A stretch of DNA of 63,965 nt, the filler included, from Reticulomyxa filosa (lineage: Eukaryota; Protista; Foraminifera), in assembly GCA_000512085.1 (NCBI GenBank). It is 17 parts of 17 records of this genome, joined end to end, with 100 filler letters (N's around TTAATTAATTAA, not from the genome) between each part and the next. Parts side by side here need not be neighbours in the genome. Positions count along the whole stretch, not along the records: positions 27,270 to 31,871 come from ASPP01023179.1; 16 more parts are not named here. One strand, written 5' to 3'. Position numbers and translations under genes: made by a program. The stretch's first letter is position 1; every line of letters begins with the position of its first letter. Under the pieces are notes generated by a model. That model had not been told where the DNA came from. It did not search any database and saw only the letters and a list, made by a program, of their open reading frames with translations. Positions 1-63,965 of this stretch are shown here, piece after piece.

Positions 1-92
1 ATGTATATGTATATGTACAATATACACATATTTGTATTTATATGAATATGTATATAATCAAATAGGACGAAAGTCAAGTAGGAGACACAGGA

Positions 93-1922
93 GTGATAAT
101 GGCATCACCCAATTCGGTGCCGACGACTCCAACTCCGCTGTCGACGCTGCAGTTTGCGATGCAAATGGGACAGCCGGTGTCGTTGGGCACGACGACGGGG
201 TTGTCAGGCCACAATATGTTTGCGATGAATGGGATGCCGGCAGTGCCGGGCTTTTTCCCAATGACGATGGGTCAGGATTCGGGACGAAAAGCCGTGATAG
301 GAGGGGGGGCGGACCATTGGTCGCATTACGTGTCGGGGAACAGCAACAGCAGAGACGCAATCACCCCGTACAGTCGCGACACGGAGTACAATGACAACAT
401 TTTGGACCTGATCATGAAGGGCCAGTCGACCTCAATGACCGAGAAGAACAGCGCAAAGAAGAAGAGAAAGAAGCGAAAGCAACAGAAGGCAAAGGCTGCA
501 GAAGCTGCGAGAGAAGCAGAGAAGAAAGAAAACGGCAGTGGTAGTGGAATAGGAACAATTGGAAGAGGAGGAGTAATAATAGGAGGAAGCAAGAATGCTG
601 ACTCGACAAAAAACGAAATATTAACATTGGAGATGATTACATCGGATGAAAAGAAGGACGTATCAAAGGATGGACATTATAAGAACAGTACCCAAAAAGA
701 AAAGGAAAAAGAAGGAGAAGATAAAGATAAACACAATACTAAGTTGACATTGACAGATTTGATAAAGCATGAGTTGATTGACAAATGCGCGCGCCATGAA
801 AAGGGCTCGTGCTTCTTGCAAGAGGCCTTGAAGACTTGCAGTGACAAGGAAAAGGTGGCCGTGTTTGAGCAGCTGAAGAAGAATGTCATTGGTCTGTGCG
901 AGCACATGGTCGGCAACTTTGTGATCCAACAGTTTTTTGAGGACGGGTTGGACAGCCAAAAGATGGAACTGGCCGAAATGTTGAGAGGGAGTGTCTTGCC
1001 TCTTACCAAGTCGGTATTTGGGTGCCGCGTTGTCCAAAAAGCACTCGAAAAGATTGGCCCCGATATGCGCGAGCTGTTGCTTAGCGAATTGCATGGACAT
1101 GTCGAAGAGTGTGTGTGCGACCCCAATGGCAACTATGTGCTGCAACAGGCCATTCAACTCATGTCTCCTTCGCAATTCGACTTTATTGTTCAGGCCTTCC
1201 AACACAATGTCTATGTATTCAGTGTCAATCCCTTTGGCTGCAGGGTCACTCAACGCTTACTGGAAAAGTGCACGCTTGAACAAAAGCAGGTTCTACTTGA
1301 TGAAGTCGTCGAACAAGCCCTGTCGTTGAGCAAACATCAATTTGGAAACTATGTCGTGCAACATATCTTTCTTCATGGCACTCGTCAAGCATGCTCCGCC
1401 ATTATCAAAGTTATTGCTGAAAATATTGACACCATGTCACGAAATAAATATTCCAGGTTTTTTTTTTTAAAAAAAAAAGATGTCTTTATAACATCAAACA
1501 GTGATCAAACTTTGCTTTTTTTTTTTTTTTTGTTGAAAAAAAAAGCAATGTTGTGGAAAAAGCACTCTCGCACTGCAGCGAAGAGGAAAAGAATCTCTTC
1601 ATTCGTCATGTCATGGAATCTCCTATTGAAGGGTTTGTCTTTTTTTCTCCCCATTTTGTACTCGTTTTTGTTTAAAAAAATTGTCTGGCATTTTTGCGTT
1701 TGGACAAATGCTAATGATAACAGGTCTCCACTAATCATCATGGTGAAAGATCCCTATGGCAATTATGTCATTCAGAAAATATTGGAAATTGCGAGTCAAC
1801 AACAACGAACTCAATTGATCAGTCGGATATATGAACGTGTTCCCGACTTACGCAAACTACCATTCGGTAGACATATAATAGACAAAATTGAACGAATCAC
1901 TGAACAGTTTAATGGCGAGTGA
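93..1922 (+). CDS. Pumilio/PUF-family RNA-binding protein (probably 5'-partial; two introns inside the apparent ORF)
   Basis: PUF repeats: HEKGSCFLQ, HMVGNFVIQ, SVFGCRVVQKALE, DPNGNYVLQ, NPFGCRVTQRLLE, HQFGNYVVQH, KDPYGNYVIQKILE. Removing GT-AG introns 1457-1545 and 1633-1723 restores repeat 7 (NKYSSNVVEKALSH). Confidence 0.95.
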   Translation: MIMASPNSVPTTPTPLSTLQFAMQMGQPVSLGTTTGLSGHNMFAMNGMPAVPGFFPMTMGQDSGRKAVIGGGADHWSHYVSGNSNSRDAITPYSRDTEYNDNILDLIMKGQSTSMTEKNSAKKKRKKRKQQKAKAAEAAREAEKKENGSGSGIGTIGRGGVIIGGSKNADSTKNEILTLEMITSDEKKDVSKDGHYKNSTQKEKEKEGEDKDKHNTKLTLTDLIKHELIDKCARHEKGSCFLQEALKTCSDKEKVAVFEQLKKNVIGLCEHMVGNFVIQQFFEDGLDSQKMELAEMLRGSVLPLTKSVFGCRVVQKALEKIGPDMRELLLSELHGHVEECVCDPNGNYVLQQAIQLMSPSQFDFIVQAFQHNVYVFSVNPFGCRVTQRLLEKCTLEQKQVLLDEVVEQALSLSKHQFGNYVVQHIFLHGTRQACSAIIKVIAENIDTMSRNKYSRFFFLKKKDVFITSNSDQTLLFFFFLLKKKAMLWKKHSRTAAKRKRISSFVMSWNLLLKGLSFFLPILYSFLFKKIVWHFCVWTNANDNRSPLIIMVKDPYGNYVIQKILEIASQQQRTQLISRIYERVPDLRKLPFGRHIIDKIERITEQFNGE

Positions 1923-2879
1923 GAGCTCCTTGACTGATTCTTTTTTTTTTCCCTCTCTCCTTCTTCATTCAACTTAAAAATACATACTTTCAAAATTGCT
2001 TCAATACTTTAATTGCAAATTGCACTCTCAATAAATGAATGATCGAATAAATCGTAATTATTCATCAATACTACAACTCATTTATTACCTCACTTACTTT
2101 TCAATTGTACCTTGGGAAAGTTATTATTATTTTTAGTTTGCTTTTAAGTTTCTTTTTTGGAGTCATTAAGTATTGTGTGTTTTGTAATGACTATCGATAA
2201 CTTTTTTCTCTCATTCACTTTCTTTTTTTTGGCCGCCAGTTTTTATTTGTTAACGGCATATTCATTAAGCTTGACATTGAAACAAAACGCTTGGTTTTTT
2301 TATGTACTAAGCGATTTGACTTGTTTAAATTCTCCATTCATTAATGGCAATATAGATTTGTGAAAAGGAACCGTGTGTAAAATCAGTGATAGCAAAAACA
2401 ACAAATTATAAAAATACTAGATCGACAACTGTAAAACGAAATCGTCCTAAAAAAAAACCAACAAACAAAGACTTTGCAAGTCCTTAAATAAACAATGCCA
2501 AAATTGTCAGGAAATGAAGTTAGTGAGCAGTCATCTTCTAATAACTAACCTTGTGGCAGTTGTAACATTGGTACTGCAAATCAAAAAGTTTTTTTTTATT
2601 AATAAATTGTGTTTGTAATTGGGTTCATAGAACAACACATCCAATTGTTTTTATTTGACATCACATAAAAATCAAAGAGAAATTTATTGGCGAATATCAA
2701 CAAGAAACTTCATCACTTGTTTTGATGTGTTGTTTTATTAGTTTAATATTTGAAAATACAAATGTATAAAAGAGATTACTTGTGACTTCTCATCGTGAAA
2801 ACTTATAACAAATTATAAAATTATCACAATATCATTTATGCAATATTTTTGCATTAATAATTATTCCATTCTCCGAATG

Positions 2880-3285
2880 CAATACTGTATACCATCCAAG
2901 ATTTTTTAAAATATTTATATGCTATTTTCTTTTTTCATATTACTTTAAATATATTTCCTAAATGGCGACAAGAATCTCCAACTTCTTTACTTTATTTCCA
3001 AACATTTCTCTTTTTATTTTCAACTCCTTTTCATAACAATCAATTGCTTGGTTACATTCTCCTCTGCCAATATAAACTATCCTAAACCATGATATGAGTT
3101 AATAACATCGTTATTGTTTGTCCCAAATGAATTATTATAGTAATTAATTGCTTATCGTTTTGTCCTTCGCTAATATAGATTTTACCTAATTTATAATATA
3201 GCCAAGTGACATCATTGTGACTAAATCCAAAAATATTCAATCTGATTTCCAATGATTTGTTGTAATATTCTACGAATCGGCAATT
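2880..3285 (-). pseudogene. Degraded TPR-repeat gene fragment
   Basis: Manual reverse-strand translation gives VEYYNKSLEIRLNIFGFSHNDVTWLYYKLGKIY, NNNDVINSYHGLG, ECNQAIDCYEKELKIKREMFGN and VGDSCRHLGNIF, broken by frameshifts. Same 42-aa TPR type as at 29900-30926. Confidence 0.75.
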
Positions 3286-3759
3286 TGAGAATTAATGTGT
3301 AATGTTCTAATTAAATTCTGTATAATTATTGGAATTTCGTTTTCATTTATCTTATTAAATAATAAAATAAAAATATTTACAAAAAGTGCATCACACCAAC
3401 TTATACGCTCCATATGTTTCAATAATCAATACAAGTTTCAATGAAGACAACATTTATATTGTTAAATTTATTCTTATTAAACCAAATATAATAAAGAATG
3501 TTTTTCTTTATTTTTAGCTTATGTTTAAAAAAAATTCGGTCGTTTTTTTTTTAAGTATTAATTCGCATTATAATTTTATGAAGACTTACGAATTATGTTA
3601 ATATTGTTGTCAAATATTCTTCACGGTTAACTCATCACCAGCTTGAACTCTTCGTCAAAGTATTTTTGAAAGTTCCTTTATTAATCTTGAGAGAAAAACT
3701 TCAATCATTTTTCGGTTCAGTGTCGGTGACAATATAAAAAAAGAATCTCGTAGCAATTG

Positions 3760-4765
3760 ACAAAAATTCAACGCAACTAGCATTGGTAAACTTCATTTCA
3801 CTCTTTCAAAGTTGACTGTACTAGTTTTTTGTTGTGTTTGTGACTGACTGAATTAGCTATCTTGTTGCTTGACACTATCCAAATTACTTAAAACATTTAC
3901 TGGTATACCAGTGTTATATATGAAGTCGATTATTCGATATTTGATGATAAAACAGTTTGTGTATGAAATAGAAACAAACAAATCATTCAATCCATATTCA
4001 TCTAGAGTATTTTGTGTGAAATTTTCATCACATTATTATCACAATCATTATGTCAAAATTCTACTTGCTCTTTATCAAGTGACGGTGCTATTCGTTTCTG
4101 GGACATTAAGGATAATCAACTATTACAATTGCTCAATGGACATGTTTGTGACATTGAATTTTCATTATTCAATAGTGGCCAATATTTGTGTTCTGGATTA
4201 GTTGACAAAACTGTTTGTTTATGAGATATTGAACATCCAAATCATTACACGTTTTCAATGGACATAAAGTGTTATTTGATGTGTTGATATTTCATCATTG
4301 CAAAGTAACACCAAGAATGATAATAATACTGGTTATAATGGATATACCACTTGTTCTGGATTATCGGATAAAAGCATGCGAATATGGAATGATGAAACAA
4401 TTATAAACAAATAATTGTGTTTAAAGGACATGAAAATGCAGTGGAGAATGTAAAATATGAGTCAAATGAATTATGAATTAATGATGGTGAATACATTATT
4501 ATCTGGATTATTTGATAAAAGTGTTTGTTTGTGGTATATTCGATCTTGTAAACAAATTCAAGTCTTCAGTGGCCATACATCTCATGTATCTGCTGTTAAA
4601 ATTCACCATTCTAGTAAATAATATTGAGTTGACGGTAATATGTTATGAACCAACTGATAATATAATTTGTTTTCGGGATATTCGATTAAATGAAAAGAAT
4701 TGCATGTTATCAAAAGAAATAATGATAACGGTATACAATTCATTTCATACTCGAAGACAGTAAGA
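3760..4765 (+). pseudogene. WD40-repeat pseudogene, paralog of 5197-6601
   Basis: Colinear fragments (SKLLKTFTG, VFCVKFSSHYYHNH, DGAIRFWDIKDNQLLQLLNGH, GQYLCSGLVDKTVCL) split by several frameshifts and stops. A first-exon remnant ACGCAACTAGCATTG|GTAAAC matches 5231-5250. Confidence 0.85.
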
Positions 4766-5196
4766 ACAGTTTTAGAATTGATTCTTTTTTAATTGAGCCA
4801 AGTTTCTAAAACAAATTACATAAAATATTTAAGACATTTTTTAAATATTTTGCAGACATTATTTCATTTACATAATCAACATAAAAAAACTCTGCAAAAT
4901 TTTTCACTCATTCATTTATCATATAATTGCAAATGTTTTATAGTGGTGATCCATTTTTCACAGCTTCGTTAAGCTTACTGTTCTATCTAAATGTTCTTCA
5001 TTCGTTTACAACTTTTCCTAAACTTTACGTCTCACAGATGTCTTTTTTTGTGATGACTCTCTGAAGAAAGTTGTATACACCAGAATCAGAATATTTTTTA
5101 AATTGTTTTAAACTGTTCTTATTCAAATAATTCAAACCATTTAAAAACTCCCAGTTCAGCTTTGACTATTTTAATCAACAAAGATAATCTCAAAAA

Positions 5197-6601
5197 ATGA
5201 TAACGTTTGACAATGAAAAGCAAGCCTTAACACAACTAGCAATGGTAAGCCTTATTTCAAATATTCAGAAAGTGGCTGTCTTTAGATTTTTGTTATACTT
5301 GCTACTTATTGTATATAATTACGATTGAAGCAGCTAAAAGAAGAAGAGATCCAACTAATTATTCAATATTGGATTCGAGTATTAAAGATCAAATTAGGAT
5401 GGATTCATGATTTTGACAAACTTGTTGTCAATTATGTTATGTTTTTTTGTTCATTTGTTTTTCATTCAAATGACAGCCGGTATGTTTAAATATTATTTGT
5501 TATAATTATAATTTGATACAGGCAGCTACAGTTTTCACGCTTGAAATGTTTCGTTCATCATCCAAATTACTCAATACATTCACTGGACACACACATTGTG
5601 TGTATAGTATTGATCACTCAATATTTAATGGTGAACAATTCATTTGTTCTGCATCAGGTGATAATACTATTCGTGTATGGGATATTGAGGACAATAAACA
5701 ATTTCGATCGTTCGATGGACATTCAAATGCTGTAAATTGTGTAAAATTTTCACAATATCATTATCATAATCATCGTCAAAATGTCATTTGTTCTTCATCA
5801 TGGGACAAAACCATTCGTTTTTGGGATATCAAGGAAAATCGACAATTGAAATTATTAAACGAACACACTGATGGTGTTGGTGGTATTGAATTTTCATCAT
5901 TTAGTTGTGGTAGATATCTGTGTTCTGGGTCTATTGACAAGACTATTCGTTTATGGGACATTGAAACTTCCAAATTATTGCATATTTTCAATGGACATGA
6001 AAATGGTATTTGGTGTGTTGATATTTCACCATTGCAAAGTAAAAATGATAATAATAAAAGTAGTAATATTGATATGATTGGTGGTAATGGATATACTATC
6101 TGTTCTGGGTCATTAGACACAACAATTCGTATATGGGATATTGAAACAGCCAAACAATTTATTGTATTCAAAGGACATGAAGATTATGTGATAAGTGTAA
6201 AATATGGACCAAATGAATTAAGAAATACAATATTATCTGGATCAGAAGATAAAAATGTTTGTTTGTGGGATATTCGATCTAGTCAACAAATTCAAGTATT
6301 CAGTGGCCATACAAGAAATGTGAATGCTGTTGAATATTCACCATTTGTAATAGATAATAATATTAAAGTTGATGAATGTAATGTGATATGTTCTGGATCA
6401 TTGGACAATACAATTCGTTTTTGGGATATTCGGTCAAATAAGAATGAATTATATGTTATCAATGGAGATAAAAAAGACAATGGAATATACTGTCTTGAAT
6501 TTCTACAATTAAAAAAGACCAGAAATAATAATAATGGTTGTGGCTATTGTATTAATCTATGTTATGGTTCACTGAATGGTTGTATTTACATTTGGGGATA
6601 A
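5197..6601 (+). CDS. WD40-repeat protein; exons 5197-5244, 5334-5435, 5522-6601
   Basis: About 6-7 GH...WD repeats (GHTHCVYSID..IRVWD, GHSNAVNCVKF..IRFWD, GHENGIWCVD..IRIWD, GHEDYVISVKY..CLWD, GHTRNVNAVEY..IRFWD). Two GT-AG phase-0 introns join an upstream ATG in frame. Confidence 0.92.
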
Positions 6602-6649
6602 TACTATTTTCTTATTAATAAATTTGTTGATTATTTTTAATCCAAAGCT

Positions 6650-7050
6650 ACAAGTTTTTTTATCTGGAAAAAATTTTACATCATATATTTCACTAGGACA
6701 ATCACCAAATTGTTTCATTACTACATCCTATATTACAATTCTTCCATGTGATAAATTAGATACAATATAAAAATCATTCAAGTCTATATTTGTTGCTATT
6801 ACAATTTGTTGATCATTTGGTGAATATTATGCTTTTTACTTGATAAAGTCCACTACATATTTCAATATCTTCTCCAATCCATCCTATAAGTTTGTATTGT
6901 TTTATCCTCTAAACAGACACAATATTTTTAGTATCTGAGGAACATATCATATGTGGTTATCCTGTAAATTTTGCCAATTCTTTGCTGATTTTACACTCCA
7001 TAACCAAATTGTTCTATCAATTAAATACAATTTCAACCTTTAAACGTAAG
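6650..7050 (-). pseudogene. Heavily degraded WD40-like fragment
   Basis: Reverse-strand remnants such as YSPNDQQIVIAT and SEIYDVKFFPD; no continuous ORF. Confidence 0.45.
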
Positions 7051-7169
7051 AATATCCAAAACTTCTTAAAAGTTTGATCATCTTTCTTTGTTATAAAGAA
7101 AATACAAAACAACAGTTGGTAAATTTTCCATTGATTTATTAAAAATTGAATAAATGGTTGCAAAAAAAA

Positions 7170-8100
7170 GTCAAAGTAATAATCCAAAATTGGCTTCGTA
7201 TTTTAAATGTAAAATTTGGATGGATTAACGATTTTGACAAAATTGTTTTACTTTCACATGTTATTAATATCAATTATATTTATAATATAGATTAGAGATT
7301 TCAAATTGATACAAATGTTAAGAGGGTATGATAACACAGTAAAGAGTTTGAGATTTTTATCAGATGGTAATAAAATTGTTTCAGTGTCATCAGACAAATG
7401 CAATTATTTAAAGGACATTCTGATTATATTTGTGGAGCATAATTTTCTTTTGATGGAGAAATGATTGTATCTTGTTCCTGGGATAAGACAATTCGATTAT
7501 GGAATGTAAATTCTGATAGAGAAATAATGAAATTAGAAGGATGTTCAAGTTTGGTACTTACTGTTAATTTTTCTACAGATGATAAATATATCGTATCAGG
7601 TTCATCTAACAAAATAATACAAATATGGGATGTACATTCTGAAAAATTAATAAAAATATTAATGGATCATTCAAATGAGGTTTGGAATGTGCAATTTTCA
7701 TCAGATAATCAGATAATTGTATCGGCATCTTATGATAGAACAATTGGCCTTTTGAGTGTAAAATCAAGTATAAGATTGAAAGGATTAATGGATCACTTTG
7801 ATTGTGTGACCAACAAATTTATCATATCCTGTTCATTTGATAACACAATTCAAATATGGGATACAGAAACAAGAAAAGAATTGAAAAAACTTGAAGGGCA
7901 TGCAGATATTGTAAATGATGTAAAATATTTTCCAAATGATCAAATTATAGTATCTTGTTCGGATGATAATGCAATCTGCTTGTGAGATGTACGATCAGAA
8001 TATCAAAAGTACAAAAACTAAAAGGACATAATCAAAGAATATTGTGTAAAGATATTTCACCAGATGGTAATACAATTATATCAAATTCGAATATGGAGAT
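7170..8100 (+). pseudogene. WD40-repeat pseudogene (contains ORF 7461-7985)
   Basis: IVSCSWDKTIRLWNV, IVSGSSNKIIQIWDV, LEGHADIVNDVKYFPNDQIIVSCSDD. TAA interrupts the frame just upstream of the ORF and TGA replaces a WD tryptophan at the end. N-terminal module remnant LRILNVKFGWINDFDKIV at about 7193-7250. Confidence 0.85.
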
Positions 8101-8824
8101 AATTGAATATATGCAATCTTTTTTTTTTTAAATTTCATCATTTCAAAAATTAACAAATTATATTTTTCAATAGATGCAATAATATTATCATCTTATGAAA
8201 TATTCACACTTGAGACAAAACTAAATATCATTCTAAATTTTTTGCATTTCTTTTGCTGATTCCATGATATCAAAGATAGACACACAATAATTGAGAAGGA
8301 AAAGATTTCAGAAACATTAGATTAAGGAAACATTGGGATAAACACTGGAGAAAAGCAAATGTTGAAGTTACAAAGATAGTAGAGCAGATGTTACATGAAA
8401 ATGAGCAATGATTAGTTATTGTTGCTTACAAACTCTCTGAATGTAAAGTTACAGATGTACGTGCTTTATCTTCTTTTACTACAATGACCAATAGAGATAA
8501 TATGGAAAAAAGATAATTTGAGAAATACTGCATATATATATATATATCATGAAAAGTAAATTGATAATATTGGAAGACATAATTATTGATAGAAGAATAT
8601 TTTTTAAAAGAAATATTCAATGAAGACATTATCGATTGATCATACTTATGTTGCTGTTTCATAAATTTTTGCATTGTAGAATTATATTTTTGAAGTTCAT
8701 TCATTGAACTTCAAAAAAGATTATCAAGTTTTAATGAAAACTTTAAGCCGACCAATAATGTTAAATTTTATTAATTATCTAAAAAGTTAATGACATTCAA
8801 GTTTTTATTTTATTATTTAATAAG

Positions 8825-8926
8825 ATAAATGAAAACGAAATTCCAATAATTATCCAGAATTTAATTAGAACATTACACATTAATTCTGGATATGTAAATG
8901 ATTTTGATAAATGAATTATCAATTAT
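8825..8926 (+). pseudogene. Orphan copy of the 102-bp N-terminal module exon
   Basis: AG|INENEIPIIIQNLIRTLHINSGYVNDFDK*IINY, exactly 102 bp like exon 5334-5435; internal stop, and the donor reads AT instead of GT. Confidence 0.7.
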
Positions 8927-10125
8927 ATTTGATTATTTTTATTTTAATTAAATAAAATACAAAAATAAAAAAAGCATAACATATTTGTTGTTACACAGTC
9001 AATTACATTATTAACTCATTTATTCAACTGACATTCAAAATCTATATGTTGTGTAAGATTTCATCATATTATTATAATAACAGTCGTCGCAATTTAATTT
9101 ATTCTTCATCACATGACAAAACTATCAACAATCAATGCTTGTGCATCCTTTCCGTCAATAACTTACCTTTTGACGTTAAATGAAATCGCAAAAACTGGTT
9201 TTAATGATGAATACAGTTTTTGTAAAGCATTAAAAACGATGCCAGATATATTAGTACCATGAAAGCGTATTGCAAGCAAACATTAAATTTTTTAAAAAAG
9301 GCTGTTTTAATTAGTTTGTGAGAAAAAAGAATTTACGAACAACGATTATACTAAACAAATTACAAACACAGTTCGCAATTCGTGACAACTACACAACATA
9401 AACTCATTATTTTAGGTTTTTTCAGCGGTTTTTTAAAAAGTTTGGGGACATCTTTTTTACTTAAAAACCGTAAGTTTTTATTTTTTTTCAGCACGACAAT
9501 GGACAAAGGACTACGCGAGCCATTAAAAAAATTGTTTTGTATCCTTTTTGTCGACATTTTATTGAGTTCAATACGTTTCAATCAACATTGGTCTGCTGTT
9601 TAATCATTCATTTTGTATCGTAGTAACATTGCTCAAATTTCATACTCGACAAAAAAATTTTTGCTACTTAACTTCTGTTTGCAACAACTAAAATTTTTAA
9701 AGAATTAGTGATGACAGAAGAATAAAATCTTGTAAATGTCAGAAAAATAAAGTAACTATAAGTTAATAGCGTGGCCGCATCATGTTGTGCAAAACTCTAC
9801 TAAAACACGCTTATTGGATGAAACAAAGTCATTAAAATTGGATTTATTCAAACTTCTACATAAGATCAGAAACATTTTGTTTATGTCAGGAAAAAACCAC
9901 TTTTTTTGGCATATATAATGAAAATGGAACACGGGAACTATACAAACATAAAATCAAATTTTGTACAGTCAAAATTATCTATCATTTTTGTTAGATTTAT
10001 GACGACACCAAAGAATTTATGTACAATTGCACTTGTTTTCGTAACCTGGACAAAAAACAGTACCGAAGCTGGCCAGGGGCTTTGTTAGAATCAAATTGTT
10101 CAAAGGGTAATCAAAGACATTAGCA

Positions 10126-11460
10126 ATGGGGGCTAACAGCGCACTTGAGAAAAGCATTTTAGTAGATGAAATTGGATTAAGTAGTGATACTTGTGCTGCA
10201 TTTTTAGATTTGCTAGAAAGAAGTCAATATGATTCGGAACAAGTTACAATTTTGCAGCGTGACTTGAACTTATTTAAGGGCAAGATAGCTACACCATTGC
10301 ACAGACCAGTTTTGAATGACCGTTGAACTAAAGGAATACTTTTGAACGAAAAGACAAACATAAAATAAAAAAATAAAAAAATTAATGATGTGTATTGGAA
10401 GGTGTATGATCGTCAAATGCGAGAAGCAATACAAATTGGTGGATCATTTGAAGTGAAAGGGTTGGAAGAAAAAGTGGACTTGCGAATGGTAGATGAAATT
10501 GAATTTGTGGAAAACTTTTCACGAGGGATAAATTTGAATCAAAGGTATGTGTTAGCATTATTGCATTTTGCCCGAGCGATTCGAAATGCCGAAGCTGAAT
10601 CTCTAAAAAAAGGGAAGAGCGGTGCAAGACTCGAGCAAAATTCCACCATCCATCGACTGAATGTTTCAGGCCTCCTTCGACACGAAGACGAACAAGAAGG
10701 AGAGTCTGTTGTGACTAAAACTGTACAAGACACTGTCGTTGATTTATTTTTCAATGGCCGCAAAAGTAGATTGCATGTGTTGGTTCAATTGTTATCGGTA
10801 TACATTTTCTTCGTCATGGAATATAAAAAAAAAAAAAATAATATATATATGTATATGTATATATGTATCAATAATTCACTCCAAACTTTTCTATCTCTCC
10901 ACAGTGTCATCTCAATCATTGCAATTGCCTTGACTCTACAAAAATGACATAGCATTATGCAAACGCTCATTCCAACCCCAATCACGACAGAAAAACAGTA
11001 TTATTGCAAATGGGAGAGTACCTATTTTCCAAAGAAATAATATCTCATTTGTGTGAAAGCATTGAAGTTTCGAGAAAAGAGGAAAGGGAAAAAAAAAAAA
11101 AAATGTCATCTTTCTTTATTTCCCCTTCTGCACACACACAAACACTCTTTTCTTTATGTCTGTGTTTTGGAGCGGATAATAGTCAACACTGAAAATTGAA
11201 GGTACTGACTATTGGTCTTTGTTTGAAAAAGAGATTTGGTATGTCTCTATACTCAGTTGATTTGTGTCAGCATGAATAACAAGTATTTACCATTCAATAC
11301 AAAACATGACCAAAAAAAAATGAAAGGGCAATCACATGTGTAATTTATGGAATTACTCAATTCTTTCAATTGACATGCGAAGAAATACGGCATTTGCTGA
11401 TTGTGTTCCATGCCATCACCAACCATATCACAATTGCTCGCTCACACTATCTTCAGCTTG
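10126..11460 (+). CDS. Multi-exon hypothetical protein, probably with hydrophobic segments; 3' end uncertain
   Basis: Coding-like ORFs 10126-10326 and 10390-~10797 plus further exon-like pieces separated by AT/homopolymer introns; no family recognised. Confidence 0.5.
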
Positions 11461-11686
11461 TATTATACATTCGACACAAAACAAATTTTTTTTTTTTTTT
11501 TTTTTAACGATCAAATGAGGTTGTCTCATTCAAACTTGATTGGTTCATAGGCCAGTTATTTGGTGATTTTTGGCAATACACAAAGCTTTGCAGCACAACG
11601 ACTCTACTTTGTTCAGTCCATTTTATTTTTTGTAATTGAAGGAAGAAAACAGTACAACAGCAAACAAACAAGAACAAGAACAAGAA

Positions 11687-11786
11687 NNNNNNNNNNNNNN
11701 NNNNNNNNNNNNNNNNNNNNNNNNNNNNNNTTAATTAATTAANNNNNNNNNNNNNNNNNNNNNNNNNNNNNNNNNNNNNNNNNNNN
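11687..11786. other. Artificial contig spacer (N44-TTAATTAATTAA-N44); one of 16
   Basis: The same 100-nt linker with stops in all six frames also occurs at 15567, 19581, 21524, 23295, 24765, 26006, 27170, 31872, 44393, 47879, 56870, 57990, 60571, 61745 and 62859. Confidence 0.99.
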
Positions 11787-13266
11787 CCGTGCGGACACTA
11801 AAAAATATAACGTTAAAATTATAACAGAAAAACAACAATCAATATCGATGGGATATGATTCGACACCTGGCGGCTCAGAGGTCAAATCAAAATGGTTCTT
11901 AATTTCATTTTTAAAGTTACATTTTCGGTTGTTTTTTTTTCTTACTCTGTGTATAGTCTTCTTTTTTTTTCCTCGTTGACTTTCAAATGTGTCTACTCCT
12001 TTTTTTATTCACTTTTTTTTGGAGATCTTACGGTGCTTCCATGGGTTTATTGTATCTCGTGTTACTTTTAGTTTTCCATTTATCTTATATTTGCTATTTT
12101 CCTTGTTTTTTTGTTTCTTCCACTCTTCTTCAATTCAACCATACACGTTTTTTTGGCTATAAAAATAGCTCAAATTACTTTATCTGTTTTAACAGATCAA
12201 TCCAATAAGTTCCATTTGATGTGGAAAAATTGTCTTAAAGAGGCAAAGGCATCTTTATAATCACTTATCCAGGACACACTTGAAAAAATGTTGACAATTG
12301 GGAAATATGTATCACTTTAAAACAAATTTATATTTCAATTTTACAAAAAATTTTGAAAAATGTCAATTTACAAAACATTATGCACTTAAAATCACGTTGA
12401 CAAAGCAGCTTCAATATGATAACAAAAAAAGTCAATTATAAATTCCATCCTTGGAATATTGAAAATATTTCTAAAGTAGCATTATATGTTCACTATTCAG
12501 CTTTTTGGAATGTGATTTATCTTGTAGATAGCCACATTCATTATTCTCATGTGTAGCTATGTAAAACTGAAAGTTAAGAGGATATCTTGCCAATCCTGTT
12601 AGAAAAGAAATCAATGTGATATTATTTTCAATCCTTTTGAATAACATATTTGAAGCAGTGATTGTGTTTTACTGTTACTGTGTCGATATTTGAAAGCTAT
12701 CTTTTGTTAGTTAGCTGTCGACATTTTGACAAATGATATCTTTTGCTCTTCCTTTTGATTACTCACTCTTTCAACAATCAATGATTATAAATGCAATTAA
12801 TTTTTTTTGAAAGAGGTGATATTCAGCCGAACTTTCCCAACTAAAAACTATATTTTTAAAGTAATAATTGTCGTTAAAAATACCGAAAAGTAAATTTTTT
12901 CCAGTGGCAAATTAAAATAATTTAATTCTACATATGTTGCAGTTTTCAGTATCTATTTTTATTTTATACTTCAGAGCATTACAAAACTGTATAGAATTGT
13001 TTGTTGGAAAAGTGTTTATTGCACCAAATTGGAAACACAAAGACTTTGTTTCTCAATTTGACGCACTAAAAACTACTAAAATTGTTTTTTAATGTGCTTT
13101 TTTTTTTTTGGTATAGAGATCAACTCAACACAAACCTTGACAACCAAAAAAAAAAAAGAACAATACATACATAATCACAACATGGACTAATCACATCTAC
13201 GCAAAAATTACAAAGAGAATCTAAGTTAGAAAAAAAAGCACTAATTAAAAAAGCAAACGGAAACAG

Positions 13267-14968
13267 TTATCCAACAGTGGTAGAATTAGATTTGAATAAA
13301 TCGTTCAAATACACATAAGCATCTGTACCGTGACCATGGATGCTAAATATCTTGCAATCTCCTCCATAATATCGAGCATACAACTTGGCAATCGACAGTC
13401 CATATCCAAGTCCAAACATAGGTATGTTTTTCAAAGCGACCAACATGGACTGTTGCGATGCAATTTGAGCCTCTTTTTGTAACAATTCAAAGAGTTCTTT
13501 ACGTGTACGTCCATAAGGATCGACCGCAGTGGTATAGCTATACAGCCATATATTGTCGATATCGGTACGTGGGATTCCACCTCCTTTATCTTCAATCTTT
13601 ATCGTTATTGTGTCTGTGGAGTCTACCATTACTTGCAATTCAAAAAAAAAAGCGGACATTATTGTTTCGTTTGTAAAAAAAAAAAAAAAAAAAATAAAAT
13701 AAAAATATAAAATAAAAAGAGATTGACACCAAACTAATATCAATCGGTTTTAATTTGTTGGAGTGAGTTTCACAAACAGCACGCATAGCATTTTTCAACA
13801 ACTCAAAGAAGATGTGGTGCAAGTGCTCAGGGATGTATACAAAACGTTTACATTTGCGTCGGTCATGAATCACCACCTTTGGGACCTCGCCAAAGCACTT
13901 TTGGCATTGGCTGCTAGCGTCGTCTATCGCTTCTTTTACTTCACATAACATATCTGCCTCTTCATAGACTCCGTTCTTTGACGAATGCAGACGTACGTGT
14001 TGGCCTTTTTTTTTTTTTTTTTTTTTTTAATTGTTTGCCTGTTGATTTGTGTGACTCTATACTTTACCTCCACCCTCCCCAATGTGACAAAAAAAAGCAA
14101 ATAAATAACCAAGTAAAACTCGAAGAGAGAGTCGCAGTCGACATATATTATCAACAAAATTATTCAGGTACGGCGTTTCTTGAATTGTGAATCTCGGATT
14201 TTTTCGGCCATTTCTTGGAGTCCCATGCATAACAGAGGGACTACCTTTTTTTGTTATGAACATTGCAGTACTTTTAAAAATAGGTTAGTATAGATGCATA
14301 CAAGATCTAAATTTTTGTTTTCTCCTTCCCCCCCCCCCCCCTCCCCCCCCTTATCAATCTTCCTTACACTTTTTTTTTTTAATGCGAATTATATGTACGT
14401 CTGGTTTTTATTGTTTGTCGCTGCATCAAAAAAAAATAATAATAATAACCAAGAGATGCTTTTTCAATCTCTCCAAGATAATGTCAGTAAATTCTGCCTC
14501 TTGCTCGAAAGTGATTATCTCAGGAAAATTGGCAAATATTTCATACGACTCCAAGTATAAGTCGTATACTTTTTGTATTGACGGTGTCTGATTCGCTCCG
14601 TAAGGTAGATTCCTCAGAGACAATATGATGTGTGCTAGTCGGACTGGCATTTGCTGCCATATAAATTGAGCCGATTTTATTGATAACTTGTACTGCTCTT
14701 CTGACGATTTTGTGTGATACAACATCACACCAAAGTCGTGCATATCTTTAAATGTCAACTCCCTCGGCTTTTGTAATGCGTCATTTTCAACCCGTGCCAA
14801 TAGTATTGGTGTTGCTCGAAGAGACTTACAACTTGACAAGTGCCGCGTTTGTAGCCGAAACGGGAATACATGTGTTCGGATTGACCACGTTCTTTTCCTG
14901 ATTTTGGAAAGATTCCAACAGCTGCCTCCTGGCGCATGATCACAATACAATTTCAGATACTTCAACAT
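13267..14968 (-). CDS. Mitochondrial pyruvate dehydrogenase kinase / BCKD kinase family protein, multi-exon
   Basis: QMPVRLAHIILSLRNLPYG, YIPEHLHHIFFELLKNAMRA (N box), IKIEDKGGGIP (G1), WLYSYTTA, PMFGLGYGLSIAKLYARYYGGD (G2), GHGTDAYVYL; basic N-terminus compatible with a transit peptide. Confidence 0.93.
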
Positions 14969-15666
14969 TTTTTTTTACATCTGTGGGTGATTTTGTTTCA
15001 AACACTTGTTACACTCATTGTACGCCCAGTTGGCACAAATTAGCAATACATTGCACCATTCTTCTCAAAACATGGATGAGTGACAGAGGAAATTTTTCAC
15101 TTGCCCCGTTGTTATAGTGTTATAAAATAAATCCAATATAGTTTTACCAGAAGAAGCAAAACCTTAAAGATTAAACATAAAATAGACAAGCGCAAACTGC
15201 AATGTACTCGTTTGCAATAAATATAGCTTATTTTATTAAATGCATGTGTAATAGTTTCGATTTTTATGAATTTTTTTGCTTAGTACAAATATGGTAAACT
15301 TTTGTGTGCAAAAGGGTAAACTTAAAAAACAACATAAAACTTTTCAAGTTAAAAAAGAAATATGTCGATACAATATAATAATTGTTTAAAAATAAAAGAA
15401 ACATGTTGATTGATGTTTTATTTCGCCTTGATGTTTGTTTTGCCTTAGACTTGTTGGAAAGTCTTAGCTGTTTTCGACCTGACCACTGAATTGCATCAAT
15501 TTGTATATATTTTTTCACAATATGATTAACGTATTGTGCTGTGTGTTTTCTTTTATTTCTTTTTTTNNNNNNNNNNNNNNNNNNNNNNNNNNNNNNNNNN
15601 NNNNNNNNNNTTAATTAATTAANNNNNNNNNNNNNNNNNNNNNNNNNNNNNNNNNNNNNNNNNNNN

Positions 15667-16200
15667 TCACTTGATGAAGACAAATGACATTTTGACAATA
15701 ATTATGATAATGATATGATGAAAATTTTACAAAAAACACACGATCTGAATGTCCATTGAATGATTGAATTTGTTTGTTGTTATCAACATACCATACACAA
15801 ACTGTTTGATCAGTTGATCCAGAACAAATGAATTGACAATTATTAAATGCTGAATAGTCAATACTACATACAGAACCTGTATGTCCGGTGAATGTATTGA
15901 GTAATTTGGATGACGAACGAAACGAATCAAATATGAATGCAGTAGATGCCTATATTAAATAAAAGTTAAATATTTTGATGAGCACTAAATGAAAGAAATA
16001 CTAACATAATTGACAACGAGTTTATCAAAATCTTTGATCCATCCTAATTTAATTTTTAGTGTTCGAATCCAATGCTGAATAATTACTTGGATCTCTTCTT
16101 CTTTTAACTGTTTCAAGCATAAAGCAAAAAAAAGATAACAAAAAATAAAGAAGAAAAACCTAAAGACAACTTGAACGCAACTTGCATTGATAAGCTTAAG
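15667..16200 (-). pseudogene. 5' part of a WD40 gene of the same family, truncated by the contig end and frameshifted
   Basis: 102-bp exon 16006-16107 (LKEEEIQVIIQHWIRTLKIKLGWIKDFDKLVVNY), then SFRSSSKLLNTFTGHTGSVCSIDYS..FICSGSTDQTVCVW; frame disturbed in a T-run near 15730. Confidence 0.8.
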
Positions 16201-16270
16201 TTTATTCTTTTCTTTTTTTCTTGAGATGATCTTGGATGATGCTATAGAAAAAATGCTCCTTTTTTTTTAG

Positions 16271-16436
16271 ATCATGCATTCCTTGAAGGAACTGATGTTA
16301 GTAATGCAAATTTAGATTATGTGCATCTTTATCAAGCTTGTTTAACCAAGGTTAATTTCACAAACACATTAATGAATGATATTTACTTTGGAGAATGTGC
16401 ATATTTCGAAGGACATTCAAAAGGAGTAAATGGAAA
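16271..16436 (+). pseudogene. Pentapeptide-repeat / WD40 junction fragment
   Basis: Manual translation DHAFLEGTDVSNANLDYVHLYQACLTKVNFTNTLMNDIYFGECAYFEGHSKGVNG: A(D/N)L-type pentapeptides followed by a WD40 GH start. Confidence 0.65.
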
Positions 16437-17891
16437 TAAACAATAGTTGAAGAAGTATTTAAAAATACAACTAAATTAAAAGATAGCAATATCAAAGAAA
16501 GTATGAAACATTTGTATTCCAGCGGTGATAATAAATATTCTTTTCTTCCTCGTGAAGAAAAGCCATCACTGGCTATATCGTCTAATTCAAACAGATGGAC
16601 AAAATTGTTATGCGATTGTAAAGTCATATTTAAAAGTAAAGTTGACACATAAAACGGCACCTTATAGAAACGATTGATTTTCTACACGAAAAAACAACAT
16701 TCAGACATAATTTTTAAAAAAAATACCACAAATCTTGTAGTTTTTAAATATCATTTTGGTTTTTATTAAACTTTACTAATTATTTCAATATTTTATCATT
16801 TATTTTTCTTCTTTTTTCTTTTAGCTCAATGTAGTTCGATATTTGAGTTTTTTAATTATTTCTTTTTTTTGAAAATTGCCAAATGATTGAGAATTTTCAC
16901 AAAAGACTTGCTGTTGAGCTGTTGCGTCAGTGCTGGAGTTTGAGCAAAGTTTCAAAAAAATTTAGTGTAAGTCATTAATGTGTGCGTAAATGGAAGCTGA
17001 CTTTCAATCATAAAAACATCAAAGGTTAGTTGTTGAAGCATAATTGTAGTCTTACTTTGGAGTGTTATGACTAGTTATCATGTAACATTAATTGATGTGT
17101 AAATGCATATATTTACAAAGAAGTTCTAGGTGATGAAATGCTCAAAAAGCATTAATTGGGGTTTAAGAAACATGAACAAATTTAACAAAATCAATGCCAG
17201 ATAGAATACAATCAGTATACAAAGCAAAATGTGGTTTAGCCAAATGGTAATTTTCACTAAAAACAATCTTACCACAAAAAAATTTTTAGTTCTTATGCAA
17301 TTTCAATTTGAAGATGTAGCGTTTAATCAAAGACATAAGTAGATAGTTCATATTTAACATGAACATCAGTGACCAAGTTCCCAATGTTTTTTAAAAAGAA
17401 CTTTTTGTTTTGTGATTTGATTTACATGTGTTGTATATGATAGAAGTTTCACAATAGATAAGCTGTCATACACCACATATTTTACACACAAGTATATATT
17501 TTATATTATATATTATGCAGGTCAGATATTTTTTTATAAAAAATTAAGTGAAGAAGCTGGAAGAAAGAAGAACATTTAGCGGTCATAGCGTTAAGAAAAG
17601 TTTGTGTTGTGATTTTAATGATATTTCTAGTAATGAAAATGTTTTTTTTTAACGTAAATTGATTTAAGTTTATATGTAATTGTCTACTTCGAAATTGCAA
17701 ACTCAAACTTGGCGCATGATAAAAAAATTCGTAACATTTTTTTAAATGTGAAATTTGTGTTAAAAACAATGAAAATACACAAACGATTTTTTCATTGGCA
17801 GTTAGTGTACAACTACAACATAATACTGGACGTAACAGTTTTTGTTCAAAAAGGGAGACACCAGTCTGCGTTTTTATTTTTGTAACAAAAA

Positions 17892-18371
17892 ATGAAAGCG
17901 GTATTTACATACAAATCTTGTCGTGAAAGATGTCCGAATTTACTCAAAGGTTTTTGACATGGTAGTTCCAATTCGGGACTTGAAACGACTGGCTCGACAA
18001 AGGTACCAGACACAAAGAAGCAACAAAAGGTTGTCACATGAGACTAACCGGATTTGCTCATTTGAGTGACAAAGAGTGCCCAAGTTGGAAATTTTTGATA
18101 TGATAATATTACAAACTCCATGAACAATAAAGAAAGTGATCTTCCTAAAAATGTATACCGTCCTGGATTTGGACACATCGCATTTCGTGTAAACAATGTT
18201 AAAAATAGAGGCGCTGTATTGAATGAAGAGAGCAATATTATGTCGCTTTCTGTAAATGATAAAGCGACTATTAAATTTGCATACTTTCGTAATATTGAAG
18301 GATGCATTATAGAGCTTCAAAAATACAACTCTCAATTGATCACTATAAAAAAACACATTTGCAATTTTTAA
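17892..18371 (+). pseudogene. VOC (glyoxalase/bleomycin-resistance) family gene, frameshifted, intronless
   Basis: Across frames: YLHTNLVVKDV, PIRDL, DWLDKGT, GCHMRL, EIF, then ORF 18120-18371 with RPGFGHIAFRVNNV and IKFAYFRNIEGCIIELQKY, matching both VOC half-domains. Confidence 0.78.
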
Positions 18372-18807
18372 AAGCTTTTTGATTACTTGTTACTGCCACC
18401 GAACATTTAGTCGTTAAAAGAAACGCAGCAAAGTGTCACCAATAGAATTGATGAGATTTTCACAAACCAACATGTCCTTCATTCAAATGTGCAAATGTGG
18501 AAAATGCAGCTAATTGTTTTGAAGTAGACATTTCTTTTGCAAAGCATCAAATATAACGTTGTATTTTTCTACTTGAATAATTTCAAAAAAAAAACAAAAC
18601 AACGTCGCTGTTTTGGCTTGTGCGCTTTGCCGCCAATTTTTTTTGCGATGGGTGAAATGTCAATGTGCAAAATATTACAAAAGTATCTAACAAAACTAGT
18701 TAATAGAACAGCAAAAGTGATCAACAAGAAAAAAAAAAGCAGTTACTTTTTGAAAACGTGTACCTAACCAAAAAATCAAACTCAAGCAACAACACAAAAA
18801 AATGTCC

Positions 18808-19527
18808 TCAAAGAGCTGTTTCTTGGTCTTTCTCCTGAACAGATTGTTCGTTTGGATTTTGTTCAGCAGTTTTGAATATACTCAATGCATCAAGAGGATC
18901 CACGGGTTTGGTCATCTCAATTCCTTCAACTTCACTACCAGGAGATTCTACATTGTCTCCTTGTGAAGGTTGGAAGGGAGTGATGTGTCCCTCTTGTTGC
19001 ACCGATTCGTCTACCACTTTATGGGTATACAGATCATCCTCGCTTTCTTCCTTTTCCTCAGCATTGTTTGTGGTCGTAGTGGCAAAAGCGCCCTGATTTT
19101 GCAAAAAAAAAAAAAAGCATTACATTAGTGAATGTGTATCAGTTAATGTTCATTTTCAACAACAATAATAATAAATAAATAAAAGAATTAATCGAATAAC
19201 TGGAGTATCTATAAACACAGGATGATCAGTGCGTAATCCCAAACGAACAGGATTCACATTGACAGGAGTGTCCAAAATCTCCTCAGTGCGCGCAAACTCT
19301 CCCGTGTCAAGTTTGTTGGGAGCAGTGGCTCTTTCCTGTTCGTGTTGCATTGCAGATATCATTCTTCGCGCGTTTGCCTTTGCCTTGGCGTGTCCGCAGT
19401 ACCAGGCCAGTGCAACTATTCCAATGACCCCGACTACGCCAACAATAGCAGAAGTCACGTATATTGGACGAATTTCACTGCCACTTTTTGCATCTTGATG
19501 TAATGGGTTGTTTGCTAATACATACAC
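18808..19527 (-). CDS. C-terminal exons of a single-pass membrane protein (5'-truncated)
   Basis: Hydrophobic segment IYVTSAIVGVVGVIGIVALAWYC followed by basic residues and an acidic tail; intron at about 19102-19200. Confidence 0.6.
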
Positions 19528-19839
19528 ATATGTATGTATATATATATATATTTTTTTTTTTTTTATTATTAGTTAGTTTANNNNNNNNNNNNNNNNNNNN
19601 NNNNNNNNNNNNNNNNNNNNNNNNTTAATTAATTAANNNNNNNNNNNNNNNNNNNNNNNNNNNNNNNNNNNNNNNNNNNNGATGATGATGATGGGGTACT
19701 GGTGCTGTCATTGTCAACCTGTCATTAATGATTCCAACTCAATTGTCTCTCCATCCAATTGCAAAGACGCATAATATATATGCATATATATGTATATGTT
19801 ATGTATGAATATGTGGAAGTGAGAATAAAATTAGACTCA

Positions 19840-21430
19840 ACAGTTTTCTTGTGTATTGATGCACTCTTTCCTGTGCCAAGGAATGAAGATACTCGTTCAC
19901 TGGCCGCCTCGACTTTGCCGGGCCGCAAAAGTGCACGGGAATAGTGATCCGACACAGAGTGACGAGAAGGTGGCAACGGCGAGCCTTTGGCGATGGGCTT
20001 TCGACTGTGGCCATTGCATTTGTCCCGACTGACAAGCGTGCGAGATGGAAGAGCGTGTGCGTTTGGACAGTCATTGTTCGTGTCGACATTGGCATTGACT
20101 CCAAGGTCAATGCCAGTGTCACTGCCACCATGTGTGGGTTTGGGCAAAGAGATGCGCAAAACGCCTTTCGGTCTCATGGTCGCGACTTGTGTTGGTCGTG
20201 TCGTGTCGTGTCCATTCGAAGCACCACGCGGTTTGGGACATGGATTTGCGATGGGGGTATCACTGTTGTGGTCACTTTGGCCTGGCAGAGACCGCGTCGT
20301 GATAGTACTGCGTGGAGTGTTGCCAGCAATTTTCAAGGGAAATGAAGGAGCATAAACTATTACATTATATGTATATATTTTTTTTTATTTTTTTTTTTAG
20401 GACAAAAGGGGGGGGGGGGGGTGAAAGAACGACATTTGTGAAGAAAACAAAGTCAAACATCTTCGTGATCCTGTGGTCTTGACTTTCTCCAAAGCAATGG
20501 CATTCAAGACATTGGCCAAAGCAAAGAGCTCCGATTCCAAGTGGAACACGTACGTAGACAAGGCGTTCGACTGCCACTTGGATGTCCGGACGCATCGGTC
20601 TCGAATACACTTGACAAGTGCTTGCAAGAGCTTGCAGTTCGCATGGGCTTGATTGACGTGGTCGCCTATGGTGTTGTTCAGGTCTTGCTCGGCGCTAACG
20701 GCGTGGCGCAGCTTTTGATTGGCCAAGTCCAAAGCTAGTTTCTGAGTTTGCACTGACTCCAACTCCTTCCGCAAATGGTCAATCTGTTGATACAATTTGC
20801 GTTGCTTCGATTGCCAAATCGATATCATGTTCGAGAAGGCATCGTTAGTCCCACTTTGCATTGACTTTGCGTCGTCCATTTCTTTGTCCGCGCTTGTCTT
20901 TGCTTCCAATTGTTTTTGTAGCATCCGATTTTTCTTTTCCATCGTCGTCAATCGTTCTTTCATTCCTTTCACTGCCATTCAAACAAACAAGCATTTCTGA
21001 ATTTGGTTAATTGGTCAATCAATTTTTTTTTTTTTTTTAAAAAAAACAAACAAACATTGGATAGTCTTCGTCTTCAAAGTCTCTTTCACCTCACGCAATT
21101 GTCTTTGTATCTTCAAATTCTCTTCACGTAACATGATGTTTGTTTGTTCCAATTGCTGTTTCCAAATCAAACCTTTTTATATATACATATATATGTATAT
21201 TTCTTTTTCCAATTCATTTGGATTTCCTTTTCATTTAACACACACACACACACAACTTTAAACGTGCAGCATATACGAACATAACTTGATACTTCTTAGC
21301 ATCGACGAGCCAGCGCATTGCTATTGGATCTCCTTGTATATCTTTTGACAACACTCCTTTCGTTTTCTCTTCTTCTTCTTCTTCTTCTTCTTCATCTTTC
21401 GTCTCGTCATCCATTTCAATCACTGCGTTT
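19840..21430 (-). CDS. Hypothetical coiled-coil protein with low-complexity C-terminus, partial, multi-exon
   Basis: Heptad-like ORF 20397-20978 (KLYQQIDHLRKELESVQTQKLALDLANQKL) plus same-strand exons at 21235-21492 and 19725-20336, separated by homopolymer-rich introns. Confidence 0.6.
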
Positions 21431-21489
21431 TTTTTTTTTTTTTTTTTGTTATTGGCTAATATACTAAAACAAAACTGAGAGGGGGAACA

Positions 21490-21523
<34 letters not shown>

Positions 21524-21623
21524 NNNNNNNNNNNNNNNNNNNNNNNNNNNNNNNNNNNNNNNNNNNNTTAATTAATTAANNNNNNNNNNNNNNNNNNNNN
21601 NNNNNNNNNNNNNNNNNNNNNNN

Positions 21624-21658
<35 letters not shown>

Positions 21659-21795
21659 AAGAAAAAATATTTGGCCATGGACACACAACACAAATGAAAA
21701 ACAAACGAACAAACAAAAAACAAACCGAAAAAAAACGAGACAAACAACTCATCCAAACTCGTTTGTTGCAAGGCAAATAACACTAAAGAAACCAG

Positions 21796-23200
21796 TTATT
21801 CCCATAAAGAGGTAAGCGTTTGATCATTTTCAAAAGTGATTTCATCTTTTTGAGGTTTAATATCAACATTGATTGCATCACCGTCCTTATTTTTGCTTTT
21901 CTTTTGTTTTTTTTTCTTTTTCTTTTTATGATGTTTGTGTTTTTTGTGGGAAATTTCCGAGTCTTTGGATGGTTCATCTTTTTCATCTTCATTGTCGTCG
22001 TCCATCTCCATTTCAAACTGTTGAAAGACCAGAGACAGCGGGGCGTCCATACTTTTCAATGCTTCCGATGTTCGGCCCAAAGGTCCATTTTCGCTTTGTT
22101 TGGCTGGTGGTTTAGCAGCATGACTGTCGGTTACATTGGACGCAATGGATTTGTTTATTGGAGCCTGCGATTGCGATTGTGATTGCGATTGTGATTGCGA
22201 TTGCGATTGTGATTGTGTTTGTGTTTGTGTTCGTGTTCGTGTTTGCTTTTGTGTTTGTGTTTGTGTTTGTGTTTGCATTTGCGTGGGTTTTTTTTCCTCA
22301 ATGTCGATCTTTGCAAATGCACTGTCATGTCCATTTTCAGTTGCATTTTTATTGGAAGGAGGTAACGGAGACGAGTTCGCTGGTCTGCTTCTCTCTTTAA
22401 GCCGAAGTGCGGTCATTGCATTTTTTTCGCACTGTTGTTTGCTGTCGAGTCTTTGTTTGTTTGGACGTCTATTGGATTCACGGGGTATCACGACTGCCCA
22501 AACGCCATGCTTGGGCTCCTTTTTTTTTTTGATAGGTAAGGTTACGTCAAACAAACAAACAAACAAACAAACAAAAAATGTAATAAAATTGTTATGCAAT
22601 CTCAAAATAATTGCAAACCAGATCAGTTTTTATGGAGAGCGGTTTGGCCGATTCTTTCACTTTTTTTGCTGATTTAAGTTTCATTTCCTATTTTTTTTTT
22701 TTTTAAACCTCCCCCCCCCCTTCTAAGTATTCAAAGTTCAATGGGATATTAATTTTTATGTATATACGCTTTTTCAAAAAAAAAAAAAAGATAAGATATG
22801 CCCAAAAAAAAATTATACCTCGGCGGACTTGATCAATTCTTGTGTTTCTTGTTCCAATCGTTCTAACATTTGAATGGTTTCGGTTTCCATTTTTTCATAG
22901 TCTTCCATGACAGGCTCATTGTCGTCGGTGATGTCGCCAAAGCTCAAGTTGGGACTCAACTGCAACTCGCCCAAAGGGGGCAGGATGTTGTCCATTGTCC
23001 CGCTGTGCTCTTCACTCACGCTGAGCGTGTTGGAAGATTGATGCGAAAGCGATCTCTTTTTGGGGAACGCGGAAAACACTGCATTCGATTTTCGCCGACT
23101 TATCAATTCCCTTTGTATTTCGCCGTACTTTTTGATTTTCTCACGCAGCTTGCGATTTTGGTGTCTTTCGCCGGTCAGTTGTTTCAGTAAGCTCTAGCCA
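21796..23200 (-). CDS. Hypothetical low-complexity protein, internal fragment
   Basis: ORFs 22813-23106 and 21796-22605 on the same strand; QT/QS dipeptide runs, acidic stretch and poly-Lys. Confidence 0.55.
22167..22282. repeat. Compound hexamer microsatellite (GATTGC/GATTGT then GTTTGT) inside coding sequence
   Basis: Directly visible; encodes (QT)n(QS)n on the minus strand. Confidence 0.9.
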
Positions 23201-23262
23201 TGTGCATTGAAACAGAAAGACATATAACTTGTTGTCATATAGAGCAATCATTAAATACATAT

Positions 23263-23294
<32 letters not shown>

Positions 23295-24989
23295 NNNNNN
23301 NNNNNNNNNNNNNNNNNNNNNNNNNNNNNNNNNNNNNNTTAATTAATTAANNNNNNNNNNNNNNNNNNNNNNNNNNNNNNNNNNNNNNNNNNNNATGCAA
23401 AGTTTTAAAAATACTGAAAACTTTCTAACCTACAAGGAACTTCCTATGGTAGGCAATATAATTAATTGACTTTATACGAAAATTAAACTTATACATATTT
23501 GAATTTGTTACTTCTATTGTTCAGACAAACTATATAAATCATTGTTTTTGCAAAATAAAATTGGATAATTTTTCCTTTGATTCAAAGTGTTATTTCATTA
23601 AAGGACGCATCCATTGATATTGAATTTATTTATTAACAGTAAAAAAATATGTCTTCAGTTCAAAAATATTATTGGTCATTTCCTTATTTGGTAAATATGT
23701 AATATAATTTGAATTATTTTTTATATTTTTAAAAAATTTATTTGTTTTGTTGTGTTGCACTTAATGAAAACATATTATATTATCACAAAAAATGTATTTG
23801 CATCAAATAATTATGCAAAATCTTGGATGATATTTTGTTCCAAAATATTTATTTCACTTATTTTATTTAAATACAAAAATAGTAAGATGCTGGATATAAG
23901 GAGCAATGATCAATCTTTGAACACTATATAAATAAAAAGACAAAAAAAAAAGAGAAATCAAACTCGAATGAATGAAGAGATCGGAGGACAATTGAGACCA
24001 TTTGCAATGCAAAGATTGTAATGATCACACAAAAGAAATGAAGGTTTCATGCAACAACGTATAATGCAATGCAGGTGTGACCCTCCAACCTATATAGACT
24101 ACGAAAGAGGGAGATCCCGTTGGACTCTTTGTTTCATTTTGATGATGCAATCCATTACTTCACTATAGTCTACGCATGCGTAATCTATGAGAGGAGAGAA
24201 ATAACCTCCAGTGGAATACATGAATACACGACAATGACGACAACGAAGATTGAACTGCCACGATCAAACCAGAATACTATCGATACAATACCATCCATAA
24301 CATACTTTGAACCAAGATCCCAATTCCAATAATCTTGAAACAAAAAGTCGCTCCATAATAACTTTGGACGTCATTGATTATTGAGGCACTCCAAAGTTTT
24401 AACACAAAGAAAGAAGAAAGACAGTTGATTTATCTTTGCTTGGACGAAATTGTGGAAAGAATGGCGATATTTTCATCACCAAAAACTTCAAACTTGAAAA
24501 GCTTTCTAAAAAAAGTTTATTTACGCGACACACTTTAAAGAACAGAATATGAATTTAAGATGCTAAAAAATATTGAGATAAATGAAATTTGTATGTGATA
24601 TTATCATGTTAATTTGTGATCCAGTAAAAAATATCTGTCAATGATTGATGTTTTTTTTAATTATATTGAACAAGACAGTTTATCGTTAATAAGATTATTT
24701 ATTTTCATTTATATAATATGCTTTTTGATATGTTCAAGATAATCATATTCAATTGCTTTTGGGANNNNNNNNNNNNNNNNNNNNNNNNNNNNNNNNNNNN
24801 NNNNNNNNTTAATTAATTAANNNNNNNNNNNNNNNNNNNNNNNNNNNNNNNNNNNNNNNNNNNNCATATCATATCACTGAATTATTTTACAAACTAGTAT
24901 TAAAAAAATTCAGAAAAAAAAAAAGCACTCGAAATGGACAATGTGGTTCTACGAAAAAAAAAAGTATAAAAATGGATGGGAACCATACC

Positions 24990-25915
24990 AAAGACCCAGA
25001 TTTAGTTTTACAACAACGAGGTAGCTCGATAATACTGAAATCTCGCAATCGAGTCTCGCATCAAATCCAAGACTTCATTTTCAACGCGGTGTAAATCAGC
25101 AAGCAGCTTTGACCAGAACTCATCAGTTAGTACAGTAGGCATTTCGATCGAAGAGTCTTCGGTTTTTTTGTGTTCTGTTCTTGGGCTTGGTTTGTATTCT
25201 CAGCTTGAAAGGATGCACTAGCATATTTTTCTGAAGAAGCACTGGCATTTTTTTCCTGGAATGTCCTACAAGAAGCATAATGACTTATCATGTTCAAGCG
25301 TAGTCTCCCAGAAATGTTAATCATCAAAGGGGCACCATTGTTATCCAGATATTTTTCATACAATGCAAGAAATACAGGAACAATAAATTGCCAGCTTGGA
25401 TGTGTGGATCGTAGCAATGGAGATACCTGCATCCCACTTTCAAGCTGCATGGAGAGATCCAGCGCTGATCCTCCTCCACTTCCATTTTGGGGCACTAAGG
25501 CCGCTACATTGTCCGGGGACGGAGGGTCGCATGGCAAAGGAGGATTTGGAGGGCTTTGTCGATATTTACTTGGCTCGTGAACACGTTCTATCCCGCCCTT
25601 CGGTCCAGAAAAGCGATGCGATTTACTGCCTACCAAAGACAACCTTCCTTGTGGTTCTTTTAGAGACACTGAATGCGAAAAAGTTTTTCGATGATGATGC
25701 AAGTGCTTGCGCAATTGAGAACGCACTTGCTCGAGCTGTTCTGAACATGGGATATCTGCCCGGTTCGGTAGTTTGATGTGGTTGTGTGAGATCTTGACTT
25801 CCGACGTTGCTGTCAATAGTATTATGTGACTGTCATCTTTCATCAAATAATCAAACTCCACCAGCAACTCTTGGAGTTGATTCAGCTCGGTGATCACCAA
25901 CAAATTTTCTAACAA
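24990..25915 (-). CDS. RGS-domain-containing protein fragment with a long insertion
   Basis: ENLLVITELNQLQ and LYEKYLDNNGAPLMINISGRLR resemble the RGS motifs EN(L/I)xFxxE and IYxxYIxxxAPxEINI, separated by about 150 aa of low-complexity sequence. Confidence 0.6.
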
Positions 25916-26105
25916 ACACGAAAAGAAGCAAGGAGGGAGGGAAGAGAAAAGACATTGAAGAATGAGGGTACGACCAATTAAAAAACATCCTTTTTTTTTT
26001 TTTTTNNNNNNNNNNNNNNNNNNNNNNNNNNNNNNNNNNNNNNNNNNNNTTAATTAATTAANNNNNNNNNNNNNNNNNNNNNNNNNNNNNNNNNNNNNNN
26101 NNNNN

Positions 26106-26430
26106 ATAGCTTCGTGAAGACCTTGACAGTCAAAACAATTACCTTAGACTTTGAACACAATGAGATCCAAGACAAGGAAAGCATTCACCATAGTAATCTT
26201 TGCTGGAAAGCAATTGAAAGATGGAAGGGCCTTAAGTGATTTAAATGTAAGTAGTTATTTTTATTTTCCGAAAATTCGCAATCTTTTATTTATTTGTTTG
26301 TTTGGAATATAATTATAATTATAAATATACGTATACAGTTTTGTGAAAACATTACTGGAAAAACAATCAAGTTGGATGTCGGACCAGTCACACAATCAAT
26401 GACAATAAAGGCATTCATCCAGAATAACAA
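26106..26430 (+). pseudogene. Degraded tandem ubiquitin(-like) domains
   Basis: FVKTLTVKTITLD, EIQDKESI, IFAGKQLKDGRALSD; a second unit FVKT..TGKTIKLDVGP after an intron-like segment. Internal deletions and frameshifts. Confidence 0.8.
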
Positions 26431-27269
26431 GATGCAAATAAGCAGGAATATGGGCATTGCAAAGAGTAGATCTGATAAAAGCTCTTCGCAATGTTCAGAA
26501 GTTATGCGCTAATGCATAAGCAAAAATTTAAAGAACACCGTAATAGCAGCAGTAACATCAACAATAACGGCGATAAAATGCACTTGCCGTCAACGAGTAC
26601 CACAATATCAATCAAAAAAGAATAATTTCTGTCCAAGTTATTGCAGCATCGAAGCAAGTCTATCAAGACAATTACCACTGCCAGCGATGACAAGAAAAAG
26701 AGCGAAGATGATAGTCGAAAGATGGAAGTGAAGACTATTGATATTGATAGCGAGCAGTCTGAATTGGAGTTTGGTAAAATCGAAATAAATATAATATATA
26801 CATAAATATTTATTTATTTGTTTATTTATATGTAAATACATATTGAAGCGCTGTGTGAGAAATTAGAACAAGAAATCCAACACGAAAACAAGTACGAAGA
26901 AATAGAACGCAAGTCCTTCAGCGAAAACACAATTCTGAACTTTAGCTGTAATGAAGACGATTCTAAGCGTACATTATGATTCAATCGTTGCTGTCGGTGT
27001 TAAGCAAAGATCAAAGCAACCACAACACCAGCAGTCTGCAGAGCTCGCATCTGTACAACGACTGTCTGTTGATAATAATGCAAATCTTCCAGCTAATGGG
27101 AACCAAATCACTCAATTACTTGCCATTTGTGAGTCCGCCGATATTGAACATTGTCAAGCTATTGGACGGNNNNNNNNNNNNNNNNNNNNNNNNNNNNNNN
27201 NNNNNNNNNNNNNTTAATTAATTAANNNNNNNNNNNNNNNNNNNNNNNNNNNNNNNNNNNNNNNNNNNN

Positions 27270-27306
<37 letters not shown>

Positions 27307-27385
27307 TTTGTTTGAATTTGATTTGTAGAAAAACTAATTCACATAAATTATACGTATACAATATTTATATACGTATACGTATACT

Positions 27386-28066
27386 ATGTATGTGTACAAC
27401 AGCTTGCCTGATGTGGTTGCACAAAAGTGCAAGAATTTCAACGAGTACAATACTGAAATGGTGAAAATGGCTAAAGACGCTTTGAGTCATAGCAGATATT
27501 TTGAAGGGGATACAAAGTGGTTTGATGATAGCGATTTGCTCGATGTGAAACCTCCATTTCGATTTGAGGAGATGAACAATGTCGTGCTGCTGCAACAGGT
27601 TCGGGTCAATGTGATCTTTGATGTGGCGCACAATCCTGATGGATGCACTGCGCTATGTAATGCGATTCATAACAAGTATCCTCGACAACAATCCAATGTC
27701 GTCGTCGTGGCGGCGTTTAAGAAAGTCAAGGATGTTCGTGGGTGCTTGGATGTCTTGATGCAACATTGTCATGCTCTGCATTTTGTACAACCAATGGGTC
27801 AGCTTGATATGTGCTCCATTGAATATGCCAAAGGGGTGGTCGCTGAAATCAAGTCCCATCCTAGCAATATTGACAACGACTCGATCCTTCGCACAAGAGT
27901 CGATTTCAGTCAATGGACCAATCAACATGACCTAATAAAAATTCTTTCCTTTGAAGCACAACAACTTCGAGCTATTCCAGACAAAACACATGTATTGGTC
28001 ATTTGTGGTACTTTCGGTTTGATGAAACCTTGTCTGGATGCTTTGCTTTTTTTACAACAAAAGTAG
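27386..28066 (+). CDS. folC: Folylpolyglutamate synthase/dihydrofolate synthase C-terminal domain (last exon, 5'-truncated)
   Basis: PPFRFE..VIFDVAHNPDG, KKVKDV and VLVICGTF correspond to the Mur-ligase C-terminal motifs of FolC (pGRxE, lDxAHNpxg, lvxGS). Confidence 0.75.
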   Translation: MYVYNSLPDVVAQKCKNFNEYNTEMVKMAKDALSHSRYFEGDTKWFDDSDLLDVKPPFRFEEMNNVVLLQQVRVNVIFDVAHNPDGCTALCNAIHNKYPRQQSNVVVVAAFKKVKDVRGCLDVLMQHCHALHFVQPMGQLDMCSIEYAKGVVAEIKSHPSNIDNDSILRTRVDFSQWTNQHDLIKILSFEAQQLRAIPDKTHVLVICGTFGLMKPCLDALLFLQQK

Positions 28067-28529
28067 ATGCGTTAATTTTAAAAATTATTTGAATTTTTAA
28101 TTCTATCATCGTGGTTAGTAGTCAAATACAAATCCAATTCGTTCTTTTTTTTTGTGTTTTGGCTACCTAATACAAATTTTGAAGATGGCAATTAGTAAAT
28201 AATGACGCAACCTTGATAACGAATTTTTATTCTGTTTTACATGGACCAGAAAATCTCATATTTAATGTTGCAAGCTCTTATCTTTTTAAAGTTTTTAAAT
28301 TAGCAACCTTTTTTATTTCGTTTGCGCATTTATTAAACACTGTCCTTATGATATTCCATTTTCCAGCACCAATTCAACTGTTACTTTGTTTTAGTATCAA
28401 CAATCCAAGGCTATTTAACTTTAAAAAAGAAAGAATTTGACATGGTCTTTGACATATTACAAATTACAAGATGAAGACAAACTACCAACACAAAACAAAT
28501 TTTTCAACACATGTCAGATTAAAAAAAGA

Positions 28530-29483
28530 TCACAAGGTTTTTCTGGCAACAAAAACCATGTCATATGAAGTAGTGTCTTGTGTTTCAACACAATACCATT
28601 CACCATTTTTACTCCTTCGAATTTCTTGTCGAACATCATTCAACATTTGCTTAAATGGATATCCACTTTTATATTTGGACATTACAACACTTTTCATGCA
28701 ATTACTCAACAATGAAAAATCACCAATTTGATGTCCTTGTGTAGTTGACCAAATCATCAAAAATCCATCATCATTATGTCCAAGTGACTGCATATCTTCC
28801 TTTTTTCCTCTCATCGTTGTTGTCATATGAGCAGTTGGAGTGTTTTTACCACGACACATATCAATAATAAATATTTTTGGAAAATCTTTAAAAGATTCCA
28901 TTTTATCACAATTAAATGATTCACGTATTTCATCAATTGATAAAGATTTTCCATCACTTGTCACCAACATATTTCCATTCTCTCCATGTCCACAAATAAT
29001 CATTATCAATCCATCATATTTGTGAGTATTGTTATGAAGTTCATAATTTGAAATTAATCTGGCCAGAAATGATTGAATATCTTTTTTTGTCATTTGTTGA
29101 GGTTGATTGCACACAAATTCATAATTCAATTCTTGTTCAAATAATTTTTTGAAATTCTTGACATCTTTTTTTTTCACATTTGGAATATTAGGCCATTTTG
29201 TGTTATCAACATATTTACTAATTCCAATCATTGCAACCAATGCATTTTTTATTATCTTGTGTTTTTCACTTATTATTGGTTGTTGTAAGGATTTCCAACG
29301 TATTTTAAATGAAGGCTCTTTCATCATAAAAACTTGTTTAACTGCGTCATCGGAATCAATAATATTGTTCTTCATATCGGCTAATTCGAATGTCAAATTT
29401 AAACAAGAATAACTCTGACGAATCAACTCTTCCAATGTTAGATCTTTCATCTTTATCAATTTCTTCATTTCATTCACTATCAC
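28530..29483 (-). CDS. Caspase-like (peptidase C14, paracaspase-like) domain; last exon of the TPR-protease locus
   Basis: NALVAMIGISKY (first strand), MIICGHGENG (catalytic His, codon 28986-28988), PKIFIIDMCRG (catalytic Cys, codon 28854-28856), DGFLMIWSTTQG (p10-like strand). Confidence 0.88.
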   Translation of the reverse strand: MIVNEMKKLIKMKDLTLEELIRQSYSCLNLTFELADMKNNIIDSDDAVKQVFMMKEPSFKIRWKSLQQPIISEKHKIIKNALVAMIGISKYVDNTKWPNIPNVKKKDVKNFKKLFEQELNYEFVCNQPQQMTKKDIQSFLARLISNYELHNNTHKYDGLIMIICGHGENGNMLVTSDGKSLSIDEIRESFNCDKMESFKDFPKIFIIDMCRGKNTPTAHMTTTMRGKKEDMQSLGHNDDGFLMIWSTTQGHQIGDFSLLSNCMKSVVMSKYKSGYPFKQMLNDVRQEIRRSKNGEWYCVETQDTTSYDMVFVARKTL

Positions 29484-29614
29484 ATATGCTTGTTGCTTGT
29501 TATATGTTTTTATTATTGTTTAATTTTTTTATAAGTGCAAAAGTTAAACAAATGTACAATAATTAAAAAACAAACTTCATTTTCTTTTTTTTCTTGCATG
29601 TGGTCTTGATTATT

Positions 29615-30926
29615 CTATTTCAATACACACATATTGTTTTGTTTGACAATTAAATGAAAAAAACAAAAATTAATAAAAAAAAGCAAAACATCATTGATTG
29701 AATGATAATCAATATATGATTCAATAGCACCACGAAGTACAGAAATATCTTCATTCTTCAAATCATGTTTCCATTTATTTTGATTCAATAACCATGTTCT
29801 AAAATCATTTCGTGTTAATCGTTCATATTTTTCAATAATTTCAGCTTTATCATTTTGATTTCTTTCTTCCCACCATTCTACTACTTTGCTATTATGCGAA
29901 ATTCCCGAGTTGTAGTGTAAAGCGGCAAACCGAATGTAAGAATTATCTAATTCTTTTGGAAAAAAAAGTTGGAAGCCTTTTTGGAGATATTCAATTGGTT
30001 TGTCGATTTTTTTTTTTTTTTTATTGGTGTGAGCGATTCCCAATTTTTTGTATAAATTATTAACATCAATGTGATTTGATCCCAATTTATCTAACTTTAT
30101 TTGTAACGCTTTTTCATAATATTCGATTGATTTATCATATTGTGCTTTCTCATAATAAACTTTTCCCAATCTGTTGTAAGAATCAGCAATACTAATGTGA
30201 TTATTACCTAATTTTTCTAACCGAATTTGTAACGCCTTTTGGTGATACTCAAGTGCCTTGTCGTATTCTCCTTTCTTGCAATGAGCAATTCCCAATTCAT
30301 TGTATGAATTACCAATATCAATGTGATCTGGTCCCAATTTATCTAATCTTATTTTTAATGCTTTTTCATGATATTCAACTGCTTTGTCATATTCTCCTTT
30401 ATTATTATAAGTAATTCCTAAATTATTGTATAAAGCAGCAAGCTTTGATATGATCATTGCCTAATCTTTTTGACCAAATAATTAACGCTTTTTGATAAAA
30501 TTGAAGTGCTTTGTCGTATTCTTCTTTATTGCTGTGAACAATTCCCAATTGATTATATGACCAACCAACATCGATGTGATATGATCCCAATTTATCTAAT
30601 CTTATTTTTAATGCTTTTTCATAGTTTTCAATTGACTTGTCGTACTCTCCTTTGCTTTTATGTGCATTTCCCAAATTATGGTATAAAGTGGCAACGCCAA
30701 TGTCATCCGGTACCAATTTACCTAATCTTATTTTTAATGCTTTTTCATGATATTCAATTGCTTTGTCATATTCTCCTTTATTATTATAAGTAATTCCTAA
30801 ATTATTGCAGGAAACAGCAACTTTGATATGATCATTGCCTAATTTTTCTGATCGAATATCCAGCGCTTTTTTATAACATTCAAGTGCTTTGTCGTATTCT
30901 TCTTTTTTGTAGTGGGCAATTCCCAA
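29615..30926 (-). CDS. Tandem 42-aa TPR array plus small helical domain; one +1 frameshift at about 30442
   Basis: About 8 units of LGxxxxxKGEYDKAxEYYEKALxIRLxKLGxxHxxxAxSYNx spread over ORFs 30423-30926 and 29615-30457, upstream of the caspase exon on the same strand. Confidence 0.88.
29950..30926. repeat. 126-bp tandem repeat encoding TPR units
   Basis: 30343-30465 and 30722-30843 are nearly identical at an offset of 379 bp (3 x 126 + 1). Confidence 0.9.
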
Positions 30927-31836
30927 AAAATCGTATAACTCACCATCATCAACGTCTATGATTTTCTATCGAAAATTTTGGTTCAGTTCTGTTACTGAGG
31001 GGCACTTCCGGGAATGTTACTTCCAGTGGTAAAGGGGATGGTTCAGGGGATAGTTCTTTAAGGTAAGCAGTAACTTGAAAAGACATGTTTGTCTAAAGCC
31101 AAACAATTGATGTATTTAAAAAACTCCAAAATTTCTTCCTTTGATTTCTCCCTTTTTTGTTTTTGTTTCTTTGTCCACGAATTTGTAGACATATCCAAAT
31201 TGAATGTAAATTAAATGCGTCTGTTCAGATGATAATACCTCTTTGAAAAAATATTACCATACCATCATGGTGAACTTTTAAAACGTTGTAAATTGTTTTT
31301 TTTTTTGAGCTAGTTTCAATGTCAATTCTTGCAACTTTTGCCCCTTTCAGTTGTAATTTACATTGAAGAAAGAAAGTGTTTTGAAGTTGAAGCAAAAATG
31401 AGAGACGTGGAAACTATCAAAGAGGATCGATAAACAAAAAAAAGAAAATGTGTTCGTGTTGAGGTATTGTGACGTTGCAAAATACATTATATTTTTATCA
31501 AGCATCAATCTGTGTCCGATATCTTGGACCATAGATTGGAAGAAAGTTGAAGTATAAAACCTCTGCACTCTGTTTATTTGAGTTGCAGTAAGTAGGATTT
31601 TTTGGGGGGAGGAGGGAGGAGGGAAGAAGAAAGGGGCATAACGGAGGGGGGGGCCTTCATTCGAGTTCGACTCAAAGGTTTGGCGACACAATGTTGGCCA
31701 TTCTTTGTTTTTTTTCGTCGCCATCTCCCATGAACTATAAAACAAACAAACAAACAAACAATTAAAACGTTGGAATATAACGTTACAATATTTTTCCAGA
31801 AAATGCAAGGTCCATTTGAAAAATAAGGACATACAT

Positions 31837-31871
<35 letters not shown>

Positions 31872-31971
31872 NNNNNNNNNNNNNNNNNNNNNNNNNNNNN
31901 NNNNNNNNNNNNNNNTTAATTAATTAANNNNNNNNNNNNNNNNNNNNNNNNNNNNNNNNNNNNNNNNNNNN

Positions 31972-32215
31972 AACCACAATCACAGCCGCAGCCACAACCA
32001 GAACCACAACCACAACCACAATCACAGTCACAATTACAAGCACAGCCACAGCCGCAGCCACAATTACAAGCACAATCAGAGCCACAACCAGAACCACAAC
32101 CACAATCACAACCGCAACCACAGCCACAGCCACAGCCACAGCCACAACCACAACTGGAACCACAGTCACAAGCACAGCCGCAACCACAAGAAACACAGCC
32201 ACAACCACAATCACT
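31972..32215. repeat. CCACAA/CCACAG hexamer repeat encoding (PQ)n
   Basis: Directly visible at the contig start; in frame with ORF 32238-32561. Confidence 0.85.
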
Positions 32216-35200
32216 TCCAACAACAGTAAGCACAACAGTGATAAGTGAAGTAACAAATGATAACAAGCAAGAACAAAAAAAAGAAGAATCAATAACAATA
32301 ACAACAACAACAACCACCACCGTGGATACAACCAAGTGCCCAAAAAAAAGTGCACAAGAAATGGAAATTGAACAAATGGAAAAACTGATCGAGGAATGGG
32401 ACTCGTATCCCGCTGATCCCACCGAACAATTAAAATATCTGTTTTCTCGAATCGTTAATATCCCTTATCACCCAAAATCCGCTTACAACCAACGCCATTC
32501 AGGTAATACTTTCCTTTTTGGGTCTATTCACACAATAAGAAACACAACCAAACCTTCTTGAACTCTTCCCCTATCCTCTCTCCCTTACGTAGAAGAATCG
32601 CAAAACGAAGACCAAGAGCAAGACCAGGACCAAGATCAGGATCAAGATCAAGAACAACCCGAAGAAAACGAAGAAGATTTATTGAATCAAACGTATATGA
32701 AGCCCACGCATATGGTCACATTACTATTGCAAACCAAAGTGGAATTGTTATTGAAAATATTTCGCAATCGCTTGCGAACGCATTTGGTGCTTAAGACTAT
32801 CCCGGACGGAATGTGGCAAGGATGGTTGTCACAACCAATTCCATTGACTGCAGTAACAGCAGCCTTGACCAAGCACATATCTGACTTGGAAGCGGCATCC
32901 AACATAGAGTTGCAAAGCAAAGCAACAACGTCGGAAGTCTCATTCGCGTGGTTGGACGACAATGCACCACTTAGCATTGACGTGGACGCATTGTGTGGGG
33001 ACAGCACAAAAAAACATGAAATCAATTGTGAAATAAGATTTTCTCAGCGTTATATGAATGGAAATGGACGCGACACGGTGGGAAGTTTTAGCATTCGCGG
33101 TGGATTCCGTCGCGACAAAGCCCAAACGAGCACACATCCATTGGCAACATTCTCCGCTTTGATACGCAAATCGCAAGACAATCATCGCTCATGGGTTGTC
33201 TCTGGTGACACTGGAAGCAAATATTTGGAAGACATTGGCAAAGATTTGGAAGATGGGGAATCCAAGTTGTTGGAATTTGAATTTGACCAAGGATATCACG
33301 GCAAACACACGATGAAATATATCGGAATGGTTTCCGGCACTGGCTCATTGGTTGGCTGTTATCACAACACGGCAACCAACAGTGGTGGCTTTTTCAAGTT
33401 GGCACCATTGGCCATTTTGCAAACCAAATACCAAGATTTGCAAGGACATGGACCTCGCTTGATTAATCCTCATGTCAATTCCTATGCCTATGTCTTGGAA
33501 TTGTCTCAGCCTACCTTCCTTCAAATGCGCGAAACGATTACCTATTTTTTGACGCTTTTAAAGACAAGTACGGTGTTGGAAGACCTGGCAAGGGCCAATT
33601 ATGGACTGCAAATTACATTGGCGATGTTGAAGTGCCATTTGCAGGCATTCAAAGTCATGGCCCAGAAACAGAGTCTATGGCCACAAGACAAAGAAGTGCT
33701 AAAGTGTGCTGATATGAGTGTCGAAGAAATGACCAAATGGGTTGAACAAGATGTTGAAAGAATTGAAATGCAAAAGGAGATTTTGGAAAAAGAAAAACAG
33801 CAACAGCAACAACAGCAGGATATCAATGACACGTCCAAAGTAGCCGCGGCAAAAAAAGACAAGGAAATCGAAGTTCCATCCTTTCCAGAAACAGAACAAA
33901 TTCGAACGTTACTGTTAGATATCATTTTATTCGATTCCTCACAACTGACGGCGTTAAAGGATATCCTTCGTTCTAAAGACCGGCCATTAGATCCTGTTCC
34001 TCAAGCCAATGACAAGGACTCATCCAAGAATTCTGTTGATCCAGCCACACATGTGATAGTGAATCCAGCAGTCTCAGAGCAACAAGGCCCTGCTGATAAG
34101 GAAGCAAATAGCACGAAAGAAACAGAATCCAAAGCAGAGGATCAGAATTCCAATTGGACACACTCGTATGGGTCCATCGAACTGTCTGTCGGAGAGACAC
34201 TGGAAGAGATTCATGGACTAAGCCAAATTCGCGAACAAGCAGTGGAGACGCTAATAACTGCGTTTGATTTAATCTATCCTGCTGCCGAAAGCAAACTAAA
34301 ATTTTTGTCGGAGCTGGTCACGGCTGTTGGTAAACTGTTGGAACCGAAAGCACTAGAAAATTCTGTCAATGAACAGAAAACGAATAGCACGAGTGAACTA
34401 GAAGCACAGAAAGAAAAATCTCAAAAAGAAATGAATCAACAATTGCTGCTGGGCTTGCTTAGCCATTTTTCGACGAAAGAAGATTTGTCAGAACTGCTTT
34501 TACCGCGAGAGACATGGAAAAAGCAAGGCAATGCCGTAGCGGGATCACAGCCAATCTCGCCGATTAATGACAATCATTTGGCCTCCACGTTGTCCACGCA
34601 AGATACACACGAACGCGAATGGAAAGAGGAAAAAGAATCGAAGACCGATCCAATATCTTCCGACTTGAAGCACACGCCATTGCAAGTTCGCGGACACTCG
34701 GAGTATTATTTCACCGCGGTGCTCCAACAACTCGTCGACTATTGTGTTAATTGCTATGTGAGTTCGATGGAAAATACAACTCCAGAAACATTGAATCCGA
34801 TCGAACAAAGCGCGTTGCAATTGTTGGCAGGACTGCAAAAAGATTTGATTTTAAAAGCACGGCTTTTGTTTTCAATGCAAATACAGCCTTGTCCAATGAT
34901 CCGGCCAAGAAAAGTCAAGAAGACGTTCAGCAAAGCCACTTTGTGCGATTGTTGCGTTATGCCTCGATTTTGTTAGCCGCGTGCACGCGCGTGGTGAAAA
35001 GGCAAATGGAACAGTTCAAGGCCAAAGTTTCCACGACGAAAGAACCCACTGAAGTTGAGGAGAAGCAACAAGTAACTACTCAAGACAATCGTGAGAAGAA
35101 AGGAGACGAAAAAGAAGAGAAAGAAGAAAAAGGAGAAAAAGCAGAGCAGTCCAACACTCTGAAACCTGCAAAAAGTAAATCGACCAAAGAAAAAGACAAT

Positions 35201-38200
35201 AGCAATGGCAATAATGAAGATGAAAAGAAAACCAAAGAAAGGGAAGATTCAACCAATGAAAATCTGCGATTGAGTCTTTTGCTTTATTGCCATCCTTGTT
35301 AACAGTGCTGGCCAGTCCAAAGATTATTGCCAATAAAAAGTCTAATTGCGTCATTAATCCCTTGCGTTTGGAGTTTTTTGCAAGAATTGAATAAGTTGAA
35401 CGAACTGTTCCCCAGCAGCTTGAAACACGACGAGCAATTTGTTAAGCAGATTGCCGGTGAGTTGATGTCAGAAGTGCAAGTATTGGAAACTTCTCATCCG
35501 TACCCCCCTGGAATTCAAATCTTTCGACAGACAGTGTCATTTCCACATGCCAATGCCATTCGCTTGACATTTGATCCTCGATGTTCGACAGTCAACAACA
35601 TGGACATGGTCCAATTATTTTACGACGAACAAGGGTCTCCAGAGGAGGCTGTGCCCAATGGATCATTTTATGGATTGCCCTATCAGCAATGGCCACGTTC
35701 CAGCATGGTTATTCAATCTAATTCCGTTACCATTGTCATGTCTGCAAGATCGCAGCGTTCCAAGGGCAATCGCAAAACCCGATGGGGATTCCGCGTCGTT
35801 GCCCAAGGCATTGTCACGAATGCATTGCCGTGGCTAATGGATTTGGCTGGATCAGCCAGCGGACTGTTGGCAAAGCTCTGTGGCAGTTTGATTCGTGGAG
35901 ACCCCGTCACCGCGCATGACCAGGCGTTCTATCCATACCTAAACGCACCGGAGATGGAAGTGAGTTCATTGGAAAGCGGGACAAAAGATGTGCATGCCAA
36001 AATGCAGAGGACAAGAGGAGACAATAGCGAAAACCTGTCCAAGGAAGACAGAGCCGACGATGCGTTTCACACAGACAATGTCAGTTCAATTGCATGCAAT
36101 GGTTTATTGTCATTGGGATTGGAAGATCCCTCGACTATTGATCACACGCCATGGGGCCAGGACTTGTCGTTTGATGCGGCCCTGTCACCTCCGAGATCAG
36201 TGTCCGTGGAGTCAAAAGAAAATATACAGTTTTTGTTTGATTACATCGAAGGCAAACCTCACACCTTGCCATTGATTGAGCTATTCGAAAAACATCAGGG
36301 CAGACCCATGGTCAATCCCAAATTCCTTCAAGAGTGGAAACGGGCTATTCGAGCAGTGCAAGCCTCCATGGTCAAGCACGGCGGCATTGCCAGTTTGGTC
36401 CGACAGTATTGTCAGCACCAACTCTCCAGCACAACATCCAATGAAGACCAGCATCAACAACATCAGTCTGGAACGTCGGATAAAGATCATGTGCCCAGCG
36501 CCACTTCCAAACGTAAACTTGTTATTGAAAAGTTGAGTGACAATGATCTGCGCATTTTATCCGAACGAGTGCGAGTGGTTGTCAACGCAGTCAAGCCCTT
36601 GACTTCACGTTGGATGGCCCCGGCAGCACAGCAATTGAAACAATGGAACTATTGGTTCAGTCACGAAGAGGTGGAATACAAAATGGAACAATACAAGGAA
36701 AAACAAACGCAACACCAAAAAGCACAAAAGGCAATGACCGAGTCCGTCGCTGCGCCAACTGATGCTGTCAACAATTCGACAACAAATGAGGCGGATGCAA
36801 ACAAACCATCGCAATCCAAAGAAGCAGCCACTGCGTCATCGGAACAATTGAAAAATGCAGACAATTCGGCGAAAGAAAAAGAAAAAGAAAAAGAAAAAAC
36901 AAATAGTGGTGGTGGAGAGGAAGAGAAGAAAGAAGAAAAACCAATGTTTCCAACAGCACCATTTGTTTTGTTCGAAGAAGAATTTGGCGAACCAAGCAAA
37001 ATTGACGACTTGGAGGAAATGTGTCGATTGAAACGGTCTCCCTTTTATCGCTACAATGTCGCCAAAACTATTGATCGCTTATACAATGGCGTGTATTTGA
37101 AAGAGCTTGCCGAGTGTTTGAAGTTAAAGACATCACCGAAAGAAGGAAATATCCAAATTGCCGAATATGTCGTGGATGTGTGTCAGCGATTGCTTCTGTT
37201 CCGAAGTTCGCACTCCAGCGAACCGCTATTTGGATCCAAGGCGCCGCTGATAACCAGTGAAGAGACATCCACTAAGCCGCAGCCTAGCACAGAGCAACAT
37301 GTGCATACGACAGAGCCGCATATCCATCCTGTCATTCAAATGAATGTGAGCGGTGAAACGTCATTTGCAAAGGACGACGAAGGAGACGATATGAATTTGG
37401 TTCGTAGTTTGAGTGATCACGTGCAGCAAATGCATCATGCTCGATTGGGAAAAGATGTACATATTAAAGTGAAACTTGATCACGATTTGGATGATGATGT
37501 TTTGTTTTTGTTTTTATTTTATTTTTAATATAAAATTTGTTTGCACAATATTGCAATGGATGTGTGAAATAGTTGGACTTGGGAAGAAGTCAAAGTGAGG
37601 CACCAGAAAAACGCCCCCCATTGGCACAAAACCAAAAAGAAGAGAAGAAAAAATCAAAGCTGGAAATGGAGCCAAAAGTGCGATTAGATGGAGATCCCGT
37701 CCAAGAGTCAGTGATAGTCACTCCATTGACGAACAAATCATTGTCTCAACGCGTCGAAGGTTTACGCAATTGGATTGGCACATATCAACAGTGGAAATCT
37801 TGGCAGCAACGTGTTTTGACTGTGAATGAGCCTCAATCACCATTGGAAAGCATTGTGCAATTGATTGAGACCGGACTGAATCCTAACGATTTGATCGAAA
37901 CCGCCCGAGCACAACAGCTGAGAGGATTACACCGTCAGTTGGGCCTACGATTTTTGACACAGTTGCTACGTGACTCGAGATTGGAAGTGTGTCGATTGCA
38001 ATTTGTCGGGGTGTTGAGCGAATCCTTGCGCAACTCGGGACGTTCGTTCGATCAGCCCATGGCATCCAAGAGTCGTCCTGCCAACTTGTTTGATGGCTTG
38101 GGATGCTGTGATATGAGAACTAGGCGATCTGTTCAAAAGCGATTGGGCGAATGCATCGACGTATTGACATCGTTGATGTTGAATGATCTCAAGTACGAAG

Positions 38201-41200
38201 TGTCACATCTGACAAGGATTTTAGCCTTGAGCAATGTATTCAGTTTATCCTTCCATGGCGATCTGCACGAAATTGTCAAAGAGCAAAAATTGCTTTCCAT
38301 TATGTTTCAATTGATGCAAGACGAAGAAAAAGTATCCGTCACGCAGAAGGCTTTGCTTCAACCCAATGGCGAAAAAAATAATGTCGAAAAGGCGTCATTC
38401 AATGATTTGGCTAATAAAAAGAAAAAGGATCACAAAAAAGATAAGAAAAAAGACAAAAATAAAAATGATAAAAATAAAAATGAAAAGAAAAAACAATCCT
38501 CAAAAAAGTCGAAACAAAAGAAAGAAACGAAAGAGAAAGAGAAAGAAAAAGAAAAAGAGAAAGAGAAGCCCAATTCAATTGAACCATCTGACCCAAACAA
38601 ACCTTTATCTGATTCAAGCAAACCTTTGTCCGATTCAAATATACAAAGTGGACAAACTGCTTCAAATGATAAACAACCCCAGCAAAAGCCTTCTGCTGAT
38701 CAAAGCGACAAAAAAAAAGAACGACCAACGCAAGACAAGAAAGATAAAAAACATAAGAAAAAACAAAATAAAAAAAAGGGAAAAGAGCCTGTCAACGAAG
38801 AAAGAAAGAAGGTTTTGGACGCTTTTCATAGGTTGGCAAGAGAAACAATTATAGTCAATATTTTTGTGTGTGTTCCTCTTTTCTTCTTTGAATTTATATA
38901 TATATGTGTTTGTATGTCTTCCTCAGCGATCCAGAAAAATTTGTGGAAGAAAATCGAGATTTTTATATCCGACAAGTGATATTGAAACTACGAGATATCT
39001 TTGCAGAAGAAGCTATGGGAAATGGAATGAATCCCGAGACATTAGATTTGGACACTATGGCCATTGGTGCGGCGCGTCAACTGGCAATTACTGGGCGATT
39101 GGACGAAATGATCGTCGGGGTGATTTTGGGAGACGAATCGGAAGAGGAGAACGAGGAAGAAGAAGATGAAGCGGAAGACGCTCTTGAGTCTGTGTTGAAT
39201 GACCCCAATTTGCCACCTTGGGTAAAAGAAGAAATGTACGTCGAACAAGTTTACGTGCAACAGCAACAATTGCAGCAAGAGAAATTCGAACAAGAATATG
39301 GCGGTAAGCCTAAAAAATCGACGCAAGACCGTAATAATCTCGCCAGCGCTCGTTTTGGACGACGAAAATATCACCTTCCACCAAGAGGCAAAGTCACACG
39401 TTTTCCACTTACTTACTTACAATCCAATTTGAACGACACCAAAATTTTCTTGCCAACTGAAGCAGCTTCCGTTGGTATGTGTGAATGTACATGCTTTATT
39501 TGTATATATATGTTACTAAATTTACAATTTCATTTGTTGCTTTCATAGATCCGGTCATGTCTCAGTTATTCTTTATTACAAAATGGGCCGCACTTCGCTT
39601 ATTGTGTTATCAATGCTTAATATGGAGCCCTTCAGACAACGTTATGTATCTTTGATTTGTCTTGTCTCTATTTTTTTTTTTTTTAAAAGATGCTTGTCTG
39701 CCTTGTTTTAGATCTCAAATGCAGCAGGACAAAAATACGAAAACGCTTCTGCAAGCAAAACTCGTACCGATCAGACCAATCGCTTGATATCTCAGTCTTT
39801 ATTGAATTTGTTGAAGAGCGCGTTGCATGATATATCCAAGTATGTTTTCCGTGTATAAATAAAGTGTCTTTCACACAAACTGTCCATCTTCGATCCACTC
39901 ACTGTTGTGCATGTGTGTATATGTGACGTATACAGCACAGGATATTCGTACACAGAACAAATGGTTTCGTCCCGACGTAACAGCTCGATCCGAAATGTAT
40001 TGTCATTTTTCATTACTATCGGATATGACAACCTGACGATGGAAGAAAAAAAGGCACTGTTTCCATTGGTGTTACAGATAGTTTTCAATTGGGAAATGTT
40101 TACATTTGATACATTCCAATTGGCGATGAAAATGTCCCGTCGTCTCGTAACATGGGTGGAGCCGACCATGATGAACATACCGGCGTTGTCCAAAACCAAG
40201 ACGGTGAATCCTTCTTTTATCGTGAAAAAGTGGATCGATTTGATTGGAGAAATCACTCATCGCAAAGCAGGGACATCCACGAAAGAGGAAATTGCCTCGA
40301 CTGCAGTCATGTCGCAATTTGCACAAGCGTCGATGCGACGACCCTCGATTACCGTCACGTCTGAGGCCGGAAAGATATCACCAGTAGAGGAGGAGAAGGA
40401 ATCGATTTCGCCAGACGCCGCACTCGCAGCAGTAGCAACAACAACAACAGAAAACAAAGACGACGATCAAGCGAAAAGGACGAAGAGAGCATCGTCTTCT
40501 TCCGCGGATCCTACCAAAGCAATACCAAAACGTCGAAGCAGCTTGTTACTTCAATCTGCGGTGACGACAATTGGCCAAAGTTTACCGACCCGAAGATTTT
40601 GTGTAGTCGCGCAAGGACAAGAAAGTAGCAAGACATGGAAAGAGGTATTGCTATCACCAGAATTTGAGTTTTTATTGCCGGAAGAGCAAGAAGGCGCAAT
40701 GTACTATTGCGATACCGATGAGGAAGAATTGACGGATGATGAGACCGACAATGAAGCCAGCAATGGTGTAAATGCTTCGATTTCACCAAACCCATTGCAA
40801 TTGTTATTGGAACATCCTGACTTGCAAAAAAAGAGTGCGGAAATAGACAAAGAAAAAACATCGATTCCAACCAATCCACCACCTACTGATCCGAACAATG
40901 CCAATCCAATCACGGCCACATTACCAAGTGGAGCAAACAGTGGAAACGTGATTGAAATCAAAAATGACAACACAACAGCTAGCACCGATACTACTGTGTC
41001 CGCACAAAAATCTGACTCGGCAAAGAATGAAAATAAAAACAACGCAGATGCATCGCAGTCCGTTCCTCCGACGCAAGAACAGCAGCCGCAAGGGTCTTCC
41101 GATGCAACAACGACAACAATAACTAGTACTACAGCAGCCACAACGAACAACAATAGCAGTGACGCAGCGAATACGACACAGTCTACTGTGGTTGCTTCCA

Positions 41201-44200
41201 ATGATCAAAACGCATTGAAACAAGAAAATGCACAATCATCCAAAAAAGAAGAAATTGGACAATCAGCCGATCAGCAGAGTACCATAGCGATTGCAAAAGT
41301 CGATGACGGTGACAACGACAATGACAATGACAATGACAATGACAATGACAACGAAGATGAAGACCAAGATCAAGCACATGACGATATGTCATTGCAGGCG
41401 TGGGATTGCGAAGTTTGTACATACACGAATGCACCTGAAGTCACTGTGTGCGCAGCATGCAGCGCAGCTCGAGACAGAGGCAACAGAGAACAAGACGACG
41501 AGCCTTCCGAAGAACCCTCAGAGGAGCCGATCGAAGATGTCGAATGGGCATGTGCGATCTGCGGCACAGCCAATCTCTTGGGAACAGTGACATGCGAAGC
41601 GTGTGGATATTCTAAACTTAGATCACAAGACTTTTTCCATCGCGAATCCCAAGGACTTACCGAGGAAGCTCAGTTGGAAGCAGCCATTCAAGCGTCTTTG
41701 AATTCGCCAGTCTCACCCGAGAGTACCAACTCAAGTGTAAGTGCAAATGCAAATGCAAATGCAAATGCAAATCCTGTTTCAAATGAGGCTCAACAAGCCC
41801 AATCTCAAGCGGATTTATCGGCAGCAGCGAATGCAGACTCGACACAAAAGAACGCCAGCGCGTCAACGGGCGTTGTCGAAGAAAAAAAGCCGGATGCAAT
41901 GGTCGAAGTGAAAGAAAGAGAAGAGAAAGCCATGGAAATACCCGCATTGGATGAACCCATAAACAAAGATGCCAATTCCACCGCAGCTGCAGCCACGGTC
42001 ACAACGACAAGTGATCAATCCAAGACTTTGGACACTTCATCCGCTGCTGTTCCAACAACCAACAGTGTATCAGAATCACAGCAGTCATCCCAACAGCCCC
42101 AGTCGCAGCCATCCGATACGCAACCCCAGCCGCAGCCATCCGATACTCAACAGGCGAATCCACCTCAATCAAGCGATAATGCGTCTTCTAACTCTGCGCC
42201 GCAAACACAGCCATCGTCGACCACGGTTGCGACAGAGTCCACAGAAAAGACATTACCAAATAAACCAGAAGACCAAGCACAACTAAATCCAAATCCAAAT
42301 CCAAATCCAAATTCCCTGCCGCAAGTATCTGCTCCCAAAAGCGAAGAAAAGACAGGAGAAAAAGAGGAAAAGAAAGAAGAACAAGAAAAGGTGAGAAAGA
42401 AAACTGAGGAACTTTCGCAAGAATGGAAGGAATTGCGTATCAAATTACAAGGACATATGGAAGGATGGAAGAAGAAATTGTTGCAATCGAAGGAAAAGAA
42501 CTTGGAACAGAAAAAAGAAGAAATTCGAAAGGAAGTCCGAATATTCATTTTATTGCATTACCAAGCAGAATTCCGCCAAGAAAAAAAGACAGAGGAACTG
42601 CAAAAGCAACAAAAACAACAAGAAAAAGAAAAGCGACAAGGAGCTCGGGAACAAAGACAAATTAACAAATTGGCAAAAAACAAAAAACTGACCAAAAAAG
42701 AATGGTCCGAAAAAAGTCAACGCGCTTTTCATTTGCGACGACAATATATCGTGGATTGGAAGTCCGCAGAGACATTGAGCAAAGCCCGAAAACAAAACCA
42801 AGACACGCTCAGCAAACAAACGAAAGAACAAAAGAAGATTCAAATCGAGCGCAAAGTTGCCGAAATTGAATTACAAATTAAGGAAGAAACGGAAAGGGAA
42901 TTGGAACATATTCAAGAAGAAGAGCAAAAGGCAATGAATGCATTATCTGATCCATCTTCACAACAGCAACAACAAGTTGCACCTGCTCAAACTCAAAGCA
43001 CTGTTCCTCCTGTTACCAATCCAACAGATAGCTCCGGTGCTGCTGTTCCCACCAACACCCAGCCAAAGGACGAAAACAAACCGGAGACAGTTGCTACCGA
43101 TGCTCCTGCGAGTGATGCGAAAGACAAAGCATCGCCACCGCAAACAACAGAAGCAACGACAACAAGCGAAGCCAAAACGGAAAACGAAGAGAAATCAGCT
43201 CCGCCACAAAAGCCATGTCCTTTGTTGAATACGCCTATAGCGGTGGACACAAAGCAAATGATGAAGCTAATAAAAGACCGCATCAATGTATCAAAAACAG
43301 AACGAGGATGGAGCTTGGAATGTCGCAATGGATTTGCCACAGCTGTTTGTAGTTACGGCTTTTGCGCTGGACGCTGGTATTATGAAGTGTATTTGGACAC
43401 ACAAGGATCCAAGCAAATCGGTTGGGCCGCACCGAACATGGACGTCAGCGCAGAGGGAAGAGGCACAGGCCATGACATCTATTCATGGTCCTATGATGGA
43501 TTCCGTCGTCGCAAATGGCATCAACAAGAGGAACCATGGGGTCCAAGCAAATGGCAGCAAGGTGACGTTATTGGATGTGCTTTGGATTGCTATCGCAAAG
43601 AAATCAAATTCTATTTGAATGGAAAGGATCTCGGAGTGGCATTCACCAACGTACGTTGCAAAGATGGGCTGTTTCCTTCCTTTTCATTGCAAAGAAATGA
43701 AAAATGTACATTGATCTGCGATATGAACCACTTCTATTACCCAATTCCGCAAGGCTATGCCCCATTGATTGGCGATGACATCCGCTTAGGTTATACTCTG
43801 CGCGCACGACTGACTGCAATGAGCATCACCGAAGTGATTCAACAGCACGGATACTACATCTTATTGCCTCAGGGCGATTTCGAAAAGTGCTGCAAATTGG
43901 CACAAGACTTTTCAAGGCTGGGCATTGCCGTTAGCGTCTTACCTCGTTCCTATGTACCATCTTTGAGTATGGATGGACTCGAGCCAAACATTAAATCGCG
44001 CAAAGATTTATTGAATAATCAAGCCCAACTCATATTTAGTGCCAATGTTTCCAGAAGTATTGTCAGTGAAATTGTCGCATTTTTACGATGGTTGTTGCAG
44101 TGCCAAGATGACACAGCGTCCTCTGACGGCTCTCGCATTCGATTGAAACGGTCGGTTTCCACTTCCAACACACAGCAAACCGAAGCCACACCTGTGGGCG

Positions 44201-44366
44201 ATGGCTTACTTGGTGATGTCATGTTCCCGGCGCAATTCCCATTGAACAAGAGTACCAGTGTTATATCAGCCGTTAGTGAAACATCCATTGTCAACACGTT
44301 CCTGGGAACTTATCACTCCAATTGGAAACAAGTCACACAAAATGTATTGGTGGAAACATTACAGGT
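31972..44366 (+). CDS. Giant (>3500 aa, partial at both ends) protein with ETSHPY CUB-like module, two RanBP2-type zinc fingers, UIM and SPRY domain; probably a large E3 ubiquitin ligase
   Basis: Consecutive long + ORFs separated by short introns or homopolymer slips. VLETSHPY..IRLTFDPRCST..RWGFRVVA; WDCEVCTYTN..CAAC; WACAICGTAN..CEAC; EEAQLEAAIQASL; GRWYYEV..QIGWA..SWSYDG..WQQGDVIGCALD..IKFYLNGKDLGVAF. No HECT or RING domain visible in the window. Confidence 0.75.
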
Positions 44367-44571
44367 GAGTGAATGTTTCAAAATTTTTTTTTNNNNNNNN
44401 NNNNNNNNNNNNNNNNNNNNNNNNNNNNNNNNNNNNTTAATTAATTAANNNNNNNNNNNNNNNNNNNNNNNNNNNNNNNNNNNNNNNNNNNNTTTTTTTT
44501 TTTTTAAGAAAAAACAAAGTACTCACAAACAACCATATACGTACCCCCTTCCCTTGCCCTGTTTGCCAACT

Positions 44572-45518
44572 CTAGAGAAAAGAAAAGGTACCTTTGTCTG
44601 ATGCAATGATTTTGGCTAGCAAAGAAAAGGTATTTCCGATTATACTGACAGCACCATCGTCGATGAAGCCACATTTGATCACATTATTCAAATGATCTTT
44701 TTTATCCCAAAATTTATCTAACCACTCTTTTGTAATATTTTTTTGGTTTATTTTCTTGTTTTTCAATGTTGTAAAAATATAGGTAATGTCTCTCTCTCTC
44801 ACATTGTTCTCATTTCACATGCGCACACAAACAATTGAAATCCTTCCTCTCTTGATTTGTATTTGGCTTGCCTTTTTTTTCTTTAAAATCTTCTTTGGAT
44901 TGATAGCATATTTGATTTAATACTACCAGTCCTGCTTCCCATATTTCCTCTGACTTTTTTTTTTTTTAGTTTACATGCCAACAATGTCTTCCTTAATCCT
45001 CCCTCTCTTCTTTCTTTAAATTAAAAAAAAAAACAAACAAAAAAAAAAAGGAACTTTCGAGCTTTGCAAAAAGTGAATAGCCAAATCCAAAATATTATTT
45101 TGAAACAATAGTTTATGCAACTGGCGATTGGATGACACAAATGCCAATGTCCGCAATGCGTTCAATTGCAAAGACTGGTCCTTTTGATGTATAAACTTTA
45201 TTATCCGAGGTATGTGTTTATTGAAGGCCAACATTTCTTTTATTTTTTGTTTTCATTTTGAAACACACGTGCATCCACATGTATATGCATATACATGTAT
45301 ATGTAGTATATACATATATATTAATCCTCATATTCACAATATATAACACACACAAAAAGAACATCTTTTTGTTATATGTTTTAATGTTCAACGCAACTGT
45401 GAGTAAAGTGAGAGTTGTACCACATTTGAGCTACGTTTAGGTAGTGCTCTGATGCTTCTAGATCTGCCATACCATTTGCTGCTGTTAACACTTCACATGC
45501 CTCTCCATGCAAAGACAT
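44572..45518 (-). CDS. ARM/HEAT-like helical repeat protein, 5' exons
   Basis: HIPRIIKFIHQKDQSLQLNALRTLAFVSSNRQLHKLLFQNNILDLAIHFLQS resembles an ARM repeat; candidate ATG at 45518; several AT-rich introns. Confidence 0.5.
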
Positions 45519-46068
45519 AATTGCTTTTTTTGCTTTTTTTGGTTAAGTGCTTGTGTTTTTTGTTTGCTTGAATTAATTATTTATTGTACGGCAGGACTTG
45601 GTAAAGTGCACAAACACTTGTCATAACAAGATTGAAAGAAGAAGTGGCTCTTGGTCAAAAAAACAAAACAAAAAAATTAAAAGAACTATTCAACGAGGTT
45701 TTGTTAATGTTTTTTTGGAGCTTGAAAAATTCATTTAAAAAAAACTCACTAAAGTGACCCGTTTTTTTCGAGCTTGCGTCAAAAAAGAAAAACGTACCGT
45801 GTTTGCTCACAACGTCTTTTTGTGCCCATATTTTTAACTCTAGAGCCATAGAGAAGCAAGGGAATGCCAAGAGGAGACGTTAGCCACTTTTTTTGCGGCT
45901 TTCAACAACTGTAACCTACAAGAGCATGCATGTGATGGTTAAATAAAAATTACACTTTGGAAAAAAGTAAAGAAGTTAAAAGGGGAAATTGAAGAAGCAT
46001 AATACCGGTTCAATACAATAGAACGAGAGAGAAATAAAAAAGAAAGTAATAAAGAACATTTCTAACAA

Positions 46069-47878
46069 CTAATGAACAAAAATTCTTTCCCCACAAATAT
46101 CTTCTCGGATACGAAAGTTAAAGTGTTGAAAAATTTCTTTGAAATTTTTGAAGGATTTGTTACAAATATCGCTATGATAGGGTGCAAAGGGACTAAACCC
46201 GTCCCAAGCGTTTCCCGGAGTGTACCCAAAGACTTTGCGATCCATGATGACATGAAAACTTTTGAGCATCATGTCAACCTTGATCAAATGGCACAAATGT
46301 TCGAGAGAGTGAAGAGCTTGACGGAATTCGGTTTGGTTGGAAAATCGGTGATTAATAGGCCCAAAGGGATTGACAGTGGGTTTTGTTTTGATGCAAAGGA
46401 CAATTTTGTTAATTAACGAGCAATCGGCCACTGACGATGACGAAGAAGAATTGGTTATGGCAAGTGATTGCGAAAACGGATGTTTGTGAAAAGAAGAAAA
46501 TCGACGCCAGGCATTGGATAAGCCTTTAAATAAGGGAGAGAGTAATTGTAAATCATCCAAATTGAATTTGAGCGAGTCGATTCCAATGACAGACTTGGGA
46601 TGATTTGTAGTGAAATTAACAGTGTCATTCCACTCGAGCAAGCGCAACAGCTTGGCAATTTTGTCGATTGTGTTGGTCCGCCTCAAGATAGTCCACTCGA
46701 CTTCGTCCAGCATATAATGGAGTGTCGGCCTCGTGCACACGTGCACGGCATGCGAGACGAAAAGCGGAGAAGGTAGAGTGCTGCCATCGGAGCAGCAGCA
46801 ACAGAAGCGCTGAACAATGCGACTGCGAGTGCATCGCGCTAAGACATCGCGAAGGAACAGACAATTGGCAGTGCGTACCTTGGCTTTGACGGACTCGAGA
46901 CAGGGCAGAGATGGACGTGCAAACGACGTGGACAAGTCACCTACGTGTCCTTGAAATCTCAAATGCTTGCATTCACTTGATATGAAAAACAGAATTAACA
47001 TCGCCGCAGTAAAATCCATGCCCATGGCAATTGTTTCATTTTGCTGGTCAAACAAATTCGCCTCGTAGTTGATGTCCACACTGGTTGCCTTGATCTCGCT
47101 CATACGCTGTCGCAATGTGGTCACAAAGAAGTCCACAAGAGTTTTGCTTTCATCGTCCTTGTCTCGGAATTGCATGTCGAGCCGCGAGTATTGCTCGTGA
47201 ATGCTTTGGAACTGCGAACACCAAAATGTCGATCGACTAAACTTGAAAACTCGCAACTGCGAAAACTTGCCAGTCGAAGAGGAGTCTTTATCCCTAAACC
47301 AACTGCAGATGTCCACGTGGCAGTTTTCCAATCGCAGTTCCTCCAGCGTCGGAATGTCCCCCGCCAGTAGCTGCGGACAGTCAATGCCCTGCAAGTTCAA
47401 CAAGCGCAAACTTGTCAATTTATTGTGAAATATAAATTGTGGTCGAATGCTTATATTTGCAATCATTTCCAATTCTTTCATTTTTATATTTTTATATTTT
47501 TATATTTTTATATTTATATTTATGCATTTTTATTTTTTTGTATTTGTATTTATATATTTATGTATATGTGTTATTAAAATAACAGTACAAATTTGTAACC
47601 TGGACGAATTGATTGCGTCGGTGGCCCTACTCTAGACACAGACAAACGCTTCAAATTTCGGAAGAGGGAGATTTGGAAGGACAAGTAGGTCTGAAACAAG
47701 GAAATGATTTGCATTCGAGTGTGCTGGATGGCATTCCAATCGTATGTGGGTGGGGCATTATGCTGCGCGTTATTGGAACGCGAAGAACGCGACGAACGTA
47801 ATGTTGATGGCAATGAGGAAGAAGAGGAAGAAGAAGAAGATAATGATGATGATAATGATGATGATAATGATGATGACG
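46069..47878 (-). CDS. Hypothetical protein with degenerate leucine-rich repeats (F-box/LRR-like), 5'-truncated
   Basis: FRNLKRLSV, KLTSLRLLNLQGI, PTLEELRLENC, SQLRVFKFS, PCLESVKA (LxxLxL pattern); 470-aa ORF plus an upstream exon at about 47600-47878. Confidence 0.55.
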
Positions 47879-48252
47879 NNNNNNNNNNNNNNNNNNNNNN
47901 NNNNNNNNNNNNNNNNNNNNNNTTAATTAATTAANNNNNNNNNNNNNNNNNNNNNNNNNNNNNNNNNNNNNNNNNNNNAAATCAATTATCATCATAAGAT
48001 ATGTTTTAGGCGTTCAGTTTTCAACCTACTGTAGTTCAATTTATTGCAAGCAAAAAAATAAATAAAAACGCAATTAAGTCTATTGTCTAAACTATTTGTT
48101 AATCCAACAAAAACCAATATAAATTTTTTTGTTTTAAAAAATCCACATCATGAAGTTTTATATCATTTTGTTTTTTATCAATCTTTGAAATTTTGCAAAA
48201 ATTTAATTTTGATTTTTGAAAATTCGGAAGATGGAATAAAAAACCAAAATAC

Positions 48253-48474
48253 TGTAGGAAGTTGCCTAGCTTGTCTGGACTGAAATGTTAAGTGTAATAC
48301 GAATAGTTGCTCTTTGAGCAGTCTTTCAAAAACAAATTAGTTTAAATAAAAGAATATAAACAACAACAAGGGAATAAGAGAGGTTGAAAAAAAAGGTAAG
48401 TAAGTTGTTGTAAAAAAGGGGTTTCCTGAGTTACACAGGAACTTCCCTTTATACTGTTAGGGCCTTGCCCTACA
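48253..48474 (+). mobile_element. 222-bp TGTAG...CTACA element (solo-LTR-like or MITE), copy 1
   Basis: Starts TGTAGG and ends CCTACA; reverse-complement match to 50995-51236 along its whole length. Confidence 0.8.
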
Positions 48475-48753
48475 ATGCTATTTAAAATTTCATGAAAAAG
48501 TTTATAAAATGTTGTTTTTCACGTCCCTCAAAATGGTATTTTAAGTTTCAATTTTTTTAATGCAAATATGAATACAAATCTCTAATATTTTTTAAATGAA
48601 AGATTGTTACAAAAGTCTGACTCGGTATTACAGACAGCGAATTTATGATCGATAAAGAAGGAGGAACGACGCGAAAAAACAGATTACTTATAGCTTGGTT
48701 GCATCATACAACAAAAAAAAATCGCATCATAATACACAAACTTTTATTGTTTT

Positions 48754-50738
48754 TTACATTGGAGAGGTTATTTTTCCAGGTGCTAAGTAGGTAGCAATTT
48801 TTTGTAACAAATCAGCATAGACCAAAGTATTGGCATGCATTCCCCAGATGAAATCACAGTGCGCAAAATCGTCAATGACAACATGCTCAATGAGTACATT
48901 TGGGGGCAGTTCACTGACCAACCGATCAACGTCTTTGGGATCGGCCAAGTAGTCGTTTCCTCCACTATACAAAGCACAAGGCACTGTAACATTGGCCAAG
49001 TAGTACAATGGTGGCTCAGGTGTTCCGTAATACTCTTCATTCTTTTCCTTCGATCCTTTTCATTGTTAGCAAACAATATGTTATTATTTGGAACAATCTA
49101 GCACTGTCACAAAAGACATTTTACAAAGTTTGTCACATACCATAGTCATACATTTCCCATTTATCGCGTCTTACACCTTGTGCCCTTTATGATATTGTTT
49201 GTGCACCACAAAATCATCCAAAACTAGTTTGTTTGTTTTTTTAAAAAAAATAAAAAAAGTATTGATTCGAAGAATATTACCAGTGTGCAATATTTTTGAC
49301 ACTTGTATCCGACGGTGCTTCACTGTAGTAAACTTCATATCTCGACACATTCAAATCCTTGGAAGGACCAAAGAGTTCTTCGCTGATTAAATTACACACT
49401 TCGGGGGTAGTGTGGCAAATTGGAGGAGCAAATACATGGGTGATCATACGGTTGATTTGTCCAGGTAAAAACTGACGAACACCAAACAGTTCAAAGATTT
49501 TGTCCAGTTCCAAAGCTGCCAACAAATCAATCACAAGCGATTTGCAGTTACCCACGTATGCAACCGGTGCTAATCCTCCAACTGTACGTATACATCCCCC
49601 CCGCGCAAATCCGACAATTTAAAAAAATAATAATTTTTTTTTTGGATTGCCACCTCCCTCCTCTCTGTCTCTCCTCTTAGATGACAAATTGGTTCAATTT
49701 TCAAATCCCTCTCATTTTGTTTGGTTTGAAGTTTTTACAAGACTAGAATCCACAACAACGACAAGCAAACAAGCAAACAAGCAGACAACAAAAAAATAAC
49801 ATATTGCAATTTTGGATTGCAATTCGTGCCGAGAGGTTGCCATCGCAAAGAACTGTGTTGTGCCTTCACTGTGTCCCACATACGCTAATTTGGATTGGTT
49901 TACGTATTCCAACACGTAGTTAATTTGAGCATAGGTATCATATTTTCCCATTTCATCATACCTTTTTTTTTTTTTTGTTACCAAAGGATTTTTTTTTTTA
50001 AGCAGTGCGAGGGTACGCAAGAAAGCCAAAAAAAAATTTTCTTCAAGAAGCGCACATATATATATAACGTAATGGTTCATGCGAAAATGTTATATGTACA
50101 AGTTAAAAAGCTACGTATATAGAACAGTATAAAGTCTTTACGAAACGTGAAATTCCAAAATTCAGCGGAACGGGCGGTATAAGTAACGTGGGCCTGGCTG
50201 AAATAATTGCCACGGTTGTTTCCCATCCAAACGTCATAGCCATTATCACTTAATATATAAGCCAAACTTTCGTTCTCAAAGTTATTCACCCACGTGAAGG
50301 ACGAGTCTTCTAATCCGTGTTGCAAAAATACCACTGGCTTGCCACTATTCAATGCACCTCTCGATTCTTTGCGAGAAAATGGAATGCGAAATACTCCCAA
50401 TATGTATCCGTCCTCTTTTTTTTTTTTTTAAAAAAAAGGTAATTTCGAAAACAAAAAGAAAAAAAAGTTATTTGAATTGTACCGGTTGTAACAAAGTGCT
50501 CTTCCAAAGGATAGCCTTTCTCTTCAACCAATCCTTGGATTTCTTTCTTTGAGTCGGGATCCAGACTGCTCGCATCGAAACGACCTTTCAATAGCAACAT
50601 TCTTTGTAATGATTCTATTGTCTTTTCTAAGTCACCAGTGGACTGCTTTGCAGCAATGTCCTTCCAGCTTTCCGGAGGATTAAAGTGGCTGACAGTTAAA
50701 GCCACCAAAGAGGCTGAAATGAGCAAGGAATGCAACAT
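48754..50738 (-). CDS. Lysosomal acid/gastric lipase-family triacylglycerol lipase, multi-exon, with signal peptide
   Basis: MLHSLLISASLVALT signal; KGYPLEEHFVTT, KPVVFLQHGLEDSSFTWV, SLAYILSDNGYDVWMGNNRGN, YVGHSEGTT (Ser), NDYLADPKDV (Asp), FAHCDFIWG (His). Confidence 0.95.
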
Positions 50739-50994
50739 CAAACGCTGTGGATATTTCTGTTTTTTTGAGAAAAAGAAACTACACAGTTTCCAGTTTGCAA
50801 AACTGCTGAATTTTAAAGCATGTAGATCAAAATTTATATTTCATATTTTTCATCGCTATCAACTAGTATTAAAAGATTATTTAATTTATTTTATTATCAG
50901 CTTATTTATAAGGTAAAGTAACACTATTTGGTTAGTGCTTTTAGAATGAAGTATATTACACATTACTTGATTTGAACTGAAAAAAAAGATTTTC

Positions 50995-51236
50995 TGTAGG
51001 GCAAGGCCCTAACAGTGTAAATGGAAGTTACTGCGTAACTCAGGAAACCCCTTTTTTACAGCAACTTACTTACCTTTTCTTCCAACTTCTCTTGTTATCT
51101 TGTTGTTGTTATTGTCGTTATTGTTTTGTATTCTTCTTTTATTTAAACAAATTTTGTTTTTGAAAGACTGCATAAAGAGCAACTATTCGTATTACACTTA
51201 ACATTTCAGTCTAGACATGCTAGTCAACTTACTACA
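50995..51236 (-). mobile_element. 242-bp TGTAG...CTACA element, copy 2 (inverted relative to copy 1)
   Basis: TGTAGGGCAAGGCCCTAACAGT...CAACTTACTACA; differs from copy 1 by substitutions and a longer TTG-rich middle. Confidence 0.8.
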
Positions 51237-52852
51237 TTCCCTTGATCAGATAAAAATCATTGAACAAAACATTTAAAATGCATTATATCGTCAGGCCATT
51301 GTTGAAAAATTAATAAAAAGAAAACAAAAAAGTGAAAAAATCAACAAAAACTTGTAGAAAATTATAATCAACAATAAGTGAAAAACTAAATTTCAAATAT
51401 TAATTAAAGTTTAAAATCTATCAAATGTATGCTAGATCAATCAACGTTGTAAAAACAATTTTATTTTCACTAGGATTGCTAGTTGTTATTACTGTATATA
51501 TTTTCAACTTAATCATCTTGTACTTTTTCGAATTATTGAAGTCTAACATAATATTGATATTCAATTAGCTTCCTTCAACAAATTAAAGCAAAACAAAAAT
51601 AACTTTTTCATATAGTTGTGTAAGAATCGCAATATATTGATATAATCTAAACAAAAATAATAAACAAAATATTTATACAACTTGATTAATCTCTTCTTTG
51701 TCAGAATTAGTGTTTCTTGTGTATCTTAATGTATTTTGTACAATTGTAGACATTTCAATAATGTTCTTAAAAATATAATACTATATATTATTATCAATAG
51801 CTTTGACAATGTCGTTTGTTTATGATTATATGTTTCGACTGTTTGTTTTTGAGACTTCACTTATGTATTGTAGACCTGACATTACGCGATATCGCAATAT
51901 GAATATTCTGAAATGAATTCTTTTCTTTAAATATTTATTTGTTAATGCTTTCTCCAGCAATGGTATTGTGACGAAAATCGTTTAAAATTTTGAAGTTACA
52001 AATAATGCTATATGTTTATCTAGATGTTTATATCATCAATTTGCTTCAAAATAAAACTTTTTTGCAAAAATTATATATAGAACATGTCAAGAATAAATTT
52101 TTTTTGTTTGCAAATCGAGCAATCGTACCGCATTTAAGCTAAGTCCGCTACAAATCTCGCTTATTATAACGTAATGACTAAAAACAACGTATACTAACAT
52201 ATCAGAAATCCAAGTGAACGTCAAAACCCCCTTTATTCTGGTTCACACTCACCCCAGTCTTTTATTCTTTTTAGTTTTGCTTGTTTGTTTTAGATCATTA
52301 TTTAACAAATTTCGTTTTGTTGAAAGTTTGCTCAGGAGAGCTAATCAACTTTCGTATTACACTTTGTGCAGCTCTTTTCAGCAGACATTCCACAACAATA
52401 ATATTTTATTGCGTTATCAAAAGAGTCATATTTTCCTTGAATAGATTTTTTGGAGGTGGCCATGCGGTAACATAAACTAATGAAACCAACACTTTTTTTA
52501 AGCTAAAACGCGGCATCATAAACAATTACACCACAGAAACGGTGACGTTCAAACGAACTGTTTTATCAGATGTGAAAAGTGTAAACAAGACTTTGTTTGC
52601 AAAAATTTTCTTTCCATTAAAACGCACCCACATTCGAAACAACAATCAATCTTAAGCAAACAAAAAACCCCAAAAATTTGATTGATGTTGTTCTAAATTT
52701 TCATAAGAAGTTGTGTTGGTTTTCTTGTTGAACAAATGTCACTCAAATTGCAAAGTTTGAGGGCCTTGACCATTTAAAAATTAGTAACAAAATCTCAAAA
52801 AAAAAAAAAAAAAAGACAGTCCTAATTCGTCCAGTCCAACAATACATTTGCT

Positions 52853-55797
52853 TTATTTGGATTCACGAGCTATATTTTCAGTGTTATTGTCTCCAGGGAT
52901 CCACTTGTTTAATTGTTGTTGAATTGCGCTGTTGGCAGCACTGTAGGCCATAGCGAATGCTGTGTTGTTATCTGAGGCACTCAGTCCTTGTGCGGGTGTA
53001 GGCTGGTTTAATCCTAATCCTCCCATGTTATTGGTTATGCCAGTCATCCCCAAACCACCCAATCCAGAGGGATGGGTAGATGTTGCGTTCATTCCTCGTC
53101 CCAAAAGAGCATTTGTGACTAATGCGTTGCCATGGATTAGTGACAAAGGATTTAAGTTACTGGCAAGCTGAGCGACCGCCAGAGCCTGTCCAAGTGCTCG
53201 ATGATTGGCTGCCAATACCGTTTCACAGCGTTTTCTTGCAATTTCATTTTCGTTTAATGCATTGGGATCAGACATTTGTCCTTCATTTTTGTTGGGTTCT
53301 ACTAATATCCATGCAAATCCGTTCCAAATTCGGTCAGGCTTTTTCTTCTCTTTGTCTTGGCTGTTTACATGTATAATTTAAAAAATAATATACATAATAT
53401 ACATATTACATTTTCAGTTTGTTTGTCAGAAATCATTTGGCTAATCAAAAGGATATTAAAAATGAGAATGAATGGCACTCAACGCTTTTTTGTTAGGATC
53501 ATTTGTTTCTTGAGGAGATTTAGATTTATGTTTGGACTCGCTTCGTGTTCTCGAACGCGATACTGAGCGATGGTCGTAATAGCGACTACGATAGTAATGA
53601 TCATCTTTGTAATTTCTGCGTCGATATCGACTGTATGAATCTGAGCGGGATCTGCTTCTACGGTTTCTGCGCGAACGAGATCTCCTTTTTACACGACGGT
53701 TTCTACTTCTGCTTCGACTGCGATTTTTTCGGTCTCTATCTTTGTCTCGGTCTCTATCTTTTCCACTTTTGTGTCGACGTCTCTTTTCCTCTCGCGATCG
53801 AGATCGGGACTTGGATTTAGAATTAGAACGTGAACGAGAGCGAGATCGGGACCGAGAATGCGATTTTTTTTTTTTCTCTTTTTCCTTTCCATTAGTCCCA
53901 TTTTCTTGCATTTCTACGTCCTTGCTTTTCCCAACATCCGTTTGCTTATCTTCTGCATTGGGAGCCGCTCCATCATCCTGAGCGGTATTATTGTGCCCGT
54001 TATTGTGTTCACTTAATTTTATTCGTCAGTCGTCAAAACATGCAATCCAAAACGAAAAAAAATAAAAAACACAACGTGAATTTGAGTTTGTTAATCCTTT
54101 CTTGTTTTTTGTTTTTTTGACATACACATGTCATTGCACACGTATTAAGTCAAAAGTAAAACCCAAATGACATTATCAGCAGTAGCCGAATCACACTACG
54201 TCTATTAAATGATCAAAAAAAAAATATAAAAGATTTGCATATATTTTTATCATTCGCAGTGGAAAAAACAAAGTCAAATCTTATTTTGATTTTGTAGTTT
54301 TAGTTCTATTGTTTGTCTTTGCACCATTGAAAAGTATCCCCTTTGGACGAAACAAAATTGAGTGAAGGGAAGACACAACAGCAAAAAAAAAAAAAAAAAA
54401 GCTTCCATGGAAAGCTGAGACAAGAGCAAAAGATGGACATTTTTTAAAGTGTGCAAATGTGGAAGCCTTTTTTTTTAAATATAAGTTTGTTCAAAAAGAG
54501 CACGACTAAACTTATACTTAGACTCAAGTTTTTGTGCAATTGACTTGACTTTGGCTAATGGGTCAGGTTTCTGTGACAAAGAAAAGAGACGAGGGGGGAA
54601 AAAAAAATCCTGACAAAGTGACAAAATGAAAAAAATAATTTAATTTTCACAAAGATCAAACGAAACGGTAGCTTCTGGGAAAAGCACAGGTGGGCCGCTC
54701 CATTTGGGAGGGTCTGGATTGCGAATAGGACTGCTTGCTGGACATATCTTAACTTGACGATCAAATAACATTTGCCCATTCAGATTCAAGGCAGTTCGTG
54801 CTTCTTCGACATTGTCAAATTCGACAAAAGCATATCGTACTTCCTAACATCAATTTAAAAGCAAATAATCTCAACTCGGATGACTGTTCAATCCAAAAAA
54901 AAAAAAAACACAAACACAACACAAATTGCAAAGAGATGCTTAACAACAGTGCCAGCAAATTTGAAATGTTTGACACGACCAACACTTTTCAAAAACTCTC
55001 GCAAGTGTTCCTCTTGAATGATTGGATTTAAATTACCCACATAAATAGTACATTGCAGTTTCTTTTGCTCCTCTTTTTCTTCTTCCGACAGTTCTTTCGG
55101 CTGTTCCAACGCGGCACTGACTTGGCGAATTGTTTCGTCAATTGTGCTCTCTGTGTCCGCCGTTTTCGACAATACTTTCAACGCTTTGCTATATTGTGGT
55201 TCTAATGTCGACATCCCTTCTTCTGGACCTGAGTTTGCTGACTTTTCTGGAGTTGTTTCTTTCGCCTATTTTTAAAAACGCAATTAATTTTTTTTTAAAT
55301 CGTCATTTTTTTTTTTTATCGTTACAAAGTATACGTCTTTTTTATTTTGTCCCATAGGGTTTTTTTTATGTTGCGTAAAGTAGGTGCGGCTTTTCGCATC
55401 AAATGTTTGCAAGTTCATGACGAATGAGGTGGAGAGAAGGGAGTGAATTTTTTTTTTTAGTTGAAGACACAAAACAAACTTGTGCATGATACTCCCAGAC
55501 AGAATCATTGATTGGTGTGATTTTCAAACGGTTTCCGTCAAATTCTTGCCCATTCAACATTTCTGCTGCTTGGACCATCTCTGGTCTTGCGTAACGTATA
55601 ATACAAACCCGCCCTTTGCCAAAAATAAACTTTATAATCAAATCTTCAATTTCACCAACAATTCCAAACACTTCACGCAAATGAGATGGGTTTAATCCCA
55701 GACTGAGATTGCAAATTTCAATAGTGCGGTGGTTTGCTAAGTCCTCTCCAGATGTTTTGTTTGTATTATCATTTGAAGAGCCAGGTTCCCCAGCCAT
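52853..55797 (-). CDS. RRM + RS-domain splicing factor (SR-related), multi-exon
   Basis: RRM1 RTIEICNLSLGLNPSHLREVFGIVGEI..MLNGQEFDGNRLKI; RRM2 CTIYVGNLNPIIQEEHLREFLKSVGRVKHFKFAG; long RS/RD tract at 53456-53911. Confidence 0.85.
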
Positions 55798-56171
55798 TGT
55801 ATTTGTTCTCCTTGTGTGTATATATATATAACAACTGCGACTAAAAAAAGGGAGAAAAGTAACGGAAAAGATCCTGCTGCTCAAAGTTAAAGTGAACACA
55901 AGCGCAAAGCCTATCCAATTGTAAGAAAAGAAATGTTGCATAAAATAAAAAACAAGAGAAATTTAGAGTGTAAAATGTAAACAAAAAACTTGATGAAAAG
56001 TGTGGAATATTTTTTAAAAAACTTGAAAAGCACGGGAGGGAAAAAAATCTTTTGAAATGCATAATCTTTCAGTAGCTTGCAAAATTTGATATAAATTTAT
56101 TTTGGGATGTTGTTTTGATATTTAAAAAACAAGATCGAACAAAAATAACGAGTAGTATAACAGCACTAAAA
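55798..56171. promoter_or_regulatory. Putative bidirectional promoter region
   Basis: 374-bp AT-rich gap between divergent start codons at 55797 (-) and 56172 (+); no specific motif identified. Confidence 0.4.
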
Positions 56172-56840
56172 ATGGATGGAAAAAGTGAACGAAGTGAGGA
56201 GAACGAAAAGGCAGGAGCAGAAGAGCAAGAAGTGAAAAAAATAGAGCAGAATTGGATTGACGAGTATCATGAAAAGCAGAAAGAATTGAACACATTGTCG
56301 CGAATCGATTTGAAAGAATTTGAGAAATCAACACGGAGTGTATCGTACACGTCATTGATGGAAGCAAAGCTATGGCGCGACAGTAATGAGGAGTTGATGA
56401 TTCCATTGGTATATTGGAGCAAGGCACCGCACCACCACATCACAGCGATGTGTGTAGAGAAGTCGAAGCGAAGTGGTCCAATTCTAATTACTGGGAGTGC
56501 ACATGGAGAGTTGATCCTCTGGCGAGAATGGACGGATGAAAACAAAGAGGAAGCAAGTGATTATTCGCAATCTACCACCGCCACCACCACCACCACCACA
56601 GCAACAACAACAACAACGATAAAAACGACAATGAACTCAAGAGAGATTATTGTGAACAAACAGCCAAAAAAAAAGGGGGCGAAGAGTCTTCCAAGAATGC
56701 AAATGGCCACGCCAGCCAATCGACCGCCAATCGCATTGTCGAAAAATGGGTTCCCATTGCAATGTCTTTTTCCACCAACACTTCACCGATTGTTTCCATA
56801 CTGGGCGAATTCCAGCACAAAGAGCAAGGCTCATTTTTAG
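56172..56840 (+). CDS. N-terminus of a WDR7/rabconnectin-3beta-like WD40 protein (3'-truncated)
   Basis: IPLVYWSKAPHHHITAMCV..ILITGSAHGELILW resembles the WDR7 start (LPIVLWGxxAPTHCIS..IVTGCxDGQICLW); probable homopolymer slip near 56670. Confidence 0.6.
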   Translation: MDGKSERSEENEKAGAEEQEVKKIEQNWIDEYHEKQKELNTLSRIDLKEFEKSTRSVSYTSLMEAKLWRDSNEELMIPLVYWSKAPHHHITAMCVEKSKRSGPILITGSAHGELILWREWTDENKEEASDYSQSTTATTTTTTATTTTTIKTTMNSREIIVNKQPKKKGAKSLPRMQMATPANRPPIALSKNGFPLQCLFPPTLHRLFPYWANSSTKSKAHF

Positions 56841-57072
56841 GTTTGATATTTGTGTGTGTGTGTGTGTGTNNNNNNNNNNNNNNNNNNNNNNNNNNNNNNN
56901 NNNNNNNNNNNNNTTAATTAATTAANNNNNNNNNNNNNNNNNNNNNNNNNNNNNNNNNNNNNNNNNNNNTATATATATGCATATGTTCATATGTATATGC
57001 ATATATTTTATTTTATTTTCATACAGTTAATTATATAAACATACACGTTATATACAACAAATGTTATATATT

Positions 57073-57631
57073 GCATATAACATGTATGTACATCAAATTA
57101 AAATGGAACAACATAGAGACTTTATTCAGGCTTTGACAGTAATGGAACAATTGCTGAAAAGTGGAATTGAACCCAATGATGTGATGCTGCGATATATGTC
57201 GTTGATTCCGACTCATTGCAGCATGGAGCGTGAAATGGTAATGTTGGATCGATGGATGGTCCGACTCGACATAATTCCGTCGTTGAGTTATTTGGAGGGG
57301 ATAATAACAGCAAGCGCTCGACGTCTGCACGTCGAGTACCACAAATTCGAGCACCACTACAACGACCAAAGGCTGCCTCTGTCTCCTCGAAGTGAATTTA
57401 GCTCATATGACCAAGACTCGGTTGACGCCTATCCGTATACCCACTCCTTAAATTGCGCGCCCGAGTCTTTCTTTGACTACTATTTGACGGATCTGCCCAA
57501 ACGCATTTTGTTCATTTGCCAGTGCAAGTCGTGCAAACGCCAGTTGAGTGGAGAGGAAATCATTGCAGGATTTGATAACTATAAGCAATTGAAGGTATGT
57601 ATCTACGCAGTCTGTACATTACGTATATACA

Positions 57632-57664
<33 letters not shown>

Positions 57665-57890
57665 TTATGTTTACGTATCCCTTTGTCTTCATTTTTTTTC
57701 AATAACAACAACAACAACAACAATGAATAAAGGAATGCACCTTAAATTTGAAAAAATCCAGCAATACCGATAAAATCATGGAATTGGCCGGACTAAAGCC
57801 GTCGCAACCAGCAGCACCGCAGATTGCTGCCAATATTTCGCGTCCGCAATCCAAATGGGCTACCGTGTGTCCTTTTTGCATGTCAGGTAA
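57073..57890 (+). CDS. Internal fragment resembling the DENND4/Crag C-terminal region (PPR-like helix plus Cys module)
   Basis: ALTVMEQLLKSGIEPNDV (PPR-like), CQCKSCKRQLSGEEIIAGF and ATVCPFC, similar to DENND4 CxxC..LYDEEIMAGW..TxCPFC. Confidence 0.55.
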
Positions 57891-58832
57891 GCTCGCGAGA
57901 AAAAAAAAGATGATGGACGATAACACCGGACTTTGGAATCTTTTTTTTTTTTTTTATTGTGTAAAAATCAGAAACTGTGGCGACTTTGGNNNNNNNNNNN
58001 NNNNNNNNNNNNNNNNNNNNNNNNNNNNNNNNNTTAATTAATTAANNNNNNNNNNNNNNNNNNNNNNNNNNNNNNNNNNNNNNNNNNNNAAAAAAATTTA
58101 CACACTTAATCATTAATATTAACTCTTCTTAAAAAGTAGTATTTTGAAAGAGATTGCAGTTGGAAATGTTAACATACTTCTACATCTCTTAATTTTTGAA
58201 GGAGATTTCAAAAGTCAAGTCTTGGCCAAGAAAATTTCGGACTAAGAAAGAAAGAAAATTCTTAACTAGTAAAAATTTTTTTATAGTGATATATAAATTT
58301 TTTTTTTATAGTAGTTGGATTTTGTGAGATTGTGGTATAGTGTGGCTTTAACATTTTTGTTACCCTTTGGTAACGTTTTTTGTTACAGTTCATTTTTGGG
58401 GGGTTTCGTCGTCGGTTCAGCATCTGGAAGTGCTTTTAAACTTAACGCGTATCTTGTCATCATTTGCTTTAAGCGTACCGAGGTGCAAATTACTGGTAAC
58501 TGAGATGATAGCTCTTTTACTGGCAACGGGCGATTTGTGTGAGATAGTACCGATCATTGTTTAGCCTTAAGAGTGTTCGACGCTTTCAGGGAAATTAGCA
58601 TTCTCGAGGCAAATACCAGTCTTTTGTGTTTGGCAGAACTCTGAGGGTCGGGTAACTTCTATTGAACATCGGGCAAAACAGAAACTCACTCGCTGATAAC
58701 AAGGCTTGTGAAGGCGATCCGGACGGTCGATGCAAGGTGTTTTTACCCCAATAGGATCTACTGCAAGCCATGTTGGGACAAAATACCCTACATAGAATAT
58801 GATCAAGCATCCGATCTAATGGTAAGGCAGAC

Positions 58833-60570
58833 ATGTTAACTACACTTACGAACATGTCTGACTCTAGTGAGTCATTTGCTGCTGGTATATATAATGGTAT
58901 TGGAAATGGAATTGGTCATGGTATTGATATTCCAAATTCCAGACTATCAAATTTCCAAGATTATGGAATGACGAGGCAGCAAAATAAGATGGATGTTGAT
59001 AATAACAAGATTAAAAGGAAAAGGAAAGCACCAGATGGCGGATTAATAAATAAAGAAGTGAAGAAGGCAAAGCATTCTCACTAAGCATTGCAAGTTGTTG
59101 TGTCAAGTTCAAATGCACAACACAATGAAGAAAAGAAAACAGATGATATTACATTTGAGAACGTATGAAAAAAACTCGACAACAATTTCTTTGCTCCAGA
59201 GTTCCAACGATTGTAGTCACTCCAATCAAATCCAAAGAACTTAGATTAGCAACATCAGTGATTAAGTTCCTTGGATTAAGGGACAAGAATGCATTGTCCG
59301 GAAAAGTATTATTAGCACATACATTTCTGGAAATTTCAGAACATTATTTATTCATTTTGTGGTTGATGTTAATGAGCAGCAATTAATGCAACTTGCTCAA
59401 AATTTCAATAAATCAAAAATGGACAAATGGAACAAAAGGACGGAAAACAAAGAATTGTAAGGCAGCCAAGATGTGATATTTATCGTAAAACATTTGCTTC
59501 TGAACAAAAGAAAAGATGAGAAGAAGCAGTGATTAATCCTGAAGTGAACAGTAGTCCTGCTTCGTGGTATATCAATTCACGAAAGCGACAATGATATTAA
59601 GGAGACGATTATAGATATTAAATACAAAAATTAAACGATTACATAAGATGCCAATTGTGAAAGTGATGCTATCCAAGACTGAAGATGTCATTAAAATACT
59701 AAAAGACATTCAGAAACCATTCGATAAAAACAAATCAAGACCAAAGTCGCATTTCAAGCAATGCAGAAACTGCTATAGATTGAACCATATTGCTCGTGAA
59801 TGCACAAAGAAACACAAAGTGTGCAAGTATTGCGGATTGGCTAACCACGAAACAGCAAAATGCAGAAATAAGAATGACCCAAGTAAACACAAATATGTGT
59901 TATGTCGTGGACAATATCCAAGTGATTCTGTGCAGTGTGAAGTGATTCGCAAAGACAGAGAAAAGCTTGGAATCAAATTAACAAGGAAGGAAGATGTATC
60001 TCTGAAGAAAAAAGATCTCAAACAATTCCTATTAAATCAAATGTGCAGCAACAAGCCAAGAATTACTCTTATACTGATGCTGCGAAAGGACAAAGACTAA
60101 ATGGAAATGAAAACAGAATGGTCCACAAAAACAAAAAAAAAGATCAATAGAAAGAAGAATAAGAGAAATATTAGCAACGATCAAAGACAAAAGAATGCAA
60201 AATCTAATGCTGATGAAATCTTATCGCTAAGACGTGAATTGGCAGAGATGAAATCGGCATTCCAACAATTACAATCCTTCTTGCAATCAATTAATCCAGT
60301 ATTGATTTAGATGGGGATTGGAAATCGATCAAGAGATGAAATTAGTTCAATAAGAAAATGGATCTATGATCGGTAGCATATTGGTATTCCAGAATAATAT
60401 CAACGGATTCTATTCTAAGCTCAAATATTAGAGCAGCCCCATATCTGTTTATTGCAAGGATTTAGATCAAAGAAGAAGGATATCGATCATAATTTCCAGT
60501 ATCTTTATGTTCATCACTGGAGTGAGACTGGATACATTTAATGTATTTGGTTATGAATCGTGTTGGGTGA
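58833..60570 (+). mobile_element. Degraded non-LTR retrotransposon (LINE): ORF1 with CCHC knuckles and start of the APE endonuclease
   Basis: QCRNCYRLNHIAREC, CKYCGLANHETAKC and a third decayed knuckle, then a basic/coiled-coil tail. At about 60378 ILVFQNNINGFYSKLK..PHICLLQ matches APE motifs I and II. Many stops and frameshifts. Confidence 0.85.
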
Positions 60571-60844
60571 NNNNNNNNNNNNNNNNNNNNNNNNNNNNNN
60601 NNNNNNNNNNNNNNTTAATTAATTAANNNNNNNNNNNNNNNNNNNNNNNNNNNNNNNNNNNNNNNNNNNNTATATGGTGGATTTGCTACTTTTTTGGAAG
60701 GTGTTTGAGGCCTTAGTGGAATCGGTCTTCGCTGGTGGATTTGTGTTGTACCGCCTGCTAGGATCTATTTGCTGTTGCTGCTTTATCCTATTTTGTATTC
60801 GAGTGTACCATCACTGGATGGAATTTTATTTTGTGTATCTGTGA

Positions 60845-61420
60845 TTATATCTTGGGTCTCTTGGTTGCTTTTACAGTCATCGATCGCGGTTGTCTGAGCA
60901 ACGTGTCGGGTATTGAGGTAAGAAAGTAATGGTCATGTGTGTGCGTACGTAATTTCGCAAATTGAGTTGGTTTGGTTGGAAGTGGAATCGAAGAAGCTGG
61001 ATCGAAGATTTCAAGGCATGGGATTTGTTCAAGTGGTTGTATTGTCAGGTCTGGCGAGGGATTCAGCTGCGGATCAGGTGAAATCGAATCAAACGCATGG
61101 ATTTTGTTGGTACTAAGTGCCGAATGCAATTGGATATGAACATCATTACAATGACCATTGTTTTGGAATGTTTCTTTGACCACAGGTAAGATTGGTGTAT
61201 CTCTAGATATGGGAATGTGTCTTTCGGGTGATTTTTTTCTATTTTTTGTGTGTGTTTGTGTTATATGGCTTGTGGGTTCTTCTTCAGTCTCCAAGTTTTC
61301 CATTGGCCGGATGGGAGACAAGAAAGAAGTCGACAACACGATTTTATCTTTTTTGGATTTGTTATTATTATTGGAGGAATTTTCGTTCGACAAAGTAACA
61401 TCGTCTATCACTATGACCAT
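60845..61420 (-). other. Pro/Ser/Thr-rich ORF of unknown nature, possibly a repeat-element remnant
   Basis: 191-aa ORF on an intron-free small contig; neighbouring frames are broken; no motif recognised. Confidence 0.3.
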
Positions 61421-61844
61421 TTCGATTTCTTTCTCTGGTGTATTGGTGTTTGACTAATGTAATATTCTAAAGACTTGTGTGGCATTTCATCTCGTTAGAG
61501 ATAGTTGGATAAAAGCGCGAGTAAGAGCACAATATGTGATCATGCGCTGCTTGTTCTACCCGGCGAGAATATAGTGACAATTTTGGAATTCCGACTTTGA
61601 CACGATATCTTTTCTTATTTCGTAAGAATTTTCCGTCGTCGAGCCCGTCCGCGTGTTTGGCGCGATCGTTGGTCGTTTTATCGGATGATAACTCCGATGG
61701 ACATTCATTACATAGTACTGTGTTCGTTGTCTTGCTTGGCCACTNNNNNNNNNNNNNNNNNNNNNNNNNNNNNNNNNNNNNNNNNNNNTTAATTAATTAA
61801 NNNNNNNNNNNNNNNNNNNNNNNNNNNNNNNNNNNNNNNNNNNN

Positions 61845-62250
61845 CATTCTGACATTCCTGGGAATAATCAAGCAAGATTCAGAGCCGAAATGGATCAACC
61901 AGATATGTATCGCAGGCCAGATAAATCAGCTCTGTTTCTGAACATGCAGGGCCTAAATCCATTTTTCACTTCCGAATGAATAGACACTGGACCAACGAAG
62001 GAAATGAGATGATGCCACATCGACATCCGAAGAGATTTTTACGTGACTTAATCAATGCACAGTCATTTGAAAAGATTGTTCTGCACAAATTAGAAGTGCA
62101 TGAAAGCAAAATAGTGTGCCGAATTATCACAGGCAAAGTGGGATTAAATGGATACTTGTTCAAGATTAAAAGATCATACACTCCATACTGCAGGGTGTGA
62201 AGAAGAAGAAAGGGCAAAAAGAGTGCATGTTGAGGATGAAGCGATAGAGT
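61845..62250 (+). mobile_element. 3' part of LINE ORF2 (region before the C-terminal zinc finger), degraded
   Basis: SKIVCRIITGKVGLNGYLFKIKRSYTPYCRV matches the RLxTGHxxLNxYLxKIxxxxxPxCxxC motif of LINE ORF2 C-termini; stops follow. Confidence 0.75.
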
Positions 62251-62259
62251 AGTCCGATA

Positions 62260-62545
62260 CTTGACACGCCCCCACTGCAACCATAAAAAGAAAAAGAACA
62301 TTCCATTAAGAAATGTTCCACAATTGTTTATCTCATTCACGCCATTTGCAATCTGGTGTGCATGATCTTTTTATCTTGAAAGGAGTGCAATGGGGTAGTT
62401 TTTGCATATACTGTAATCACAATCCGGCTTGGTATAACATTGGCTATCTTCCACATTAGGAAAATAAACAATCTTAACACCAATCAAATAATAGCACGAG
62501 AGAATCAATGATTTTTTTTAGATGGTTGCAATGGGGCGTGTCAAG
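62260..62545. mobile_element. TA-flanked non-autonomous TIR element (Tc1/mariner-type MITE) with an internal LINE RT fragment
   Basis: GATA|CTTGACACGCCCCCACTGCAACCAT ... ATGGTTGCAATGGGGCGTGTCAAG|TATC: about 25-bp imperfect TIRs with TA on both sides. Confidence 0.75.
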
Positions 62546-63584
62546 TATCAAAAAAAAAATTCATTTTAATATCCTTCATTATCGATATAAACTTTTGAAA
62601 AAAAAGTTGTCTTTTGAAGGAAAAAAAGTACGAAACAACTAGATACTGCGATATCTAGCAGTATCTGAAAGGAGATCGAAAATCTTCGATTATTAACAAC
62701 GCTTTTCGTCGTCAACAAGATTGTGGCGAAAACAGAACAAAGACCAAAGAAAAGAAACTTTCAGCTATATAAAAAAAAAATTTTTTATCCTAGTTGAAAC
62801 TTTCAAGATATCTGAGATTGCGATTTTGCGCAAGATCAAAGATTTACAAGATACCGAANNNNNNNNNNNNNNNNNNNNNNNNNNNNNNNNNNNNNNNNNN
62901 NNTTAATTAATTAANNNNNNNNNNNNNNNNNNNNNNNNNNNNNNNNNNNNNNNNNNNNTCTCTTCAAACAACCTAACAATCTAAACGTCTACAACATGAA
63001 GAATTCCTTCAGTACTCCACCCTTTGCAAAACTGCAACAGCTGCGGAAAAAAGAAAGAAGCTAGTCAGTGTAAACACAAGACCTTAAAATAACGATATCA
63101 TTTAAAAAAAGGTGCTGTCATCACGGCCCAAACAAATACCTTGTCTATTGTGATCTCTCCTGACATTGGAAAATTCAGTTTGATATTATATATCTATCTT
63201 CACAATCGAAGCGAGGATACTAATTTTGTTGATGTTTGTTTCAAAAGTGTATGATAAATGAAATTATTAATAAAAAAATAAAAAAATCAGATATTCGATC
63301 ATATGACCTTCTTTTGTTCATCGAAATTGATAGGTCACGACAGTGGGGGGGTCAATTGTTACAACGAGTTTCGAATGTAAATGTACGTATTAGTTTTTTG
63401 TTAGCACTTTTTTACTTAAAACTTTTTTTATTAAATCATGTTTTTATTTATCCTGTATTGTGATCAACAAGCAACAGCTAAAAACCGTTTCAAATCTAAT
63501 ACTTCAATACTTTGACTATCCAAAAAAAAAGCAAAGAACAACAAAGCTATTAATGATTCAATTTGTGTATTCCTTTTTTCTTGG

Positions 63585-63965
63585 ATGGAAACACTACAGC
63601 GACGGTTGAGTGTGCGTCAATACCGCAGAATACTCCAAGCGAGAGGTATCTTCAAACTGATAGAAGAGCTAATGACAACGATAACGGGTTTTGAGAATTT
63701 TACGCAGCCAAACGAACAAAGTGAAGACGACATTGTGACAAAGAGACATCACAAACCGACCTCTTTGCATATCTTTGCAAATGAATTTGTAAGCAAAGCC
63801 ACATTAGACCAAAACACAAAAAGCTATTTCATTACTTACAGTCATCGACTCGTCAACTTTGACGATGGCGCATCTGTAGACAACAATGACGTCGATGATG
63901 TTACAAGTACAAGATCGTACAAAAACCTCACTATGATGACGTATACTACTCAACTGCTCGCGACT
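63585..63965 (+). CDS. Open reading frame running off the window end (hypothetical protein)
   Basis: 127 codons without a stop from ATG 63585 (METLQRRLSVRQYRRILQARGIFKLIEELMTT...); higher GC than the flank; absent from the ORF track because it lacks a stop. Confidence 0.5.
   Translation, partial: METLQRRLSVRQYRRILQARGIFKLIEELMTTITGFENFTQPNEQSEDDIVTKRHHKPTSLHIFANEFVSKATLDQNTKSYFITYSHRLVNFDDGASVDNNDVDDVTSTRSYKNLTMMTYTTQLLAT

Follow-up and report, generated by a model that had tools for sequence, protein, structure and literature searches.

A TPR-type copy, probably decaying, of a Reticulomyxa filosa multigene family of caspase-like proteases

Does a single Reticulomyxa filosa gene join an array of TPR repeats to a caspase-like protease, and is the copy at hand intact? 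The question is raised by a locus on the minus strand of the 4,602-bp contig ASPP01023179.1, which occupies positions 27,270 to 31,871 of the window (the whole stretch of DNA that was analyzed, 63,965 nucleotides with filler). On that strand, about 8.5 TPR_12 units lead into a helical exon of 66 aa; a 13-codon micro-exon, flanked by predicted introns of 75 nt and 80 nt, connects it to a last exon that encodes a beta-grasp domain and a Peptidase_C14 domain, whereas the public annotation of the locus consists of a 312-aa C14 open reading frame (ORF) alone (P0001). Judged by its sequence, the locus is one copy of a large R. filosa caspase-like gene family. The reading that we favor, with somewhat better than even confidence, is that this is an R. 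filosa-only multigene family of cassette-built C14 proteases and that the window holds a TPR-type copy with an intact 3' half and a rearranged, probably decaying 5' half.

We identified 36 R. filosa paralogues that share 44-78% identity with the C14 ORF of the window; P0034 is a relative from a metagenome. Eight paralogue gene models, all of them computational annotations (P0004, P0005, P0009, P0010, P0016, P0041, P0055, and P0057), carry the helical module, the linker, the beta-grasp domain, and the C14 domain in one protein, and the helical-to-C14 link is standard within the family. Kelch is the usual repeat partner among the paralogues and TPR the minority; Pfam assigned Kelch to P0041, P0044, P0046, P0057, and P0069, TPR_12 to P0068, and zf-TRAF to P0059. 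A TPR array is joined to the helical module at two further loci, L004/P0038 and L005/P0068, and TPR-type members are therefore not a one-off, with a word-based search for more such loci, using the helical part, returning P0038 alone. The order at L004/P0038 is TPR, intron, helical exon, intron 1 as in the window, micro-exon, and then the first part of the beta-grasp exon. ASPP01023179.1 was the only contig found on which a TPR array and a C14 domain occur together; L004 and L005 stop short of the protease, and the contigs of P0003 and P0022 start at the protease gene, with no upstream sequence. The proposal in the initial annotation that TPR, helical, alpha/beta, and C14 segments form one architecture is thus borne out at the family level by the eight models and the TPR-helical links at L004 and L005. 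Its concern that protease paralogues might never carry TPRs is met by these two loci, but Kelch is the usual partner and the junction in the window is itself atypical.

The helical WW module (KVVEWWEERNQ...WLLNQNKWK...YIDYHSIND; 29690-29887, minus strand), placed by alignment and HMM search, matches the helical segment of about 60 aa that had been noted earlier. Pfam returned no match for it, and an exhaustive HMM search yielded 42 representatives, with all 20 of those checked coming from R. filosa; the cassette appears restricted to this organism. It formed four helices in the AF2 model of a paralogue, and the model of the helical and beta-grasp parts had a pLDDT of 88.8. Predicted intron 1 (GT...AG, 75 nt, 29615-29689, minus strand) restores the frame, and the same splice, HSIND/NNQDH, is present in the annotated model P0038. 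The micro-exon NNQDHMQEKKENE (13 codons, 29576-29614, minus strand) encodes the same linker as in P0002, P0011, and P0022. Predicted intron 2 (GT...AG, 80 nt, 29496-29575, minus strand) brings the last exon back into frame, and the P0002 model joins KKENE/HQAYVIVDE. Two intron-like gaps had been proposed and both are GT-AG and frame-restoring, but the second lies at 29575-29496, slightly off the 29520-29577 originally given. DNA similarity of the window to every paralogue begins at 29877, and identity to L004/P0038 is 84% over 29877-29468. In the L004 comparison the exons are gap-free, with the micro-exon 90% identical and ungapped, and the introns contain indels (88% identity for intron 1 and 80% for intron 2); the helical exon shows 11 nonsynonymous versus 3 synonymous codon differences. 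The window therefore has the family succession of WW module, linker micro-exon, beta-grasp, and C14 at conserved intron positions.

Upstream, tandem 126-nt (42-aa) TPR_12 units extend from 30941 to 29933 (minus strand), and a partial ninth unit reaches 29888. The TPR_12 profile of Pfam matched twice (E 7e-42 and 1.6e-45; 141.9 and 153.6 bits versus a cut-off of 30.1), and TRF gave a period of 126 with 7.1 copies. About eight units had been read in frame into the helical segment; the units and their period are confirmed, but a frameshift separates units 4 and 5. Units 1-4 (frame A, 30438-30965, minus strand; E 7e-42) open after a stop codon at 30968-30966 without an in-frame ATG, and the 5' end of the array hence has none. 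An extra C near 30438 ('AAAGCTTGCTGC' versus 'AAAGTTGCTG' at the corresponding place in unit 1), outside any homopolymer, produces the 1-nt frameshift (30436-30440, minus strand), such that two overlapping TPR ORFs, 30926-30423 and 30457-29615, differ in frame. The downstream frame is opened by the ATG at 30457-30455 (MIISKLAALYNNLG...) and contains units 5-8 plus the truncated ninth (RFAALHYNSGISHNS; frame B, 29888-30436, minus strand; E 1.6e-45), so that only units 5-9 are in frame with the helical exon. An A16 homopolymer (30007-30022, minus strand), seen in the sequence and by TRF, lies within unit 8, which reads NKKKKKIDKP where NKGEYDKA is usual. Pairwise identity among the units is 60-89% and nonsynonymous differences exceed synonymous ones, a pattern that fits both relaxed constraint and diversifying selection; diversification by repeat shuffling, as put forward in the initial annotation, would be one candidate source of it. 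A TPR similarity search identified no donor of the array: it returned TPR proteins of R. filosa itself (59-62% identity) and numerous generic TPR_12 proteins of bacteria (45-56%).

The junction of the array with the helical module (GISHNSK/VVEWW, 29888/29887) lies midway through a TPR unit, and the reading frame is open across it for 280 codons. It has neither the TPR cap nor the intron that are both found in the paralogues L004 and L005, and the window copy therefore looks rearranged. A 42-nt intron (∼29933-29891) that would excise the truncated ninth unit, and for which GTTTG and AG motifs are present, was not adopted because it would be half the length of the other introns and because any 42-nt removal preserves the frame. 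In the family, an intact N-terminal part comprises a start codon, a full repeat domain, and an intron that precedes the WW motif by 5-8 codons; the window copy has no such part. Pfam returned nothing for the N-terminal domain that the TPR paralogues carry, a tblastn search with this domain from P0068 found no match in 30966-31871, and a 161-aa ORF at 31347-31832 had no match in Pfam. On this evidence, the 5' half appears to have been rearranged and is probably in decay, and the window copy is probably damaged.

The beta-grasp (ubiquitin-like) prodomain (QQAYVIVNE...FKIRW; 29255-29495, minus strand) was delimited by alignment, AF2 models, and fold searches. An 11-aa deletion in the window copy is unique compared to all aligned paralogues that span the region, and the domain was modeled as folded despite this deletion (AF2 pLDDT 75-86). 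Fold searches returned CIDE-N, PB1, and ubiquitin with Z of about 7-8. The top Foldseek match was the CIDE-N domain of DFF45 (1ibx_B; TMt 0.57, rmsd 2.7, E 0.018), and DREP3, CIDE-A, Drep4, and PB1 scored Z 7.1-7.6 (VIA), tied with ubiquitin and ISG15. CIDE-N and PB1 domains are head-to-tail oligomerizers. The predicted fold is similar to CIDE-N (DFF40/DFF45, DREP) and PB1, but the match is no better than that to ubiquitin or SUMO and hence not above the generic ubiquitin-like background; Pfam detected neither CIDE-N nor PB1 in the domain.

The Peptidase_C14 caspase-like domain, with p20-like and p10-like parts, occupies 28533-29254 (minus strand) and is followed by a stop codon at 28532-28530. 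It matched PF00656 with 76.7 bits (cut-off 21.4; E 2.9e-21) and had no match in NCBIfam. The codon of the catalytic His of ICGHG lies at 28986-28988 (minus strand); 35 of the 40 members of the family have GHG here. The D-M-C codons of IDMCRG (28854-28862, minus strand) include the catalytic Cys (codon 28856-28854), present in 36 of the 40, and an Asp at the position of the caspase Gln, present in 38. ICGHG and IDMCRG align with SHGEEG and QACRG of caspase-3, and the earlier description of an alpha/beta segment followed by a C14 protease with intact His and Cys holds. Caspase-3 was the best PDB sequence match and also the best match of the family profile to the PDB (5e-11). The AF2 model of the beta-grasp domain plus a six-strand caspase core (pLDDT 82.1) had animal caspases as all of its top 50 Foldseek matches (E about 1e-11 to 1e-12, TMt 0.65-0.81), and the six core strands together with these matches identify a predicted caspase/hemoglobinase fold. 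The dN/dS of the C14 exon was 0.21 versus L001 and 0.26 versus L002, equal to that between intact paralogues. With canonical splice sites, the His/Cys dyad, and purifying selection on the C14 exon, the 3' half of the window copy appears intact.

The class of the protease and the nature of the upstream join both have competing explanations. The initial annotation called the enzyme paracaspase-like, i.e., a relative of MALT1, and the D-M-C-R of IDMCRG, which we take to be a MALT1-like active-site motif, and the acidic residue at the Gln position are consistent with that view. However, MALT1 was absent from the best 60 PDB sequence and profile matches and from the top 50 Foldseek matches, which were all caspases; Pfam found no death or Ig domain in the window ORFs; and the residue between Asp and Cys is free to vary across the family (A/I/V/M/T/S/L). 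In the accessible text of Klim et al. 2018 (PMC5982838), moreover, published trees place the proteases of R. filosa alongside animal caspases, without detail on paracaspases. The likeness is confined to D-x-C-R, and we consider a MALT1 relative extremely improbable; by sequence and predicted fold, the protease belongs to clan CD, family C14, and lies closer to animal caspases than to MALT1. We also regard as very unlikely a chimeric contig, in which an assembly artefact over repeats joined the TPR array to the protease and the true protease gene carries a different upstream domain, or no such domain. The assembly consists of many fragments, contigs of paralogues frequently stop at or near repeat arrays, similarity to all paralogues starts abruptly at 29877, and the junction cuts a TPR unit, as such an artefact might leave it; against this are the 280 codons open across the junction, the independent TPR-helical links at L004 and L005, and a junction that itself contains no repeat common to another contig that could cause a mis-join.

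A stronger contender, possible though still doubtful in our assessment, is that the window copy is functional as it stands. The frameshift near 30438 would then be an assembly or sequencing error, which could occur in so fragmentary an assembly, and the gene would have about 8.5 units and an upstream exon; or the ATG at 30457 would serve as the start of a protein of ∼590 aa with about 4.5 TPR units and the helical, beta-grasp, and C14 parts. Consistent with this idea are the single open frame that starts at ATG 30457 and continues to 29690, where the helical exon ends, the two frame-restoring GT-AG introns, the intact C14 dyad with a dN/dS in the range seen between intact paralogues, and the beta-grasp domain that is still predicted to fold. 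The extra C lies outside a homopolymer, however, unit 8 is degenerate with its A16 run, the junction is without the cap and intron of L004 and L005, the nearest TPR paralogues share an N-terminal domain that is missing from 30966-31871, nonsynonymous differences from L004 predominate in the helical exon, and public annotation goes no further than the C14 ORF. We therefore retain the reading of a rearranged, probably decaying member of the protease family.

For the family as a whole, the sequences suggest a substrate preference different from that of caspases. A predicted disordered intersubunit linker (ORF residues 218-241, 28773-28844, minus strand; pLDDT <50) holds an Arg-Gly (TTTMRGKKE), with R-G found in 29 of 40 members. 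The S1 arginines of caspases are Arg179 and Arg341 (caspase-1 numbering). The basic S1 pocket formed by the caspase Gln and these two arginines is not evident in the family, in agreement with the initial annotation, which could not find them: the position aligned with the first S1 Arg is Pro, Lys, or Ser, and the L3 loop, the alignment of which is uncertain, has a conserved Asp and no Arg. This Asp lies five residues past the conserved L3-loop Gly in 32 of 34 members, and its equivalence to Arg341 comes from a residue count that starts where strand beta-5 ends; HMMER placed the gap elsewhere. The caspase S1 positions show no conserved Arg in the family, which makes Asp specificity unlikely. 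From the Asp at the Gln position, the L3-loop Asp, the Arg-Gly of the linker, and the acidic pockets and basic P1 preference common to all non-caspase C14 members characterized to date (PMC5756287), we infer that the family enzymes cleave after basic residues (Arg/Lys).

In the mechanism that we propose for intact members, the cassettes would be a variable N-terminal protein-binding domain (a Kelch propeller in most cases, in others a TPR_12 array or a zinc finger of the TRAF type), the four-helix WW module, encoded by a separate exon, the beta-grasp domain, and the caspase-fold catalytic domain. The repeat domain would bind a partner or ligand, the helical and beta-grasp modules would bring protease domains together, and the zymogen would be cut at the conserved Arg-Gly in the disordered p20-p10 linker. 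The active enzyme would cleave after Arg or Lys, not Asp, because Asp sits at the Gln position of QACRG and probably also at that of the L3-loop Arg. A bolder extension, which we think unlikely, makes these proteins NTPase-free single-chain sensor-adaptor-proteases in which diversified Kelch, TPR, or TRAF zinc-finger domains detect ligands, the lineage-specific helical module and a CIDE-N/PB1-like beta-grasp domain polymerize, and a caspase-descended protease specific for Arg/Lys is activated in this way; they would have evolved in R. filosa as an independent rhizarian counterpart of the inflammasome or apoptosome, acting in defence or cell death of a giant multinucleate cell.

Among known systems, animal caspases (MEROPS C14A; caspase-3, -7, -8, -9, and CED-3) gave the best sequence, profile, and predicted-structure matches. 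The R. filosa enzymes share with them the six-strand core, the division into p20-like and p10-like parts with a disordered linker between them, the His-Gly and Cys-Arg-Gly motifs, and a prodomain N-terminal of the catalytic domain. They differ in having D-x-CRG (38 of 40) instead of QACRG, a four-helix module plus beta-grasp instead of a CARD or DED, Kelch or TPR repeats added on the same polypeptide, and a conserved Arg-Gly in place of the Asp-X linker site. Like MALT1, they have D-x-C-R near the catalytic Cys, a basic P1 preference would be expected, and induced-proximity activation is plausible by analogy; unlike MALT1, they lack death and Ig domains, and MALT1 was outside the top sequence and structure matches. 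In the accessible text of Klim et al. 2018 (PMC5982838), the R. filosa caspase homologues are of the same organism and C14 family and include the window ORF P0001, and that of PMC10959488 uses them as an outgroup. As far as these portions extend, both papers cover the C14 domain and its phylogeny only, and the repeat, helical, and beta-grasp architecture goes beyond them. A literature search, covering the accessible text of its sources, returned no description of the R. filosa Kelch/TPR/zf-TRAF-helical-beta-grasp-C14 architecture and none pairing Reticulomyxa with Kelch; the caspase homologues are thus already published, and for the architecture we found no description in that material.

Metacaspases and prokaryotic orthocaspases with TPR or WD40 (PMC5756287; PMC3501461) likewise fuse C14 to protein-interaction repeats, and their acidic pocket and Arg/Lys preference are what we would expect of the R. 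filosa family. The R. filosa catalytic domain, in contrast, groups with caspases by sequence and fold, and its repeats are N-terminal, with the helical and beta-grasp modules lying between them and the protease. A caspase-fold protease also shares a chain with a TPR scaffold or sensor in TPR-CHAT (Csx29, Craspase) and in fungal NLR-like C14 proteins. Bacterial TPR-CHAT and fungal NLR-like C14 proteins act in defence or cell death. The R. filosa proteins differ from these in belonging to another C14/CHAT subfamily and in having no detected CRISPR partner, NACHT, or NB-ARC; neither the window ORFs nor the family members scanned with Pfam gave a match to an NTPase domain of either kind.

Being probably damaged, the window copy itself offers little for further work, and intact paralogues such as P0041, P0055, and P0057 are better experimental subjects. 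To our knowledge, caspases proper are usually held to be animal-only, with R. filosa as the reported protist exception. The arrangement in cassettes points to exon shuffling that attached binding domains to a proximity-activated protease, a logic that would be shared with the death and defence systems of animals, fungi, and bacteria and that here would operate without a death fold or STAND NTPase. If the acidic S1 pocket and Arg/Lys cleavage are true, the R. filosa enzymes would form a link between caspases and the rest of the C14 proteases, and such cleavage would bear on when Asp specificity originated.

The gene lies on a single 4,602-bp contig of Reticulomyxa filosa (GCA_000512085.1; window 27270-31871) and has a G+C content of 0.22-0.32 along its length. 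Its minus-strand C14 ORF encodes 317 aa, matches its own annotated product, P0001, and is 44-78% identical to 36 further R. filosa proteins. A plus-strand ORF (27386-28066, 226 aa) converges on the protease gene from the 3′ side and has a G+C content of 0.42-0.46, compared with about 0.27-0.31 in the rest of the contig. This ORF is weakly similar to FolC (TIGR01499, E 9.5e-08) and Mur_ligase_C (PF02875, E 4e-05, under the cut-off) and resembles the C-terminal portion of a folylpolyglutamate synthase-like gene. The contig starts with T25 (27270-27294) and finishes with A34 (31838-31871), homopolymers that may mark where the assembly broke.

Upstream of the protease, tandem 126-nt units on the minus strand encode 42-aa TPR_12 repeats (Pfam E 7e-42 and 1.6e-45; TRF period 126); eight are complete (30941-29933), and a ninth is truncated, reaching 29888. 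The initial annotation had about eight units running in frame; the number stands, but the units do not all share one frame, as shown by ORFs 30926-30423 and 30457-29615, which overlap but are read in separate frames. An extra C is present near 30438 relative to the equivalent place in unit 1, a frameshift that had been overlooked in an observation otherwise largely borne out. Units 1-4 lie in a frame that opens past the stop at 30968-30966 and contains no ATG, unit 8 is broken by an A16 run, and an ATG occurs at 30457. The DNA of units 2 and 5 (30690-30815 and 30311-30436) is 89% identical and that of units 1 and 4 (30816-30941 and 30438-30563) 78%, which suggests a partial three-unit duplication within the array; codon differences were 10 nonsynonymous versus 1 synonymous in the former pair and 16 versus 2 in the latter.

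Units 5-9 continue in an unbroken frame into the helical segment KVVEWWEERNQ...YIDYHSIND (29887-29690, minus strand), as had been proposed. The exons of the window were analyzed separately. On the same strand follow a predicted 75-nt GT-AG intron (29689-29615) that restores the frame, a 13-codon micro-exon (29614-29576), a predicted 80-nt GT-AG intron (29575-29496) leading in frame to the last exon, and that exon itself (29495-28530), which holds the alpha/beta segment and a Peptidase_C14 domain (Pfam E 2.9e-21) with intact His (ICGHG) and Cys (IDMCRG) motifs. In the earlier description of this gene, with its two intron-like gaps, only "in frame" and the precise boundaries given for the second gap therefore need correcting. 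Annotated paralogues agree with the chain: P0004, P0005, P0009, P0010, and P0016 carry the helical module, a short charged linker, YVIVDE...FKILW, and C14 on one chain; the HSIND-NNQDH splice in P0038 is precisely the one predicted for intron 1, and P0002 joins KKENE to HQAYVIVDE as predicted for intron 2. The P0038 locus (L004) is 84% identical in DNA to window 29877-29468, with gap-free identities of 92% in the helical exon and 90% in the micro-exon, versus 88% and 80%, with indels, in the introns.

We examined the relationships of the protease by sequence and model comparisons. PDB searches were led by caspase-3, -6, -7, and -8 (E 2.5e-07 for the single sequence, 4.8e-11 for the family profile). 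Modeling the window ORF with AF2 (pLDDT 82.1) gave a six-strand core and a disordered linker at residues 218-241, and the best 50 Foldseek matches of this model were all animal caspases, CED-3 among them, with neither MALT1 nor metacaspases in that set. Klim et al. 2018 (PMC5982838) reported earlier that R. filosa caspase homologues group with animal caspases (bootstrap 92-95%), and PMC10959488 uses one as outgroup. The searches, the structural matches, and this tree indicate that the protease is by descent caspase-like, not paracaspase-like as initially classified.

In 38 of 40 members of the family, Asp takes the place of the Gln in the caspase QACRG motif, and the residue between this Asp and the Cys is variable. 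In agreement with the initial annotation, no conserved Arg aligned with the first caspase S1 Arg in the family. At the place of caspase-3 Arg207, five residues past the conserved Gly ending strand beta-5, 32 of 34 members have Asp, a correspondence that is only plausible because HMMER gapped the loop differently. An Arg-Gly is conserved in the otherwise variable linker (29/40). Since within C14 a basic pocket and Asp specificity are confined to caspases (PMC5756287), we infer from these features that the pocket would be acidic, that cleavage would follow P1 Arg or Lys, and that the zymogen would autoprocess at Arg-Gly. Four members out of the 40 have no catalytic Cys; these, among them P0003 (DLHRG; L006 10-1002) and P0020 (DIGRG), are likely pseudo-proteases or decaying copies. 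Degenerate motifs in P0003, P0020, P0018, and others comprise DLHRG, DIGRG with CAN for GHG, DIPRG, and DISRG.

The window copy itself looks rearranged when compared with its paralogues. Four loci (L001, L002, L004, and the P0068 locus, L005) have an intron 5-8 codons ahead of the WW motif, and both TPR-type loci, L004 and L005, have a conserved cap after the last TPR (...KIF.QKFG.QH.KTQ...LEKIN); the window junction has neither. Instead, its degenerate ninth unit ends after the first helix (GISHNSK) and is fused directly to VVEWW, and DNA similarity to every paralogue begins at 29877. We consider it very improbable that the contig is misassembled. The closest TPR paralogues (P0075, P0100, P0108, and P0141) and P0068 have in common an unannotated N-terminal domain of approximately 200 aa; a search of the 900 bp preceding the array in the window failed to find it.

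We lean toward the view that at least the TPR part of this copy is non-functional. Decay is opposed by dN/dS values for the C14 exon of 0.21 against L001 and 0.26 against L002, the same level as between L001 and L002 (0.22), by the intact His-Cys dyad and splice sites, and by the ATG at 30457, from which a shorter product, with roughly 4.5 TPR units and the protease, could be translated. A functional copy nevertheless seems doubtful, given the missing cap, pre-WW intron, and N-terminal domain, a beta-grasp lacking 11 residues relative to all paralogues covering the region in alignment A1, and 11 nonsynonymous versus 3 synonymous codon differences from L004 in the helical exon. With its TPR part probably non-functional, the window copy is a poor exemplar of the family.

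In the AF2 model of the P0010 prodomain (residues 112-275, pLDDT 88.8), four helices precede a beta-grasp domain with the order beta-beta-alpha-alpha-beta-alpha-beta. Foldseek placed DFF45 CIDE-N first (1ibx_B; E 0.018, TMt 0.57, rmsd 2.7), then ubiquitin, PB1, and SUMO, and an independent VIA search gave tied matches (Z 7-8) to ISG15, ubiquitin, DREP3, Par3-NTD, PB1, and CIDE-A. By fold, the modeled domain is ubiquitin-like, and head-to-tail oligomerization in the manner of CIDE-N or PB1 is an attractive possibility.

The helical module had no Pfam match. An exhaustive search with its HMM (alignment A2) gave 42 representative proteins, and all 20 that were looked up are from R. filosa. Kelch, helical module, and C14 occur together in P0057 and, with two tandem helical modules, P0041 (both by Pfam), and by eye in P0055 and P0064; P0044, P0046, and P0069 are Kelch-helical fragments (Pfam), and P0059 combines zf-TRAF, helical module, and a C14-like domain (Pfam). 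Contig L002 has a Kelch gene whose end lies approximately 330 bp upstream of the P0005 helical exon, and the single model P0010 runs from a Kelch-like end through an acidic linker into the helical module. The initial annotation had allowed that paralogous proteases might never carry TPRs; this does not hold, for the TPR-to-helical link recurs at two further loci, L004 (P0038) and L005, where the P0068 TPR_12 array and helical module (Pfam) run off the contig end. Judged from this domain content, the family architecture is a variable binding domain followed by helical module, beta-grasp, and C14, with Kelch the majority and TPR the minority partner. The initial interpretation is supported in part: the fusion architecture is real at the family level, the paracaspase label is unsupported, and a sensor or immune function is a candidate role.

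Several observations accompany these genes. The helical module, tandem in P0041 (RFI_21820) and placed after a TRAF-type zinc finger in P0059 (RFI_37412), is also found on partial models annotated as HSP70 (P0066), exopolyphosphatase (P0067), and kinesin family member 10 (P0072), which may represent genuine fusions or chimeric annotations. The N-terminal domain of the TPR_12 proteins (P0068:1-262, P0075:1-205, P0100:1-150, P0108, and P0141:1-200; L005 3704-4490), ..GIIVISTN.DQFAK...ITIDGCVYV.DCVI.G.G...ITQ.., matched nothing in Pfam up to E 1 and sits ahead of the TPR array, also in the helical-module carrier P0068. The caspase-like-gene contigs L001 (108-3181, minus; 6540-9481, plus) and L003 (8654-12581) carry a gene with weak nSTAND3 matches and large WD40-repeat genes, and the annotated protein P0037 is chimeric, combining a caspase fragment with WD40 repeats; these associations may reflect clustering of repeat/STAND-type genes or the mere abundance of WD40 in the genome. 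The sole C14 relative from outside R. filosa in a word search, P0034 (JGI metagenome, 299 aa; 45% identity across 45% of the query), carries a long p20-p10 linker insertion; its source may be a different foraminiferan or rhizarian.

Repeat-plus-caspase-fold fusions are already known in several lineages, among them the NLR-like proteins of fungi and the TPR-CHAT proteins of bacteria. In cyanobacteria, orthocaspases carrying TPR or WD40 domains are likewise documented (PMC5756287). Caspase homologues of R. filosa have been published (PMC5982838), and the Kelch/TPR-helical-beta-grasp-C14 architecture is apparently undescribed in the literature searched, whose coverage was incomplete. Compared with the known fusions, the R. 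filosa family is distinguished by a catalytic domain of caspase type whose pocket is apparently acidic; it is also without a STAND NTPase and carries a private helical exon and beta-grasp domain instead of a death fold.
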